From: an uncultured Acidobacteriota bacterium
GTDB lineage: Bacteria > Acidobacteriota > UBA6911
Assembly: GCA_963843575.1 (NCBI GenBank)
Contig: CAWJKZ010000010.1
Span: 581,851-645,850, forward strand
Length of the DNA: 64,000 nt
Reading direction: 5' to 3'
Part shown: piece after piece, positions 1 through 64,000 of the stretch
Position numbering within the stretch: the first letter of the stretch is position 1
Layout of the letters: each line of letters opens with the position of its first letter
The notes under the pieces: generated by a model
The model's input: only the letters and a program-made list of their open reading frames with translations
Told to the model about the DNA's origin: nothing
The model's database searches: none
Translations under genes and position numbers: made by a program

Positions 1-1072
1 CGGCCCAGAGGTCCTCCTGCGCGCTCGCCACGTAAACGGGGCGCGGCGCGATGAGGGCGATCAGCATGTGCTGATCCACCGGCAGCGCGTTCTCGTTCTC
101 GTTGTAGTTGCGGAAGTTCGCGCAGAACCAGTGGGGGAAGGCCTTGTTGATCGCCGCCACCGTCTCGCCGAAATGCCGCCGGCTCAGGGCCGCGCCGCCG
201 CAGCCGGAATCGTTCGAGATCACGATGGCAAAGCGCTCGTCCTCCGCTCCGGCCCACAGGGCGGTCTTGCCGAGCCGCGAGTGGCCCAGCAGAGCCACCC
301 GGGAGGCGTCCAGCGCCTTGTCGGTCACGACGTAGTCCATGATGCGGCTCAAGCCCCAGGCCCAGGCCGCGATCGAGCCCCACTCGTCGGGGCCCGGCCG
401 GGTCTGGCCGGCCCGGTAGAACAGCGGGTGCACGCCGTTCTTGAAGCCGTCGTCGAAGTCGGGGTCGATGTCGTTGTAGCAGGCGGTCACCAGCGCGTAG
501 CCTCGCGCCAGGACCTTCTCGAGTTGCCACCGGCTGGCCTCTCCCCCCCGGGAAGCCTCCGTCGCGCGGTTTTCCGTGATGCCCTTTTCCTTGCTGTTCC
601 GGAGCCACGCAGTCGACAGGGGAACGCCCGGGTCCCGGGCGACGGCCTGGTTCCCATCGAAATTGAGTCCGGCAAAAACCGGCACCGGGCCCGGGACGTT
701 GTTCGGGATGTACACCAGCACGTCGATTTTGCCTTCGTCCCCTGCGCCCAGGTGTATCGTGACGAGCTTCCGCGTGGCGGTTCCGGACAGTGCACCGCTC
801 TCCACCGATTTCACCTCGACGCGCATCGCGGGCGGGCGCCCCGGGCTGCGGCCATAAACGTGGGTGCGGAACAGCTCCAGGATTCCTGCGCGGCGCGAGT
901 TGCGCCACTCGTCGGCCGTGGCGACCTTCCCGCCGCCGGCGCGTGCGAGCGGGTCCGGCAGCGTATAGGCCGGCACCTTGCTCTCGTCGTAATTGGCCTG
1001 CTGCTGGGCGCCCGCCGCAAGGGCGGCAATCAAACCGATCAGACTCGAGACCAGGATCTTTGCAGGTTTCAT
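1..1072 (-). CDS. CE15 glucuronoyl esterase / acetylxylan esterase-like secreted hydrolase (3' end runs off the window)
   Basis: Read manually (absent from ORF track): [42 protein letters not shown] ... [46 protein letters not shown]; signal peptide and CE15-type motifs. Confidence 0.85.
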
Positions 1073-1147
1073 GCCCCCAACCTAAACCAGTTGCCGCACA
1101 AAAGCCATGGCGGAAATAACCACAAAACCATAGAACCATAAAACCAG

Positions 1148-1431
1148 GTGGGTCCGGGCTTTCAGCCCGGACGCTGTTTGCGGTCGCTCTAGGTGCGCCC
1201 GTCGCCACATAGATCAGATCAGAAGACGTCCGGGCTGAGACTGTCCAACGGTTGTTTGTGCAGTGCGGCAGCTCGACGCCGTTTGGTCGCGGCGTCTCGG
1301 CGCCACATAGGTCGAGGTCGCAGCGTCGGTCTCGCAATTCGCCTGGCGCGAGGCGCCGAGCATTTCAGCCGAGGACGAGTGAATGCGGGGAGACGCCGCT
1401 CGCCACAAGACAGCCTCTTCAGCCCGGACGC
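1148..1431. repeat. REP/REPIN-like palindrome (GTGGGTCCGGGCTTCAGCCCGGAC family) interrupted by a ~180 bp element with GAGGCTGTC/GACAGCCTC-like ends
   Basis: 1148-1238 is similar to 5522-5620; GACTGTCCAACGG begins at 1239; GACAGCCTC at 1409-1417 is followed by TTCAGCCCGGAC. Confidence 0.7.
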
Positions 1432-1564
1432 TTTGAGATTTGCCCTATTCACCAGCAGTTACACTCTGCAGTGACCCAAACACTAGCTACACAGGGGGGG
1501 ACGAAAAAGGATTTCGTGGTATACTTAAAGGTTACACCAACTCATCATAAAGGAGATCCATACC

Positions 1565-2593
1565 ATGCCATTAGTCTCGATGCGGCAGCTGCTCGACGAA
1601 GCTGCAAAAGGTGGATACGGCGTCGGCGCCTTCAACGTCAACAACATGGAGCAGATCCAGGCCATCATGGAGGCGGCGCGCGAAACCAAGTCGCCGGTCA
1701 TCGTCCAGGCGAGCCGCGGAGCGCGCAGCTATTCACAGGACAACTACCTCTATCATCTCATGCTGGCAGCGGCCGAGCTGTACCCGGAAGTTCCGATGGT
1801 GCTGCACCTGGACCACGGCAACAGCGCCGAAACGTGCAAGTCGGCGATCGACCTCGGCTTCACCAGCGTCATGATGGACGGTTCGCTCATGCCCGACGGG
1901 AAGACCCCGTCGACCTTCGAATACAACGTCGAGGTCACCCGCAAGGTCGTCGCGATGGCACACGCCAAGGGCGTGACCGTCGAAGGGGAAATCGGCGTGC
2001 TGGGCGGCATCGAGGACGGCCACGGCGCCGGCGGCAGCGGCCTGGAGCACGTCACCGACCCGGACCAGGCTGCCGAGTTCGTACAGAAGACCGGCGTCGA
2101 CGCCCTCGCCATCGCCATCGGCACCAGCCACGGCGCCTACAAGTTCACCAAGAAGCCCGACGGCTCCGTGCTGAAAATGGACCGCCTCATCGAAATCCAC
2201 AACAGGCTCCCGCACGTCCACCTGGTCATGCACGGCTCTTCCAGCGTGCCGAAGGAACTGCAGGACGTCATCAACCAGTACGGCGGCAAGCTGAAGCAGA
2301 CCTGGGGCGTCCCGATCGAGGAGATCCAGCTCGGCATCAAGAACGGCGTCCGCAAGGTCAACGTCGACACGGACAACCGCCTGGCCATCACGGGCGCGAT
2401 CCGCAAGGTCTTCGCCGAGACGCCCGAAAAGTTCGATCCGCGCGACTACCTCAAGCCGGCGCGCGAGGCCATGAAGAAGGTGGTTGCCCAGCGCATGACC
2501 CAGTTCGGACAGGCCGGCCACTTCGCCGACTACAGCCCGATCCCGCTCGCCGAGATGGCGAAGCGGTACGCCGGGGCAACGGCCGCGAACTAA
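1565..2593 (+). CDS. fba: Class II fructose-bisphosphate aldolase
   Basis: [47 protein letters not shown]; AAGGAG RBS. Confidence 0.97.
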
Positions 2594-2600
2594 GAAACAA

Positions 2601-2752
2601 AAGCCGGAAGCCGGGAGCCAGGCTTCCGGCTTCTGCAGCTTCACGTGCGCTTGAAGGCCAACAGCCCGAGCACGATCACTGCCCCACCGCCCCACCGCCC
2701 TCACCAGGGGAGCCAGAAGCCTGGCTTCCGGCTCCCGGCTCCCGGCTTCTGC
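2601..2752. repeat. Inverted heptamer-repeat array (GGAAGCC/GGGAGCC versus GGCTTCC/GGCTCCC) between convergent genes, possible terminator
   Basis: aagccggaagccgggagccaggcttccggctt and gggagccagaagcctggcttccggctcccggctcccggcttc. Confidence 0.55.
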
Positions 2753-2755
2753 TTT

Positions 2756-3286
2756 TTAGGGTCGTCGCGGGATTACCCGGAACAGCCGCACGACGTTGAA
2801 GGCCACCAGCCCGAACACGATCACAAGGCCGGGCCACACCCCCCACCAGGGGAGCCGGTCGTACCTGCCGAGGGCTACCAGGATCGTCGCGGCGATTACG
2901 GCGAAAAACACCAGGTTGCATCCGGCCGCGAGCGAGAGGAACACGTCCCGCAGCCCGGCCCAGAAAGGCTCCTGCCGTCCCGGCGGCAAGGCGAGAAATG
3001 CCGCTTTGTTCGGCAGGTTCACCCACTGAGGGTGCCGCCGGAAAAATGGCACCAGGAGGGTGAACCCGTACATCATGGCCGTGAGGAAGAATGGTATGGC
3101 GAGCAGGCCCACGAGCTCGGCCTTCGCCCCCCAGCGGTCCGGGAAGCCGCTCGCCCCGAAGTGCATCGGGATCCGCTCCGGGAGCCGGTTCCAGGTAGCG
3201 GCCATGATCGCCACGTCACCCAGCAGCGTCAGGGCCGTGACGGCGTGACACAGGTTCGCCACGGCGTCGACGCGTTCGTCTTTCAT
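2756..3286 (-). CDS. DUF1648-type membrane protein
   Basis: LPERIPMHFGASGFPDRWG motif, several TM segments. Confidence 0.8.
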   Translation of the reverse strand: MKDERVDAVANLCHAVTALTLLGDVAIMAATWNRLPERIPMHFGASGFPDRWGAKAELVGLLAIPFFLTAMMYGFTLLVPFFRRHPQWVNLPNKAAFLALPPGRQEPFWAGLRDVFLSLAAGCNLVFFAVIAATILVALGRYDRLPWWGVWPGLVIVFGLVAFNVVRLFRVIPRRP

Positions 3287-3314
3287 GGGTCCTCCGGGGG
3301 GAAAGGCGCCGGCC

Positions 3315-4181
3315 CTATCGCGGCACCTTGATGCCGTGGATGCGGGCGATGGTCAGGCCGTAGGACTTCGCGCGCGTCTCCTCCGGCACGCCGCAGGCGT
3401 CGAGCATCTTGTCGAAGCGCCTGATGTTCTCTTCGAAGGCTTCGGGCCCCTCGTCCGTGGCGAACAGGATCTTCTCGAAGGCGGGCATCGCGTCGGCCGG
3501 CATGTGCGCCTTGCCGAGATAGGGAGTCCACCAGAGGAATTGCTTCCAGTACCCCGGATCTTCTTCTTTCTTGATCAGGGACGAACCGGACAGATCGAAG
3601 AACAGGTTGTTGTTCCGGCGCGTCGCCTCCCCCGCCTCGTCGTACCAGGGATTGCCAAAGTGAGCGGAGTGGATGACGAGCTTAGGGAAACGCGACGCGA
3701 CGGTGGCGAGAAACGACGGACGCATGCGCGCCATCATGCCGTTGGCCAGGATCCCCGTGTGCGGCGCCACCGGCATCCCGAGTTCCTGTGCGAGTGTCCA
3801 GATGGGGTCGTACTTGGGGTCGTCGTAATTCCACTGCCGCGTCGCGAACAGCTCGCCCAACCCCTTGAAACCCATGGAACGGGCCTTCTTGATGTCCGCC
3901 GTCACGGTCGCGCTGTCGATGTCGATCGCCGCATACGGGATCACCCGGTCCGGGTGCGCTTTGGCAAAGGCGATGCCGCGCTGCAGGTCCTTCATGCCGA
4001 TCAGGACGCACCCCATCGCGTTATGCTTGCCGTATACCGAGAGGAAGGATTTCTCCCAATCGTCGGCGGCGCGGTAGTGCGTGTGCGAATCGATGATGAA
4101 ACCGGGCGTCTTCCCCGGCGTCTGCGCCCACCCGAAGCTCACCACAATCAGAACGCCAGCAATGACAGAGACTCGTCTCAT
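3315..4181 (-). CDS. Amidohydrolase_2 family protein with signal peptide
   Basis: IIDSHTH, GFKGLGE, PHTG, AHFGNPW, KILFATD. Confidence 0.88.
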   Translation of the reverse strand: MRRVSVIAGVLIVVSFGWAQTPGKTPGFIIDSHTHYRAADDWEKSFLSVYGKHNAMGCVLIGMKDLQRGIAFAKAHPDRVIPYAAIDIDSATVTADIKKARSMGFKGLGELFATRQWNYDDPKYDPIWTLAQELGMPVAPHTGILANGMMARMRPSFLATVASRFPKLVIHSAHFGNPWYDEAGEATRRNNNLFFDLSGSSLIKKEEDPGYWKQFLWWTPYLGKAHMPADAMPAFEKILFATDEGPEAFEENIRRFDKMLDACGVPEETRAKSYGLTIARIHGIKVPR

Positions 4182-4374
4182 AAGGTCCTCTCCGACGGTG
4201 TTGAAGGACCTCGATTGTGGCCTCCGGCGTAACCCGAGTCAAGTGGGTCCGGGCTTCAGAGGCTGTCCAACGGCGAGCCAAAACAAAAACTAGCCCCGGA
4301 AGACACGGAAGAACACGGAAAGCTCACATTTGAAATTCCGCGGATTCCGTGCCTTCCGTGGCAGGTTGTTGTAT

Positions 4375-4830
4375 TTATCCGAGCGGCGCGCTACTCCCCT
4401 GCGAGTTGCGGGACCGGTTCGCCCGAGGGCAGTGCGCCTTCCTCATAGCTCCATCCGGTCCAGAGACCCAGCATGAAGTAGGCCAGCGCGGCCACCCCCG
4501 CCAGGAAGATGGTGTCACCGACAAACCGCATCCAGCGCAGCATCTGCACCCAGGGCTGCTGCAGGAAGTCCGCGCTGCGGGCGAACCAGAGCCCGTGCTC
4601 GACGCTGCCCACGCCTGAGCTATACCAATCGGGAGGAGGCTGAGCGCGACCATGAGACCGAGTCCGATGTTGGTCGCCCAGAAGGCGATCGCAATGGGCC
4701 GCTCGCGCCAGGCGCGCCCCGCCGTGAGGAGGCGGGCGACGAGCAGGACCAGCCCGAGGGCCAGCAGGCCGTACACACCGAACAGCGCGGTGTGCGCGTG
4801 CACCGGGGTCGTGTTCAGGCCCTGCGGGTA
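4375..4830 (-). pseudogene. norB: C-terminal fragment of quinol-dependent nitric oxide reductase (qNor)
   Basis: [21 protein letters not shown] and GLWFARSADFLQQPWVQMLRWMRFVGDTIF in two frames; most of the N-terminal part is missing. Confidence 0.8.
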
Positions 4831-4904
4831 AATGCCACCGTCCCACCGTCGGCCATCACCCTCGCGGGGATCGGCGGGGCCTGCCGGTAGACCTCTTTCC
4901 CGAA

Positions 4905-5489
<585 letters not shown>

Positions 5490-5521
5490 TGCGAGCGTGC
5501 CCCGACTTTAGCGCAAAACAA

Positions 5522-5620
5522 GTGGGTCCGGGCTTCAGCCCGGACGCGGTTGCTATAACCTGCGCCCGTCGCCACGTAGATCAGATCAAAAGACGTCCGG
5601 GCTGAAGCCCGAACCCACTT
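5522..5620. repeat. REPIN-like element: two inverted REP palindromes
   Basis: GTGGGTCCGGGCTTCAGCCCGGAC ... GTCCGGGCTGAAGCCCGAACCCAC; partial copy also at 4243-4258. Confidence 0.8.
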
Positions 5621-5636
5621 GTTTTTCCTATTTCTC

Positions 5637-6098
5637 TCAGGAAACTGTACTGGCGGGGTCGGGCTGCCCCGCCCACCGGCCGCTCATGCGAGCTGGTTTG
5701 ATGCGGAACCAGCGCAGCAGCCCGTGGCGTCCGCGCCTCTCGTATTCGACGGCCATCCATTCTGGCATGTCCGGGAACCGCCCAAAGAGGGCGGGGCGGA
5801 TCCGTTCGATCTCCGCTGCGTCGGTAACGGCCTGGATACTCCCCTCGCCGGTTACGCTGCGCCACTCGAATACCCCGGTCCGTGCGGAGGTGTCGACCTG
5901 GAACGCCACGTCCGGGTTCATCGCGGCCAGCCGGGTCTTTCGTCCCTCCGTTGAAACGACCCATATGAAGCCGTCCAGCCAGACGTAGCCAAGCGGCACG
6001 AGGTAGTGTTCGCCGGCGGCGTGGAGCGCAAGCCGGAGAACTCGTTCCGACGCCAGCAACTGCTCGATTTCGGTTTGGGAGAGGTCACGGTGGGCCAT
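5637..6098 (-). CDS. Pyridoxamine 5'-phosphate oxidase-like (NimA-type) flavin-binding protein
   Basis: YLVPLGYV, EGRKT, NPDVAFQVD, WRSV. Confidence 0.85.
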   Translation of the reverse strand: MAHRDLSQTEIEQLLASERVLRLALHAAGEHYLVPLGYVWLDGFIWVVSTEGRKTRLAAMNPDVAFQVDTSARTGVFEWRSVTGEGSIQAVTDAAEIERIRPALFGRFPDMPEWMAVEYERRGRHGLLRWFRIKPARMSGRWAGQPDPASTVS

Positions 6099-6178
6099 GC
6101 CTTATTATAGCTCATGGCCCGGGAGGGACCCGCCCGCCGGGACGACCGGGGGCGGGACCTCTCGTTTCCCGGGCGAAC

Positions 6179-7414
6179 TTATTCCAGGGTGGCCGCGGGG
6201 GCCCACAAGCGTTCGAGGTAGGGACCGTTGGAGCCCAGCAGCGGCTGCAGGTAGCTGCGGAAGGCGTCGGTGACGCCGTTGCCTTCGGCATTGATGAACT
6301 CGTCGGGCATGTAACGGGTCTTGGCCGCCATGTCTTCGAGTTTCGCCAGGTCGTAGCGGACGGCGTAATCGCCCATCCGCAGGATCACGACGGAGCCGTC
6401 GACGTTGTGCCAGCAGGCGAAGTGCGCGGCCTTCTCCCCCACTTCGCGCGCCTCGCGCGCGTCGACGTTGGAGCAGACGCCGGGGAAGGAACGCTGCAGG
6501 TAGCCGAACGTATCCGACCGGACACGCTTGATCTTGAGCTGCTTCTGCACCACGTCGGCGAGTTCATCGGCCAGGGCGCCGCCGGAGAGCTGGATGTTGC
6601 CGTGCGCGTCGACCTGCGGCTCGCGGCCGCCCTTGCTCATCAGGTCGGCGGCCAGCGGGACCTTTTTCCCCTTCTCGTTGCGGCTCGCCCAGACGCCTTC
6701 GGACAGGGCGACGATGCAACGCTTGTGTTTGCGGAAGACGCGGTCCACGTCGGCCAGGTACTGGTCGATCGAGAACTGGCGCTCCGGCAAGTAGACCAGG
6801 TGCGGGCCGTCATCCTCGTGCTTGCGGGCGAGCGCGGAGGCCGCGGTCAGCCAGCCGGCGTGCCGCCCCATGACCACCCCGATGTAGACGCCGGGGAGGG
6901 ACAGGTTGTCGGCGTTGACGCCGCTGAAGGCCGAGGAGACAAACAGGGCCGCGGACGGGTAGCCGGGGCAGTGATCGGTGATCGGCAGGTCGTTGTCGAC
7001 CGTTTTCGGGATGTGGATCGAACGGAGCTCGTACCCCTCGTTGGCCGCGCTTTCGTTCACGATCCGGACGGTGTCGGCCGAGTCGTTGCCGCCGATGTAG
7101 AAGAAATAACGAACGTCGTATTTCTTGAACACGTCGTAGATCTTCCCGCAATACTCGGCATCGGGCTTGTCGCGCGTCGACCCGAGGGCGGATGAAGGCG
7201 TGTTAGCCACGAGTTCCAGGTTGTGGGTCGTGGCCTCGCTCAGGTCGAGGAACCGTTCCTCGACGATCCCGCGCACGCCGTGCACGGCGCCCCAGACGCG
7301 GGTGATCTCCGGGAACTTCCGCATCTCGATGACGGCGCCCACCAGGCTCTGATTGATCACCGCCGTCGGACCGCCCCCCTGCGCGATGACGACCTTCCCC
7401 TTGAGTCGACTCAT
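6179..7414 (-). CDS. pfk: 6-phosphofructokinase, probably PPi-dependent
   Basis: AQGGGPTAVIN, IGGNDS, IPKTVDNDL, MGRHAGWL, GYLQRS. Confidence 0.93.
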   Translation of the reverse strand: MSRLKGKVVIAQGGGPTAVINQSLVGAVIEMRKFPEITRVWGAVHGVRGIVEERFLDLSEATTHNLELVANTPSSALGSTRDKPDAEYCGKIYDVFKKYDVRYFFYIGGNDSADTVRIVNESAANEGYELRSIHIPKTVDNDLPITDHCPGYPSAALFVSSAFSGVNADNLSLPGVYIGVVMGRHAGWLTAASALARKHEDDGPHLVYLPERQFSIDQYLADVDRVFRKHKRCIVALSEGVWASRNEKGKKVPLAADLMSKGGREPQVDAHGNIQLSGGALADELADVVQKQLKIKRVRSDTFGYLQRSFPGVCSNVDAREAREVGEKAAHFACWHNVDGSVVILRMGDYAVRYDLAKLEDMAAKTRYMPDEFINAEGNGVTDAFRSYLQPLLGSNGPYLERLWAPAATLE

Positions 7415-7640
7415 TATTCTCTCCTCCTGCCATGGGTTAAAAGTGCTGTTGCCGTTGCTTTAAAACTTTTTATCATCCACGATTTCGCCCCCGCGCGCAA
7501 GGATCGAGGTATCATCCTCTGCGATTCAGACACTGGGGATCCTGCAAGCTTCCTGGAACGCGGATTCTCGCGGATTTACGTTGTAGCTTAGGGCTCGCGC
7601 CAAAATATGAACTTAACCCTAAGTTTGCTCTGATCCGTGT

Positions 7641-7822
7641 GCAAAGCTCGACGGGGCGCTCTGGATGTGGTTCTCCGGGGTGGGGTGGCGGCAAACGCTC
7701 TCGTGCCAGGCCGGACCCGCACTCCAAGCTCCAGTGCGCTTGCCGCCACCCCACCCCGGAGAACCACCCGGCGCTTTGCGCCGGCCGCTGTGCGGCATCC
7801 AGGGCGCCCCGTCGAGCTTTGC
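7641..7822. repeat. ~180 bp nested palindrome (MITE/REPIN-like)
   Basis: Outer arms GCAAAGCTCGACGGGGCGC-CTGGATG / CATCCAG-GCGCCCCGTCGAGCTTTGC; inner arms GTGGTTCTCCGGGGTGGGGTGGCGGCAA / TTGCCGCCACCCCACCCCGGAGAACCAC. Confidence 0.8.
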
Positions 7823-7914
7823 CAGCGTTCGTCCGCGTCCGAGGGATTTTGAGTCGCCTGCGCACTGTCTGAACCGCAGGTATCATCCTGTATCATCCTC
7901 GGGGAGGAACAACG

Positions 7915-8899
7915 ATGCAGAAACGCAAGCTGGGCGGCGAACTTGGTCGTGTCGGCCCTCGGATTGGGCTGCATGGGGATGTCGGAGTTCTACGGGACCG
8001 GCGACGAGGCGGAATCGCTCCGCACGATCCACCGCGCGCTCGATCTCGGTGTCGATTTCCTGGACACCGCCGACATGTACGGCAGCGGCCGCAACGAGGA
8101 GCTGGTCGGGCGCGCCCTGCGCGGCCGCCGCGCGCAGGTAGTGCTGGCGACGAAATTCGGCAACGTGCGCGGCCCCAACGGCGAGTTCCTCGGCATCAGC
8201 GGCACCCCGGATTACGTGCGCCGAGCCTGCGACGCGAGCCTCCGGCGCCTCGGGGTAGAGACGATCGACTTGTACTATCAGCACCGCGTTGACCCGGCCA
8301 CGCCCATAGAGGACACAGTCGGCGCCATGGCGGAGCTCGTGCGCGCCGGCAAGGTCCGGTATCTCGGCCTGTCCGAGGCCGCGCCGGCCACCCTGCGCCG
8401 GGCTTGTGCCGTTTATCCGATCGCGGCGCTGCAGACGGAGTACTCGCTCTGGAGCCGCGATCCCGAGGCGGAGATCCTCGCGGCCTGCCGGACCCTGGGC
8501 GTCGGCTTCGTGGCGTACAGCCCGCTCGGCCGCGGTTTCCTGACGGGCCGCTTTGCCCGACCCGAGGACCTGCCCGAAGACGACTGGCGCCGTCACCACC
8601 CGCGCTTCGAGGGGGAGAACTTCCGGCGGAACCTGCGGCTCGCCGACACGGTCCGGCGGATGGCGCACGGGAAGGGGCGCACGCCGGCCCAGCTCGCGCT
8701 CGCCTGGGTCCTCTCCCGGGGCGAAGACGTCGTTCCGATTCCCGGGACCAAGCGCGTGCGTTACCTGGAAGAAAACCTGGGTGCACTCGACGTCCAGCTG
8801 GACGACGGCGACCTGCGGGGTCTGGAAGACGCCTTCCCGCCCGGCGCCGCCTCCGGCGAGCGCTACCACCCCCAGGGCATGCAGAGCCTCAACCGCTAG
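7915..8899 (+). CDS. Aldo/keto reductase (1-nt frameshift near the start, probably an assembly error)
   Basis: [10 protein letters not shown] joins [12 protein letters not shown]; [29 protein letters not shown]. Confidence 0.92.
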
Positions 8900-9092
8900 T
8901 TGCCCAGGGGGCCGCAGCGGGCCGCCGCGACCCACGGGCACAACGTGGACTTGGAGTTACAGCCGGAGACTGATACAATCTATCCCGTTCCGCGAACCTC
9001 GTGCCGGCACTGGAACCGGGGGAGCGAATTTTAACACCATCATGGGGCTGAGTGTGCGACTTGGCTCAAATGGAGTCAGGGAGCACACCGTA

Positions 9093-10313
9093 GTGAATTT
9101 CGATCAATTCTCCTTCAACCCGCAGATCTCGGCAGCCATCAGCGCCATCGGCTTTTCCAAGCCGACTCCGATTCAGAAAGAGGCCATCCCGGTGGTGCTT
9201 CAAGGGCGTGATTGCCTGGGGTTGGCGCAGACCGGCACCGGTAAGACGGCGGCCTACGTCTTACCGACATTGCAGCGGCTGAGCAAGGGCCCCTCGGGCC
9301 GTGTGCGCGCCCTGGTCGTGGCCCCCACGCGCGAGCTGGCGCAGCAGATCCACCAGGCGATCTCCGACCTCGGCCGGGGCAGCCGCGTGCGCAGCGCGGC
9401 CATCTACGGGGGTGTGAGCAAGCGTGGTCAACTCGGCGCGCTGCGCCGTGGAGTCGACATCGTGGTGGCCTGCCCCGGCCGCCTGCTTGACCACGTCGAC
9501 TGCGGCGACCTCGACCTGTCCTCGGTGGAGATCCTGGTGATCGACGAGGCCGACCGGATGTGTGACATGGGTTTCCTGCCGGACATCCGGCGCATCCTGC
9601 TGAACCTGCCTGCGCGGCGCCAGACCCTGCTGTTTTCGGCCACGATGCCCGCGGACATCCGCCTCTTGGCCGGCAACATCCTCAAGGACCCGGTCCACGT
9701 CCAGATCGGGCACATGGCGCCGGTCGAGACGGTCTCGCACGCGCTGTATCCCGTGTCGGAGGCCCTGAAGCCGAAACTGCTCCTCGAGGTGCTGAGCCGG
9801 ACGCCGGCAGGACGTGTCCTGGTCTTCACACGGACGAAACGCCGGGCGCACAACCTTGCGGCCAACCTCGCCAAGAGCGGCTACCGCGTCTCCGCGCTGC
9901 AGGGGAACATGACGCAGAACCGCCGGCAGGCGGCCATCGACGGGTTCCGCGACGGGCGATTCGATATCCTGGTCGCCACCGACGTCGCCGCCCGAGGCAT
10001 CGACGTGTCGGAAATATCCCACGTGATCAACTTCGACATGCCCGACACCGCCGACGCGTACACACACCGGATCGGGCGCACGGGGCGCGCCCACCACACC
10101 GGCGAGGCGTTCACCTTCACCGCCCAGACGGACGAGGGGATCGTGCGGCAGATCGAGAAGGTCCTGGGCGCGAACATCGAGCGGCGGCACCTGCCCGGCT
10201 TCGCGCCTGCGGGGCCCCTCCCGCAGGTGTCCCTACCGACCGAGTCCCAACCCCGGCGGCGCCACTTCCAGTTGAGCGTTTCCGCTCGGCGCCGGCGGGC
10301 GCGTCGAACATAG
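9093..10313 (+). CDS. DEAD-box RNA helicase (RhlE-like)
   Basis: PTPIQ, AQTGTGKT, PTRELA, DEAD, SAT, ARGID, HRIGRTGR. Confidence 0.95.
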   Translation: MNFDQFSFNPQISAAISAIGFSKPTPIQKEAIPVVLQGRDCLGLAQTGTGKTAAYVLPTLQRLSKGPSGRVRALVVAPTRELAQQIHQAISDLGRGSRVRSAAIYGGVSKRGQLGALRRGVDIVVACPGRLLDHVDCGDLDLSSVEILVIDEADRMCDMGFLPDIRRILLNLPARRQTLLFSATMPADIRLLAGNILKDPVHVQIGHMAPVETVSHALYPVSEALKPKLLLEVLSRTPAGRVLVFTRTKRRAHNLAANLAKSGYRVSALQGNMTQNRRQAAIDGFRDGRFDILVATDVAARGIDVSEISHVINFDMPDTADAYTHRIGRTGRAHHTGEAFTFTAQTDEGIVRQIEKVLGANIERRHLPGFAPAGPLPQVSLPTESQPRRRHFQLSVSARRRRARRT

Positions 10314-10327
10314 CAGAGGAGAACACC

Positions 10328-10504
10328 ATGGCTACAAAAAGACCGTCGTTCCTGAAGCGGCAGAAAGAGCAAAAACGAGCCGCGCGAGCCCTCGAGAAAC
10401 GCGAAGCGCGCCGCGCGCGCAAGCAGGACAAACCCGGCACCCCCAACCCCGAGGAAACGGAAGTATTCGACCCGGGTACCGCCGACTCCACACCCCCCGA
10501 GTGA
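10328..10504 (+). CDS. 58-aa small basic protein
   Basis: MATKRPSFLKRQKEQKRAARALEKREARRARKQDKPG...; AGAGGAG RBS; directly downstream of the helicase. Confidence 0.7.
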   Translation: MATKRPSFLKRQKEQKRAARALEKREARRARKQDKPGTPNPEETEVFDPGTADSTPPE

Positions 10505-10517
10505 AGTTCCGGAAAGT

Positions 10518-10543
10518 GGGCGGGGGCGGCCCGCCCCCGCCTT
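10518..10543 (+). terminator. GC-rich hairpin after the helicase operon
   Basis: GGCGGGGGCGG-CCGCCCCCGCC stem, weak U tail. Confidence 0.4.
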
Positions 10544-10848
10544 GCTGAACGTTTCGCAAACCCTACGAGAGTCTATGAGTCCCTGGAGTGAGGTAAGCCC
10601 TCGTCTCGTCGGTGAGCGAAAGTCCGAGCCGCGTTGTGCGGCGGCTGAACTGGTCATCCCATCCCTTAAAGCTGTTGCCTGACGTATTGTTGGGGCAGAA
10701 CGCGGATATCCGCGGATTTCACCGATTCAAGCCGATCTACCGGGCGCGGCCTGTCACCAGGTCAGTATCTGCGTGTATCCGCGCAAACCTGCGTTCTGGA
10801 AACGCATCGGCTACCCGCTGGAACTCCCAGCGTTTCCCCTTGTCGCCC

Positions 10849-11109
10849 CTACGGGTTCGTCGGGTCGAGCCTCTTAAGCTTTTCGAAATTGGAAAAGGCG
10901 GTTTCGATGGCTTCAAGAGAAGTATCATCTCCACTTACTGCTTCGATCCTCTCCAGTTTCGCGTTCACCTTGGTCAGTTCGGCCCCAAGAGAGTGAATGC
11001 CTTTCGCTAACTTCTCGATAGCTCTGCAAATCCCGAAGAGGCAGCCAATCGCGCAGATTGCCATCACAAATAAAACGGTTATCTGCCAGGTGGACATTCC
11101 GGTCCTCAC
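10849..11109 (-). CDS. Small membrane-anchored coiled-coil protein
   Basis: N-terminal TM helix followed by heptad-like region. Confidence 0.5.
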   Translation of the reverse strand: MRTGMSTWQITVLFVMAICAIGCLFGICRAIEKLAKGIHSLGAELTKVNAKLERIEAVSGDDTSLEAIETAFSNFEKLKRLDPTNP

Positions 11110-11307
11110 AGCTTATGAATCAATGCGGCATGGTCGCGCCTTGTGTCCCTTTATCATTTCGGCTCGTTTACCTGGTTTAGATCACTTTATTTGGCTCGGC
11201 GCCTTGCTGCCTTTTCCGGGGGGGCTTGTCGGAGCCCGAAATGCTATCGTAATTGCGGAAGCCGGGATCTAATCGATCTGACGGCGAATCACACGAGGGT
11301 GACCAGC

Positions 11308-11736
11308 GTGAAGAAAAGCGTTTTGTTTCTGTGTACCGGGAACTCCTGCCGCAGCCAGATGGCTGAAGGCCTCCTGCGACATCTGGCGGGCGACCGTTAC
11401 GATGTCGCGAGCGCCGGGACGCAGCCCGGCAACCTGAATCCCGAAGCCGTGGAAATCATGCGGGAAATAGGTGTGGATATTTCGGGGCACCGCTCGAAGT
11501 CCGTCGAGGAGTTCCTTGATCGTGAGTTCGATCATGTGATCACGGTGTGCGATCATGCCCGGGCTTCATGCCCCATCTTTCCCGCGAGCGTGACCAATCT
11601 GCATTGGAGCCTGGAGGATCCTGCTGCCGCAAGCGGTTCGCCCGAGCACAGGCAGACCGTATTTCGCCGCGTGCGTGACGAAATTGCCAGCCGGCTCCGC
11701 GAATTCCTGATCAACCCGGCGGGGGACCCTTCCTGA
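11308..11736 (+). CDS. arsC: Thioredoxin-coupled arsenate reductase (LMW-PTP fold)
   Basis: FLCTGNSCRSQMAEG, ITVCDHARASCP, HWSLEDP. Confidence 0.93.
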   Translation: MKKSVLFLCTGNSCRSQMAEGLLRHLAGDRYDVASAGTQPGNLNPEAVEIMREIGVDISGHRSKSVEEFLDREFDHVITVCDHARASCPIFPASVTNLHWSLEDPAAASGSPEHRQTVFRRVRDEIASRLREFLINPAGDPS

Positions 11737-11893
11737 CCGATCCGTGCCCCACCCGGGAGCGGGTGAGCGCAGTCACTAATGAGGAATGATCAGTTGCGCA
11801 GAATGCTGGCTGTCACAAATGCCCTGGCAGACAAAGGCCGCGTGCGGACTGTCACGCCCTCCACAGGGTGCCTGGCCTCCTGAAACAGTTCCG

Positions 11894-12586
11894 TCAGAAC
11901 AACTCGAGAATGTGATCGAACGTGTAGTAGAGGCCGACGGCAATAAAAACCGCTCCAGTGGCACGCCGCGCCCATCGCTCGATTTCGCCGAGCCTGTTCA
12001 GCGCGGCGCTTAGTGACTGGGCCCCGGCAGCCAGCCCGATCGCAAACAGCGCCACCGGCAGTCCGGTCCCGATGCCGTACAGGACCGGCAGGACGATCCG
12101 GGAATCCGCCTTCAGCGAGAGGGGTATCAGGCTCCCGAAAGAAAAGCGCCGCCGATACCGGGCAGAACGTCAGCGCAAAGATCATGCCCAGCAGTCCCGC
12201 CCCCCAGGTTCCCCAGTGTTGGGCGCGATCCTGCAAAGAACTGCTCACCAGGGAAGTGCTGAAATTGAAGCGGAGCAAGTCGAGCAGGAACATGCCGACC
12301 AGTATCAGGATCGGTCCGATCAGACGGTTCATCCAATACTGGAGACGCCATCGAGACCTGTGGGATCGACAGCACGCTGCCGACGAGCAGCGCTCCCAGC
12401 GCCGCATAGGTCAGGGTTCGGCCGACCGTGTACAGCATCCCCGTCCAGAAAACCCGGGCCGGCGATGCGACGTCGCGACTTATAAAGGAAATCGCGACGA
12501 GATTCGTGGCCAGCGGGCACGGGCTGATCGAGGTCAGGATGCCCAGCCAGGCAGCGGTCGCCGCCGGAAGGAGAGGAAGGCTCCAC
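11894..12586 (-). CDS. ArsG-like / CcdA-type transmembrane protein (frameshifted in this assembly)
   Basis: WLGILTSISPCPLATN, LYTVGRTLTY, FALTFCPVSAALFF, YGIGTGLPV across frames. Confidence 0.75.
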
Positions 12587-13082
12587 TACTTCTTCTCCAG
12601 GTAGCCGCGGACTCCGTGCTGAACATACCGCAAGGAACGCGTCGTGATCGCCCGTCAGTTCCCAGACCCGGGTCAGGTTGGTCCACTCCACCTGCTTGCC
12701 GTCTTTCATGCGGACCAGGACGAGCGACTTGGTGACCAGCTTGTAGTCCTGCATGAAATGCTGGTTTTCAGGAGTCTCGACGTTGACGAGCCGGAACTCC
12801 AGCTTGCCGTCCGCCAGTTCCCGCGCAAATCCCGTGTCGATCGCCTCCCTCGAATACGCCTCGATGCGCCGGCACGTCGGGCAGCGGTAGTTCGTGTGGA
12901 AATAGTAGGCGACGATCTTGTCGGCTTGCGCTTTGGGCGCGGGTGCCGCTGCCTGGGATCCCCTCCTGCGCAGCCACGGGATCCGGGGTGGTCCACCGCC
13001 GTGATTCCTTGACGGCGAGAAAAACAACGCTCACAAGAACAAAGGCAAGAAGTGCTGTTTTGATGATGGATTTTGAGCTCAT
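12586..13082 (-). CDS. ArsF-like membrane-anchored thioredoxin-fold protein (frameshifted)
   Basis: N-terminal TM; IVAYYFHTNYRCPTCRRIE; WTNLTRVWEL. Confidence 0.78.
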
Positions 13083-13147
13083 TGGAGCATTCCTCAGAAA
13101 TCGATACGGATCGTTCCGTGTTCAAGCTGGTTCATGTCGCAGCCCGC

Positions 13148-13393
13148 TCAGGCGGACAGCGCAATATCCAGCAATAGCCTGCTGATGGAGAGGCGATAGC
13201 ACGTTTCGTGCTCTTCGCACGTCACGCATCGACGCCATGCTTTTTCGTCGACCGAAACCGAGCGGTCCGTAGGCATCATCCCCGGACGCTCAACCCGATA
13301 GCTGAGCACCTTGCCGGCCACCGTGACATTGTCGGGGTGCCTGATCACAGGCGGGAACATCTTTCCATAGCAATCCTTTTCTGCGTTTGCCAT
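13148..13393 (-). CDS. Small Cys-containing hypothetical protein
   Basis: DCYGKMFP ... WRRCVTCEEHETCYRLS; GGAGG RBS; inside the operon. Confidence 0.7.
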   Translation of the reverse strand: MANAEKDCYGKMFPPVIRHPDNVTVAGKVLSYRVERPGMMPTDRSVSVDEKAWRRCVTCEEHETCYRLSISRLLLDIALSA

Positions 13394-13446
13394 GGTCTAT
13401 CCTCCGGTGCCGGCTGCTCAGGTTGCGGTTTTGTACGACCGTACGC

Positions 13447-13702
13447 TCAACCCTTCGCGGCCATGGCGTTTGTCAGCCACGTGGTAACCTCTGCCGCCGT
13501 GGGGATGCGTCCCGCGCATACAACCTTCTCGTCGATCACGAGACCCGGGCGTGGCCAGAATCTGGTACTTACGAATTTGCGGGAAATCCGTGACCTTGGC
13601 GATCTCGGCTTCGGCGCCCAAGTCGGTCACGGCTTTCCGGGCAATATCCGCGACCTTGACGCAGTTCGAGCAACCCGGACCGAGCACTTTGATCGAAATC
13701 AT
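13447..13702 (-). CDS. MTH895/ArsE-type small redox-active disulfide protein (frameshifted)
   Basis: [21 protein letters not shown]. Confidence 0.85.
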
Positions 13703-13719
13703 TTCATCCTCCCAGAAAA

Positions 13720-14500
13720 TCAGTTCTTCAGCTTGGCGTACAAGCCCTCGAGCCTGGCGTGATAAGCCGCCTTGATATTTCCTTCCTCTTCCCCCAGCGG
13801 CTTAACCGGGATCAGATCCATTACTTCTTCAGCCGTCAGGCCCGATCCAAACAGGGTTCTTTCAGCGCCGGCCACCATCTCGGAGGTACCGGTTTGCGCC
13901 TCCTCGCGCGACAGCCCGAAGGATTCGGCAATTGCCTGCAGCTCGCGGAGCTGAAACCAGAGGTAGGTGGGGCCCATGGCTGTGAGAATGGCGTACGCTT
14001 CCAGCTTGCCTTCATCCACCTCCGGGCACTTGCCCAGGGGCCTCAGCAAAGCGGATATCTCCGCTCTTTTCGCTTCGGCCCAATCCGCTCGAGAAGGAAA
14101 CAGGATTGAATCCCTCGCCGATGATGGACGGGGCGTTGGGGATCATGCGGACTATGCGGCCGAAGCCGCCCAGCATGCCGGCGAGTTTGGCAGCCGTCAG
14201 CTTCGGAGCCAGGGAGATCAGGATCGCATCCGGTTTCAGGCAATCCTTGATTTCGCCCAGGCAGCCCCCCAGTGCCGGCGGATGCAGTGCCGCGAAAACC
14301 AGATCCTGCCCTGCCGCCGCTTTGTTGTCGTTGTGGGCAATCTGGATCTCCGGGTACTTCGCCTTCAGCCGCTCCAGGACATCCAGGCTGATGTCGCTGA
14401 CGACGACGTTCGCCGGCATTTGCCCGGCTTTCTTCAACCCGCCCAGGATGATGTGCGCTACCCTTCCCCCGCCGATGAAACCAACGCTCTTCGCTGTCAT
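13720..14500 (-). CDS. Pyrroline-5-carboxylate reductase-like NAD(P)-binding oxidoreductase (frameshifted)
   Basis: [42 protein letters not shown]. Confidence 0.8.
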
Positions 14501-14997
14501 GGATTTCTCCTTGCAGGTAGTGCCGCATTGCCGGCCTCGCCGGCTCCAGCAATGATGTCGATTTGAGGTTCGACGACGATTTCCGACTTGATCGAATTCG
14601 CGACCAGGCTGTACTTCACCGCGCTTTCGAGCGCCCGCTGCACGCGCTTCCGTGTCTCTTCCGATTGGGCCGCAGCCGCGCGCACAACGATTCGGGGAGC
14701 GAGGGCGACCTTGGTGAAGATCTCCGTCCGGTCCAGCTCGATTCGCTTGGTGCCTTCCGCGGCGCACTCATAGGAGACGAGGTCCAGCTTGAACCGCTCG
14801 GTCGCCCAGATGAACATCATCATGACGCAGGTGTTGACCGCTGCCACAAAGGCGTCTTCCGGGGTGAGGACCCCGGCATGCCCATGAGCGTCGGGAGGGG
14901 CCGAGAAATCCATCTCGGGACCATTTCCCATCCGGATATGCCCCCAGTGTTCGCCTTTCCAGTGAACGGTCGTGCGGTAAAGAGCCGTGCGGGTCAT
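14497..14997 (-). CDS. OsmC/Ohr family protein
   Basis: TPEDAFVAAVNTC motif; expected second Cys position reads KYSLVANS. Confidence 0.8.
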   Translation of the reverse strand: MTRTALYRTTVHWKGEHWGHIRMGNGPEMDFSAPPDAHGHAGVLTPEDAFVAAVNTCVMMMFIWATERFKLDLVSYECAAEGTKRIELDRTEIFTKVALAPRIVVRAAAAQSEETRKRVQRALESAVKYSLVANSIKSEIVVEPQIDIIAGAGEAGNAALPARRNP

Positions 14998-15708
14998 TCT
15001 CCCTCCGCGCTGTAGGAGGCATAGGCACGGCCGAGCGCCAGCTTCCAGAAGGCCTCGGCGCCCTCGGGCACCTGGTTGTAGAGCCGCACGGTCTCGAGCA
15101 ACTCCGCGGCCGTTTCGTCACTGGCAGGTTTGGCAGCTTCGCGGAACATTTCGAGGATTAGAGGCAATGCCAGGACCTCGACTTGGCGCCCATCGATCTC
15201 GAGGACTTTGACGGGCACTCCTGAACCGCAGGAGCAGGTGGCGGTCGGTTTTTCGTTCGCCGGCGCGGCATCCGCGGCCTGTCCTTGCGTCCTGTCCCAA
15301 GGGATTCCGAGCAGCCGGTCGACCTGGCCCGCAATCTCAGCGGCAACGGCGTTTACGGCGTCCATGCCGGCCGCGTTCAGATCGGCGCGCCGTCCCGAGT
15401 TGTCCCGCCGCGGTCGGACACAGATCGTTTACCACGATGGAGGCGGCCGGTCTTGCGCTGTACATTTCGGTGCCCCGGGCGGCGCATCGCTTTTCACAAC
15501 CGTCGATCGCTATGGTCGGGTAAAACCGGGCGAACGCTCGATCCCCCTCGCCCCCTGCGAGAAACAGCGGGAGGCATATGGTGACGGTGGCGTCCGGGCG
15601 CAGGGACTCCAGGACCTTGAGGGTTGCGAGCCGGGTGACGGTGCCTTCGGCCATTTCTTCGCCCGAACACGACACGAGACCCACTTTCCGTTTGGGCAGT
15701 TCAGGCAT
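14994..15708 (-). CDS. DGC-domain putative zinc-binding protein with C-terminal extension (frameshifted)
   Basis: LVSCSGEE, TICL, AIDGCEKRCA; later CSCGSG. Confidence 0.75.
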
Positions 15709-16111
15709 TATCCTCCTCCGCCGCGACCCGGTCCGCCAGGTCGGACACTTCCTCTGCCAGGACGTTTGCGAGCTTATGCCCGGCCTCGTTCAACTCGGCG
15801 ATCCCGGCCGGTTTCAGGTGCCGGTTCCTTCGATAGACGTCGAGCACCTGCAGGGCGCGCGCCACGGTCCCGCCCGACTCGGCGACGACCTTGGCGGCGC
15901 AGGCAAGCTTGCACCCGTCTATGGTTATCGCCGGAGACGTGTTAATCGCGTCGCGCACCGCTTCGTCCCCAAGAACCACGAGCGCAAGCGGCACAAGCCG
16001 GGTGCTGCCGGGACGGAGGTCTTCGGTAACGATGTGCGCGCTTTCGCGCGCCACGGTCCCGTAGGTCTTGCCGATGCCGCTGCAGGGCACGATCAGGGTC
16101 TTGTGTGTCAT
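15701..16111 (-). CDS. DGC-domain putative zinc-binding protein
   Basis: IVPCSGIGK, TIDGCKLACAAK. Confidence 0.8.
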   Translation of the reverse strand: MTHKTLIVPCSGIGKTYGTVARESAHIVTEDLRPGSTRLVPLALVVLGDEAVRDAINTSPAITIDGCKLACAAKVVAESGGTVARALQVLDVYRRNRHLKPAGIAELNEAGHKLANVLAEEVSDLADRVAAEEDNA

Positions 16112-16545
16112 TTCTTCAACTCCGCCTCGGCCTGCCGCTTTACCAGTTCGAGGTAGTCCTGGGGATCGAGCAACCCCTGCCTGTTGAACTCCCCGTCGCT
16201 CAACTCGAGAACCACCATCCAACCCTTTCCATACGGGTCCTGGTTGATGACCTCCGGGCTATCCTCGAGCAGCGGATTGACCTCGGCAATCTTTCCCGGG
16301 ACCGGTGTCGGCAGCCCGACGTTCACCTTGACGGTTTCGATGCTCCCGAACTCGTCTCCGATATTGACCGCGGTGCCGGCGGGATAGACGTTGGCGAAGG
16401 CGATGTCGCCGTTCACCTGTTGGGCGAAATCGGAGAGGCCCAGACGCGCGCGCGCGCCTTCCACGGCCACCCAGATGCCCGCATCGCTGAACAGGAGTGT
16501 CTCGGGAACCCTGAATTTGAATTTGTCAACGGTGACTTCCAGCAT
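16108..16545 (-). CDS. GcvH-like lipoyl carrier protein
   Basis: LGLSDFAQ..GDI, IETVKV (lipoyl Lys), INQDPYGKGW. Confidence 0.88.
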   Translation of the reverse strand: MLEVTVDKFKFRVPETLLFSDAGIWVAVEGARARLGLSDFAQQVNGDIAFANVYPAGTAVNIGDEFGSIETVKVNVGLPTPVPGKIAEVNPLLEDSPEVINQDPYGKGWMVVLELSDGEFNRQGLLDPQDYLELVKRQAEAELKK

Positions 16546-16589
16546 GCTTGCAGCCTTTCGTCGTCAACCGGCCCGAGTTTCAGGCGGGA

Positions 16590-16991
16590 TTACCTTGAAG
16601 TTGCGCATCGTCGGGAAGAGCAGCAGCAGGATCCCGCCGTTTCCAGCCGGCAGGTTCCGGCGGCAACGGCCTCGCGGAAACGCGCGACGTCGGCCCGCAT
16701 TAGCTCATCCTGCGGGCAGCAACGGTCCAGGAGTTCATAGAGCGCCTCGAGATAGGGACTGTCTGTCGCGGAAGCGAGCGCATAAACCATCCGCGTCCCT
16801 CTCCGTTCATCCGTGACCAATCCGCCATGTCTCAATGCGGCCAGGTGTCGTGAAACGCTTGGTTGCGGGATCCGGAGTACGGTTTGGAGATCGCACACGC
16901 AGATTCCACCGAGGCGAAGCAGATTTAGGAGACGCAGGCGCGTAGGATCCGCGGCGGCTTTCAGCATCTCGTCCAATCGACCTGATCGCAT
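16590..16991 (-). CDS. arsR: ArsR/SmtB family repressor with Cys-rich tail
   Basis: ADPTRLRLL, ICVCDL, VSRHLAALR, C-terminal SCCCSSRRC. Confidence 0.9.
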   Translation of the reverse strand: MRSGRLDEMLKAAADPTRLRLLNLLRLGGICVCDLQTVLRIPQPSVSRHLAALRHGGLVTDERRGTRMVYALASATDSPYLEALYELLDRCCPQDELMRADVARFREAVAAGTCRLETAGSCCCSSRRCATSR

Positions 16992-17292
16992 GGTTGTTCC
17001 TCCTCCATTTGCCTAGCAGGATATTCAAATGTACAGCTGATAGGTGGATTGGCGCAACAGCTATCTATCGCAATTATTCGTATATACAGATACAACATTA
17101 ATGATGGAAAAAGAGCCGGTCCCTGGTCGGAAACCCTTCCCTCATGATGGGAGGCGGTCCGGCCTTGATGTATGCGGCGCAAGCGCAGGATGCGATTAAA
17201 CAATTCCAGCCCCAGCCCGCCTACCGCTTACCCCACCTCTTGACTGCAACCGTCAAACCGGTTATAAGAATGTCGTCCCATGAGGTAACACA

Positions 17293-17694
17293 GTGAAGGA
17301 TACGGCCGAATTCTTTGGGGTTCTCGCCGACGAGGCCCGGCTCAAGATGCTCTGGCTCCTGTTCAATCACCGCGAGCTCTGCGTCTGCGATTTCATGGAA
17401 GTGCTTGGCATCACCCAGTCGAAGGCTTCCCGGCACCTCAGGATCCTGTATCGGGCAGGCCTCGTCACCGACCGGCGCGATGGGTTGTGGGTCTACTATG
17501 CGCTTCGTCCACTGGAGCCGGGATTGGAAAAGGCCCTGCTGGCCGAGTTGTGCGAGCACCTGGCCGACCGGCCCGCAGCCGTGCAGCTGCTCGCAAAATT
17601 GTCGGCTTGGCGTGGCCGCGACGGGGCGGAGCTGCATCGCACCCGAAGACCGGCGTGTGGCCCCGAGTCGGGCGAGCGCGTGCTGCCCGACTGA
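17293..17694 (+). CDS. arsR: ArsR family repressor
   Basis: ELCVCDF As-binding box, SRHLRIL, WVYY. Confidence 0.9.
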   Translation: MKDTAEFFGVLADEARLKMLWLLFNHRELCVCDFMEVLGITQSKASRHLRILYRAGLVTDRRDGLWVYYALRPLEPGLEKALLAELCEHLADRPAAVQLLAKLSAWRGRDGAELHRTRRPACGPESGERVLPD

Positions 17695-17840
17695 ATTGTC
17701 CGGGCGGTGAGGGTCTGCGAGAACTGCTGGTGTTTCTGTATAACGAATGTTGTTCAAGAAAAGGCGAGAACGTTTTTCGAGTCGGAAAACCGACGGCGTG
17801 CTGCTGAATCTGCGTCCAGGTCAGTGGGAGAGCACTTGAT

Positions 17841-18927
17841 ATGAGTCGAGCAACTGTTGAGGTCGCAGCGAAGCGGCTGAGTGTCTTCGAAAGATACCTG
17901 AGCCTGTGGGTCGGAGCCTGCATGATTGTCGGCGTCATCCTCGGCAAGCTCGTGCCGGCTTCTATCGACAGTTTGAGACGGATGGAATTCGGCAGCGGCA
18001 GCCAGATCAACATTCCGATCGCCGTCCTGATCTGGCTGATGATCATACCCATGATGATGAAGGTCGACTTTGCTTCGATCCGCAATGTCGGGAAGCGGCC
18101 GCGGGGGCTGTTGGTGACCCTGTTCGTCAACTGGCTGGTGAAGCCATTTTCCATGGCGCTGATCGCGTGGGTCTTTTTCCGATTGGTCTTTTCCCTCTGG
18201 ATTTCGCCGGCAGAGGCGGATCAGTACATTGCCGGCTGCATTATTCTGGCCGCCGCACCCTGCACCGCGATGGTGTTCGTCTGGAGCTACCTCACGGACG
18301 GGGATCCCGCCTACACGCTGGTGCAGGTTTCGGTGAACGACCTGATCATGCTGGTCCTGTTCGCGCCGATCGTGCGGTTCCTGGTGAGCGGCGCCTCGTC
18401 ACTCGAAGTGCCGTTCCGCGTCCTTCTCTATGCTGTGGCGATCTTCATCGTCGATCCCCCTGACCGTCGGCGTGATTCTGCGGGGCTGGTTCATCCACAG
18501 AAAGGGATCGGAATGGTTTGAGCAGACGCTGCTGCCGCGCTTTGCGCCGGTCAGCATGACGGCGCTGCTGGCGACTCTTGTGTTGATTTTCGCGTTCCAG
18601 GCCGACAACATCACGCAGAAATACCTGCATGTCCTGCTTATCGCGGTGCCGATTCTCATCCAGGTCTACTTCAATTCGTCGCTGACCTACGGCCTGATGC
18701 GGCTGTTCAAGGTTCCCTACTCGGTTGCCGCCCCGGGCGCGCTCATCGGCGCGAGCAACTTCTTCGAGCTGGCGGTAGCCACCGCCATCGCCCTTTTCGG
18801 ACCCGGCTCGGGAGCGGCTCTGGCCACAGTCGTCGGCGTCCTCATCGAAGTGCCCGTGATGCTGTCGGTCTGCTCGGTCTGCAACCGCACGCGCCACTGG
18901 TTCAGGGTTGTGCCGGCCGAAAGTTAA
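17841..18927 (+). CDS. acr3: Acr3 arsenite efflux transporter (frameshift near 18455)
   Basis: FERYLSLWV, NWLVKPFSM, APCTAMVFVWS, GASNFFELAVA, GVLIEVPVML. Confidence 0.93.
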
Positions 18928-19203
18928 CCAGCGGCTGGCGGCGCACATCAGTGTCTGCTCGGAGAAGCGATGAAAAGCCTCGAAGGGGCTCGGCCATCCA
19001 GATCCCTGCGGTGCCAGATGGTCGGGCCCAAACGGGCGCCCGGATCGTGCCCAGCAGCAAGGAGCGATCAACATGGTCTCGATTTCGCGGGCGGTTTCCT
19101 CATCGGTCTGAGGAGCCGCAAACACCGTGAGACAGAAGGTGATGATCAGCGATACTGCTTTATGGCGTGCGTTGTTGTCCCCATTCAGAACTACCCTGAT
19201 CCC

Positions 19204-19560
19204 TTACTCGGCGCGCAGAGTAGATACGGGACTCGCCAGTGATGCCTTCCGGCCGGTTATCGTCCCAACAACCAGACCGATTGCGGCGGAACTGGCCACC
19301 GCAAGCACAATCGTTTCGGATGCCAATATCGCCTGCCAGCCGGCGAAATGGGGCACGACAAGCGTTGCGACGATCCCGACGAGCACGCCGACAACGCCAC
19401 CCGAAAGACCCAGCATCACGGCCTCGACCAGGAACTGGAACAGAATGTCCCCGCGTCAGGCGCCAAGCGCGCGACGCAGGCCGATCTCTCCCACTCTCTC
19501 CCGTACGGACATCAGCATGACGGCCAGGCCAACTCCTCCCACCGCTAGAGAAACCAATGC
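19204..19560 (-). pseudogene. C-terminal fragment of a MacB/FtsX-type ABC permease
   Basis: VGGVGLAVMLMSVRERVGEIGLRRALGA, QFLVEAV, ASLASPVSTLRAE. Confidence 0.65.
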
Positions 19561-20040
19561 CACCCCGACTGTCGGCGATGTGAACAGGTGCCGAACGGGT
19601 GCGTGTTGACAGTAAAATGGCGGAGCCTTAGAATGCACCTCAGTAGGACGCATGTTGCCATTCCGCATGCGCCGGGTCCTGGAGGATGCTCCTTCAGGAG
19701 GAATCCGCGGTTGGTCGGGCCGCCATCCGGAGAATCATAGAGTGCCCTAAGGGGTCGGTTGCACCATCTGAATACCGGCGCCGGGCAGATGCTCGAAAAT
19801 GGTTTCTTCGGTTGGCTCGCCAGGCGGGTTCGCGGCGCGGTGCGATGTAACGGGATATCCATTTTGCTTCGCTCCTCTCCACCCCTACCTCATATCCCCT
19901 GAACGCTGCAGAGCGATCCCTCGCAGCTACTCTGCACCTCGAAACCCAGCAGCCGATCCTCCATTGCTATCAGAAAAACTGCCCAGGCACATCCCCTCCT
20001 CCCGTTTACGCGGTCGGAGTGCAACGGAAAAGAGGTCGTC

Positions 20041-20136
20041 ATGCCATTGGACAAAATCGTAGTGTTCGCTCTGGCGATCTTATTCTTTGGAGGCATGATC
20101 TATCTGGCCGTGAAGAGCCGTTCGAAAACCAATTGA
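20041..20136 (+). CDS. 31-aa single-TM small protein
   Basis: MPLDKIVVFALAILFFGGMIYLAVKSRSKTN; AGAGG RBS. Confidence 0.55.
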   Translation: MPLDKIVVFALAILFFGGMIYLAVKSRSKTN

Positions 20137-20325
20137 CTGCAATCTGAGAGCGGCGCTTCACGCGACAAAGCAGCCTGCGTGGAGCGGGTGATGGGCATTG
20201 CATGTTACCCCATGGGTAGCCTTCTCTGTCCCTATGGGCAGATCACGCAATTAACACTCAACTCCGGCTTGCCAGATTGCGTCCCGATTGCCGCATCTTT
20301 CCCACGGGAATCGTAAGATCGATCT

Positions 20326-20375
20326 GGCGATGGAGTTCGCCATAACCGGCCGCCCAAGCGCCTGATAACTCCTAC
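20326..20375 (+). ncRNA. Fluoride (crcB) riboswitch
   Basis: GGCGATGGAGTTCGCC-ATAACCG...GCCTGATAACTCCTAC matches the fluoride riboswitch consensus, including GGAGTT/AACTCC pseudoknot pairing. Confidence 0.88.
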
Positions 20376-20789
20376 TCCGAGGCAGACGGCGGGTAGGAAC
20401 TTAGTGCGAAGGATTTTGAGAGACCCCGCCCGACGTAAACCTAGGGTGGGGTTTTTGTTTTTGCGCGGGGAGGACGGCGAATGCAGGAAGCTGCACCCAT
20501 AACGGCTCGAGCCGGAAGAACAGCATCGAACATCGCACTGCCCGGTAGACCGGATTGAAGCGATCGAAACAAGGTACGAGATTTCCGCTGTCCGGCCTCA
20601 TCTGGACGTCTGCAAAGCGATTCATCAGAGGGACGCCATAGATGTCGGTGTCTTCGGGCGCTTCCCGCTCCGGAAGAGGCTATTCAGTGGATTCGCAAGG
20701 CGGGAGCGATCGGCGTTTGCGGGAACCACGACTTCGCCATGGCCACCGGCGCCGACTGCCGTAGTTCGCCGGTCTCCTATGCCCTCTCG

Positions 20790-20920
20790 GTCGCTACGCG
20801 CGAGCATTTCAGGCCTCTGCTCATCTTGGAGTGCCCGGTGAAGCCCACAACCAGGAGATCGAAGTCCCCCTCCCGGGCGAATTCGACGATGGCCTTTACC
20901 TCGTGTGCCGGAGGGCGCTC
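20790..20920 (-). pseudogene. Universal stress protein C-terminal remnant
   Basis: HEVKAIVEFAREGDFDLLVVGFTGHS. Confidence 0.55.
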
Positions 20921-21004
20921 CCGGTTTTTGTGCCATGCGGGCCGACTCCGGGAGTATATTGGAAGCATGACAGTCGATAATATCCAAAGCGACGCGGCGG
21001 GCTC

Positions 21005-21208
21005 GTGATCAGCAATCCCGAAGTGCTGGGGGGAAAGCCGGTATTGATCGCGGAACCAGGCTGCCGGTTTCCACCCTCTTCGAATACCTGGCGGACGGAT
21101 TGTCCATCGATTACTTCCTCGAGAGTTTTCCCTCGGTTACCCGGGAACAGGCCGTTGGCGTGCTTCTATATGGCCAGCGCCGCATCGAGGAAGAACTCGC
21201 CGCATGAA
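21005..21208 (+). pseudogene. DUF433 antitoxin (frameshifted)
   Basis: SNPEVLGGKPV, GTRLPVSTLFEYLADG, FLESFPSVTREQ. Confidence 0.75.
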
Positions 21209-21535
21209 GATACTGCTTGATGATGTCCCGATCAGGTGCGCAACGCCTTGCCGGGGCATGAGGTCCACTCCGCGACCGATCCGCAATGGCGCGGCCTGAG
21301 CAACGGCGAGTTGCTGCGACTTGCTGAAGAGCAGGGTTTCGACCTGTTCATCGTCGCGGACAAAAACATGCGTTACCAGCAGGATCTGTCCAGCCGGCGG
21401 ATAGCCGTTCTGGAACTCGGACCAACCACCGGCCCACTGCGCAAACTCCGAGCACATCAGAGTCGAGTCGAACGGATCGCTCCCGGTGCATACCTCGAGT
21501 TGACGGCGCCGTCTTCATCTCCACGCAGTAGATAA
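21205..21535 (+). pseudogene. DUF5615 PIN-like toxin (frameshifted)
   Basis: MKILLDD, WRGLSNGELL, DKNMRYQQ. Confidence 0.72.
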
Positions 21536-21628
21536 CTCATTAGGGCAGAAGAGCCGGGCGCTGCGACGTCACCGGAAGAAGCGCCAACATCGTACCGGCA
21601 AGCTCCCGCGCCACTGACTCGACCCGGC

Positions 21629-23260
21629 CTAGTAGGATGTGACTTGTCCTTTTCGCCTCTTTGCGCCGCCCGTCGGCCCCACCGAGACAACGAACATGGA
21701 TCCTGATCGGCTCAGCACCCCGACCTGGAAACCATATGTGCCGTTTGTGTAGGTTTGGCCGGGACTGAATTGCGCATTGGACAGCGCATATCCCTGACCC
21801 GTGGTGCAGCTATAGTCACCGGGGGTCGAATCGATCGGCACGGCCCAACCCGACTGGCTATTGAAAAAGCACGTCCCTCCGATAGGTGCCCTGTTGCCCA
21901 GGAAATCGTGAATGATGACGCCTTCGTTCGGAATCCCGTTGTCATATTGCGAAATGGAACCCAATCCACTCACCCGGGCCTCCACCGTAAAGTAATGTGC
22001 CGATCCGCCGGTGCAGGGCAGCCCCGTGAGGCATATTTTCAGAATCTTCGGCGCCGAGCTCAACGGGAGAGAGTCGGCTTCAAGGGCGACAGTGACCGAC
22101 GAACTTGAATCGGTGGTCACTTCGTTCACGTTCGGTATCCAGCCCAGGTAATCCTTGTGGGGGGCGATGAAGCCGTCTCCAGGCTCCGTGCAGTACACAT
22201 CGCGAAAGCCGCTGCTGTTTGCCGAGTAGTAACTAGCACACTTGGCATACGCGGCCGAGGCCCTCGAGCTCATCATGTCCCAGGGGCTGTCGTAAGCGTA
22301 GTAGACCCAGCCGGAGTGCGGCAAACCGATGCTGTGCCCCATTTCGTGGACGTAGACACCGGTTTCCTGTCCCCACGGGGGTTCCCAGGTGGCTCCGTAC
22401 ACCCTGGCGTCAACGGGGCTGTAATACCCGCCCCCCCAGGCGCAGCAGTCCAGGTCATTGCTCAGGACAAAGTTGATGCTGTCGTAATTGGTGAAGTTGA
22501 TCCCCTCTGCCCTTCCAACGGCAGTCCCGTCATCACCAATGGCGCCCACATCGGCACAGGCGGTGGACCAGCCGCACGGGGCGTAGTGGCTCTTCGGGTG
22601 CGGCAGCGTCAGCCACCCGCCGGGGGCTCCGACTCCGCCGGCCCCGCCTACGTCGCCCAGCCAGGAGAATTGGTTCCACGACGTTTTCTTGAAGAAGGCA
22701 TTGATTGTCGCGGGAAACGCCTCGCCGGGGGGTGGGGTGTCGGGGTTGGTCAGGCCGGTATAGAAGGTTGGCGGATGGGGTACGTCGGCATCGTCCGAGA
22801 ATTTGAGCAGGAGGAAAATGACTTTCCTGATTCCGGAAACGCCGGCAGCCAGGGGCTCGCCCCGCTCAGCCGGGCTCGGGGCGATGGACTCGATGATCAT
22901 CGCCTGCGGACCTGAAGCCGGCGCGGCCGATCCCTGGTCCTGCACCATCCGCCCGGAGACAACCACGCGCTTGGAGAAGTAATAGGCGGCGAGGCCTTCC
23001 TGGCCCGCGAGCTGAAGGGGAACCCTCGTCCCGTCCGACAATGCCAGATTGTAGATCGCTTTGGCGCCGGAACCGAGTGTCGGGTGTGGGTCGCCCCAGA
23101 TCACATTCAAGGTCCCTTCCAGTGTGGTGACCGCCTGCTGAACAGGTGCAGGGGCCTGGGCCACGGCCGGCCATGCGATGAGAAGCAGAACAACAAGGGA
23201 TGTCGCGGTCGATCCGATACCGGTTCTCATTTCTGTTCCTGTTTCTGTTCCATTCCGCAC
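21629..23260 (-). CDS. Secreted zinc metalloprotease (M6/M11-like) with C-terminal KRRKGQVTSY motif
   Basis: Signal peptide; HEMGHSIGLPH; SPWDMMS Met-turn. Confidence 0.85.
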   Translation of the reverse strand: MRNGTETGTEMRTGIGSTATSLVVLLLIAWPAVAQAPAPVQQAVTTLEGTLNVIWGDPHPTLGSGAKAIYNLALSDGTRVPLQLAGQEGLAAYYFSKRVVVSGRMVQDQGSAAPASGPQAMIIESIAPSPAERGEPLAAGVSGIRKVIFLLLKFSDDADVPHPPTFYTGLTNPDTPPPGEAFPATINAFFKKTSWNQFSWLGDVGGAGGVGAPGGWLTLPHPKSHYAPCGWSTACADVGAIGDDGTAVGRAEGINFTNYDSINFVLSNDLDCCAWGGGYYSPVDARVYGATWEPPWGQETGVYVHEMGHSIGLPHSGWVYYAYDSPWDMMSSRASAAYAKCASYYSANSSGFRDVYCTEPGDGFIAPHKDYLGWIPNVNEVTTDSSSSVTVALEADSLPLSSAPKILKICLTGLPCTGGSAHYFTVEARVSGLGSISQYDNGIPNEGVIIHDFLGNRAPIGGTCFFNSQSGWAVPIDSTPGDYSCTTGQGYALSNAQFSPGQTYTNGTYGFQVGVLSRSGSMFVVSVGPTGGAKRRKGQVTSY

Positions 23261-23303
23261 GAGAGTGTCTGATCAGTGCACCGCATCCTTCATGGGCGCG
23301 GGC

Positions 23304-24951
23304 TCAGTTCACCGTTGCCTTTATTGCGACGGTGACCCGCTTGGCGACGCCTCCCGCGGTGACCATCACGAAGTTCAGCCTGTCATCGAGGTTGAGCACC
23401 CCTTGAGCGGCAACGACGCTGCTGCTGGTGGCGCCTGAAGGTGAACAGGTCAGATTACCGACCAGGATGTCGGCAACGGCGCCACTATCGCGCTGAAGGT
23501 TTATGACAGGCGATCCCGCGTCGGAGAAGCAGGTCACCGAATTGATGGTCATGGCGCCTGTGAGGTTGACGAAAATCGTGCGCTGATCGTCGGAATCGGT
23601 CAGGACGCTGCAGCTGTCGCAACCGGCCAGATAGGTGACAGACCGGATGCGCGCCGCAAGGCTCGAAGTCAGGCTGCTGCCGTCCGGGAAAACGATCCCG
23701 TTGCCCGTGCCCGTGACCTTGACATTACCGGCGACCTCGAGCCGTTGCGTCGGATTCATGGTCCCGATACCGACTCTCCCGCTGGTATCGACCGTCATCC
23801 TGGTGTTCTTGTTTGTGTAGATGCGGAACGGATGATTGCTGGTGGTCCCGAAATAACCTCCGTCCATTGCTATGGACTGCATCTCCTGCGTCACGCTTCC
23901 GGCGACCAAGGCCAGACGGGACCGGCTGAGATCGGCGGTGTCCGCCGCATTCGTCAGCTGCAGGTAGGTCGATGCGTTCTGGTCTTTTCTGATCTCGAGG
24001 AGCCGCGACGGGGTGGTCGTGCCGATGCCGACGTTGCCGGAGGACTCGAACAAGACCGAATCTCCGAGATCCGACGCGCTGACGAATTTTGCGATCCGCC
24101 CGGTTGTGCCCAGTGATGCAAGCACGGGGGTGACCGCGCCGACGGTCGAAAGAACCCGCGTGACCTTGCCGGCCGTGTTCCCGGAGCCCGTTTTCCCGCG
24201 CAATTCTATTCCGGCCGGTGCCTCGTTGGAGGAGCTGTCTGAAACCAGAACCGGGTACCCGCTATCCATCTTCAGGATCGTCCCGTCGGAAAACTGAATA
24301 CCTTCCGACGCGCGGATCAGGCCTGCGACATCCAGTTTCGCGCGCGGTTCCTTTACTCCGACCCCAAGGTTCCCTTCCGGTGTGAGCCGCAGGTGGGGGG
24401 CCGAATCGGCGGACATGCTGCCCGCCTGAAAGTTCAGGCCGCCGGCCGCACTCTCGATCCAACCTTCCGTGCCGTCGTGCGAAACGATAGTGAACGGGGA
24501 CGACTCCCCGGTCTTCAGGATCACGATGCTGTCGTGCTCGTCCGAGGGTTCGTCCGGCGTGTCCCTGTCGTAGAACGCGGCGGCTCCGTCCTTCACGCGG
24601 AGCACAGCCAGGCTGCGGCTCTGGCGACCGTGAAGATCGGCGACGGTGACGAGGCAGCCATAGAGTCCATCGGGGAGTACCGCTCCACCCTGGTCCCTTG
24701 TGGTCCATTCAAGGCGGTTGCCGGGCTGGCGGCGGGAGTCGTAGACGACCTCGCCAACAGTGGAGAGGACCTGCAGCTGGATGTGTCGAGTGAGAGCGAG
24801 CGCGGCGAAGCGGATCCGGTCATTCGATGCGGCAGCCGTCACCAGGAGAGTGGCATCGTCCGGGTCACTGATGCGAGCGCGGGCGGGGCTCTGCGCATGA
24901 AGGGACGGGAACGGCTAGGACGATCGATAGCAATACAGAAGGTCGAAACAT
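23304..24951 (-). CDS. Secreted protein with repeated GNVGIGT beta motifs (fibre/adhesin-like); frameshift in the signal peptide
   Basis: MFRPSVLLSIVLAVP leader; GNLGVGVKEP, GNVGIGTTTP, GRVGIGTMNP. Confidence 0.7.
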
Positions 24952-25298
24952 GGCATGGCTCCATTCGGGACCACCTTTCCACTATTCGACCCACACCGCG
25001 AGCTGGGGATCTGTGCGGCCGGCTACCCGCTCTGCTTTACATGGGGCATCCGTGGCAGCTGTAGCATATTTCAATTCTGGAAGAAAAGAAACAACACCCA
25101 CACCGGTCTGCAAGTTCTCTCGCACTCGATTCGAAAAGGGTACTGTGGCTGGGTATTATTCAGGACGCGGATGCGCGCGGATCCCCACGGATCGACCTGG
25201 CGACAGGCCGCGTGAATCCGTTGGATCCGCGGAATCTGCGTTCTGTTTTGGCATTTTTCTTTAATCGCCGGTGTTCGATAGGTATCGGGTATGGCTGC

Positions 25299-26541
25299 TC
25301 AGTTGGCTTTCGAACGAAGCGGCGCGCTCTGCCAATCGTCGGCCGCAAGGCCGTTCAGGTCCCAGACCACGCGGCCGGCGCGGATGGTCAGTTCCCCCAC
25401 CAACTTCTGCGCGCCGTTCATGCGCCTGCCGGCGGCATCGAGGAAACCGAAGTCGCCCTTGACCAGCCGCAGCACGGCGATGTCCGCCGGGGCTCCCACC
25501 GACAGATGGCCAAGTTCTTCGTGGTGGATCTCGCGGGCGGGATTCCACGTGGAACGTGCGACCACATCCTCGAGCGACATCCCGAGGGCCAGGAACTTCG
25601 ACATCACGTTGAGCATGTCCTTCATGCCGGCGTTCATGCTGCTCACGTGCAGGTCGGTGGAAATCGAATCGGGGACGAAGCCCTGCCGCACCGCCGGGAC
25701 GGCCTGCCGCCACAGGAAGCTGCCGCCGCCGTGGCCCACGTCGAAGATCACGCCGCGCTTGCGGGCTTCGAACAGGTACGGCAGGACCTTGCCCTCCGCG
25801 TCCAGCATGGGGACGGCCCCCAGGTACAGATGCGTGTAGATATCCCCCGGACGGAGGTGTTCCAGCACGAGTTGCTGGAACGGCCGTTCCTTGCGGAACT
25901 CGGCGAAATCCACCATCACGGGCAGTTTGGCCAGGCGGCCGGCCTCCACGGCGCGGTCGACGGCGATCCACTCGGGTCCGGCGTAGTGCGCGATCTTGAT
26001 CCCCACGATGAGGCCGGGGTAGCGCGCGGCTTCCGCCGCGGTCCGCTCGGGCTCCATGTCGCTGGTGTCCTGCTCGGTGGTCTCGCGGCCCCCCATGCCC
26101 TTCCCCACGATGTTCAGGAATGCCAGCACGCGCGTTCGGGAAGTATCGATGATCTGCTGTTTTGAACTCGGCGAAATTGCGCCACCCCGCGCTGCCGGCG
26201 TCCACCACCGTGGTCACGGCGCTGCGGAACGTGAATCCGTCCGGGCGCACGCCGAGGGCGCCGGTGTATTCGGGGCCCATGGTGCCCGCGAAGACGTGCC
26301 CGTGCATGTCGACGAGCCCCGGCGTCACGTACAGCCCGGCGGCGTTCACCACGCGCCGCGCCTGACCGACGGGGATGTTCTCCGCCACCGCCGCGATCTT
26401 TCCACCCGCGACGGCGACGTCCATCACGCCGTTGATGCGGTTCTTGGAGTCCAGGACGTGCCCTCCCTTCAGCAACAGGTCGTAGGGAGCCTGCGCGAAC
26501 GCCGGCACTGCCAGAAATACAAGGACTGCGAGCTGCTTCAT
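25299..26541 (-). CDS. Dihydroorotase-like amidohydrolase/deacetylase (frameshift near 26155)
   Basis: PGLVDMHGH, VDAGSAG, GDIYTH, DVGHGGGSF, ISTDLH. Confidence 0.88.
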
Positions 26542-26565
26542 GGCTGCTGTCTCCGGACGGCTGTG

Positions 26566-27744
26566 CTATTTCACCGCGATCAGCGAGATCTGCTCGAGTT
26601 CGGGCCACTGCTCCTTTTCGTTGGGTTTGCGCTCCCCGGGAGGCACTTGCTGGACGGTGGCCCGGACCGGCATGGGCTCCTTCACGTACATCGCGTAGAT
26701 GCGGTTCATCTTGGGGAAGTCCTGCATGTCGTCCAGGTACACGTTGGTGGAGATGACGTTGGCCATGCTCAGGCCCGCCTCTTCCAGGCCGTCGATGAGG
26801 TTGCGCATGGTCATCCGCACCTGGTTTTCCACGGTCTCGGCATAGACGCCGAGGTTCGGGCCCGGAATGAAAGCCGATTTCGCCGAGCAGTAGAGCGTGT
26901 CGCCCGCGAACACGCAGGGGCTTGCAGTGGGGCTGGGCCGCATGTTCTTCGGCCGCACGGATCGGCGCGACGCAAGGTCCATCGTGGCCACGCCGGTGAA
27001 AGCGATGGAGCAGCCGTTCGGCAGATGCGACACGCTGATGGTGGCACGCGCGGGGGTGTCGCCGAACTTGAAGTACTTCGCGTAGACCGTGTTCCACCTG
27101 CCCTGGCGGGCGCCGGCGAGATACGGATTCACGAACACGACGTTCTCGTAACCGATGCCCGCGGCCTTGAGAACCACGCCCAGACGGTCCAGCGCCAGCT
27201 TGGCGCGCTCGTCCGGGTCCTCTGCCTCCTTGCCCGATGTCTCAAGCCCGTAGCAGTTGGAGAAATACAGCTTGTCTCCCGCGATCATGGCGTCGGGCGT
27301 GCCGTCAGCAGCGGTACCCGGCAGGCGAACGGCCCGTTTCATCGCCAGGTCGGTGACTGCCACGGCGTTGATCTCCAGCGGGTAATCGAGCGGCAACCGG
27401 GCGACTCCCAGCATGGAGAGCGCCGGGCCCCCGTCCTTGAAGTACTCGCCCCAGACCTTGCGGACCTCGGCGTAGCCGGCCGGGTCCGTCACGTACACGT
27501 GCGAGTAGACCACGTGATCCATCGTCAGCCCGGCGGCGGTAACCACCGATTTGACGGCCTCCAGCCACTGCCTGGCGTCCTTGCCGCCCTGCCCGGAGAC
27601 GTACAGCAGTTTGCCAACCACCAGTCCGGGGGAAAAAGGCAACCCGGCCGGCGCACCCGGCGGGCTGACGACCTTCACCTCGGCCGCCTGAAGCAGACTG
27701 GACACAGCCCACGCCAACAACATCACCATGATTCTGTGCGTCAT
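26566..27744 (-). CDS. Secreted triple-domain RidA/YjgF family protein
   Basis: Signal peptide followed by three RidA-like repeats (LYVSGQ..EINAVA; PARATI; PVRATV..EQISLIA). Confidence 0.85.
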   Translation of the reverse strand: MTHRIMVMLLAWAVSSLLQAAEVKVVSPPGAPAGLPFSPGLVVGKLLYVSGQGGKDARQWLEAVKSVVTAAGLTMDHVVYSHVYVTDPAGYAEVRKVWGEYFKDGGPALSMLGVARLPLDYPLEINAVAVTDLAMKRAVRLPGTAADGTPDAMIAGDKLYFSNCYGLETSGKEAEDPDERAKLALDRLGVVLKAAGIGYENVVFVNPYLAGARQGRWNTVYAKYFKFGDTPARATISVSHLPNGCSIAFTGVATMDLASRRSVRPKNMRPSPTASPCVFAGDTLYCSAKSAFIPGPNLGVYAETVENQVRMTMRNLIDGLEEAGLSMANVISTNVYLDDMQDFPKMNRIYAMYVKEPMPVRATVQQVPPGERKPNEKEQWPELEQISLIAVK

Positions 27745-27852
27745 TTTTCCCTCGCCGGTTTCAATATGTTGCTTCAGCATAGCAGGCTTCGGCCCTTGTT
27801 GTGCTTTCTTTGAAGGGCCAGATATGGTTGCCACGCGGCGTGTACTACGATC

Positions 27853-28318
27853 ATGAAACCTATCCAATGGATTCTGATGGGAGCGTGCCTGCTGCTGCAG
27901 CTGGAGGCCCAAACGCCCACGAAGCGTCAATTCGAGTTAAAGGCGGAGTCGGAGGATTTCTGGGAGCTGATCGATCGGGGAGCCACGCATTGAAAAGGTC
28001 GCGGGTGGTTTCGGCTTCCTGGAAGGCCCTGCCTGGCACCCCCGAGGGTTCCTGTACGTGACCGACGAGACCAACAACCGGGTCTCGCGCGTCTTCCCGG
28101 ACGGGCGCATCGAAAAGGTGCTGGACATCGGCGACCCCGACGGCAGCACCATGGACCGGGACTACCGGCTGATTACGACCGACGATACCGACCGAGTGGT
28201 GATCGCAGTTCAGCCTGACGGCACGTATCGCGTATTGGCGGACAAATACGAGGGGAAGCGCCTCAACAGCCCCAACGACATCGTGCTGGGACCTGACGTG
28301 CGCGATACCTCTGAATAA
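27853..28318 (+). pseudogene. Truncated SMP-30/gluconolactonase gene
   Basis: GFGFLEGPAW, PDGSTMD, YEGKRLNSPNDIV, then premature end. Confidence 0.75.
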
Positions 28319-28356
28319 GCGCCCCTTTGAGGAAGCGGCCACATCAATGGAGAAGA

Positions 28357-28384
28357 TGGGGCGCGGCACCGGAGCCGCGCCCCA
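28357..28384 (-). terminator. Hairpin downstream of the TonB receptor
   Basis: TGGGGCGCGGC-ACCGGA-GCCGCGCCCCA. Confidence 0.5.
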
Positions 28385-28394
28385 CGATAAACAG

Positions 28395-31300
28395 TTAGAA
28401 GCCGAAGCGCAGGCCGAAGCGGAACGTCCGCTGGTCGTCCCTTGCGGTCGTGATATTCATGAAGTTGTTGACGGCCTTGATCGAGCCGTCGGCGTTGAAA
28501 GACATGTTCGAGGCAGTGGTGTCCGAAGGGTTGTTGAAATGCGGCGTGTTCGAGATGTTGTACCCTTCGGCCCGGAACTGCAGATCCTTGGTTTCGGAGA
28601 TCTTGAACGAGCGGAAGATCCCGAAATCCAGGCTGACCATGCCAGGGCCCGTCAGCGTGCTGGATCCCCAGTTGCCATATACCAGGGGCGTGGTTACCGG
28701 CTTGAAGGCGGTCGGATCGTAGAACGGGACGCCAGCACCGATGCCGCCGAGCTTTTCGACATTAGGCTTCACCAGATCGGGTGTCTGGCTTGCACCTGCG
28801 GCATTCAGCAGCGAAGCGCTGGAGCCGACGCCAAAGGCCTGGCCGGTAACGGCGGTGAAGATCCCGTTGACCTGCCAGCCGCCGGCGATCGCTCCAAGCA
28901 CACCACCCTTGGCCCACTTCTGGCCGGGGCCCCACGGCAAATCGTAGATGAAGGCAGTCCGGAAGTTGTGCCTTCGGTCGTACGTGCTGTTGTCGTCGCG
29001 GCACGGCCCACGGTTGAGGCCGTAGAGCTCGGGAAGCCAGAACGGCGACGTATTGGAACCCACGCAGTGCGACCAGGTGTAAGCCACTTTCGCCATCAGA
29101 CCCTGGCTGAACCTGCGATCGAGGGATGTCTGGAGGGAGTTGTAGAAGGAATCCTGCCAAGGCTGCAGGATCGTGGTAGACGCCGTGCGTCCCCACTTGA
29201 TGTACAGCGGGCGTCCCGCATTTCCGGTTCCCGGCGGAGAGTTGTTGATGGCGACACCGCCTCGCGCGACGATATTGACGCTCCGCGTGGCAACATAGCC
29301 GACGTTCCAGATCAGATTCCAGGGCAGCGGGCGCTCGTAGGTCAGGTTCCACGACTGGATGTAGCCGCGATGGAATGCACCCTTGGGCAGAGTAGTTGCG
29401 CTGTACGTTCCCAGGATATCGATCACACCCTGTGTGATGTCGGGCACGGGCATGGGCGGAATGCCGTCGCTGATCGGTCCCAAGTACATAAAGCTCCTGG
29501 CGCGTTCGACCGTCAGCTGCGGCACGGCAGGATACGGGGAGCGCATTGGGCGGCCCAGGTTGTATGGATCGAAGGTAATCCCGTAACCTGCGCGGATGAC
29601 GCCCTGCTTGCCGAGGCGGTATGCGATGCCGAAACGAGGCGCGAAGAGCTTCTTGCTGGCCGTCGTGCCGGCGTTCCAGTCGACGCCGCCGTAGCCTCCG
29701 ATATAGACCTTGTTGGTATCCGGATCATAGCGCTCGATGCCGTGGAATCCACGGTCCATGATCGGGTAGTACTCCCAGCGGAGGCCCAGGTTGAGGGTAA
29801 GGTTGTTGGTGACCTGCCACCGGTCGCGGAAGTACATCGCGATCTGCCACTCGCGCGTAGACATGGGATCGTAGTACTGCAGCGACTTGTTAACCGAGCT
29901 CGTCTGGCCGAGAATGAATGCAGCCATGTTGTTGAAACGGTTCGGAGAAGGGCCGCCGTTGAGGGCGGTCGTGTCGCCCGAGAAGTTGAAGGTGCCCCTG
30001 GGTCCGTTGTTCGATTCCGGCTGCCAGTGGTTCATGCCGAACCTGTTGACGTCGGGTCCGAACCGGATGTCGTGCTTTCCCTTGTTCCAGCTGACGTTGC
30101 CGGTAAAGGTGTAGGTGTAATCCCAACGGTCGACGGGGATCCAGGTGCTGGTGAGGCCGAGAGTAGTGTAGCTGCTGCCGATGATGAATTGCGGCATGCC
30201 GCTCTGGCGTATATCCGGACCGTTGGTGCCGGGCAGTTTAAGAACGTCCAGGCCGAAATTCACACCATAGTCGGGCTGGCGGACGTGGTTCACATACCGC
30301 ATCGCTCCGACATTCCCATCGACGAGGAGCTTCGGTGTGATCGCGTAATAGCCGCCCAGCGTCCCGATGAGGGTGTGCACGGTGCCCGTTCCGACACCGT
30401 TCGAAGAAGGCAACCCGGGGCCGCCTGCCTCCTTCAGGAGATACTGTCCGTCGGTATACGACCTCATGATACTTACCTTCATCCAGATCGTATTTTTGGC
30501 CGTTCGCACCCAATCGCCCTTAAAGTCGTACAGGTCCCGATTGAACACCCAGGGGGCGGAGCCGTAGTAGTTGTCGATCCACTGCGCTGCGGGAACGTTG
30601 GGCAGAGGAACCAGCGAAAGCATCTTCGTCGCGGTGGGGTCGAGCCGGTTGGCCGGAATGATGCCGCCGGCAAAGGCAGTGCGCCCTTTGCCCGTGCTGT
30701 CCCCCGTGAGCGGATCGTAGATGGTCGTGCCTGTTGCGCTGAAGTCGCCCCTTCTCATCGCCTCGGTCGCCACGGTGGCATAAGCGGCTGCGTTATCGCG
30801 CTGCCGCAGACCTTCGTAGTTGGCGAAGAAGAAGAGTTTGTCCTTGACAACCGGGCCGCCCAAGTTCCCGCCGAACATGTTGACGAGGCTCTTCGGCACA
30901 CCGCTGCCTTTTGGTGTGAAGAAGTTCTTGGCCGCGAGGGCGCTGTTTCTGTGGTACTCGAACGCGACGCCGTGGAACTCGTTGGTTCCAGATTTGGTCT
31001 GCACGGTAATGGAAGCGCCTCCCGCCAGACCCTGCTCGGCGTCAAAGCTGTTCGTTGACACATTGACGGTCTGAATGGACTCCTGCGGCGCGACATACGC
31101 GGCATGATGTGGCAGCCAGGGCATGATGCTGAGGGCCCCGTCCTGCCGTGTGTTGTTGTTGCTGCGCACGACACCGTTGATGTTGGTGGTCAGAGCCTTG
31201 TCGGGGGTATCGACGGTGGCATTCTGAAAACCTGAAGGGGTCGAGCCGGGAACCAGGTCCAGGAGGGCCTGATAGTTCCTGTACATGTTGGTCGGGAGAT

Positions 31301-31760
31301 TCGTGATCTCAACCGTGTTCAGTTCCTTGGAGACGTCCGATTTGTCCGTCTGCAGGCGCGCGGCTTCTCCCGACACGGTCACCGTCTCGTTCTGCGCACC
31401 AATTTCAAGGGTGACGTCGATTCGGGTGATGTTGTTGACCGTGACGAGGACGGACGACTGCACGAATTCCTTGAAGCCTGGAACACTGACCTTGAGCGTA
31501 TACGTCCCGGGCTGCAGTTCGCGGAACATGTACTGGCCCGCGGCATTCGCCAGGGTTTCCTTGGTCTGGTTTGTGTTCACGTTTGTCGCGGTGACGGCTG
31601 CGCCTGGAATTACGGCCCTGCTGGCGTCGGTGACATTTCCGACCAACTGTCCATACAGGACCTGTGCTCCGCTGTTTGCCGGGCACAAGGCGAGAACGAT
31701 CAGGGCCAGGCAACAAATACGCAGAGGGATTGCTGAAGCGGTTCTAGCAACGGCTGCCAT
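28395..31760 (-). CDS. TonB-dependent receptor, Oar-like, with carboxypeptidase regulatory-like N-terminal domain
   Basis: GNVTDASRAVIPGA, KSGTNEFHG, LTLNLGLRWEY, C-terminal FGLRFGF. Confidence 0.95.
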   Translation of the reverse strand: MAAVARTASAIPLRICCLALIVLALCPANSGAQVLYGQLVGNVTDASRAVIPGAAVTATNVNTNQTKETLANAAGQYMFRELQPGTYTLKVSVPGFKEFVQSSVLVTVNNITRIDVTLEIGAQNETVTVSGEAARLQTDKSDVSKELNTVEITNLPTNMYRNYQALLDLVPGSTPSGFQNATVDTPDKALTTNINGVVRSNNNTRQDGALSIMPWLPHHAAYVAPQESIQTVNVSTNSFDAEQGLAGGASITVQTKSGTNEFHGVAFEYHRNSALAAKNFFTPKGSGVPKSLVNMFGGNLGGPVVKDKLFFFANYEGLRQRDNAAAYATVATEAMRRGDFSATGTTIYDPLTGDSTGKGRTAFAGGIIPANRLDPTATKMLSLVPLPNVPAAQWIDNYYGSAPWVFNRDLYDFKGDWVRTAKNTIWMKVSIMRSYTDGQYLLKEAGGPGLPSSNGVGTGTVHTLIGTLGGYYAITPKLLVDGNVGAMRYVNHVRQPDYGVNFGLDVLKLPGTNGPDIRQSGMPQFIIGSSYTTLGLTSTWIPVDRWDYTYTFTGNVSWNKGKHDIRFGPDVNRFGMNHWQPESNNGPRGTFNFSGDTTALNGGPSPNRFNNMAAFILGQTSSVNKSLQYYDPMSTREWQIAMYFRDRWQVTNNLTLNLGLRWEYYPIMDRGFHGIERYDPDTNKVYIGGYGGVDWNAGTTASKKLFAPRFGIAYRLGKQGVIRAGYGITFDPYNLGRPMRSPYPAVPQLTVERARSFMYLGPISDGIPPMPVPDITQGVIDILGTYSATTLPKGAFHRGYIQSWNLTYERPLPWNLIWNVGYVATRSVNIVARGGVAINNSPPGTGNAGRPLYIKWGRTASTTILQPWQDSFYNSLQTSLDRRFSQGLMAKVAYTWSHCVGSNTSPFWLPELYGLNRGPCRDDNSTYDRRHNFRTAFIYDLPWGPGQKWAKGGVLGAIAGGWQVNGIFTAVTGQAFGVGSSASLLNAAGASQTPDLVKPNVEKLGGIGAGVPFYDPTAFKPVTTPLVYGNWGSSTLTGPGMVSLDFGIFRSFKISETKDLQFRAEGYNISNTPHFNNPSDTTASNMSFNADGSIKAVNNFMNITTARDDQRTFRFGLRFGF

Positions 31761-32115
31761 GTAGTGCCTCCTGAGTGGTGGTGACTGGAGTCCTTCGATT
31801 CAGGATTCAGCCTGAGGCCAGTGGCACCGGAGCCAGGAACCGGCGCTACGATATCGGGGCCGAAGGGACTTACCTGAGAGAAAGTCTCCTGCCCTACTTT
31901 CAGTTATGTTGTGTGCCCCTTATACATCCAACAGGGCAAAAAACCAACATTAAAAATTCATAACTGTTTAGCCCTCCTGGCCGTATGTGAAACAGGGCTG
32001 CCACACATTGGCCAAGAGCCGTTGATTCAGCGACTTGCAGACCGGCTGGGATTCTTTGCCCTACGGGGAATATCGGTGATTTGGGGAACGCCGGCAACCA
32101 GTTGAAAGGAAAGCG

Positions 32116-32213
32116 TGGCGGAGGTGCATGGGAATCGAACCCACCGAACCTGCCTTCCGGCAAATCCCACTGGATTTGAAGTCCAGGCCAGCCACCAGGC
32201 CAGATTCACCTCC
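32116..32213 (-). tRNA. selC: tRNA-Sec (UCA)
   Basis: 98 nt; CTGGA-CTTCAAA-TCCAG anticodon arm, long variable arm, GGTTCGATTCC, 3' GCCA. Confidence 0.93.
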
Positions 32214-32258
32214 GCGCGGCGGGTCGACGATGGCGCGGACCATCGTGCGGGAAGCAGC

Positions 32259-32293
32259 AAGGGGTCCGGGATCGCACTCCGGGCCCCTTTTTT
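32259..32293. terminator. Rho-independent terminator-like hairpin
   Basis: AAGGGGTCCGG...CCGGGCCCCTTTTTT. Confidence 0.6.
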
Positions 32294-32311
32294 GTGCGTC
32301 CTGGAGGGCGA

Positions 32312-32614
32312 TTACAGAGCCTTGTCGGGGTGTAGCGCCTTCGCCTTCTCAGTCAGAGCTTCACGGGTTTCGACGTGGTTGGGATCCTTCACGCAGGCGT
32401 CGACCGGGCAAACCGACACGCACTGCTCCGTGTCGTGGAAGCCGATGCACTCCGTGCACTTCTCCGGCACGACGTAGTAGTAGTCCTGGGACAGCGCCGG
32501 GTGCATCTGGCCGTTGAATTCGTACTCCTCGCCGCCGACGTAGATCGCGGTGTTCGGGCACTCCGGCTCGCACGCCCCGCAGTTGATGCAGTCCTCGTTG
32601 ATCATCAAAGCCAT
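32312..32614 (-). CDS. YfhL-type 2x[4Fe-4S] ferredoxin
   Basis: CINCGACEPECP and CTECIGFHDTEQCVSVCP. Confidence 0.92.
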   Translation of the reverse strand: MALMINEDCINCGACEPECPNTAIYVGGEEYEFNGQMHPALSQDYYYVVPEKCTECIGFHDTEQCVSVCPVDACVKDPNHVETREALTEKAKALHPDKAL

Positions 32615-32746
32615 ACAAAAGTCCTCCAACGGAAAGTAATCGTAATCGCCTATCAGGCTCGGATTAGGCCGTCTGACAATCGGAAAATGAGTATCTATTT
32701 TAACATGCGTCCGGCCGCCGTCCAGAGAATTTGAACTTCACAAAAG

Positions 32747-34171
32747 TCAGAGGGTCGGCAAGTCGAAGCCGAAGTAGCGTACCGCGTTGCGGTAGCAGAT
32801 GTCGTACACCATGCCGCCGACCATTTCCGGGTCGTTCGGGAGCATGCCCAGCTCGATTTCCGTACCGAGCAGGTTGCAGAGGACGCGCCGGAAGTACTCG
32901 TGGCGTGTGTAGGACAGGAACGAGCGGGAATCGGTCAGCATGCCGACAAAGCGGCTGAGGAGGCCCATGTTCGAGAGCGCGTCGATCTGTTTCTGGATGC
33001 CATCCTTCTGGTCCAGGAACCACCAGCTGCTGCCGTACTGGATTTTGCCGGGTGTCTCGGACTGGAAGTTGCCGATCATGGCGGCGAACAGTTCGTTGTC
33101 CCGGGGATTGAGGTTGTAGAGGATAGTCTTGGGGAGCCGGTCGTGTTCGTCGAGGCGGTCGAGCAACCTCGCGAGGGGGCGCGCGACCTCGGAGTCGCCG
33201 ATGGTGTCGAAGCCGGTGTTGGGGCCCAGGAGGCGCAGCATGCGCGTGTTGTCGTTCCGCAGGGCGCCGAAGTGGAACTGCTGGGTCCAACCGTGCTCGT
33301 GGTACAGGAGGCCGAATTCGTAGAGCATCGCCGACTTGAACTTGAAGATTTCGTCCCCTTCCAGGAATCGGCCGCCGCGGATCTTGCCGAAAATCCGGCG
33401 GATCTCGGCGTCGGTGTAGTCCTCGGCGTAGACGGTTTCCAGGCCGTGGTCCGCGAGACGGCAACCGTTGGCGTGAAAGAAGTCCGCCCGTTTGCGGAAG
33501 GCTTCGAGGTACGAGCCGAAGTCTGCGACGTCGAGGTCGGCGGCGGCCGCCAGCCGGTCGACCCAGGCGTTGAACGGTCCCGGAACCTCGACCGCCAGGC
33601 CGTTGTCGGGGCGGAAGGCCGGCAGCATGCGGATCTCGAAGGACGGGTCCGCGGCGACGCGGCGGTGGTGTTCGAGCGTGTCGACGGGGTCGTCGGTGGT
33701 GCAGACGAGCACGACGTTCATCTGCTTCATGATGCCGCGGCAGGAGAAGGCAGGGTCGGACAGGAGGGCGTTGCACTCATCCCAGATGGCGGGCGCGGTG
33801 TCGGGTCCGAGCAACCGGTCCTTGATCCCGAAGGGGTTGGCCAGCTCCAGGTGGGTCCAGTGGTAGAGCGGGTTGCGTAGCGTCATGGGCACCGTTTCCG
33901 CCCACTTCTCGAACTTCTCCCAGTCCGAGGCGTCGCCGGTGATGTAACGCTCGGGGATACCGTTGGCGCGCATCGCCCGCCACTTGTAATGGTCGCCATA
34001 GAGCCAGATCTCGGCGAGGTTGCGAAACCGGTGGTCTTCGGCGACCTGGTCCGCCGGCAGGTGGCAGTGGTAGTCGATGATGGGAACGCCCTCGGCGTAA
34101 CGGTGGAAGAGCTCGACCGCGGCTGCGGACTGGAGCAGGAAGTCGTCGTGGATGAATGGCCGGTTACTCAT
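32747..34171 (-). CDS. uxaC: Glucuronate isomerase
   Basis: IIDYHCHL, GDHYKWRAMR, TTDDP, WWFLDQKDG, MLTDSRSFLSYTRHEYFRR. Confidence 0.97.
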   Translation of the reverse strand: MSNRPFIHDDFLLQSAAAVELFHRYAEGVPIIDYHCHLPADQVAEDHRFRNLAEIWLYGDHYKWRAMRANGIPERYITGDASDWEKFEKWAETVPMTLRNPLYHWTHLELANPFGIKDRLLGPDTAPAIWDECNALLSDPAFSCRGIMKQMNVVLVCTTDDPVDTLEHHRRVAADPSFEIRMLPAFRPDNGLAVEVPGPFNAWVDRLAAAADLDVADFGSYLEAFRKRADFFHANGCRLADHGLETVYAEDYTDAEIRRIFGKIRGGRFLEGDEIFKFKSAMLYEFGLLYHEHGWTQQFHFGALRNDNTRMLRLLGPNTGFDTIGDSEVARPLARLLDRLDEHDRLPKTILYNLNPRDNELFAAMIGNFQSETPGKIQYGSSWWFLDQKDGIQKQIDALSNMGLLSRFVGMLTDSRSFLSYTRHEYFRRVLCNLLGTEIELGMLPNDPEMVGGMVYDICYRNAVRYFGFDLPTL

Positions 34172-34294
34172 GGGCGCTCCTCATTGGTTTGAGATCGCGA
34201 GGAGTGTACGTCTCCGCGTCCCCTTCCGCAACCGGAAGCCGCGGCTTGTCTGCTCCGGGAACTTGTGCGGCTTGGCGCTTCCCCTTTGCGGGGT

Positions 34295-34954
34295 TCAATG
34301 CTCGAACTCGGGCGGTTCCAGTTCGACCACCTCCATCGACCGGATCCACCTTTTCCTGCTTAGAAAGTAGACGACCGCTGCGAGGGCGCCGATACCGCAA
34401 CCGATGAAGTGCGTGCGGTAGCTCACCTCCGGCTGCACGGTCGTCGGAACGAACACGATGATAGCGATCCCCGCGACGCGAAGGAGCCGTTTTTTCAGGG
34501 GAAGCGTCCTCTCGACGAAGGCGTACACGACGAGCCAGAAACTCATCATGACGAACACGAGTCCCGAGGCTCCGATCAACGCGACACCGGGCGGATATGT
34601 GAGCAGGGAGACAAGGTTGGTCAGGGAGGCCAGGAGCAGCATCGCCCCCGGATAGATCCAGAAGCCGAAGTACCCGCACAGGAGGTAGCCGAAAAACAGG
34701 ACGAATAGGGTGTTCACCGCCAGGTGGGCCAAATCGGCGTGCACGCCGATGGCGCTCAGCAGACGCCAGTACTCGGGTCCCTCGAAGACCTGGTCACGGG
34801 ACGCGGACATCCGCCGGAGAAGTTCAGGGTCGCGCCAGCACAAGAGCGTGACGAACACGATGGCCATCGCGACCAGAAGGGACACGGGCACGCTCTCCTG
34901 GCCGGGCTTACCCGACAGCAGCGTGGCTCTGATCCGGACTTCCGGTTCCCCCAT
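34295..34954 (-). CDS. Rhomboid intramembrane serine protease
   Basis: EYWRLL, HLAVN, GASG, THFIG. Confidence 0.88.
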   Translation of the reverse strand: MGEPEVRIRATLLSGKPGQESVPVSLLVAMAIVFVTLLCWRDPELLRRMSASRDQVFEGPEYWRLLSAIGVHADLAHLAVNTLFVLFFGYLLCGYFGFWIYPGAMLLLASLTNLVSLLTYPPGVALIGASGLVFVMMSFWLVVYAFVERTLPLKKRLLRVAGIAIIVFVPTTVQPEVSYRTHFIGCGIGALAAVVYFLSRKRWIRSMEVVELEPPEFEH

Positions 34955-35204
34955 GTGCCTCTTCCCTCCGGGTGTATGGGTTTTGCCGTCGGCCCTGCCC
35001 GTCGGTGACCAGGGGAACAATATATGAGACAAGCCACGAAAGGCAAAACCCGTGACGAATGCGGAATCCGAATGGGTCGATGATGGCACCCGACCTGCCG
35101 CCCGGGAGGGATTTCCCGCTTGCAAACCCAGGGGTTATGACCTATCTTGTTTCCCCATAGTAGGCGGCGAGAGAAGTGTGGCTGCCGCCCGGAATCCTCA
35201 AAGT

Positions 35205-35280
35205 GGGGCTGTAGCTCAGCTGGGAGAGTGCCTGACTGGCAGTCAGGAGGTCGCGAGTTCGATCCTCGCCAGCTCCACCA
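35205..35280 (+). tRNA. tRNA-Ala (GGC)
   Basis: GGGGCTGTAGCTCAG...CCTGA-CTGGCAG-TCAGG...GTTCGATCC...CTCCACCA, 76 nt. Confidence 0.96.
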
Positions 35281-35934
35281 CTCATTCCAAATGACTTCCC
35301 GCCTTTCTGAAATCTCATTTCTCACCGGCTGACGGGTTTACTTGCGCGTTACTTGCGTTTTTCCCCGCGATTTTGCCATCCAGCCTGTCCACGGCCTCGC
35401 TGGTTTCCGGCGGCATCCAGTGCTTGTATTGCTCGATCATGAACGCCACGGAGGCGTGCCCCAGCTGTTCCTTGACCCACACGGGACTCGTCCCGGCGTT
35501 AAGGTGTAGGGTGGCAAACGTGTGCCAGAAAGTTGGTGTAGTGGAACGCATTATGAAAGCCCGCCGCGTGATATCGGCATTTATACATTGAAGGCCGGCT
35601 GTCTGGCGACAGCCCAGGGGCTCTGCCCCTGGCCCCGGGATTTTGTGAGGCATGACTCTGGTGTCCGATAGATAAATGAGGCCTCTGACGATTGTTAGTC
35701 GCCAGAGGCCCGATGCACCATCGGCGCACCGTCGGCCTGACTATCCCTTGCCGGGTTGCGTCCCCGCAGAGCCCGACGCCGTTTCGTCAGGCGGGCCCAG
35801 TCTAGCACGTAGGAGATTGCAGTTTTGAAGATTTGGTCGCGAGCATAGAAGACATCATGAAAAGAAGACGCTCCAACAGCGGTAAGATTGGGATCGGTTC
35901 AAGACACCACTCAAAACCGCCAAAGGAGCGTCTG

Positions 35935-36987
35935 ATGAAAAAGTATATCGGCATGGATGTCCACAAAGCAACAACGGTGATAGCGGTTATCGGTGAGTCG
36001 GGCAAAAGGATTACTGACGGCGTGGTGGAAACATCCCCAGAGGCAATCCTGGATTTCATCAACGGGCAGCGCGGGGCGCTGCATGTCACTCTGGAGGAGT
36101 GCGCACAGGCGGCCTGGCTTTATGACATACTCCGACCTTACGTCGCAGACGTGTTGGTCTGCGATCCACGCAAGATCGCCAAGGCAAGTAACAAGGCAGA
36201 CAAGTCCGATGCTGCGCGGCTGGCGGAGTTGCTTCGCACGAATGCGCTGACGCGAGTCTACCATGGCGAACAGAGCACTCTGGGATTGAAGGAACTCGCG
36301 CAGGGGTACGCCTGTTTAATCGAGGACAGGACCAGGGTCAAAAATCGCCTGAAGGCTTTGTTCCGGGCCCGCGGGATACCTTGTGAAGGCGCCGGAGTCT
36401 ACGGTCTTGAGGAACGGGAGGAGTGGCTGGCGAAACTGGACTCGGCAGCCGTGCGTGTCCGAGCTGGACGACTCTGCAATCAACTTGACTGCGCCGACTG
36501 GCTGTCGATAGAAGCGGAGCAGGAACTGACAGCTGAGGCACGGAAACATCCCGCTACAAAGATACTTCGCAGCATACCTGGAATCGGGTATGTGCGCGCC
36601 GCTGTAATCATCGGCGTCGCTGGTACTCCGCACCGATTTCGAACCAAGAGACAGTTCTGGAGTTACTGCGGGCTGGGTGTACGAACCGAGGCCAGTTCGG
36701 AATACAAGATGCTCGCCGGGAAGGTCGTTCGATCCAACAGGCGGCCGCTTGTCCGCGGCTTGAATCAAAACTACAGCCGGGCGCTGAAGTCTGTGTTCAA
36801 GAGCGCGGCCAGGACTGTTGCCTCAGGACCGTGGCGGTCATATTTCGAGGCCATGATCGAAAACGGCACCCCTGAATCACTGGCATACCTGACTTTGGCG
36901 AGGAAGATTGCGTCGGTCACGCTGGCACTCTGGAAAAGAGGAGAACGCTATAGCCAAAAGAAACTGAAGATACCGCACGCGGCATGA
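35935..36987 (+). CDS. IS110 family recombinase
   Basis: YIGMDVHK, TLEE, KADKSDA (DEDD), SIPGIG, SYCGL, LARKIA. Confidence 0.93.
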   Translation: MKKYIGMDVHKATTVIAVIGESGKRITDGVVETSPEAILDFINGQRGALHVTLEECAQAAWLYDILRPYVADVLVCDPRKIAKASNKADKSDAARLAELLRTNALTRVYHGEQSTLGLKELAQGYACLIEDRTRVKNRLKALFRARGIPCEGAGVYGLEEREEWLAKLDSAAVRVRAGRLCNQLDCADWLSIEAEQELTAEARKHPATKILRSIPGIGYVRAAVIIGVAGTPHRFRTKRQFWSYCGLGVRTEASSEYKMLAGKVVRSNRRPLVRGLNQNYSRALKSVFKSAARTVASGPWRSYFEAMIENGTPESLAYLTLARKIASVTLALWKRGERYSQKKLKIPHAA

Positions 36988-37391
36988 AGCGTCTCGAGGA
37001 CCGACTGAGCAGGTCGGCAATGGTATTCAAATTGAAACCCGAACGAGACGCGAGGTCGAGGGTGAGTCTCAAGAACGCCGTTAGGCCCGGAGATGGAGTC
37101 TCCTTGAAACCATAGGCCCCCTCGCATGACCAAATAAAGCAATAGGCTTCCAAGTCTCAGATAGGACCATGGTCGGCAACACGGCCGCTGTGCTTTGAAA
37201 GTCTCGAACGGATTTGAATTCCGCTGCCCCTTGAACAGCCGGCTTCGTATGCATAGTGCATGCGTTATTCCGGAAGTGTCGCAGGATCAGCAGGGCAGCA
37301 CTGAATGAGCGTTGGCTGGATGTCGTGGACCGAAAAAACGCGCCCTGTTCCTGGGGCGGAAGAGTTTGTCCTTGACATCCGCTTTCATAGG
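36988..37391 (+). ncRNA. Candidate bridge/seek RNA region of IS110 copy 1
   Basis: Conserved stems shared with copy 2; GAACGCCGTT (37073-37082) is the reverse complement of the target; ATAGGAC donor-like motif. Confidence 0.72.
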
Positions 37392-37655
37392 ACGGCGTTC
37401 CGCTTTCCGGGTTGATGAACACCCAGTCCGGCATCTTCTCTCCGCTGGCGAAGCTGTCCCTGGCGAATTGATACGTAGGCCCGTTTCCAACGGCGACGGG
37501 ACTTCCCGGCGGAGGCCATGAAGGCTGCCGAGTCCAGTCGGTAACGGTGATGGGATCCGATCAGCCAGCGGGAACTCGCTGGCAAGGCCAGATCGATATA
37601 GGTTTCATCGGGGTGTGCGGTTTGCCGGTGTCCGTGGCATGTAGGGTTCGAAGAA

Positions 37656-38742
37656 TCAGGCAGCCATCGGCGTCTGATAGAGACCTCGGCAGTGAGGTTG
37701 CCAGCAATAGGAATGGAGATTGGCGACGGCTCGAGCTCTCGACCTGACGTCAGGCGTCCGTCCTTGCAGTGCAGTGTGCGATCGATGATCGTTGAAGAAT
37801 CTCCTGAAATCGAGCAATTTGTTTTCGAGATCCGCCGTCGTCCAGAACAGGGTGCGATCCAGGAATTCACGTCGAATCGTGCCGATGAGTCGTTCCACAA
37901 AGGGATGGGACAGAGGGACATAGGGTACGGTTTTGATCTCGTCGATCTCGAGGATCCGCAGATTGGCTTGCCACTGCCCAAAGCCGATACAGGGGATCAT
38001 GGTCGGAGCTGAGGTGCTTTGGCATCCGGCGTTGCCATCGAATGGCACGTTTGAACATCCGGCAAAGTGCGGGACCATCGACGGTTCCGGCATGGACCCC
38101 GAAGCCGATGATGCGGCGGGTGTATTGATCCATGACGACCAGGACCCAATGGGTCCGCAGGGTGGCCGATTCGCACCTGAACAGATCGATGCTCCAGAGG
38201 CTGTCCTTCATGTGCCCAAGGAAGGTCAGCCAGGACGGACCGCCGGAGTGCTTTTCCGGTCGATAGTGACGGGCGAGAATCCTTCGAACCGTGTCTTTGT
38301 CGATTGGGATGCCGAAAGCCAGGGCGATCTGCTGAGCGATGCGGGGACAACCCCAGGCGGGATTGTGCTGCTTCATCTGGACGACAGCTTCAACAAGTTC
38401 CTGATTGGGTCCTTTGGGACCGGGTCTGCGTCTCGCTCGGGATGAGAAAAGGAAGCGATATTTTCGGTTTCTCAGGGCCTGATGAAGGCTCAAAAGGGTG
38501 GAAGGTTTGAGAACGATTGCCGCACGGATCAGGCGGGTGGGCCGAATGAGAAGAGCGCACAAACCGGCGACCAGGCGGTCGGATGTGCGGAGATTGGGTG
38601 CTCGATGCCGCGATCGATTGAGGATCAGGAGTTGGTGTTTGACGAGAACGGACTCGGCGACCACCGAACGGAGGCCGCCCGGCCCCAGCAGCCGGGTGAG
38701 GGTGGCGACGACATGGACGAAAAGGATGAGGAGATGGCGCAT
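37656..38742 (-). CDS. rve integrase-core transposase (frameshift near 37985)
   Basis: LVKHQLLILNR, NPAWGCPRIA, WSIDLF, SSDHDP, PFVERLIGTIRRE. Confidence 0.85.
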
Positions 38743-38857
38743 CTGCGCAGCATAGCAAAACCTGGATTTAATTGGGTTTAAGTTGCGAGTTAGCAATTCA
38801 CCATGCACAGGAGAGGGACGCCTTGATTACACCTCCCATGGGTGTTAAGCATTAGTC

Positions 38858-40189
38858 GTGTCCGGAAGCCACGTTCAGATCCTCCGTCTTCTCTTCTTGA
38901 TTTGTTCCCTGCTCTTGCCCGCTGACATGTTTGCGCAGCGCCAGCGTCAGTTGCCGCCGCCGGATGAAAGCGCCTATAGCTCGAAATTCTTCGAGCAGCT
39001 GCACAAGATCTTCGGCATATTCCGCGAGGAGGATCTTCGGCGCGTTTTTCAAATGGCGAAACCGATCCGTTGCCCCGACCTCGTGGCCAGCAAAGGACAG
39101 TGGAGAACAGTTGCTTTCTTCAACGAAGATCGCAGCCTGGGCGAGTGGTGCCGCAACAGCCTCGAAGAAACGAAAGCAGATCTGTCCGTGTATATCTTCA
39201 CGGGGTCCTGCAAAGGCGACAGAGGATCGATACAGGTGACGACTCAGTTTCCCGTGGCATCGAGCATGGATGCCTACTACGATGGGCAAATCCCCTTGAG
39301 TCAGGTAGACGTCAATATTAATGCGCCGGTAAATGTCGTCTTTGACTCGAGAAATCAAACATACGATTTCGAGCTTCCCTACTTATACCTGACGGGTCGA
39401 CGGAACTCCGGAAGCATTTACAGCCTCATAGCACCAACTCGCGAAGACCGATATGCGCCGGAAGTGGCGGATCGTTGGGAATGCAAGGCCGTAAGATCGA
39501 AGGACGTGACCTACCAGTTCCTGATTTGCCGGACATCGATGGTGGCTCGCAGTGCCGCCCTGAGGTATCAGGAACCCGGCTTCGGCTCATCCGCCTATTT
39601 TATACTGTCGGACGGCATGGAAGCTCAAACGAGCGTGAGTCTGTCGTTCGGCGATGCGGGGCCTCCGACCGACAGTTCCCCGACAACCGCACCACCTGGC
39701 ACCGCTCCTGCGCCCAGTCCTTCGACAGATGCCGAGACGGAAAAGCTCGGAGGCTGGCTGGTACCGGATGCCCGGTCAAGGATCGTCGATGTGAGGAAAG
39801 GCGAGTTTAGAATCCGTTTCAGTCCTCAAACATGGACGGGCAAGATCGGTGCTCCCGAGGTCTTGTCAGATCAGAAAATGTCGAGCACCACATCCGTCAG
39901 GCTGCGGGAAGGAGCGGATTATTGCTTGTGGCGTCCGGGGGATGCCAACCTGGCAGAGCGTCTTCTTGTGAGCAAGGATGACACGGACGTTTTGTATTAC
40001 CTGGATGCTGTCGACAAGACCGTCGAGTACCCCGCCGCGACTCTCGTTTTTGACATGAGGGACCATTCCGGCACTGAGTTGGGAACGCTCAAGTGCTACT
40101 TCCGGCACACCAGGTCCGCGTCGAAAATTGATTTCAACAACTGGGTCTCCGTCGTCGGGAGCCATCTCACGATCGAGATCCGGCAATAA
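38858..40189 (+). CDS. Hypothetical secreted protein
   Basis: 443 aa, signal peptide, Pro/Thr linker separating two domains. Confidence 0.7.
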   Translation: MSGSHVQILRLLFLICSLLLPADMFAQRQRQLPPPDESAYSSKFFEQLHKIFGIFREEDLRRVFQMAKPIRCPDLVASKGQWRTVAFFNEDRSLGEWCRNSLEETKADLSVYIFTGSCKGDRGSIQVTTQFPVASSMDAYYDGQIPLSQVDVNINAPVNVVFDSRNQTYDFELPYLYLTGRRNSGSIYSLIAPTREDRYAPEVADRWECKAVRSKDVTYQFLICRTSMVARSAALRYQEPGFGSSAYFILSDGMEAQTSVSLSFGDAGPPTDSSPTTAPPGTAPAPSPSTDAETEKLGGWLVPDARSRIVDVRKGEFRIRFSPQTWTGKIGAPEVLSDQKMSSTTSVRLREGADYCLWRPGDANLAERLLVSKDDTDVLYYLDAVDKTVEYPAATLVFDMRDHSGTELGTLKCYFRHTRSASKIDFNNWVSVVGSHLTIEIRQ

Positions 40190-40293
40190 ATCTTCGGGAA
40201 AATCGAGGACAGACAACAATTCAATCTTCCCACGCCCTGAGAATCCTCAGAGATCCGGTTTACGCAGGTGCCTACAGGTACGGTAAATCGACG

Positions 40294-40745
40294 GTGTATA
40301 CCGTGATCCGCGATGGCAGGCCCAGAAAAGTAATGCTGCGCAAGCCCATGAGAGACTGGTCCGTGTTGATCCCCGATCGACATGAACGCTACATTACCTG
40401 GGATCAGTTCGAACAGGTCGATCAGATGCTCACCAAAAACGCTCAGCGTTGGTGTCCCACCAGCCCAGGTGCACCGCGGCAGGGGCCGGCTCTACTGGCT
40501 GGTCTACTGCGTTGCCGCAGGTGCGGCCGCAAGCTGATGGTGAATTACACGGGACAGCATCGTGATGCGCTGAGGTACCAATGTCGGCGGGGAACCTCGA
40601 CCAGGGCGAACCCAAATGCATCTCCTTCGGCGGCACGACAGTGGACGAAGCGATCGCGCGCGAAGTACTGCGAGTGGTCCGTCCCGCTGCGATGGAAGCT
40701 GCACTCCTGGCTGCGCAGCAGAAGGTGGACAAGCAGGACGAATTG
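40294..40745 (+). pseudogene. Large serine recombinase fragment (recombinase plus Zn ribbon)
   Basis: HERYITWDQF, ALLAGLLRCRRCGRKL, YQC. Confidence 0.75.
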
Positions 40746-40870
40746 CTGCGTGCCAGGATCTCAACCTGCAGCGAGGCTCGTGTCCGAAGCGTAGAGGTCA
40801 GTCCGGCGAGCAGCGATATCAGGACAGCGTACATGGCCCGCGACGGTAGCAGAGCGAACCCCGCAACGGC
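40745..40870 (-). pseudogene. N-terminal remnant of an rve-type transposase
   Basis: LRTRASLQVEILA motif. Confidence 0.5.
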
Positions 40871-40974
40871 AACCATTTCAGTTACTACGGAGTTTGTTGT
40901 AGGCACACTCTGTTCCCGCCCGTTGGTTACGTCCTCCCACCCGGCGTATGCGATTTTCAGCAGGCACAGGTAAC

Positions 40975-41763
40975 CTACTTGGGCCACTCTACCGTGGTCA
41001 TCTCGAGCCGCCATACCGGTCCATTCAAGAACATGGCACCTTCGAATTTCACGAACGCAGGAACATCCCCTGTGACGAGCCAGTAACGCAAGTCAGGCGG
41101 GCTTTTTCCGATCCATGAGGCAATCACGCCGGTGAGTCCACCGATCTTCAACTTCACCAGCGAGCGCATGGCCTTCATGGCTCTGCCGCCCAGCAGCACC
41201 TCATCCTCTCCCTCCCAGCTCCACTCCATCTCGATCAGGCGCGGCTCCGGCGTGAAGACAGCCACATGCACCGTTGCGCCGGCACCCCCTGGAAGGTTCT
41301 TCAACAGCATCAGCGCCATGCCGTTGTACAGATCGGCCGGCATTTCGAACTTTCCGCTGGCCATCTTTTGTTTGTCGTCCTTCTCCGCCTGACTTCGGGC
41401 CTTGTATTGCCCGCTCTTGCGATCGAACGACACCTCCAGTGTCGGGTAGGATCGGCCGTGCTGCACGAGACGGTAGCCCTCAAGCCTGAAAACGCCCTTC
41501 TGCGAGAATATCGCCGATTCATCGTACAGCGAACCGTCCTTGAATCTCAGGATCGTATGGCACTCGATAAGGTTACCCGTGGGCTTCTGGCTCACCTCGC
41601 CGTAGGCGATCGCTGCCCCGTCCAGCGATCGGAGCACGAGAAAACCTCGAAAGTTTCCCTCGATCAGACGGACACGGATCGGCTCGGCTTCAACGACGCA
41701 CGACCAGAGCAGCGCGGCGATGACGACGAAAGTAGATACCGGCTTTGCCTTCATGGGCGGCAT
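40975..41763 (-). CDS. Hypothetical exported protein
   Basis: Signal peptide, 262-aa intact ORF. Confidence 0.7.
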   Translation of the reverse strand: MPPMKAKPVSTFVVIAALLWSCVVEAEPIRVRLIEGNFRGFLVLRSLDGAAIAYGEVSQKPTGNLIECHTILRFKDGSLYDESAIFSQKGVFRLEGYRLVQHGRSYPTLEVSFDRKSGQYKARSQAEKDDKQKMASGKFEMPADLYNGMALMLLKNLPGGAGATVHVAVFTPEPRLIEMEWSWEGEDEVLLGGRAMKAMRSLVKLKIGGLTGVIASWIGKSPPDLRYWLVTGDVPAFVKFEGAMFLNGPVWRLEMTTVEWPK

Positions 41764-41819
41764 CCTTGATTAGCTTGGAGATCTGACGTTATATCAATGC
41801 GCAGTGAAGCCGGCAGTTA

Positions 41820-42020
41820 TCACGGTTCCTCGGCTCTTCGCCCGCGCCTGCTACCAGCAACGTAATCCCGCCCATCAGAGCTATTCCTCCGAGTATGGGA
41901 GGATGAGGAATCTGTTTCTGCATCTCCGCGCATCGGTCCCATGTCGAGCATTGTTTCTGCCCGAGTGTAATTGATACCCTGATAGGCGGGGGCCAGCATA
42001 CCCAGCAGCACCAATACAAT
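41820..42020 (-). pseudogene. Small DUF3185-like membrane protein remnant
   Basis: GIVLVLLG..YQGINYT..LDMGP..PPILGGIALMGGITLL across frames. Confidence 0.5.
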
Positions 42021-42205
42021 ACCGCAGGACCTTCTGCGCTGGTTTATATCATATGCGTCCATCCAGGTTTTCACCCCAACTGCTTGAATTTGTTGCCTTA
42101 AGGGTCCTGGCAACACACAACGGCCCCGTCCGGATTCATTCTCTCGATCAAGCTGTCGAACGTTGCTTCCAGGTACGATCTCTGTCGAGCACGCAAACAT
42201 CAGAC

Positions 42206-42649
42206 TCATTTCTCCATCAATCCAGGGTGATCCCGCCTCAGGCACGCGAGTACGTCTTCCCGCAGCCTCAAGGCGAGTGCGCGCATGGCTTCTGCGTCTG
42301 CATCAGAAACCAGCCCGATTCGCTCGTATCCGGTTATATTCCGTTTCTTTCGGAATGCATCGAAGGTCGCCACTACTGATGCGCCGACGCCGATGGTTTC
42401 CCGGAGCGAGTGAATCACCCGGTAGTGATGGGAATCTCTCGACGCGCGGTAGCCTGCCGCGGCGAGCGCCACGGTAGCCAGCTGCAAGCCTGCATTGTAC
42501 GCAATACTCATCCGCCAATCGGCGCTGACACCTTCAGCTGAGCTGTCGGCCAGGTCGCGTTCGACGACCTGAAGCAGGTCGTGAATCTCGTTTCGACTCG
42601 TCTGATGCTTTCTCAGCCAGCCGTTTCGTTCCCAGTCCGACAAACTCAT
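42206..42649 (-). CDS. HEPN domain protein (toxin-like)
   Basis: AYNAGLQLA, RKKRNITGY (R-X4-Y). Confidence 0.78.
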   Translation of the reverse strand: MSLSDWERNGWLRKHQTSRNEIHDLLQVVERDLADSSAEGVSADWRMSIAYNAGLQLATVALAAAGYRASRDSHHYRVIHSLRETIGVGASVVATFDAFRKKRNITGYERIGLVSDADAEAMRALALRLREDVLACLRRDHPGLMEK

Positions 42650-43229
42650 CGTCCGCTCCAATAATGTAGATCCGCGGCTCACTCAACACTGCAGTCAGGA
42701 AATGATGCCCGGCGCGCAGTTTCGTTCGAACCTCACCCGTGGGGTAGACGGTTGGGTTGATTTCTCTTCCGAGCCGCTCCTGCGCGCCCGCCAACACTTC
42801 AACGACCTCATGAAACGATGCCTCCCCGACCACAAGAAGGTCGACGTCGCTGGAGGCGCGGAGCTCACCACGCGCCGCCGAACCGAAGATCAAGGCCACG
42901 AGCACACGTTCGCCCAGTGATGCGAGCGCCTCACGGATCACGTCCCCGAGCCCCGCCGTCTTTGCAAACAGTCCCTGCAGTTCCGGAAAGATCGCCGCCT
43001 CGCGATCGGCCTGGAAATACACCTGTCTACCCTGGACGGTGCGGCGTACGAGCCCGGCAGCTGTCAGCTGCTCGAGTTCCCGCTGCACGGCGCCGACACC
43101 GCTGCCCGTGTGGCGCACGATCTGGCGGAGGTAGTACGCCTCGTCGGGGTGACCCAGAAGCCAGCCAAGTACCCGTCGACGCGTGCTGCCGAAAAGAACC
43201 GCGGCAGGATCAACCAGTGTTGTTCGCAT
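42534..43229 (-). CDS. wHTH plus minimal nucleotidyltransferase (MNT) antitoxin-like protein
   Basis: YYLRQIVR..VQREL; IFGSAARG..SDVDLLVVG. Confidence 0.85.
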   Translation of the reverse strand: MRTTLVDPAAVLFGSTRRRVLGWLLGHPDEAYYLRQIVRHTGSGVGAVQRELEQLTAAGLVRRTVQGRQVYFQADREAAIFPELQGLFAKTAGLGDVIREALASLGERVLVALIFGSAARGELRASSDVDLLVVGEASFHEVVEVLAGAQERLGREINPTVYPTGEVRTKLRAGHHFLTAVLSEPRIYIIGADDEFVGLGTKRLAEKASDESKRDSRPASGRRTRPGRQLS

Positions 43230-43564
43230 ATCGGGTACAATCGTACCCGCATTGGGAACATCACGTCAAGGTTGCGGTTCACGATGATACGCCCCGGCAG
43301 CGCAGGGGAGGCGTCCTTCTTAAGCGGCGGAGAATCGACGACAGCCACCTCCGGCGGAGAACTTGAGCGCGCGGGTCTGACACACCCACGTCAATCTCCG
43401 CCAGAATGAGCCGGCCTGGCGGAATCCGTGTGAGACTTTGTGTGAGAAATCCATTCCGAAATGTGCCAAAACTTGCCAAAACTGACCACAACGTGGAATT
43501 CGCTTCCCCTTGGAGTTCAACAACTTACATAAAATGAGGAGGTTGTGAAACCCAGGGCTGTTTT

Positions 43565-43609
43565 CTGGCAGTCAGGAGGTCGCGAGTTCGATCCTCGCCA
43601 GCTCCACCA
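43565..43609 (+). repeat. attR: duplicated 3' half of tRNA-Ala
   Basis: CTGGCAGTCAGGAGGTCGCGAGTTCGATCCTCGCCAGCTCCACCA, identical to 35236-35280. Confidence 0.92.
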
Positions 43610-44019
43610 ATAGAATCAATGATTTAGCGTCATTTCCTCTTTCTCCTCCCCTCCGTTTTTCGCCAGTGTTTGCCGATTGTTTGCCGATTTCGTATCGAGA
43701 ATCGACGTAATAACGTGCTGAGTGCCTGGAATCCAATGCGAATATGTTGCATTTCCGGGATCCGCCCTACAGCCGGTCTGACTTTCAGGCCCCCGCCAGC
43801 ATTCATCCGCCCGGTCTTCGACTGCAGTAGAGAACCCCCTCTTTGATTTCTAAGCTCCATTCCAGGCCGGTAGTAAGTTGAAAATTGACAATTATTCCCA
43901 AGCACAAATCTCCACCGATATCTCTATACAAAGCAGAACACGATCGCAGCTCAATCGATTCACAGCAATGACCAGGCGCGGGAACCCCAGTCAGTGTTTC
44001 CGTAGATTTCTGAAATTGT

Positions 44020-45009
44020 TTATCCAGCCGATATCGGTAGAGGAATCGGCGACACTTTGCGTTCATTTCTGTAACGGGCTGGAGGCAGGCCAAACTCGCG
44101 CTTGAAAGCACGATTGAATGCGGCCTCTGATTCGTAACCGACATCCGATGCGATTTCAGCGATCCCGCGAGGGGTTGTGCTGAGCAAGCGCGCGGCCAGC
44201 TTTAGCCGCCAGCGGATGAGATAAGTTATGGGTGGCTCCGAAAGATAATGACTGAATCGCTCCATTAGGGTAGTACGCGAAAGTCCGACTTCCTTTGCGA
44301 GGTCAGCCAGGGTCCACGGAAAATCCACTCGACTGTGCAGAATAGCTAGGCACTTTCCAACGATCGGATCACGGGCGCCGGCGATCCATCCTGATTCCAT
44401 CTCTGGAAGCGCCACGATGTATCTCCGCAATGTGTCGACAAATAATGCTTCGGAGAGCTTCGCCAGCATGGCCTCGCTGCCAGCACGTCCTGACGCTGTT
44501 TCCTCTACCAGGTGGAGAATCGAATTCTCCAACCACTGGCCCGAGCGATCCGTTCTAAGGTTGACTTTGAAAATCGAGGGAAGTCCTTCCAGGATCGGTT
44601 TGCACAAAAGAGGGTCGCATGCCATGTACCCACAAATGATGCTCGTGACCTCACCGCTCCCTCCCGCCTTCATCGGAGTCAGGTCGCGCCTTACGATCTG
44701 ATCGATAATCGCAGAATTATCCACTTCAGGGGCTCCCGCCCCGCTGCGCAATTGATGCGGATCTCCATGTGGAAAAATAACCACCTCTCCCGCTTCCAGC
44801 AAAATTGCTCCGCCCTCCTTCAACCGAACTTGCGCCCTGCCTTCGGCAAAAAAATGATAGACGATCAGATGAGGCGCTCCAGGGGAAAGAGTGGATGCAA
44901 GTGCACTGGATGCCGGGGCTGAGACATTCCACGGTGCCGAGAACTCCGCCCTGAAAAACACGGCGCCCTTCAGTTTGACTCCGCTCAGGATTTCGGAAAA
45001 CGCATCCAT
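44020..45009 (-). CDS. AraC family regulator (cupin_6 plus HTH)
   Basis: MDAFSEIL, FPHGDPH, GYESEAAFNRAFKREFG. Confidence 0.92.
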   Translation of the reverse strand: MDAFSEILSGVKLKGAVFFRAEFSAPWNVSAPASSALASTLSPGAPHLIVYHFFAEGRAQVRLKEGGAILLEAGEVVIFPHGDPHQLRSGAGAPEVDNSAIIDQIVRRDLTPMKAGGSGEVTSIICGYMACDPLLCKPILEGLPSIFKVNLRTDRSGQWLENSILHLVEETASGRAGSEAMLAKLSEALFVDTLRRYIVALPEMESGWIAGARDPIVGKCLAILHSRVDFPWTLADLAKEVGLSRTTLMERFSHYLSEPPITYLIRWRLKLAARLLSTTPRGIAEIASDVGYESEAAFNRAFKREFGLPPARYRNERKVSPIPLPISAG

Positions 45010-45190
45010 CGATGAATGCTCCGGACTTGCGGCAAAGATTGTTGGGACCGCTGCAAAGTGAATTGCCTGGATCGGACTCTGAGTCAATGAACCCGTGCTG
45101 CCGAGCATGGTCACAGCCTGGGAGGTTTCCCTATGATTATGCCCGTGACGCACAACCTGCGCAACTATCCTGAAATTGAAAGTGAGGGAA

Positions 45191-46186
45191 ATGACAATGA
45201 ATCGCATGACTACCGCTTTTCCAATTCAGACTGAACGATACGCGAGCACCGTGGCAGCGTCGAAGCGCGTCCGTTGGGACATCGATCGAGACGTCATCCG
45301 CGGCCGCGATTTTGATATGGACCACAAACTGCTGCCGGACTCGATCTCCGGTATCCAGCAATTTGAATTTCTGGATGAACGGGAAGCGCGATTGCTGAGC
45401 CAGATCCAGGGACGCACCTATGCGAACACGTTCGGCTTGGTAGAACGTTTCATCAATTGCAAGGTTCTTGAATTAAGCCAACATCACTGCACCGGCGACC
45501 AAATCGCGCTGGAGGCTCTCGTTCGCTTCAGCGACGAAGAGCTTAAGCACCAGGAGCTGTTCCGCCGCATTGAACAAATGATCGCCGCGAAGATGCCCTC
45601 GGGGTACCGCTTTGTGGCGCAACCGAACGAGGTGGCGAAGGCGGTACTGTCGAAGTCTACTTGGTCGGTTATGGGGTTGACGCTGCTGATTGAGCTCTTC
45701 ACGCAAACCCACTACCTCAAGAGCATCGAGCCCGATCAGGAAAGCTCTCCGCTTTACAAAGACGTTTTTCTGTATCACTGGAAAGAGGAATCTCAGCATG
45801 CGAGGATCGACGAGCTAGAGTGGGTTCGTGAGAATGCATCGATGTCGCCCGAAGAACGCGACCGCGCGGTAGACGACATGATCGAACTGGTGACGGCCGT
45901 GGAAGGTATCGTACGCACCCAGGCGGCAGCCGACGTCGACTACTTCTTGAAGGTCAGCGGCGCGGCATTTTATGAGGAGAACATCGAGCGCCTGCATGCG
46001 GGCGTGCTAGCTGCCTACCGCTGGCAGTACATTCTATCGGGTGCTGGAGAACGCCGCTTTCAGAAGGTGTTGCGAAGCTTGACCACGGACGATCAGCTCC
46101 GGCGCATCGAAGAGGCGATCGCGCCCCTCGCCGAACCGGTCGAGAAGGCGACGAATCGCGCTCAACCCACCCTTGTCAGCGCGTAA
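45191..46186 (+). CDS. Ferritin-like / diiron protein
   Basis: EELKH and EESQH ExxH pairs; divergent from AraC. Confidence 0.75.
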   Translation: MTMNRMTTAFPIQTERYASTVAASKRVRWDIDRDVIRGRDFDMDHKLLPDSISGIQQFEFLDEREARLLSQIQGRTYANTFGLVERFINCKVLELSQHHCTGDQIALEALVRFSDEELKHQELFRRIEQMIAAKMPSGYRFVAQPNEVAKAVLSKSTWSVMGLTLLIELFTQTHYLKSIEPDQESSPLYKDVFLYHWKEESQHARIDELEWVRENASMSPEERDRAVDDMIELVTAVEGIVRTQAAADVDYFLKVSGAAFYEENIERLHAGVLAAYRWQYILSGAGERRFQKVLRSLTTDDQLRRIEEAIAPLAEPVEKATNRAQPTLVSA

Positions 46187-46447
46187 GCCCAGTAAGCATC
46201 AGAAGAAATGCCTTGGCAGGCCGCGGGTCCCAAAGTCTCGGTCCGCACGTTCAGAGCAGCGCCTGGGCATTGCGGTGAATTTATTGAGTTGCGATCGCCG
46301 CGGTGCCTTACAACCCGCATCCGTTTTGGAGCCTGAGATAAGAACCTCAGAGCGAGGGACATCGTGTCAACCTGATTATTCGACGAAACTCACCCGTGTC
46401 AACCCTGCTAGAGAGTCAAAAGCGGCGGGGGACAAAAGGAGAATGAA

Positions 46448-47113
46448 ATGAAGTACGAAGTGAATGGAAGCGAAACGATCGTCGTAAGCCAAATTACTCC
46501 ACGGCTTGGCACCACGAGGATTTCCAGATGTGGCATGCCCGTGGCCGGGCGCACGGCCCGGTTATTGGGTTTTGCCTCCGGCTTGGTCGCGAACGTCCGA
46601 CGTACAACAGCGATGGGGAATGCGGTGAAGCGCAACTTAATTCTCCAACAAGGATTCGAGGAACCAGCTCCCACGGTCTGCCCGCTCCAGTATTCGGCGC
46701 TTGTATTTCAACCCAAGATCGTGCTCATCGGGATCGTTGCCGGAATCCTGCTCCAGTCCCAAGCCGTCTTCGCGGGCCTCGGCGCCCTTCTGTGGTGGAG
46801 CGCCCGGTTTCCGAAACTTAATCCGTTTCGTGCGCTGTACAACCGGACCCTTGGCAGCCAGCCGGGGGCGTTTCGCCTTGACCCTTCCCCGGCGCCCCGG
46901 CGCGCCGCAGAAACGGAGGCCGGAACCGTCGCGCTAACCAGCGCACTGCTGATTCACGCCGGCCTCAGTCTTGCAGCGTACGTGGTTGAGGCGGTCTTTT
47001 TGGCAGCCGGGTTGGCACTCGCCCTCGGAGGCTTTTGCCTCGGCTCGTTCGTCTATCACCTCGTCCGCGGAAATTGGAGGTTCGCCCTTCGGACCCTCCC
47101 GTGGGCAAGCTAG
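46448..47113 (+). CDS. DUF4395-like membrane protein (start may be 46613)
   Basis: QQGF, NPFRALYN, GGFCLGSFVY. Confidence 0.65.
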   Translation: MKYEVNGSETIVVSQITPRLGTTRISRCGMPVAGRTARLLGFASGLVANVRRTTAMGNAVKRNLILQQGFEEPAPTVCPLQYSALVFQPKIVLIGIVAGILLQSQAVFAGLGALLWWSARFPKLNPFRALYNRTLGSQPGAFRLDPSPAPRRAAETEAGTVALTSALLIHAGLSLAAYVVEAVFLAAGLALALGGFCLGSFVYHLVRGNWRFALRTLPWAS

Positions 47114-47212
47114 GTCTCTGACCGCGTGAAAAGCTCAAAAAAGACTTTGGGGTTAGTTGAGGTCGCAACAAATTGAAAAGCTGGAGTCAATGATTTGAAA
47201 TGCAATGAAAAA

Positions 47213-48050
47213 CTAAGATTCAAGGCGGGTCTCGGAAGGTGGTATTACCAACGCCGTATCGAGAACCGCAGTCGACACCCGCAGCGTCCCCGGCACCCAG
47301 TGCGAATATATCCGCAAGGTGATCGAAGGATTCGCGTGTCCGAGTTGCGCCGAGACGTACGCGAGATCCGCGCCGGCGGCGAGCATATGACTCGCCCACG
47401 AATGCCTCAGGTCATGCGGAGTCCGCCGCCGGACCTTGGCGATGTCCTGAACCTTATGCCACACCCGCCGCAGGAAATTCGTGTAGTGGACCGGCGTGCC
47501 GTCCTCCGTCGGGAACACCCACTCCTCCATATGAAAAGGTTTCCCATCGGCCAACGCCTGCTTTTTCCGTTCGAGAAGCAGGCGCCTCAACTCCGCGGCC
47601 AACTCGGGGCTCATGTCCACCTTCCGCTGCGACGCCTCGGTCTTGGTCGTCTCCACCTGGCGGTGGTGCGGGATGTTCCGCCGCACAACGATGTAGTTGT
47701 CCGCAAAGTCCATGTCCTGCCACTGAAGTGCCGTCGCCTCGCCGATCCTCATCCCGGTCCGCGCCATGCACAGGACGAACCCGTAGTGCTCCGCAAACCG
47801 CTCCCGGCACGTCGACTCGATCAGGTGCAGCTCCTCGATCGTGAAAGGATCGACCTTCTCCTTGATCCTTCTGGCTGAGCGGTAGAACTTGCCGAGCTTC
47901 ACTACGGGATTCGCCGCGAGGACGCCCTCGTTCACCGCCTCCTGCAGCATCGCCCTCAGGACCGCCACCATCAGCCGGACAGTATCCTTCGAATATCTTC
48001 CGGCCTGCTCGATGACCCAACCCTTCAGGCGTGCATAGGTCAGCGCGTCG
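47213..48050 (-). pseudogene. Tyrosine integrase, N-terminally truncated
   Basis: TGMRIGE, HDLRHSWAS, QLGHAN, IYSHW. Confidence 0.85.
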
Positions 48051-48699
48051 AGATTCTCATTCCCGAATGCCGGCCACGGCAATCGGCCGCCCCTCGGCAG
48101 ATTCGAGCGGCAGCCCGCAGCGCCGCCCTGATCTCTTTGTCGATCTCGGCGCGGATCTCGAGCACGTCCGTCATCGCCGCGAGCCGTGGAGCAAGCTTGT
48201 CCGGAACCAGCAGCAGCCGGCTCGCGCACCGCGTCAGGTTGTTCGTCCATGCCCGCTCGACGTCCGCCGCCTCGAGCAGCTCCTCCTGGCGTTCGCGGAG
48301 GTCGACCTGTTTCTCCTTCGCGATCGCGAGCTCCTTGGCGGCGCGGGCGCGGTTGAAGACCTCATAGGGGCCTCCGCCGACTCCTTCGATCGGGATGTCG
48401 CCGGATCTCTGCCTGGATGCCGCCGGCCGGGCCGGCTGCGAGATGTCGGACGACGCTGCGAGCGCGGCCCTCACCTTGTCGACGTCGAAACCGCCGCCGG
48501 GCTCACTGGAGAACTTGCCGCTGGCGTAATGGCCGTTGAGGGCGGTGTGGCTGACGCCCAGGTGCGACGCCAGCTGTCTGATGCTCGGCACGATCACCGG
48601 ATTGCTCAACAGGATCTCTCGGTCAACGCCGGTTTTTCTGGGCACGCCGAAGCCAGCCGAGGCGCCGGAGAAGACGGACACCGCTCCGAAGCGAACCAT
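48040..48699 (-). pseudogene. Phage terminase small subunit (Nu1-like) remnant
   Basis: SIRQLASHLGVSH HTH; ARAAKE; RLLLVPDKLAPRLA. Confidence 0.6.
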
Positions 48700-48804
48700 A
48701 CCGGCAGCTGGTCATCGAACTGATGGAACAGAACCGGATCCTCTGGCACATTCGATTTGGCGGATGTAGACTTCATGTAGTCTCTGAATACGAAAACGGT
48801 TCAC

Positions 48805-49197
48805 ATGCTCTCCAGAGCTCTTACTCTTCGATTGGGTTACCGCTATGGATTCCCCTTCATTACATCTGTCGTCCTCGCCATTGTGACTGCTGCCTGGCCC
48901 CACGTCCGTGAAGCACGTTTCCACGAAGGGACGTCAATCTGGACGTTCGCAATCCTAACGACCATCTCAACTGCTTTCGTTTTGCTATGCGGTGGCCCGT
49001 TCCGCACCTTTTTTATTGTGATCGCGGTTACGCCTCCATTCCTTCTGTTGCTGCCCGGGTGGCTCGATAGCATGATCGCTCATCCGGAATACCCAATCAG
49101 AGGCTTTGTTCAATATCTGCTCTATTTCGTCGCAACCCCGATTTTTCTGGTCTGGGTCGCTGCGAAGCTATTGGACCGCGAAGCACATAGCGCATAG
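48805..49197 (+). CDS. Hypothetical 4-TM membrane protein
   Basis: Four hydrophobic segments. Confidence 0.5.
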   Translation: MLSRALTLRLGYRYGFPFITSVVLAIVTAAWPHVREARFHEGTSIWTFAILTTISTAFVLLCGGPFRTFFIVIAVTPPFLLLLPGWLDSMIAHPEYPIRGFVQYLLYFVATPIFLVWVAAKLLDREAHSA

Positions 49198-49379
49198 TGC
49201 TCCACCATTCGGCTCTTCTCCCCTGTACTCATCTCGGCAGCTACGGGCCAACATCACTGCATAGCAAACGGGGCCATCTCCAGCATCTGCGCATCGCTGC
49301 CTGGACAGTACCAGGCTGAGCCACTAAGTCCGGGGCAGGTGAATGCGGCTCCAGCCAGATAGACATGACCGCCAAGGAT

Positions 49380-49750
49380 CTTCTGCCGAATATGCCCGGC
49401 GATCGCGCGCATGAACAGCGGCGGAACGCTGTTCCCTATGCGGGCCCACTATTTATAGAAGCTTCCCTTTAGGATGAACCCGGCCGGGAAGGACGCCATC
49501 AGCTTGATGTCGCCGATGGTCAGGTGCCTGATCTCGTAGGATGTATCAGGCCCGTCGTGCTCGACTGTGGCTGCGACTTCTGGATCGTCGGGCAGGGCTT
49601 CTCGGGATCCACCCGGACCAGGCCGAAGTGCTTCTTCCTTTCCTGGCCAGTCAGCACCCGGTATGCCTGGGTGTTCGGCCCGATCCTCGCCTCGAGCAGT
49701 AGCCGGCATCGTTCCTGCAGATCGTCGCCGCCGGCACGTCCGCCGGGATC
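49380..49750 (-). pseudogene. C5 DNA cytosine methyltransferase C-terminal fragment
   Basis: PCPTI, RHLTIGDIKLMASFP, ARIGNSVPPLFMRAIA (motifs IX/X). Confidence 0.7.
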
Positions 49751-50464
49751 CACGGATTAATCCGCTGCGATCTCGTTCCGAGCGACCGCGGGATAAGCGC
49801 TTTAACGGGGATCGGTTGATACAAGGGATGAGGGTGGAAAGTCAGATGATCACCTTGCATCAGGAGAACAGGTTAAAACTCTAAGTAGCCGACCCTATAC
49901 CGCCACGTGCGACACTCGGCTGCAGACTTCCCATCTCCTAAAAACCGGAAGACCAGGACAATATGCAGGATTGACAAAGGCGGGGATTCCTTCGGGCTGA
50001 CGATCTCACCTGATCATCGATGGATCCTGCCCTCTTGAGGACGATTTTCACAGCGACCGCGTGCTGGTAGAGAACTTTCGATGATGGCCAACCCAGCGCC
50101 GCTCCGGTCAATTTAGGAATCTACTCGCGATTCGTGAACGATGAACTACCTCCACCGCCTTTCCAGTCTGTCTATTTCACCAGGCTGAACGACAACCCGG
50201 CCACAACTATCAATCCCGGCGAGGCTTTGTCAGCATCAGCGCCGAACAGATATATGAGTAATTGCCGTCTCCTCCCATCATCATAGGTAAGCATGAGGCT
50301 GCTGTCGGCGATGGCATAGGAACCTTTCCCAGGCATGCGATTGTCGCGGTTTCTGCGATTCAGCTCGTCGAGGGGAAGGGAGACATCTTCGCTGAGGCCC
50401 ATGCACCACAGCCCTTCTCCGCACATGCGATGACGGCACAAAAGCGTGGACTGTGGTTTAATTA

Positions 50465-50668
50465 GTGAAAAATGAATGGATTAAGCATCTTTCAGACGGA
50501 AGACTTGTACAATTCACCTACCTGGAACTTGTCGCTGGCGCCGCGTTTATGACTGCGCAAATTGCCGGTAATGAGGTCGTCTATTCGATCCTATTGAGCA
50601 AGTTAAATAATCCCTTGAGTCGGAAAGATGTTGAACGTCGTTTTGAGAGAGAACTCCTGAAAACGTAG
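50465..50668 (+). CDS. Small hypothetical protein
   Basis: 67-aa ORF with protein-like composition. Confidence 0.4.
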   Translation: MKNEWIKHLSDGRLVQFTYLELVAGAAFMTAQIAGNEVVYSILLSKLNNPLSRKDVERRFERELLKT

Positions 50669-50755
50669 CAATCGAGATTCAACGCTGCTTTTCATTCACT
50701 TCCACACTATACCTCAATTACCCGGATTGCGCTGCTACTCTATCCATTTACAGCA

Positions 50756-51349
50756 TCACGCCCCTCTTATTGACGCTTTCACCACTCTTCTCCCCAATCT
50801 TTGTAGTTCATCTGCAATTTTGTCGGGTGGCAGAACGAAATCAACACAGCCTGAAGCCTGAGCACTGAGAGGCATGCCGTCTACTTCGGCAGACATGTCC
50901 TGAGCAAAGGTTGTTCCTCCCTTTGCCTTGATGTGCTTGCATCCCTCAGTACCGTCGCCATCATACCCGGAGAGGATAATGCCGATCGCACGCGCCCCCA
51001 TAGCCTCTGCTAAAGAAGTCAAAAACAAATCTACCTGCTTGTTCCTCCCAGTGCGCGGGGAGACGACTTTGAAGGTATAGCTCTCAATTAGAAGATCCGC
51101 GTTCGGAGGACTGACGTAGACGTGATTCGCCCGGATCGGCATCGCCGTGGAAGCCACCATTACTGTCATTTTCGTGTGACGCGACAGAATTTGAGCTAAC
51201 TGACTATTGGCGGTGGGGAGAATATGAGAAACAATGACAAAGGCCATACCTGTATTAGACGGCAGGGCATCCAAGAGCGCCTTATATGCGTTAAGGCCTC
51301 CAGCTGAGCCGCCAATGCCGACAATGAAGTTAGGATGTAATGTTCCCAT
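50756..51349 (-). CDS. Stand-alone CheB methylesterase domain protein
   Basis: GGSAGG, IVSH, ILSGYDGDGTEG, MPLSA; no receiver domain. Confidence 0.88.
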   Translation of the reverse strand: MGTLHPNFIVGIGGSAGGLNAYKALLDALPSNTGMAFVIVSHILPTANSQLAQILSRHTKMTVMVASTAMPIRANHVYVSPPNADLLIESYTFKVVSPRTGRNKQVDLFLTSLAEAMGARAIGIILSGYDGDGTEGCKHIKAKGGTTFAQDMSAEVDGMPLSAQASGCVDFVLPPDKIADELQRLGRRVVKASIRGA

Positions 51350-51423
51350 GACCTACATCAGATCTCCAGCTTTCGATTCGATACTTTTACTTTTGAGTCA
51401 TTTTGTGTCTGTCAGAAATACTT

Positions 51424-52902
51424 TTACCAACCTTCTTTGCCTGATTGGCCTGCGGCAGCATCCATTGGTACTATGTCAATTCCATCATCACTCAAAATCA
51501 ATTTGTGGACGTCACTGGAGTGGCCCATGCCACGAGACTTAACAATGTAAAGTCCACGAATGCGTCTTTTGCCCGCATCTTCTTCTATTTCTCTAACTAC
51601 GATCCAAGTGTCAATTAAAGACGAGACGCCGACTTCGCCGCTAGTGTAATTTTGTGCGGTTGAAGAAACAAGGCTTGTAAAAAACCCGGTTATGCCCTTG
51701 GATTTTAAAAGATCAATCATGCGAGTAACCATTGATTGAATTTCACGTTGGCTCCCCTCTGCAATGAGACTTGTCAGGGGATCGATGACAACAGATTGTG
51801 GTTTGAACTCTGCAATGATCTTGTATAAATCGAGTAAATGCATCTCTAAACCAAAAAAGGAAGGTCTGGTGGACACAATCTTTAAGAGTCCTTTTTTTAT
51901 CAATGGTTCAAAATGAAAACCTATAGAACTCATGTTTTGAATGAGTTGCCCTGAAGATTCCTCATAAGACAAGAAAAGACACCGTTCTCCACGTTTACAC
52001 CTTTCTACTGCGAATGCAGCCGCGAGGCTTGTTTTTCCAGTGCCTGCGGTGCCTGAAACGAGTACCGTGCTGCCTCTGGTATAACCTCCACCCCTGAACA
52101 TTTTATCCAACGATGGAATTCCTGTCGAAACTCTCTTGTCTGTGCCTGGTTGATCGAGTCCTGCAGAAGTGATGGGAATTACTGAAAGTCCATCTTTGTC
52201 GATTACGAAGGGATATTCGTTTGTTCCATGATTTGAACCACGATATTTAATGACACGAATTCTACGGATGGCAATTTGTTCACTGACTCTGTTATCCAGG
52301 AAAATGATGCAATCGGAAATGTACTCCTCCAGGCCATGACGAGTATAAGAGCCTTGTCCCGGCTCGCCGGTAAGGATTGCCGTAACTTGTTTTTCCTTAA
52401 GCCATCGGAAAAGTCTTTTTATCTCTAAGCGAAGAATGCCGACATCTGTGAGGCCCGCAAAGAGAGATTCAATAGAATCTAAAACAACGCGTTTGGCGCC
52501 AATGGAATCAATGGCATGTTCCAAACGAATGAGTAGTCCTTCAAGATTAAAGTCGCTCTCTTGAATATCTTTGCGCTCCAAAAGAACATATTCAAGCAGA
52601 ATCTTTTTTTGTGAAACAAGCCCTCGCAAATCCAGGTTGAGAGAAGCCACGTCTTTATAAAGTTCATCTTCTGTCTCTTCAAAGGACATGAAGATGCCTG
52701 GCTCGTTGTAATTGATCGCACCATTGATTAGAAAATCAATCCCCAAAAGGGTTTTTCCAGAGCCGGTACTTCCACAAATCAAAGTGGTTCTATTTTTCGG
52801 AAGCCCGCCTTCTGTAATTTGGTCAAAGCCTTTGATGCCGGTGGGGCACTTCTGCAATTCATTGTGATTTAAGGTCTTTGTTTTCTTGGGAGTTTTAGGC
52901 AT
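51424..52902 (-). CDS. kaiC: KaiC-family double-RecA ATPase
   Basis: GSTGSGKT and GTAGTGKT Walker A, FEE/YEE, KYRGSNH, GVSSLIDTW, KSRGMGHS. Confidence 0.92.
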   Translation of the reverse strand: MPKTPKKTKTLNHNELQKCPTGIKGFDQITEGGLPKNRTTLICGSTGSGKTLLGIDFLINGAINYNEPGIFMSFEETEDELYKDVASLNLDLRGLVSQKKILLEYVLLERKDIQESDFNLEGLLIRLEHAIDSIGAKRVVLDSIESLFAGLTDVGILRLEIKRLFRWLKEKQVTAILTGEPGQGSYTRHGLEEYISDCIIFLDNRVSEQIAIRRIRVIKYRGSNHGTNEYPFVIDKDGLSVIPITSAGLDQPGTDKRVSTGIPSLDKMFRGGGYTRGSTVLVSGTAGTGKTSLAAAFAVERCKRGERCLFLSYEESSGQLIQNMSSIGFHFEPLIKKGLLKIVSTRPSFFGLEMHLLDLYKIIAEFKPQSVVIDPLTSLIAEGSQREIQSMVTRMIDLLKSKGITGFFTSLVSSTAQNYTSGEVGVSSLIDTWIVVREIEEDAGKRRIRGLYIVKSRGMGHSSDVHKLILSDDGIDIVPMDAAAGQSGKEGW

Positions 52903-53646
52903 ATAATTCTCGTCCCTATAGTAACGCGAGTCCTCGCGTATTCCATGCGAATCGAATGGATGGGAGAAACAAGGCGCGTTTCCGATCGAAGTCGGCGCCA
53001 AGGCTTCCGCTCATCGGCCACCCGGATCCTCAGGTTCGCAGTCAATTATGGCAACTTCCCGCGTTCGATCCCGAGACCCACATTGTCATTCATACTCTGG
53101 GGTAAATCGCATGTCAGGTCAGTACTGCACACGGATCTGGTCAAAATTGCTCGCGCGAGACATTCAGGGGGAACTCCCTCGAGGACAAGCCAGAACTTGC
53201 CGCTGACCAGCTCAGGATCTTCTTGAGAATGTGCGCCATCTATCGCGCATCCGGACCGGACCCGAAAGGCTCCGATCTTTCCATGGCTACCGCGCAGGCA
53301 GAAACCGGCGACCTCTTCTTGGAACCGAAGTGCAACATGCCCCCTTTGACTCGCTTCTGCTTTGCTTTCTTCGGTATGCTCGGTTTCAGTTTCGGCATAG
53401 CTCCCTCATAGGGTCCTCAGAAATGGGCAAGAGGCTTTAGGCTTCTCCGAATTGCCCGGGTTGAGGCCAATGCAATTCTTCCATGCGACGACCTGCAATT
53501 GCATACCGAGCCATCAAATTCCTGTCACGCACGCAACAGGGCGCCATCAAGTACCTGCTTATGGAGAATCGGGTACTCACAGAGAATCTCGCGAAACACC
53601 CCGCCGATAACCCGGCACAGCGGCCTCAAATGGGCTTAGATGCGTG

Positions 53647-53730
53647 CTACCTGCGCCAACGAGGGTAGCCCCAGCCCCCACCACCCAACAAAAACACCAC
53701 TAAAAGCACGATTAACGTCAGTTCACATAT
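53647..53730 (-). pseudogene. DUF3309-like tiny membrane peptide
   Basis: LIVLLVVFLLGGGGWGYPRWRR. Confidence 0.5.
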
Positions 53731-54019
53731 GGACACGCGTCTGTTGCTTATGCACACCCATAACTGTTTCGTCACCACGGATGACCCGATAACGGACGAC
53801 AAATCAGAGAACTCACCCAGAAGACATGCGTTTCTAAATCCCAACTGGGGGGCGCCGCGGATTCATGGCGAACTGCTCAAAAGGGCATCGACTTATCGCA
53901 AACAACCGTCACGATGTACATCGAAGTACGCTCGGAAGGAGTCTTTGGTCCGGACGACATTACGATTACTGGGACACACCTCAAGTACCAACACTGCGGG
54001 GACATACGTCGATCTGTGA

Positions 54020-54596
54020 TCACACCGCGCGCGCAATTCGTACAATTTCCTTAGCGATATCCTCCGGTGAAAGGACAAGATCTATGCACCCGCTTGCCAT
54101 TGCGCTCGCAGGCATAGCCGGCCGCCCAGCCGTGTTGAGTTTCTGCGCGATTGTAATACCCCCCCACTTCTTTGATGCCGCACAACGCGGCTGCCCCATC
54201 ACCATCATAGCCGGAGACAATGACAGCAATAAGCTTTGCTGTCCCAATTCTGCGTCAGGGAACGGAGAAATACCGTGATCACGTCGGGCCATTTGATATC
54301 GGCTCTAGGCGGAACTCCCCATCCAGAACGTGCAAATCACGCTGTGGCGGGATGATGTACACATGGTTGGGCTGGATGCGCAATCTTTCTCTGATCAGTT
54401 CAACCGGCATCCCGGTGTGTTGGGGGAGAATCCCGTGGAGCAGGGTGGCTACAGTTCTCAGGTGGTTGACGATGACTATGGCAACACCCATATCGGCCGG
54501 CAGATGCTTCAGTAACCGGATATAGGCGTCCAGGCCACCGGCGGAACCGCCCACGCAAACGACAGGAAAGTCCTTTGCAGCTCTCTTGACTTTCAT
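54020..54596 (-). CDS. Second stand-alone CheB methylesterase domain (frameshifted or degenerate)
   Basis: VCVGGSAGG, IVNH, GGITIAQ, MPASAMASGCIDLVL. Confidence 0.75.
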
Positions 54597-54858
54597 TGAC
54601 TATCACTCCGCTGCGGATTTTCCATTCCAGAGCGGATTGTGTTGGTAATCGATCCCCCGGATCCAATCAGAAAGATTGTGGACTGCCTCGGCCGCGGCCA
54701 GGAAAAGCGGTTGCGGGCCGATAGCATCACACCGGCGCAAAACTTTACGGCCTTCATAGTGATTATCAGCGGTTCGGTTTTGAGAACCACTGATAAGTGC
54801 TAATGACCACCTGATACATCCGTCTTGCGCGGCTGAGTTCGCGGGGATACGGTCTTCA

Positions 54859-55038
54859 TCATTCTCCGAAGACTTTCTTTATCTCACCGATTTTCTTCTG
54901 CACCGTGCCTGCGTTCTTTTCATCTTTGCCTTCAACCTCCAATTCCGGACTGTTCGTCATTTTCCCTACTTCCTCCTTCACCTTCCCCTTGATCTCGTGA
55001 AACTTGCCTTTTGTCTTATCTTCGGTGCTGGATATCAT
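54859..55038 (-). CDS. CsbD-like general stress protein
   Basis: DKTKGKFHEIKGKVKEEVGKMTN..LEVEGKDEK..GTVQKKIG. Confidence 0.85.
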   Translation of the reverse strand: MISSTEDKTKGKFHEIKGKVKEEVGKMTNSPELEVEGKDEKNAGTVQKKIGEIKKVFGE

Positions 55039-55215
55039 GGTTTTCTCCTTTGCTATTGTCATCGAGTGGCCCGTTATCTTATTTGGCGGATAGCGGCCTG
55101 CGATCGGCCCCCCGACTGGCAGGTCACGCTGCAATTCTCAAGATAGCCTCGTGTAGTACAAATGTCTGGTCAATTGGGATCACGTACTTTATCAAAACTG
55201 CTCATCCAGATTCCA

Positions 55216-57559
55216 GACCTCCTGACATAGGCGCCTATTGAATTGTCCTCTTATGGCACGGCCGACCGAGTTCCACCGCGTAGCGGAGACGGAGGCGGGA
55301 TCCAGGGAACGTGGCCGCGCTGAGGTTCAGTTCCTCGCAGAGTGCTGCAATTGCCTTGGAGCGATGCGGCGAGCTGAGGGGAGCCAACGTGACGTGGAGT
55401 TCTTCCGTCGTGACCCGGAGATTCCCGGTACACGCGAGGGCAGACTGGATCAACGTACGGCCTTCGTCGGCCGCCCGCTTGTAGTGAGGCGCCACGAGAT
55501 GCACGAGATCACTCTCGGCCTGGTAAGCGACCATCTTGATGATGTTCGTGAACAGTTTATGTTCCGGTGCAAGCTGGACCACCTCGTCCGCGACGACACT
55601 GGCGACGGGAACCCGCTTGGGCAGAGCCGATCGCGCCACTTCGAGGTTCGAGATGCAGTCGAATGCCTTCCGGATACGATTTGCGAGGTTGGATTGCGCA
55701 ATCTTGAATCCTCGCATCGTCGGTCGGGACTGTTCAGGGTTGATGAAGGCCTCGGCTCCGTATTCTGCGGTGAGGCGATTAAACTCGGCGCGCACCGCCT
55801 CGAGTTGCGCCGTCATCTCGGCTCTTTTGGGGTTGGGCACCTCCCGCGCCGGGTCCGCGGCAACAGCGCCGTAGTCCGCCAAGGCATCCAGCGCGTACTC
55901 CTCGCGGAGATATTTGAAGAAGTTCTCCTGCGTCCACCGCTCAAACATCCGGAAGGCGACCTCGATGGCCGGGATGTCCCGGCGGGAAGTCAGAATGGGG
56001 GTCTGGTGTCCATCCTCAACGAGACGCGTCACCTGGCGCAGCCGGAGCTTGCCTTTCAGCAAGCGAACCCCCTGATCCGCCAATGTGTAAGCCACCTTGC
56101 GACCATGGATGACCGCCTCGTGTCGACTGAAGTGCGCTCGGGCTATACGCCGGATGCGCCCCTTTCGATACGTGAGAATGTCGAACCCGTCAGCGATGAG
56201 CTCCAGAAAAAGCTTCGGGCTGTACCCGCCGCGGTCAAACGCCACGGTAACCCGCCGCTCACCCACGAGCGAGCGCACCTCCTGGAGCAGGACAGGCAAC
56301 ATCTTTGTCAGTCCGGCATTGGCTTCCGCAGTGACGACAAAAAGCGGGTCGCCGACCGCATCATTGACCCAGTAGTCGGTCGTGGCCGGCATCGACAGAC
56401 GCATCCGCGCGACGTGAGCCTTGGGCAGGGTCCGCTTGCCGTGATAGACCCGCACGTGTCCATCCACATAAAGGAATCCCATGGCGGCTCCTCGCTCTGC
56501 GACGCGCTTTTGCGCCAGAGCTCTTCCGAAGTCGGCGGCCCGACCGGATGCAGCCAGCCGGTCGAGCTTGCGCCGCATCGTCTTGACCTCGGGAGCACGA
56601 TCGAGGCCAAGAACGCGTCCCAGATCATCCGGCGCATGCTCTTTGAGTGCCTCGGGGCGCTTGATCCTCAGCAGCGCCATCAACACCAAAGCCATGAGAG
56701 TCGTGCGAAGACCGTAGAAGGCCGGGCCGATGCTGCCATAGACGCTCCGGGCAATCGCAAAGACGCCGCTCGCCACCAGGGCCGGCACCGCCAGCAGCAC
56801 GCCGGCATGGGGCACACGGGCTTCGGCACAGAACAGCGGTGCCGCATCGTCCAGGAGTCCCAGACAGGCAAGGATGCGATCCACGCGCCGATCGGAAGGA
56901 TCCGCATCGAACGATATCGGAACCGGTTCTGCGGCATCAGCGACAAAAGTGGACACGCTTGGGTCCCCGCCCGGCGAGGGTCTTACGGATGCCGTAACCG
57001 CCTGCTTGGATTGAAAAGGGGACAGGTTTGGGTCCCCACCCGACGGCGCCAGCGGCAAGCGGACCTGTTCGGGTTCGTGGTCGTGCCAACCCGACCGCTT
57101 CAAGAGTTTCCTGACCGCTTTCGGAGTGACGCCGAGCCGACGGGCCACCTCACGGTTCGCCAGACCCTCATCCTTGAGTCGATGGACCATCTGTACGCGC
57201 GAGCGCGTCAATCGGGGGCGTCCCGCAGGATACCCGTCCCGGTGGCCGAGCGCAGTCAAGCCGCCTGCGGCGAATCGAAGTTGATGCCGACGAACCGTGC
57301 GTACGGAACACCGGAACGCTCGTGCTACTTCCCGCTGGCTTGCCCAGCCCTGTTCCACGAGACTGACCATCGCGTAGGACTCCGCCATACGGTCGGCAAT
57401 ATCGTACTGGGCCAGGACGATACCGGAGACGACAACGACTCGGTTGCCCAGATCCGTGCGAACCGTGCAACGGTCATTGACGACAATGGAGCCGGCATCC
57501 TTGACCGGTTGAACGAACAGACTCTGTTGCCTTTGTGCTCCCGCCATGACAGGAGCATC
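55216..57559 (-). mobile_element. Unclassified IS with a large DDE transposase
   Basis: Imperfect terminal IR GACCTCCTGACAT / ATGACAGGAGCATC flanking the ORF. Confidence 0.6.
55235..57547 (-). CDS. Putative DDE transposase with N-terminal HTHs (~770 aa)
   Basis: LYVDGHVRVY, AFDRGGYS, RWTQENFFKY. Confidence 0.82.
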   Translation of the reverse strand: MAGAQRQQSLFVQPVKDAGSIVVNDRCTVRTDLGNRVVVVSGIVLAQYDIADRMAESYAMVSLVEQGWASQREVARAFRCSVRTVRRHQLRFAAGGLTALGHRDGYPAGRPRLTRSRVQMVHRLKDEGLANREVARRLGVTPKAVRKLLKRSGWHDHEPEQVRLPLAPSGGDPNLSPFQSKQAVTASVRPSPGGDPSVSTFVADAAEPVPISFDADPSDRRVDRILACLGLLDDAAPLFCAEARVPHAGVLLAVPALVASGVFAIARSVYGSIGPAFYGLRTTLMALVLMALLRIKRPEALKEHAPDDLGRVLGLDRAPEVKTMRRKLDRLAASGRAADFGRALAQKRVAERGAAMGFLYVDGHVRVYHGKRTLPKAHVARMRLSMPATTDYWVNDAVGDPLFVVTAEANAGLTKMLPVLLQEVRSLVGERRVTVAFDRGGYSPKLFLELIADGFDILTYRKGRIRRIARAHFSRHEAVIHGRKVAYTLADQGVRLLKGKLRLRQVTRLVEDGHQTPILTSRRDIPAIEVAFRMFERWTQENFFKYLREEYALDALADYGAVAADPAREVPNPKRAEMTAQLEAVRAEFNRLTAEYGAEAFINPEQSRPTMRGFKIAQSNLANRIRKAFDCISNLEVARSALPKRVPVASVVADEVVQLAPEHKLFTNIIKMVAYQAESDLVHLVAPHYKRAADEGRTLIQSALACTGNLRVTTEELHVTLAPLSSPHRSKAIAALCEELNLSAATFPGSRLRLRYAVELGRPCHKRTIQ

Positions 57560-57847
57560 GTAAGCGGTCCTATGAAAGCGGATGTCAAGGATAGTTTTCT
57601 CCCTCCCAGGGATAGGGAGTTTTTCTTGAGCCTCGACATCCAGCCAATGCTCGAATGGCAACCCTGCTGATCCCTGCGAACCACGCTCGTTATCGCGCAC
57701 ACGTTGGATCGAGAGCAAGAACTGCTCAGGAACTGCGGGGACCAAATCCCTTCGAGACATTTAAAGCACAGCGGCGGTTTTGCCAACCACGGTCCTATCA
57801 GAGACTTGAAAGCCTATTGCTTTATTCGGTCGTGCGAGGGGGCCTAG

Positions 57848-59167
57848 CAGGATGCTGAAATATCGCGAGTTTCGGTAGTTTTGTCTCTTCAATACGGCTC
57901 TTGACGACTTCATGCTCAGAGAATTCAATGCATTTGAGGCGCGAACCTGGGGTGGTGCACCTCGAATTTGTCCCCAGCAGGGACTTTCCCCGCTCTCATG
58001 CAGGAACCTGCATCAGATTTCGCATCCTTACCAAGTTGTATATCGCAACTCCGAAGGTAAACATCCAGCCGACGCGAGCGGTCCCGCGGTGCCGCGTCTT
58101 GCGCAACATGCCGACCGTCTTCATCCAGCCGAAGATCTCCTCGACACGTTTCCGCTTTCTTTGACTGATCGGATACCCGGGATGGCGTGTGGTTCGGCTG
58201 TCAATCGCACTCGATCTATTTTTGGTGTTTTGGGCAACGTGAGGCGTTGCTTCCAGAGCACGTACCTGTTCGACGAACTCTCTCGTGTCGTATGCCTTAT
58301 CTCCGCCAACGGTGATGCGCTTTCTCACCGGCATCTCGCCAAGCATATCGACGGCAGCCTCTCTTTCGGCAGTCCCCGTAGCTCTCGTCACTCGTGCGTT
58401 GACGACAAGACCATTGCGGTTTTCCATCAGCAAATGGCCCAGGTAGCAGAGCTTCGACTCCTGCCCCTTAGCTTTTTTGTACAACCTCGCATCCGGATCG
58501 GTCGTCGATTGGTGCGTCTCGTTCGTTCTCTTTTCATTCTTGAAATCAACAGTCGGGTTCCCAGGATCATCGCTGGAGCTGCCAGTACCGCGGCCCCTCT
58601 CCTTGAAGCTCTTCTGCCCAGCCCAGGCCTCGATCAGGGTTCCATCCACCGTGAAATGCTCATCCGAGAGAAGCCGCTGTTCCCGAGCATGAACGAGAAC
58701 CCTTTCAAAGAAAGCTCGGGCGATGTCGCCTTCGAGAAGTCGATCCCGATTCTTGCTGAAAACCGTGGCGTCCCAGATCTCGTCATCCATGCTCAATCCC
58801 ACAAACCAGCGAAACAACAGGTTGTAGTCAAGCTGCTCCATCAGCAACCGCTCACTACGCACGGAGTACAGCACCTGGAGCAAAAGAGCCCGAAGAAGTC
58901 TCTCTGGCGCAATCGACGGGCGACCGACTCTGGCATAAAGTCCTTCAAAGCGCGGCGACAAGTCCTTCAGAATTACATCGACCATAGTCCGGACGGTCCT
59001 CAGCGGATGATCCTTGGGCACTCGTTTCTCCGCCGAGATGTAACTGAACATCCAGTCCTGTCTTTCGTCGGGTCCGCGCATCAATCGTCTCCTTTGGAGG
59101 AACTTCAGAGAGGTTCATCAATAAAGATGCACGAAACCGCAATTGGTTGGAGTTTTTCAGCATCCTG
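57848..59167 (-). mobile_element. IS5 family element
   Basis: IR CAGGATGCTGAAA / TTTCAGCATCCTG; CTAG target duplication at 57844-57847 and 59168-59171. Confidence 0.92.
57996..59084 (-). CDS. IS5 family transposase
   Basis: GRPSIAPE, TVDGTLI, STTDPDA, GDKAYD, RKRVEEIFGWMK. Confidence 0.95.
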   Translation of the reverse strand: MMRGPDERQDWMFSYISAEKRVPKDHPLRTVRTMVDVILKDLSPRFEGLYARVGRPSIAPERLLRALLLQVLYSVRSERLLMEQLDYNLLFRWFVGLSMDDEIWDATVFSKNRDRLLEGDIARAFFERVLVHAREQRLLSDEHFTVDGTLIEAWAGQKSFKERGRGTGSSSDDPGNPTVDFKNEKRTNETHQSTTDPDARLYKKAKGQESKLCYLGHLLMENRNGLVVNARVTRATGTAEREAAVDMLGEMPVRKRITVGGDKAYDTREFVEQVRALEATPHVAQNTKNRSSAIDSRTTRHPGYPISQRKRKRVEEIFGWMKTVGMLRKTRHRGTARVGWMFTFGVAIYNLVRMRNLMQVPA

Positions 59168-59296
59168 CTAGAGTAAGTTAGAGACTCGTTTTTGCCGGCC
59201 TAACCGCTTACGTGAGACTCACCCTCGACCTCGCGTCTCGTCCGGAAATCGACTTGGATCCCACAGCTGACTCGCTCAGTCAGCTCTCGAGACGCT

Positions 59297-60355
59297 TCAT
59301 GCCGCGTGCATTATCTTCAGTTTTGTCTGATCGTAGCGTTCTCCTTTTTTCCAAAGCGTCAGTGTGATCGATGCGATCTTCCTCGCCAGCGTCAGAAGTA
59401 CCAGTGATTCCTTGGTACCATTGGATACCATTGCGTCGAAACAGGATTTCCATACACCTGACGCGGCAGTCTTGGCAGCGCTCTTGAATACGTGCTTGAG
59501 CGCGCGATTGTAATTGTGGTTCAATCCGCGGACGAGAGGGCGTTTTTTTGACCTGGATACCCGTCCGTTGACCAACTCGTACTCTGAGCTCGCCTCCGTG
59601 ACTACTGCCAGCCCGCAGTAGGCCCAGAACTGCCTTTTCGTTCGAAACCGATGGGGAGTGCTGGCAACACCAAGAATCACGGCTGCACGGACGAGGCCGA
59701 TGCCTGGAATGCTGCGAAGGATCTTAACGGCGGCGTGTTTCCGTGCCTCAGCCACCATCTCCTCTTTTGCCCTTTCACACAGGAGCTTGACGCAGTCGAG
59801 CTCGTCCCAGAGTGTCGTGGCTCGGGTACGTACCGCAGCAGTATCAAGTTTCGCAAGCCAGTCCTCCCGCTCGTCCGGATTGTAGACTCCACTACCGCTG
59901 CATTCGATTCCCCTACCGCGGAACAAAGCTTTCAGTCGATTTTTGATCCGTGTGCCGTCCTCAATTACGGAGGTGTAGTTCTGGACCAGTTCCTTGACAG
60001 CCCGGGTGCTCTGCTCTCCGTGATAAACCGGGGTCAGAGCATTCGTGCGCAGCAACTCCGCCAGACGCCTCGCATCTGGCTTGTCTGCCTTGTTGCCTTG
60101 CTTGGCAATCTTCCTTGGGTTGCACACCACCACATTCGCCACATGTGGCCGGATCAGATCGTAGAGCCAGGCCGCCTGAGTCCCCTCCTCAAAGGTCACA
60201 TGCAGGGTTCCACGCTGGCTTTTCATGAAATCCAGGATCGACGATGTGGTCGTTTCGATGATGGCTTCCGAGACGACCTTCCCCGCGACGTTCAGCACGG
60301 CAATTACTGTCGTTGCCTTATGCACGTCCATGCCGATATACTTTATTTGGTTCAT
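59297..60355 (-). CDS. IS110 family recombinase
   Basis: YIGMDVHK, TFEE, KADKPDA, SIPGIG, AYCGL, LARKIA; clear but diverged homolog of 35935-36987. Confidence 0.93.
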   Translation of the reverse strand: MNQIKYIGMDVHKATTVIAVLNVAGKVVSEAIIETTTSSILDFMKSQRGTLHVTFEEGTQAAWLYDLIRPHVANVVVCNPRKIAKQGNKADKPDARRLAELLRTNALTPVYHGEQSTRAVKELVQNYTSVIEDGTRIKNRLKALFRGRGIECSGSGVYNPDEREDWLAKLDTAAVRTRATTLWDELDCVKLLCERAKEEMVAEARKHAAVKILRSIPGIGLVRAAVILGVASTPHRFRTKRQFWAYCGLAVVTEASSEYELVNGRVSRSKKRPLVRGLNHNYNRALKHVFKSAAKTAASGVWKSCFDAMVSNGTKESLVLLTLARKIASITLTLWKKGERYDQTKLKIMHAA

Positions 60356-60755
60356 GGGGCGCTCCTTTAGGGATTTGGTTTTGGTGCTTGAACTCACTTC
60401 AACCTTATCACTTTTGGAACGCCCTTTTTTCATGATGCGTATTACAATCCCTTTCGTCTGGTGAAACGGAGCCAGGCTCTGCGGGGACGCAACCTGACAA
60501 GGGATAGCCAGACCGACGGTGCGCCGATGGTGCATCTGGGCCTCTGACGAAATCAGCCGCCAGAGGCCTTCGTCTTTTTAACCATCGGACACCGGAGCCA
60601 TGCCTCCGAAAATCCCGGGGTCAGGGGCAGAGCCCCTCGGCTGTCGCCCCGACAGCCGCCCTTACAGCACCCATGTCAATTGCATGGGCGCGCTTTCATA
60701 ATGCGTAAGCCAGGCACATCTACCGCCGGGCGCGGCGCAGCGATAGGCTGCGCGC

Positions 60756-61078
60756 ATGGAACCTGAACGAATCACCCGCTGTTACCTGAAACCCGAAGAA
60801 CGCCGACGAATCGCCGAACGCTGCGAGAGCAGTGGGCTGAGCCGGAGCGAGTTCGCCAGGCGCCACCAAATCTCCCTCTCGAGCCTGGAGCGATGGCTCT
60901 CCGAGGCGCGCAACGCGCCCAAGGAGGTCCCGGCCGTCGTGTTCCGGGAGGTCACGGTTTCTCCGTCGCGCCCGGATGGGCGGTCGAAGTCGTCGGTCCG
61001 GACGGCATGACTGTCCGCTGCCGTGAAGGATGGTCTATCGAGGATCTTGCCCGGCTCCTGCGGGGTCGCCCATGCTGA
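60756..61078 (+). CDS. tnpA: IS66 TnpA (frameshifted)
   Basis: ESSGLSRSEFARRH..LERW, FREV. Confidence 0.75.
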
Positions 61079-61408
61079 GCGTCTCGCCGGCGACCCGGAT
61101 CTTCGTGGCCCTGGGCCCCGTCGACATGAGGAAGAGTTTTAACGGCCTGTATGCACACATCCAGGCCGTGCTCCGGGAAGATCCGCTCTCGGGCCACCTG
61201 TTTGTGCTACACAAACCGTCTGCGCAACAGGGTAAAGCTGGTCTGGTTCGATGGCTCCGGGTTGTGGGTTTGTGCGAAGCGTCTCGAGCGCGGGACGTTC
61301 GGATGGCCTGCGGGCGAAGGCACGAGCCGGTGCCTGCGGCCCGAAGAACTGCAACTCCTCCTTTACGGGATAGAAGGGACGCCACGGCGTCACTGGTACC
61401 GCGTCTGA
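61072..61408 (+). CDS. tnpB: IS66 TnpB (frameshifted)
   Basis: PVDMRKSFNGL, KLVWFDGSGLWVCAKRLERGTF. Confidence 0.88.
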
Positions 61409-61462
61409 TGCCCGTGCATTTTTCGCTGGACTCCGGTTTCGTGATTTTCTATACTTCGCGGC

Positions 61463-62338
61463 ATGAACGAAGCCGTGGTTGTGCAAGGGCGCCGGGTGAC
61501 CCCCCAGGACGTCGCCCGCATCCGCCAACTGATGACTGCGAATCCGCACTGGAGCCGGAGGCGGTTGTCGGAAGCTCTTGCGGAAGAATGGGAGTGGCGC
61601 AACGGGGCGGGGCGGCTGAAGGACATGGCCTCGCGCACGTTGCTCCTGAAGCTCGATGCACGCGGGCTGATCGATCTGCCGCCGCGCCGGCAGACTCCGT
61701 CGAACCGGATGGCGGTCCGCCATCGTTCCCGGCAGAACTGGGACAACACACCGATCGAGGGAAGACTTGGCGACCTGGGTCCGCTGACGGTCCGGGAAGT
61801 CAGCTCGGACGCGACAAGCCGGGTCCGGTTTGCCGCCGCCCTAGCGGAGTTCCACTATCTGGGCTTTCGCGGGACGGTCGGCGAGAACCTGCAGTACACG
61901 GTCACGGACGGACGGGAGCGGTTGCTGGCCTGTCTGCTGTTCGGTGCGGCGGCCTGGAAGTGCCGTGTGCGGGACGAGTTCGTCGGATGGACGGCGGAGC
62001 AGAGACAGCGTCGTCTTCACCTGATCGCGAACAATACACGGTTTCTGATTCTGCCGTTCGTGAGGATTCCGCACCTGGCGAGCTGGATCCTGGGTCAGTT
62101 GTTGCGGCGGCTGTCCACGGACTGGGAGAGAAAGTACGGCCACGGAATCGCCCTGGTCGAGACCTTCGTTGAACGGGATCGTTTTGCGGGAACTTCATAC
62201 AAGGCCGCCAACTGGGTCTGCCTCGGATCCACGACCGGCCGCAGCCGCCAGGACCGGTACTCCACGCTTCGCGTCCCCGTCAAGGACGTCTACATCTATC
62301 CACTGCAGCACCGCTTCCGCCGGGAGCTTTCGTCATGA
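61463..62338 (+). CDS. DUF4338 (DruA-like) domain protein
   Basis: HYLGFRG, RDEFVGW, ANNTRFLILP, LVETFV, GTSYKAANW, TTGRSRQD. Confidence 0.85.
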   Translation: MNEAVVVQGRRVTPQDVARIRQLMTANPHWSRRRLSEALAEEWEWRNGAGRLKDMASRTLLLKLDARGLIDLPPRRQTPSNRMAVRHRSRQNWDNTPIEGRLGDLGPLTVREVSSDATSRVRFAAALAEFHYLGFRGTVGENLQYTVTDGRERLLACLLFGAAAWKCRVRDEFVGWTAEQRQRRLHLIANNTRFLILPFVRIPHLASWILGQLLRRLSTDWERKYGHGIALVETFVERDRFAGTSYKAANWVCLGSTTGRSRQDRYSTLRVPVKDVYIYPLQHRFRRELSS

Positions 62339-63927
62339 GCTACGACGAACTCCAAGAGGCACACCAGCGGCTCAAGGCCGAGGCGACTCGACTCCGGGAG
62401 GAGAAGGACAGGCTCGAGAACGAGAACGTCGATCTGCGCCGCAAGCTGGAGGAGTCGGAGCAGCGGCTGGCCGAGGCCGAAACCCGGATTGCCGAGTTGA
62501 AGCGCGAGTTGTTCGGCCCGAAGTCGGACCGGCTGACGCCGGAACAGCAGGAGCAACTCTCCAGGCTGAATCAGGATCTCGAGGCGGAAGCGCAACGTCC
62601 TGCCGCGGCAAGCGACGGTATCCTCAAAGACGAAGAAGAGGAAGAGAAGAAGAAAAAGCAGAGCCGGGCCACTCGCCGGCGCCGTGTCCGTCATCCGCTG
62701 CCGGCACATCTCGAAACCGAGACCGTCACGATCGAGCCGGAAGTCGCGCCCTGCCCCTGCTGCGGGAAGATGCCGGAGCGGATCGGCGAAGAGGTCAGCG
62801 AAGAGATCGATTTCGTTCCGGCGAAACTGATCCGGCGCCGCACGGTGCGTCCCAAGTACGCGTGCAGGTGCGGCGAAGCGGGAGTCGCGATCGCCCCGCT
62901 GCCCCCGCGGCTGGTCCCTCAGAGCCGGCTCGGGCTGGGACTGGCCGTGCACGTCGTGCTGGCCCGCTACGACGATCACCTGTCCTTCTACCGATTGGAG
63001 CAGCAATTCCGGGAACGGCATGGGATCGTCATCCCCCGCTCGCAAATGGTGCAGTGGGCCGAGCACATCGCGACGTGGCTCGTGCCGGTCTACGACGCGA
63101 TGTGGAAAACGATGCTCGCCGGCGGGTACCTGCAGGTCGACGAGACCCCGGTGAAGGTGCTCGACCCGGAGGTCCAGGGCAAGGCCGCGCGCGGGTACCT
63201 CTGGTTCTATGCCGTGCCGGGTGGCGACGTCATCCTGGTATTCGATCCCAGCCGGGGGCAGCAGCCGGTGCGGGACCGCTTGAAGGGCTTTGCCGGCACG
63301 ATCCAGACTGACGCCTACCAAGTCTACGAGGCGCTGCGGAAGCGCCAGCCGGGATTGCAGCGCATCGGTTGTCTCGCGCACTCGAGACGGCGCTTCTATG
63401 CTGCCGCGCGGGACAACCTCGCCGACGCCGTCTGGTTCATCACGCAGATCCGGCGGCTGTACCAGATCGAAGCCGAGATCCGGGATCTGCAGCCGGACGA
63501 GCGGTACCGCATCCGGCAAGAACGGGCGCCGGCCATCTGGCAAGCGCTGAAGGCGAGGGCGGAAGAACTCAAACCCCGCTACCTGCCGCAAAGCACCCTG
63601 GGCAATGCCGTCCGATACTTCACGAACGAATATGAGGCGCTGATCGGATACCTGCGCGACGGGCGGTTCGAGATCGACAATAACCTTGTGGAGAACGCCA
63701 TCCGGCCGACCGCAGTGGGAAAACGCCGTTGGTTGTTCATCGGACACCCTGATGCGGGATGGAGGAGCGCCGTTCTCTACTCGATCATCGGCAGCTGTCG
63801 CCGTCGCGGGATCAACCCACAGGAGTACCTGACGGACACCCTCGGCCGTCTACCGATGGCCAAGACCACCGGCCTCTACGACCTCCTGCCGGCGAACTGG
63901 AAGCCCACAGCGACGCACACCAGCTGA
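62335..63927 (+). CDS. tnpC: IS66 transposase TnpC
   Basis: Leucine zipper, CPCCG/CRC zinc finger, VDETP, TDAY, CLAHSRR, IDNNLVENAIR. Confidence 0.95.
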   Translation: MSYDELQEAHQRLKAEATRLREEKDRLENENVDLRRKLEESEQRLAEAETRIAELKRELFGPKSDRLTPEQQEQLSRLNQDLEAEAQRPAAASDGILKDEEEEEKKKKQSRATRRRRVRHPLPAHLETETVTIEPEVAPCPCCGKMPERIGEEVSEEIDFVPAKLIRRRTVRPKYACRCGEAGVAIAPLPPRLVPQSRLGLGLAVHVVLARYDDHLSFYRLEQQFRERHGIVIPRSQMVQWAEHIATWLVPVYDAMWKTMLAGGYLQVDETPVKVLDPEVQGKAARGYLWFYAVPGGDVILVFDPSRGQQPVRDRLKGFAGTIQTDAYQVYEALRKRQPGLQRIGCLAHSRRRFYAAARDNLADAVWFITQIRRLYQIEAEIRDLQPDERYRIRQERAPAIWQALKARAEELKPRYLPQSTLGNAVRYFTNEYEALIGYLRDGRFEIDNNLVENAIRPTAVGKRRWLFIGHPDAGWRSAVLYSIIGSCRRRGINPQEYLTDTLGRLPMAKTTGLYDLLPANWKPTATHTS

Positions 63928-64000
63928 AATCGTACCAGCTCCACCGCGACCCCGACAGCCGGTGGCATTGCGCCATCAAACCGGGGATGTAGCTCGCTTG

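Follow-up and report, generated by a model that had tools for sequence, protein, structure and literature searches.

Two loci in the window, a 64,000-nt stretch of one contig from an uncultured Acidobacteriota bacterium, very probably are, judging from their sequence, IS1111-group members of the IS110 family, each composed of a DEDD recombinase gene and a bridge RNA (seekRNA) gene. The correspondence between guide segments and flanking DNA is real and the mechanism of the guide RNA is already known; the elements constitute a new, distant Acidobacteriota member of the known IS1111-type bridge RNA elements. What we observe is the anatomy, the covariation of guides with flanks and with element ends, the covarying stems, and the protein family membership. 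The genome holds six element copies of three types (A, B and C), of which copy 1 of the window is type A and copy 2 is type C. AC flanks all 6 of 6 copies on both sides with no long target duplication, and copy 1, one of three identical copies in the genome, looks active from its sequence. An initial annotation of this DNA had described two copies of one element; they are instead two related elements with recombinases 70% identical, and the blocks conserved between them therefore carry weight. Every conserved block that it listed was found in both copies, and all coordinates that it quoted are correct.

Anatomy of the two elements

Both recombinases match PF01548 and PF02371 above the Pfam cut-offs, and they score barely above the cut-off of 140 bits for NF033542, "IS110 family RNA-guided transposase" (144.7 bits for copy 1 and 142.2 bits for copy 2). 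In alignments to the IS621/ISCro4 structures, the sequence GL.V....S falls on the GL.P....S serine motif of IS621, the catalytic serine being the first S of "EASS" in the IS621 alignment, and D8, E54, D89 and D92 align with the DEDD positions of IS621 (8wt6), although the N-terminal part of this alignment is weak. These four positions and the serine are invariant in a nine-sequence alignment. The assignment follows the catalytic residue numbering of IS621. The proteins are 350-352 aa long with a C-terminal motif GL.V....SS in types A-C and G.V.T..S. in the nine-sequence consensus; published IS1111 transposases are 330-350 aa with a C-terminal motif GL-P----S(T)G (PMC11187229), whose P and G are here replaced by V and S with the serine kept. 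In pairwise comparison the recombinase matches ISEc11 (IS1111 group) about as weakly as it matches IS621/ISCro4 (IS110 group). Copy 1 is laid out as follows, in window positions:

35546-35547, +: left AC core copy, closing the left target half (GGAAC); homology between element types begins after the flank
35548-35560, +: left end (LE), GCAT and then the subterminal inverted repeat TATGAAAGC (35552-35560)
35549-35554, +: CATTAT, a -10-like hexamer within LE
35561-35856, +: long structured left non-coding module, from folding against shuffles and blocks common to relatives
35935-36987, +: recombinase gene, 350 aa, with Pfam DEDD_Tnp_IS110 and Transposase_20
37046-37182, +: predicted bridge/seek RNA scaffold, covariance-model match of 125.5 bits
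37057-37069, +: 5' strands of the target-loop closing stems, CGAGGG (37057-37062) and GTCT (37066-37069)
37073-37081, +: right-target guide GAACGCCGT, complementary to AC+GGCGTTC, from the window match and covariation in relatives
37083-37101, +: target-loop inner hairpin, length and sequence varying among relatives
37104-37110, +: left-target guide TTGAAAC, same sense as left flank and core (GAAAC)
37114-37124, +: 3' strands of the target-loop closing stems, AGGC, a bulged C, and CCCTCG (the TAGGCCCCCTCGCA block)
37127-37143, +: 5' strand of the donor-loop closing stem, TGACCA (37127-37132), and right-donor guide AATAAAGCAAT (37133-37143)
37144-37157, +: donor-loop inner hairpin AGGC-TTCCAA-GTCT, 98.7% of cells paired
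37161-37167, +: left-donor guide ATAGGAC, the final 5 nt of the right end and the AC core
37170-37175, +: 3' strand of the donor-loop closing stem, TGGTCG
37341-37358, no strand assigned: GC-rich terminator-like hairpin just inside the right end, scored on the - strand
37372-37391, +: right end (RE), TTGACA (37372-37377), inverted repeat GCTTTCATA (37381-37389), end at 37391
37392-37400, +: right AC core copy (37392-37393) and right target half GGCGTTC

The recombinase start at the 35935 ATG is preceded by AAGGAG; an in-frame ATG at 35857 would lengthen the copy 1 protein by 26 aa. At the left junction, all 6 of 6 copies in the genome read AC directly followed by GCATTATG, with a left target half of GGAAC at copy 1 and GAAAC at the two other identical copies. 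The inverted repeat TATGAAAGC/GCTTTCATA is perfect over 9 bp and is separated by 4 nt from the left tip and by 2 nt from the right one, an offset of 2; subterminal inverted repeats of 7-17 bp are described for the IS1111 group (PMC11208160). Joining the right end to the left yields TTGACA-17 nt-CATTAT, a predicted promoter. A scan of 35400-37500 for sigma-70-type promoters returned 0 sites, with a consensus that is uninformative for an Acidobacteriota host. In relatives, a hairpin with a T run stands on the + strand at the same place as the terminator-like hairpin of copy 1 (by eye).

The left module (35561-35856) folds at -134 kcal/mol against -118 kcal/mol for shuffles (z -2.84) and contains terminator-like hairpins. 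Its blocks are conserved only in copy 2 and in four metagenome relatives (L035, L037, L039 and L040), and are absent from most of the clade. We consider it rather unlikely that this ~300-nt module serves the element as a second functional RNA or as a transcriptional gate. It could, for instance, stop or sense transcripts from the junction promoter, coupling the output of recombinase and bridge RNA to circle formation; if true, this would be a layer of regulation that IS1111-type elements are not known to have. Copy 2 lies on the opposite strand:

60704-60706, -: left junction, AC core (60706-60705) and first LE base (60704); the left flank ends GCTTAC
59297-60355, -: recombinase gene, 352 aa, 70% identical to copy 1
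59203-59212, -: right-target guide CGTAAGCGGT
59173-59179, -: left-target guide AACTTAC (left flank ..GCTTAC)
57848-59167, -: IS5-family element that separates the left-target guide from the closing stem in the predicted RNA gene
57777-57847, -: RNA remainder, closing-stem 3' strands and donor loop (ATAGGAC at 57798-57792)
57559-57574, -: right end CATAGG (57574-57569), AC core (57568-57567) and right target CGCTTACG (57566-57559)

The 3' non-coding region of copy 2, previously put at ~400 nt, is actually ~1.7 kb and holds the IS5-family element, which is 1320 bp long, carries a transposase ORF (59084-57996; NF033581, 296 bits) and is flanked on either side by a duplicated CTAG (59171-59168 and 57847-57844). 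The remainder gives a covariance-model match at 57777-57954 of only 58.7 bits. Because its RNA is split in two by this insertion, copy 2 is probably immobile.

Target guides and their flanks

The initial annotation took these loci for IS110-family elements whose 3' non-coding region carries a guide complementary to the right half of the target, and this view stands. In both copies, reverse-complementing the right flank and AC core gives the 10 nt that follow GAGTCTCA. In copy 1, GAACGCCGTT lies at 37073-37082 (+), and the window holds ACGGCGTTC at two places, 37073-37081 (-) and 37392-37400 (+), and nowhere else; in copy 2, CGTAAGCGGT lies at 59212-59203 (-), and the sole window positions of ACCGCTTACG are 59203-59212 (+) and 57559-57568 (-). 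By chance, 0.09 matches to ACCGCTTACG and about one occurrence of ACGGCGTTC would be expected per window. The additional "a" that had been included in the copy 1 target (a-AC-ggcgttc) fits the left flank in type A, not in types B and C.

Outside the window, too, guides and right flanks covary far more than chance would give. Text patterns gave a set of 42 loci with all anchors found, of 114. In the first set, a run of at least 7 nt is common to the guide and its own right flank in 33 of 38 loci and in 0 of 1278 mismatched pairings, the longest common run averaging 8.08 nt with the own flank against 3.23 nt when mismatched. The check proposed in the initial annotation, whether the guide tracks the right flank across homologs, was run on the covariance-model set: with identical guide/flank pairs counted once, runs of at least 7 nt appear in 56 of 71 distinct pairs against 10 of 4588 mismatched pairings, and the right guides fall into 41 clusters. 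The model-based tests of right and left guides used 92 of the 95 model matches, the split matches being omitted (57777-57954 of the window and two in L015). Fewer than 7 contiguous nt match in 15 of the 71 pairs, where the match is mostly split by one mismatch or a G-U pair. Two of the loci (L071 and L075, with runs of 3 and 2) have no right-guide match, and because their guides match not at all, their right ends may be mislocated or rearranged.

Unoccupied target sites were also sought. The right flank of copy 1 (37394-37993), compared with 40 relatives, was matched from query base 259 on in 3 genomes, with no unoccupied homologous site. An element-free paralogue (C14) of the right flank of another copy in the same genome (L002) was rejected as a clean empty site because its homology begins exactly at AC and spans 75 nt only. 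Unoccupied perfect 12-nt type A sites number 3 in the genome against 2 for a reversed control, a count that is uninformative.

The guide had been called one-sided, but a left-target guide is present. It lies ~30 nt downstream of the right guide, just before the conserved block ending in CCCCCTCG and 3 nt before the AGGC/CCCTCG closing stem, in the same sense as the left flank and core. Of the 6 nt that precede the core, at least 4 are identical in 52 of 60 own pairs and in 48 of 3026 mismatched pairs. The three types in this genome carry the left guides GAAAC, GATAC and CTTAC, each matching its own left flanks; types A and B have a common right guide and right half-site, and their left guides (GAAAC vs GATAC) and left flanks differ accordingly. 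Copy 1 itself has one mismatch in its left half (GGAAC vs guide GAAAC). The right guide, at 9-10 nt, is longer and cleaner than the left, at 5-7 nt.

The core dinucleotide follows the same rule. The core in the left guide equals that of the left flank in 58 of 60 pairs (AC 42, AT 15, TC 1), and in an AT subclade AT stands in the left guide, the donor guide and the right flank alike (all three available at 14 loci). A four-way match of cores is found at 45 AC loci and 1 TC locus, with three of the four readable at the 14 AT loci. Among the irregular cases, L041 has a right junction without AC, and L042 has AT in the left guide and AC elsewhere.

The predicted RNA scaffold and its donor loop

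The RNA had been described as unusually long, yet its conserved, structured part is a scaffold of 137-180 nt with two internal loops closed by covarying stems, a size class shared with the long forms of published seekRNAs (145-170 nt; PMC11187229). In copy 1 it begins 59 nt past the stop codon, on the same strand as the recombinase gene, and a downstream position is likewise seen in the 95 matches of the model. Across the 24 drawn pairs, 92.1% of cells are paired against 30-48% with the partners slid, and 49 cells are changed on both sides against 18.8 in shuffles, although the shuffle controls overstate significance, given that the structure was drawn from these same, related sequences. Among 88 distinct sequences the values are 91.0% paired and 103 both-side changed cells. 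Pairing is 91-100% in four of the five drawn stems and variable in the fifth, the target-loop inner stem (64-67% of cells in fixed columns). In the target-loop closing stems, the 5' strands pair with CCCTCG (37119-37124) and AGGC (37114-37117), with compensatory changes of AU to CG or GC and of AU to CG, and 64 of 78 distinct inter-guide segments fold to a hairpin closing at most 3 nt from both ends (mean z -1.76). Only the recombinase-sense strand can form the fold, because three stems contain many G-U pairs. Plain RNAalifold recovers two of the stems only, and 37040-37200 folded as a single sequence does not outperform shuffles (z -0.19). The scaffold model has 95 matches in 98 sources, only beside recombinase genes; within this genome the matches coincide with 6 of 6 elements, with no solitary copy. 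A search of 35300-37700 on both strands against Rfam 15 (E<=1) returned no match, which is not counter-evidence since a bridge RNA family is possibly absent there. Public RNA runs gave no entry for 35529-37392, a result that is neutral as to expression.

The donor loop is closed by a stem that is 92.7% paired, one pair of which shows 10 both-side changes. An alternative partner for this stem, GGTC/GGTT located 5' of the first stem, gives 57% pairing, with a column register that is wrong for some sequences. A hairpin just 3' of the scaffold (37170-37187) was noticed by eye as a third possible partner. The proposed identity of the invariant ATAGGAC with the donor (right) end and core is borne out, since in 39 of 39 loci the left-donor guide is identical to a right end that was located independently of it (ATAGG 18, ATAGA 21); the corresponding tally from the model set was discarded as circular because there the guide itself had located the right end. 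The right-donor guide is partly complementary to the LE sequence GCATTAT, with 6 of 8 positions complementary in type A and a conserved A-A mismatch (by eye), and the right-donor guide of IS621 also pairs discontinuously. One right-donor position covaries with LE base 4 (51 A:T, 8 T:A, 0 discordant, n=59), a pattern reflecting perhaps three independent changes, with L017 an exception by eye.

By analogy with published relatives, the RNA would be made, bound by the recombinase and direct recombination. The recombinase gene is followed on the same strand by the predicted bridge RNA (seekRNA) gene, and a recombinase-RNA complex would pair the circular form of the element with a target matching both guides. 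The 5' strand of the target loop has a guide of 9-10 nt complementary to the top strand of the core and right flank, and the 3' strand a guide of 5-7 nt identical to the left flank and core, which makes it the complement of the bottom strand. On the donor side, the 3' strand of the loop repeats the final 5 nt of the right end and the core, and the 5' strand is discontinuously complementary to the first left-end bases. Strand exchange would take place at the common AC dinucleotide, which would then flank the inserted element on both sides, and the joining of element ends would create the TTGACA-17 nt-CATTAT promoter.

The reading first offered for these loci was a programmable recombinase with a single one-sided 10-nt guide, an RNA of ~400 nt and an architecture unlike known bridge RNAs, which we consider very unlikely. 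A one-sided guide would suit the greater length and cleanness of the right guide (9-10 nt vs 5-7 nt), but the left guide is present and covaries, and the guides of types A and B differ only there, with the left flanks following. The whole 3' non-coding region may be co-transcribed before processing, and this may well occur because the terminator-like hairpin sits only at 37341-37358; conservation of sequence and structure is nonetheless confined to 137-180 nt. The suggestion that the architecture may differ from that of IS621 was right as to guide order and position relative to the gene, but the same difference is already published for the IS1111 group, whose layout is the one found here (PMC11187229; PMC11208160).

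There is likewise little probability that the guide segments act as DNA, with single-stranded element DNA pairing with the target. IS200/IS605 elements carry subterminal guide sequences that pair as single-stranded DNA, all of our computations start from DNA sequence, and G-T wobble is also possible in DNA. The protein here, however, is a DEDD recombinase, named RNA-guided by NCBIfam, and not an HUH enzyme; the stems flank internal loops, as in solved bridge RNAs; and relatives with the same layout co-purify with RNA of this region and need it (PMC11187229). The two window copies alone could not exclude that the complementarity is historical, an old piece of target copied into the element, or due to chance, given that ACGGCGTTC is expected about once per window. 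Against this, each of 41 distinct guide clusters matches its own flanks, the position of the guide within a conserved fold is fixed, and the core switches in step in guides and junctions, which together make a functionless match extremely improbable.

Relation to known bridge RNA and seekRNA systems

The mechanism has been in print since 2024, and the finding leaves existing knowledge unchanged. The clade consists of distant IS1111-type elements from Acidobacteriota and soil-type metagenomes, previously uncharacterised and with at most 30% identity to plasmid-borne relatives, and it offers a clean two-loop RNA model, with natural right guides in 41 clusters and 48 distinct left guides. Types A and B provide, within one genome, a natural case of a single half-guide changed alone, and the core dinucleotide (AC, AT, TC) has naturally been switched in step in guides and junctions. 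Such elements are useful raw material for work that mines or engineers bridge recombinases of the IS1111 type, the less studied one, and the description helps to correct their annotation in Acidobacteriota genomes. Among the matches listed in a literature search, no paper joined Acidobacteriota with bridge or seek RNA, and we make no wider claim of novelty.

ISPpu9 of Pseudomonas putida resembles these elements in being of the IS110 family with a small-RNA gene (Ssr9) downstream of the transposase, but it is reported to be accompanied by extra solitary ssr9 copies elsewhere in the genome (PMC12288879), whereas the 6 matches in the genome studied here are the 6 elements. IS621 and ISCro4 of the IS110 group (Durrant et al. 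2024, PMC11208160; PDB 8wt6, 9t56) have in common with them a target loop and a donor loop, a left guide of the same sense and a complementary right guide in each loop with the core in all four, discontinuous right-donor pairing, and aligned DEDD residues and catalytic serine, the protein alignment being significant in the C-terminal domain only (E 2e-5 and 6e-7). They differ in that the RNA here follows the gene in the right end rather than preceding it in the left end, the right guide comes before the left guide in each loop, the subterminal repeats are 9 bp rather than 2-3 bp, and the core is AC (AT, TC or AG in relatives) rather than CT.

The closest parallel is with the IS1111 seekRNA elements ISEc11, ISPa11, ISKpn4 and ISPst6 (Siddiquee et al. 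2024, PMC11187229). The elements described here differ from them in an Acidobacteriota host, in being known from sequence alone, in the motif GL.V....SS in place of GL.P....S(T)G, and, in the closest subclade, in a long structured left non-coding module; double-NCR elements number 26 of about 350 IS in PMC11187229. Recombinase identity is at most 30% to any plasmid-borne relative; against the ISEc11 transposase it is 27%, and this over no more than the C-terminal 170 aa. The shared features are a 3' non-coding region, subterminal inverted repeats, a recombinase of ~340-350 aa, the RNA size class, and a promoter present only on joined ends, here a predicted one. Predictions place a bridge RNA in the right end in 93% of IS1111 elements (PMC11208160), and for IS1111 relatives with the same layout, RNA from this region co-purifies and is needed (PMC11187229). 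Published IS1111 seekRNAs carry the match to the top strand 5' of that to the bottom strand (PMC11187229), an order also readable by eye in the ISEc11 sequence against its listed target, and the elements described here likewise have a top-strand-complementary guide 5' of a bottom-strand guide, the two overlapping at the crossover.

Two IS110-family element types and their guides

Re-examination of the window confirmed all coordinates proposed in the initial annotation for its two IS110-family elements, hereafter copy 1 and copy 2.

35548-37391, plus strand: copy 1 element, with AC on each side (35546-35547 and 37392-37393)
35935-36987, plus strand: copy 1 recombinase gene (350 aa), with both Pfam domains of IS110-family recombinases
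60704 to 57569, minus strand: copy 2 element, with its recombinase at 60355-59297

The copies are real and related, with homology running from a common start point on the left (AC followed by GCATTATG) to a common end point on the right (CATAGG followed by AC), but their recombinases are 70% identical and they therefore represent two element types rather than one element present twice. NCBIfam names the copy 1 protein "IS110 family RNA-guided transposase", at a score barely above the cut-off. An alternative in-frame ATG upstream (35857-35934) would add a basic extension of 26 aa (MKRRRSNSGK...), also kept in copy 2 and close relatives; the AAGGAG ribosome-binding site belongs to the downstream ATG at 35935. 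The source genome contains six such elements: type A with three identical copies, copy 1 among them; type B with two copies (85% DNA identity, 87% protein identity); and type C, which is copy 2. Three identical copies at different sites argue for recent activity of type A.

Among these six copies, the segment after GAGTCTCA (the right guide, matching the right target flank) and the right half-site (AC GGCGTT[C]) are the same in types A and B. The initial annotation had seen no left-target guide; one lies ~30 nt beyond the right guide, where types A and B differ, directly before a conserved block ending CCCCCTCG. This segment reads TTGAAAC in type A, CAGATAC in type B and AACTTAC in type C, while the left flanks end GAAAC, GAAAC and GGAAC (type A), GATAC and AATAC (type B), and GCTTAC (type C). 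Because these differences run in parallel, a second guide exists, in the same sense as the left flank and the core, the AC dinucleotide at both junctions. The target would be recognized from both sides, by left and right guides that overlap at AC.

A 75-nt stretch starting exactly at the AC core of one type A copy (C9:119910-119985, the right flank of locus L002) recurs with 97% identity on another contig (C14:924787-924861, L117) with no element adjoining, and its initial ~20 nt are also present after a type B copy (C9:14703-14719, the right flank of L005). One possibility is that these elements target some other repeat, with this stretch as its end.

Predicted RNA fold and covariation with target flanks

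The blocks described in the initial annotation are indeed conserved, and are identified here as the paired strands of stems.

CGAGGG 37057-37062 with CCCTCG 37119-37124, plus strand: target-loop stem
GTCT 37066-37069 with AGGC 37114-37117, plus strand: target-loop stem
TGACCA 37127-37132 with TGGTCG 37170-37175, plus strand: donor-loop stem
AGGC 37144-37147 with GTCT 37154-37157, plus strand: donor-loop stem

The first two stems enclose an internal loop with the right guide on its 5' strand and the left guide on its 3' strand, separated by a variable hairpin; the latter two frame a second internal loop, whose 5' and 3' strands carry AATAAAGCAAT and ATAGGAC, respectively. Pairing was found in 92.1% of cells of the first alignment, compared with 30-48% when partners were slid, and both sides had changed in 49 cells, compared with 18.8 in shuffles. 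In 88 distinct model-aligned sequences, from an alignment that leans towards structure, 91.0% of cells were paired, with 103 both-side changes. Fixed columns fail to capture the inter-guide hairpin (64-67% paired), but 64 of 78 distinct inter-guide segments fold as hairpins closing at most 3 nt from both ends. Since G-U pairs are frequent, the fold is possible for the recombinase-sense strand only. Complementarity between the second-loop 5' strand and the first left-end bases is only partial (GC-GC, a conserved A-A mismatch, then A/T-T/A). In 59/59 scored loci, which represent few independent changes, the A/T position of this strand covaries with base 4 of the left end; by eye, L017 is an exception. 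Right-donor pairing is likewise discontinuous in IS621, as described within Durrant et al. (PMC11208160).

Relatives were drawn from species genomes (27 loci, nearly all in Acidobacteriota assemblies) and metagenomes (80 loci). A first set comprised 42 loci with guides placed by text anchors. When right guides were compared with reverse-complemented right flanks, the mean longest shared run was 8.08 nt with a guide's own flank and 3.23 nt with the flanks of other loci; runs of at least 7 nt occurred in 33/38 own pairs and 0/1278 mismatched pairs. In the 6 nt that precede the core, left guides and left flanks were identical at 4.32 positions on average in own pairs and 1.84 in mismatched pairs. 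In 39/39 loci the donor guide (ATAGGAC or ATAGAAC) was the same as the right end, which had been located independently, together with the core. A covariance model built from 39 input sequences gave 95 matches in 98 sources, on the recombinase strand every time. The initial observation of a guide that follows its insertion site is confirmed and generalizes strongly across relatives: in the model-based alignment, right-guide runs of at least 7 nt were found in 56 of 71 distinct own pairs and 10 of 4588 mismatched pairs (41 guide clusters), and left guides were identical at 4 or more of 6 positions in 52/60 own and 48/3026 mismatched pairs. In most of the 15 right-guide pairs that fall short of 7 nt, a single mismatch or G-U pair interrupts the run. 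L071 and L075 have a right guide without any match to the flank, L041 has no AC at the right junction, and the core of L042 is discordant. Locus L089 has two scaffolds, as we term the conserved, structured part of the RNA (L089:1937-2083 and L089:3623-3774), with one of them preceding the recombinase gene, an arrangement suggestive of elements that are adjacent or nested.

A metagenome subclade has AT instead of AC as its core, in the left guide (..TCAAT), the donor guide (ATAGGAT) and both junctions.

Core AT loci: L053, L055, L056, L060, L061, L067, L071, L073, L075, L077, L081, L086, L089, L093, L094, L096, L097, L100, L103, L107, L111, L112

At L039 the core is TC throughout, and at L027 both guides carry AG with flanks that are not readable. 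The agreement of AT and TC between guides and junctions indicates that the core changed in step in RNA and DNA, and the AT, TC and AG cores represent natural core reprogramming events.

Judged from sequence, the predicted RNA is laid out as a bridge RNA. The target loop would hold the right and left guides and the donor loop the right-donor and left-donor guides, all containing the core as the would-be point of strand exchange. With the ends joined, a perfect TTGACA in the right end lies 17 nt from CATTAT of the left end; this corresponds to the junction promoter described for the family in section 8 of PMC11187229, and also in a review. We infer production and use of the RNA from published relatives.

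Disruption of copy 2 and additional conserved regions

The initial annotation placed the guide and right flank of copy 2 correctly but overlooked an insertion in the 3' non-coding region between them.

59167-57848, minus strand: IS5-family element (1320 bp) inside the copy 2 3' non-coding region, with duplicated CTAG on its flanks

This element has DUF772 and DDE_Tnp_1 domains (NF033581, 296 bits) and short terminal inverted repeats, and its presence accounts for the 1.7 kb between guide and right flank. It falls within the bridge RNA gene and separates the left guide from the closing stem, so that the target loop cannot form. Type A and type B RNAs specify other flanks, and excision in the IS1111 group requires RNA-matching flanks, as stated in the Discussion of PMC11187229; copy 2 is thus probably stuck, an example of one mobile element disabling the guide of another. 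The scaffold of L015 is similarly split by ~1.7 kb of foreign DNA (L015:3618-3713 and L015:5438-5540). The surroundings of copy 2 form a nest of mobile DNA (55235-57760, minus strand, and 60707-61010). Its right flank runs into a frame of 841 aa (55235-57760, minus strand) that encodes Transposase_29 and HTH domains; the first codons of this frame lie inside the copy 2 right end, so that this transposase gene appears to have been interrupted by copy 2. On the opposite side of copy 2, a small plus-strand ORF begins at 60756.

Between left end and recombinase start, both copies contain a structured non-coding module (35561-35856 in copy 1; 60690-60360, minus strand, in copy 2). In copy 1 it is strongly structured (z -2.84) and includes hairpins resembling terminators at 35617-35636 (plus strand) and 35711-35679 (minus strand). 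Its blocks are kept in copy 2, L035, L037, L039 and L040, whereas most relatives have just ~50-100 nt in its place. Between scaffold and right-end hairpin (37183-37340), the copies share short blocks such as GCTGTGCTTT, as well as GGCTGGATGTCG immediately before the hairpin; these blocks may act as a signal for processing or termination.

Comparison with the IS1111 group

The initial interpretation of a programmable, RNA-guided recombinase appears correct in kind; its claims of novelty do not hold, since the layout matches the IS1111 group. As described in parts of Siddiquee et al. (PMC11187229) and Durrant et al. (PMC11208160), the likeness includes an RNA located after the gene, a subterminal inverted repeat (9 bp here), recombinase size (350 aa here), a guide order that begins with the top-strand-complementary guide, and RNA size; the conserved part of 137-180 nt here is not unusually long, contrary to the initial proposal. 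The same guide order can be read directly in the sequence of ISEc11 from an E. coli plasmid. Placement within the IS1111 branch rests on architecture and not phylogeny. From their sequences, these appear to be new, distant IS1111-type bridge RNA elements with an already known mechanism; their interest is modest and lies in the good natural data that they provide on IS1111-type bridge RNAs rather than in a new mechanism. The recombinase is very distant from that of ISEc11 (27% identity, in the C-terminal half only), has at most 30% identity to any plasmid-borne relative, and matches the solved IS621 and ISCro4 proteins at E values of 1e-5 to 1e-7. V and S replace P and G of the published IS1111 serine motif, and, compared with known IS1111 elements, the closest subclade has the additional structured left module.
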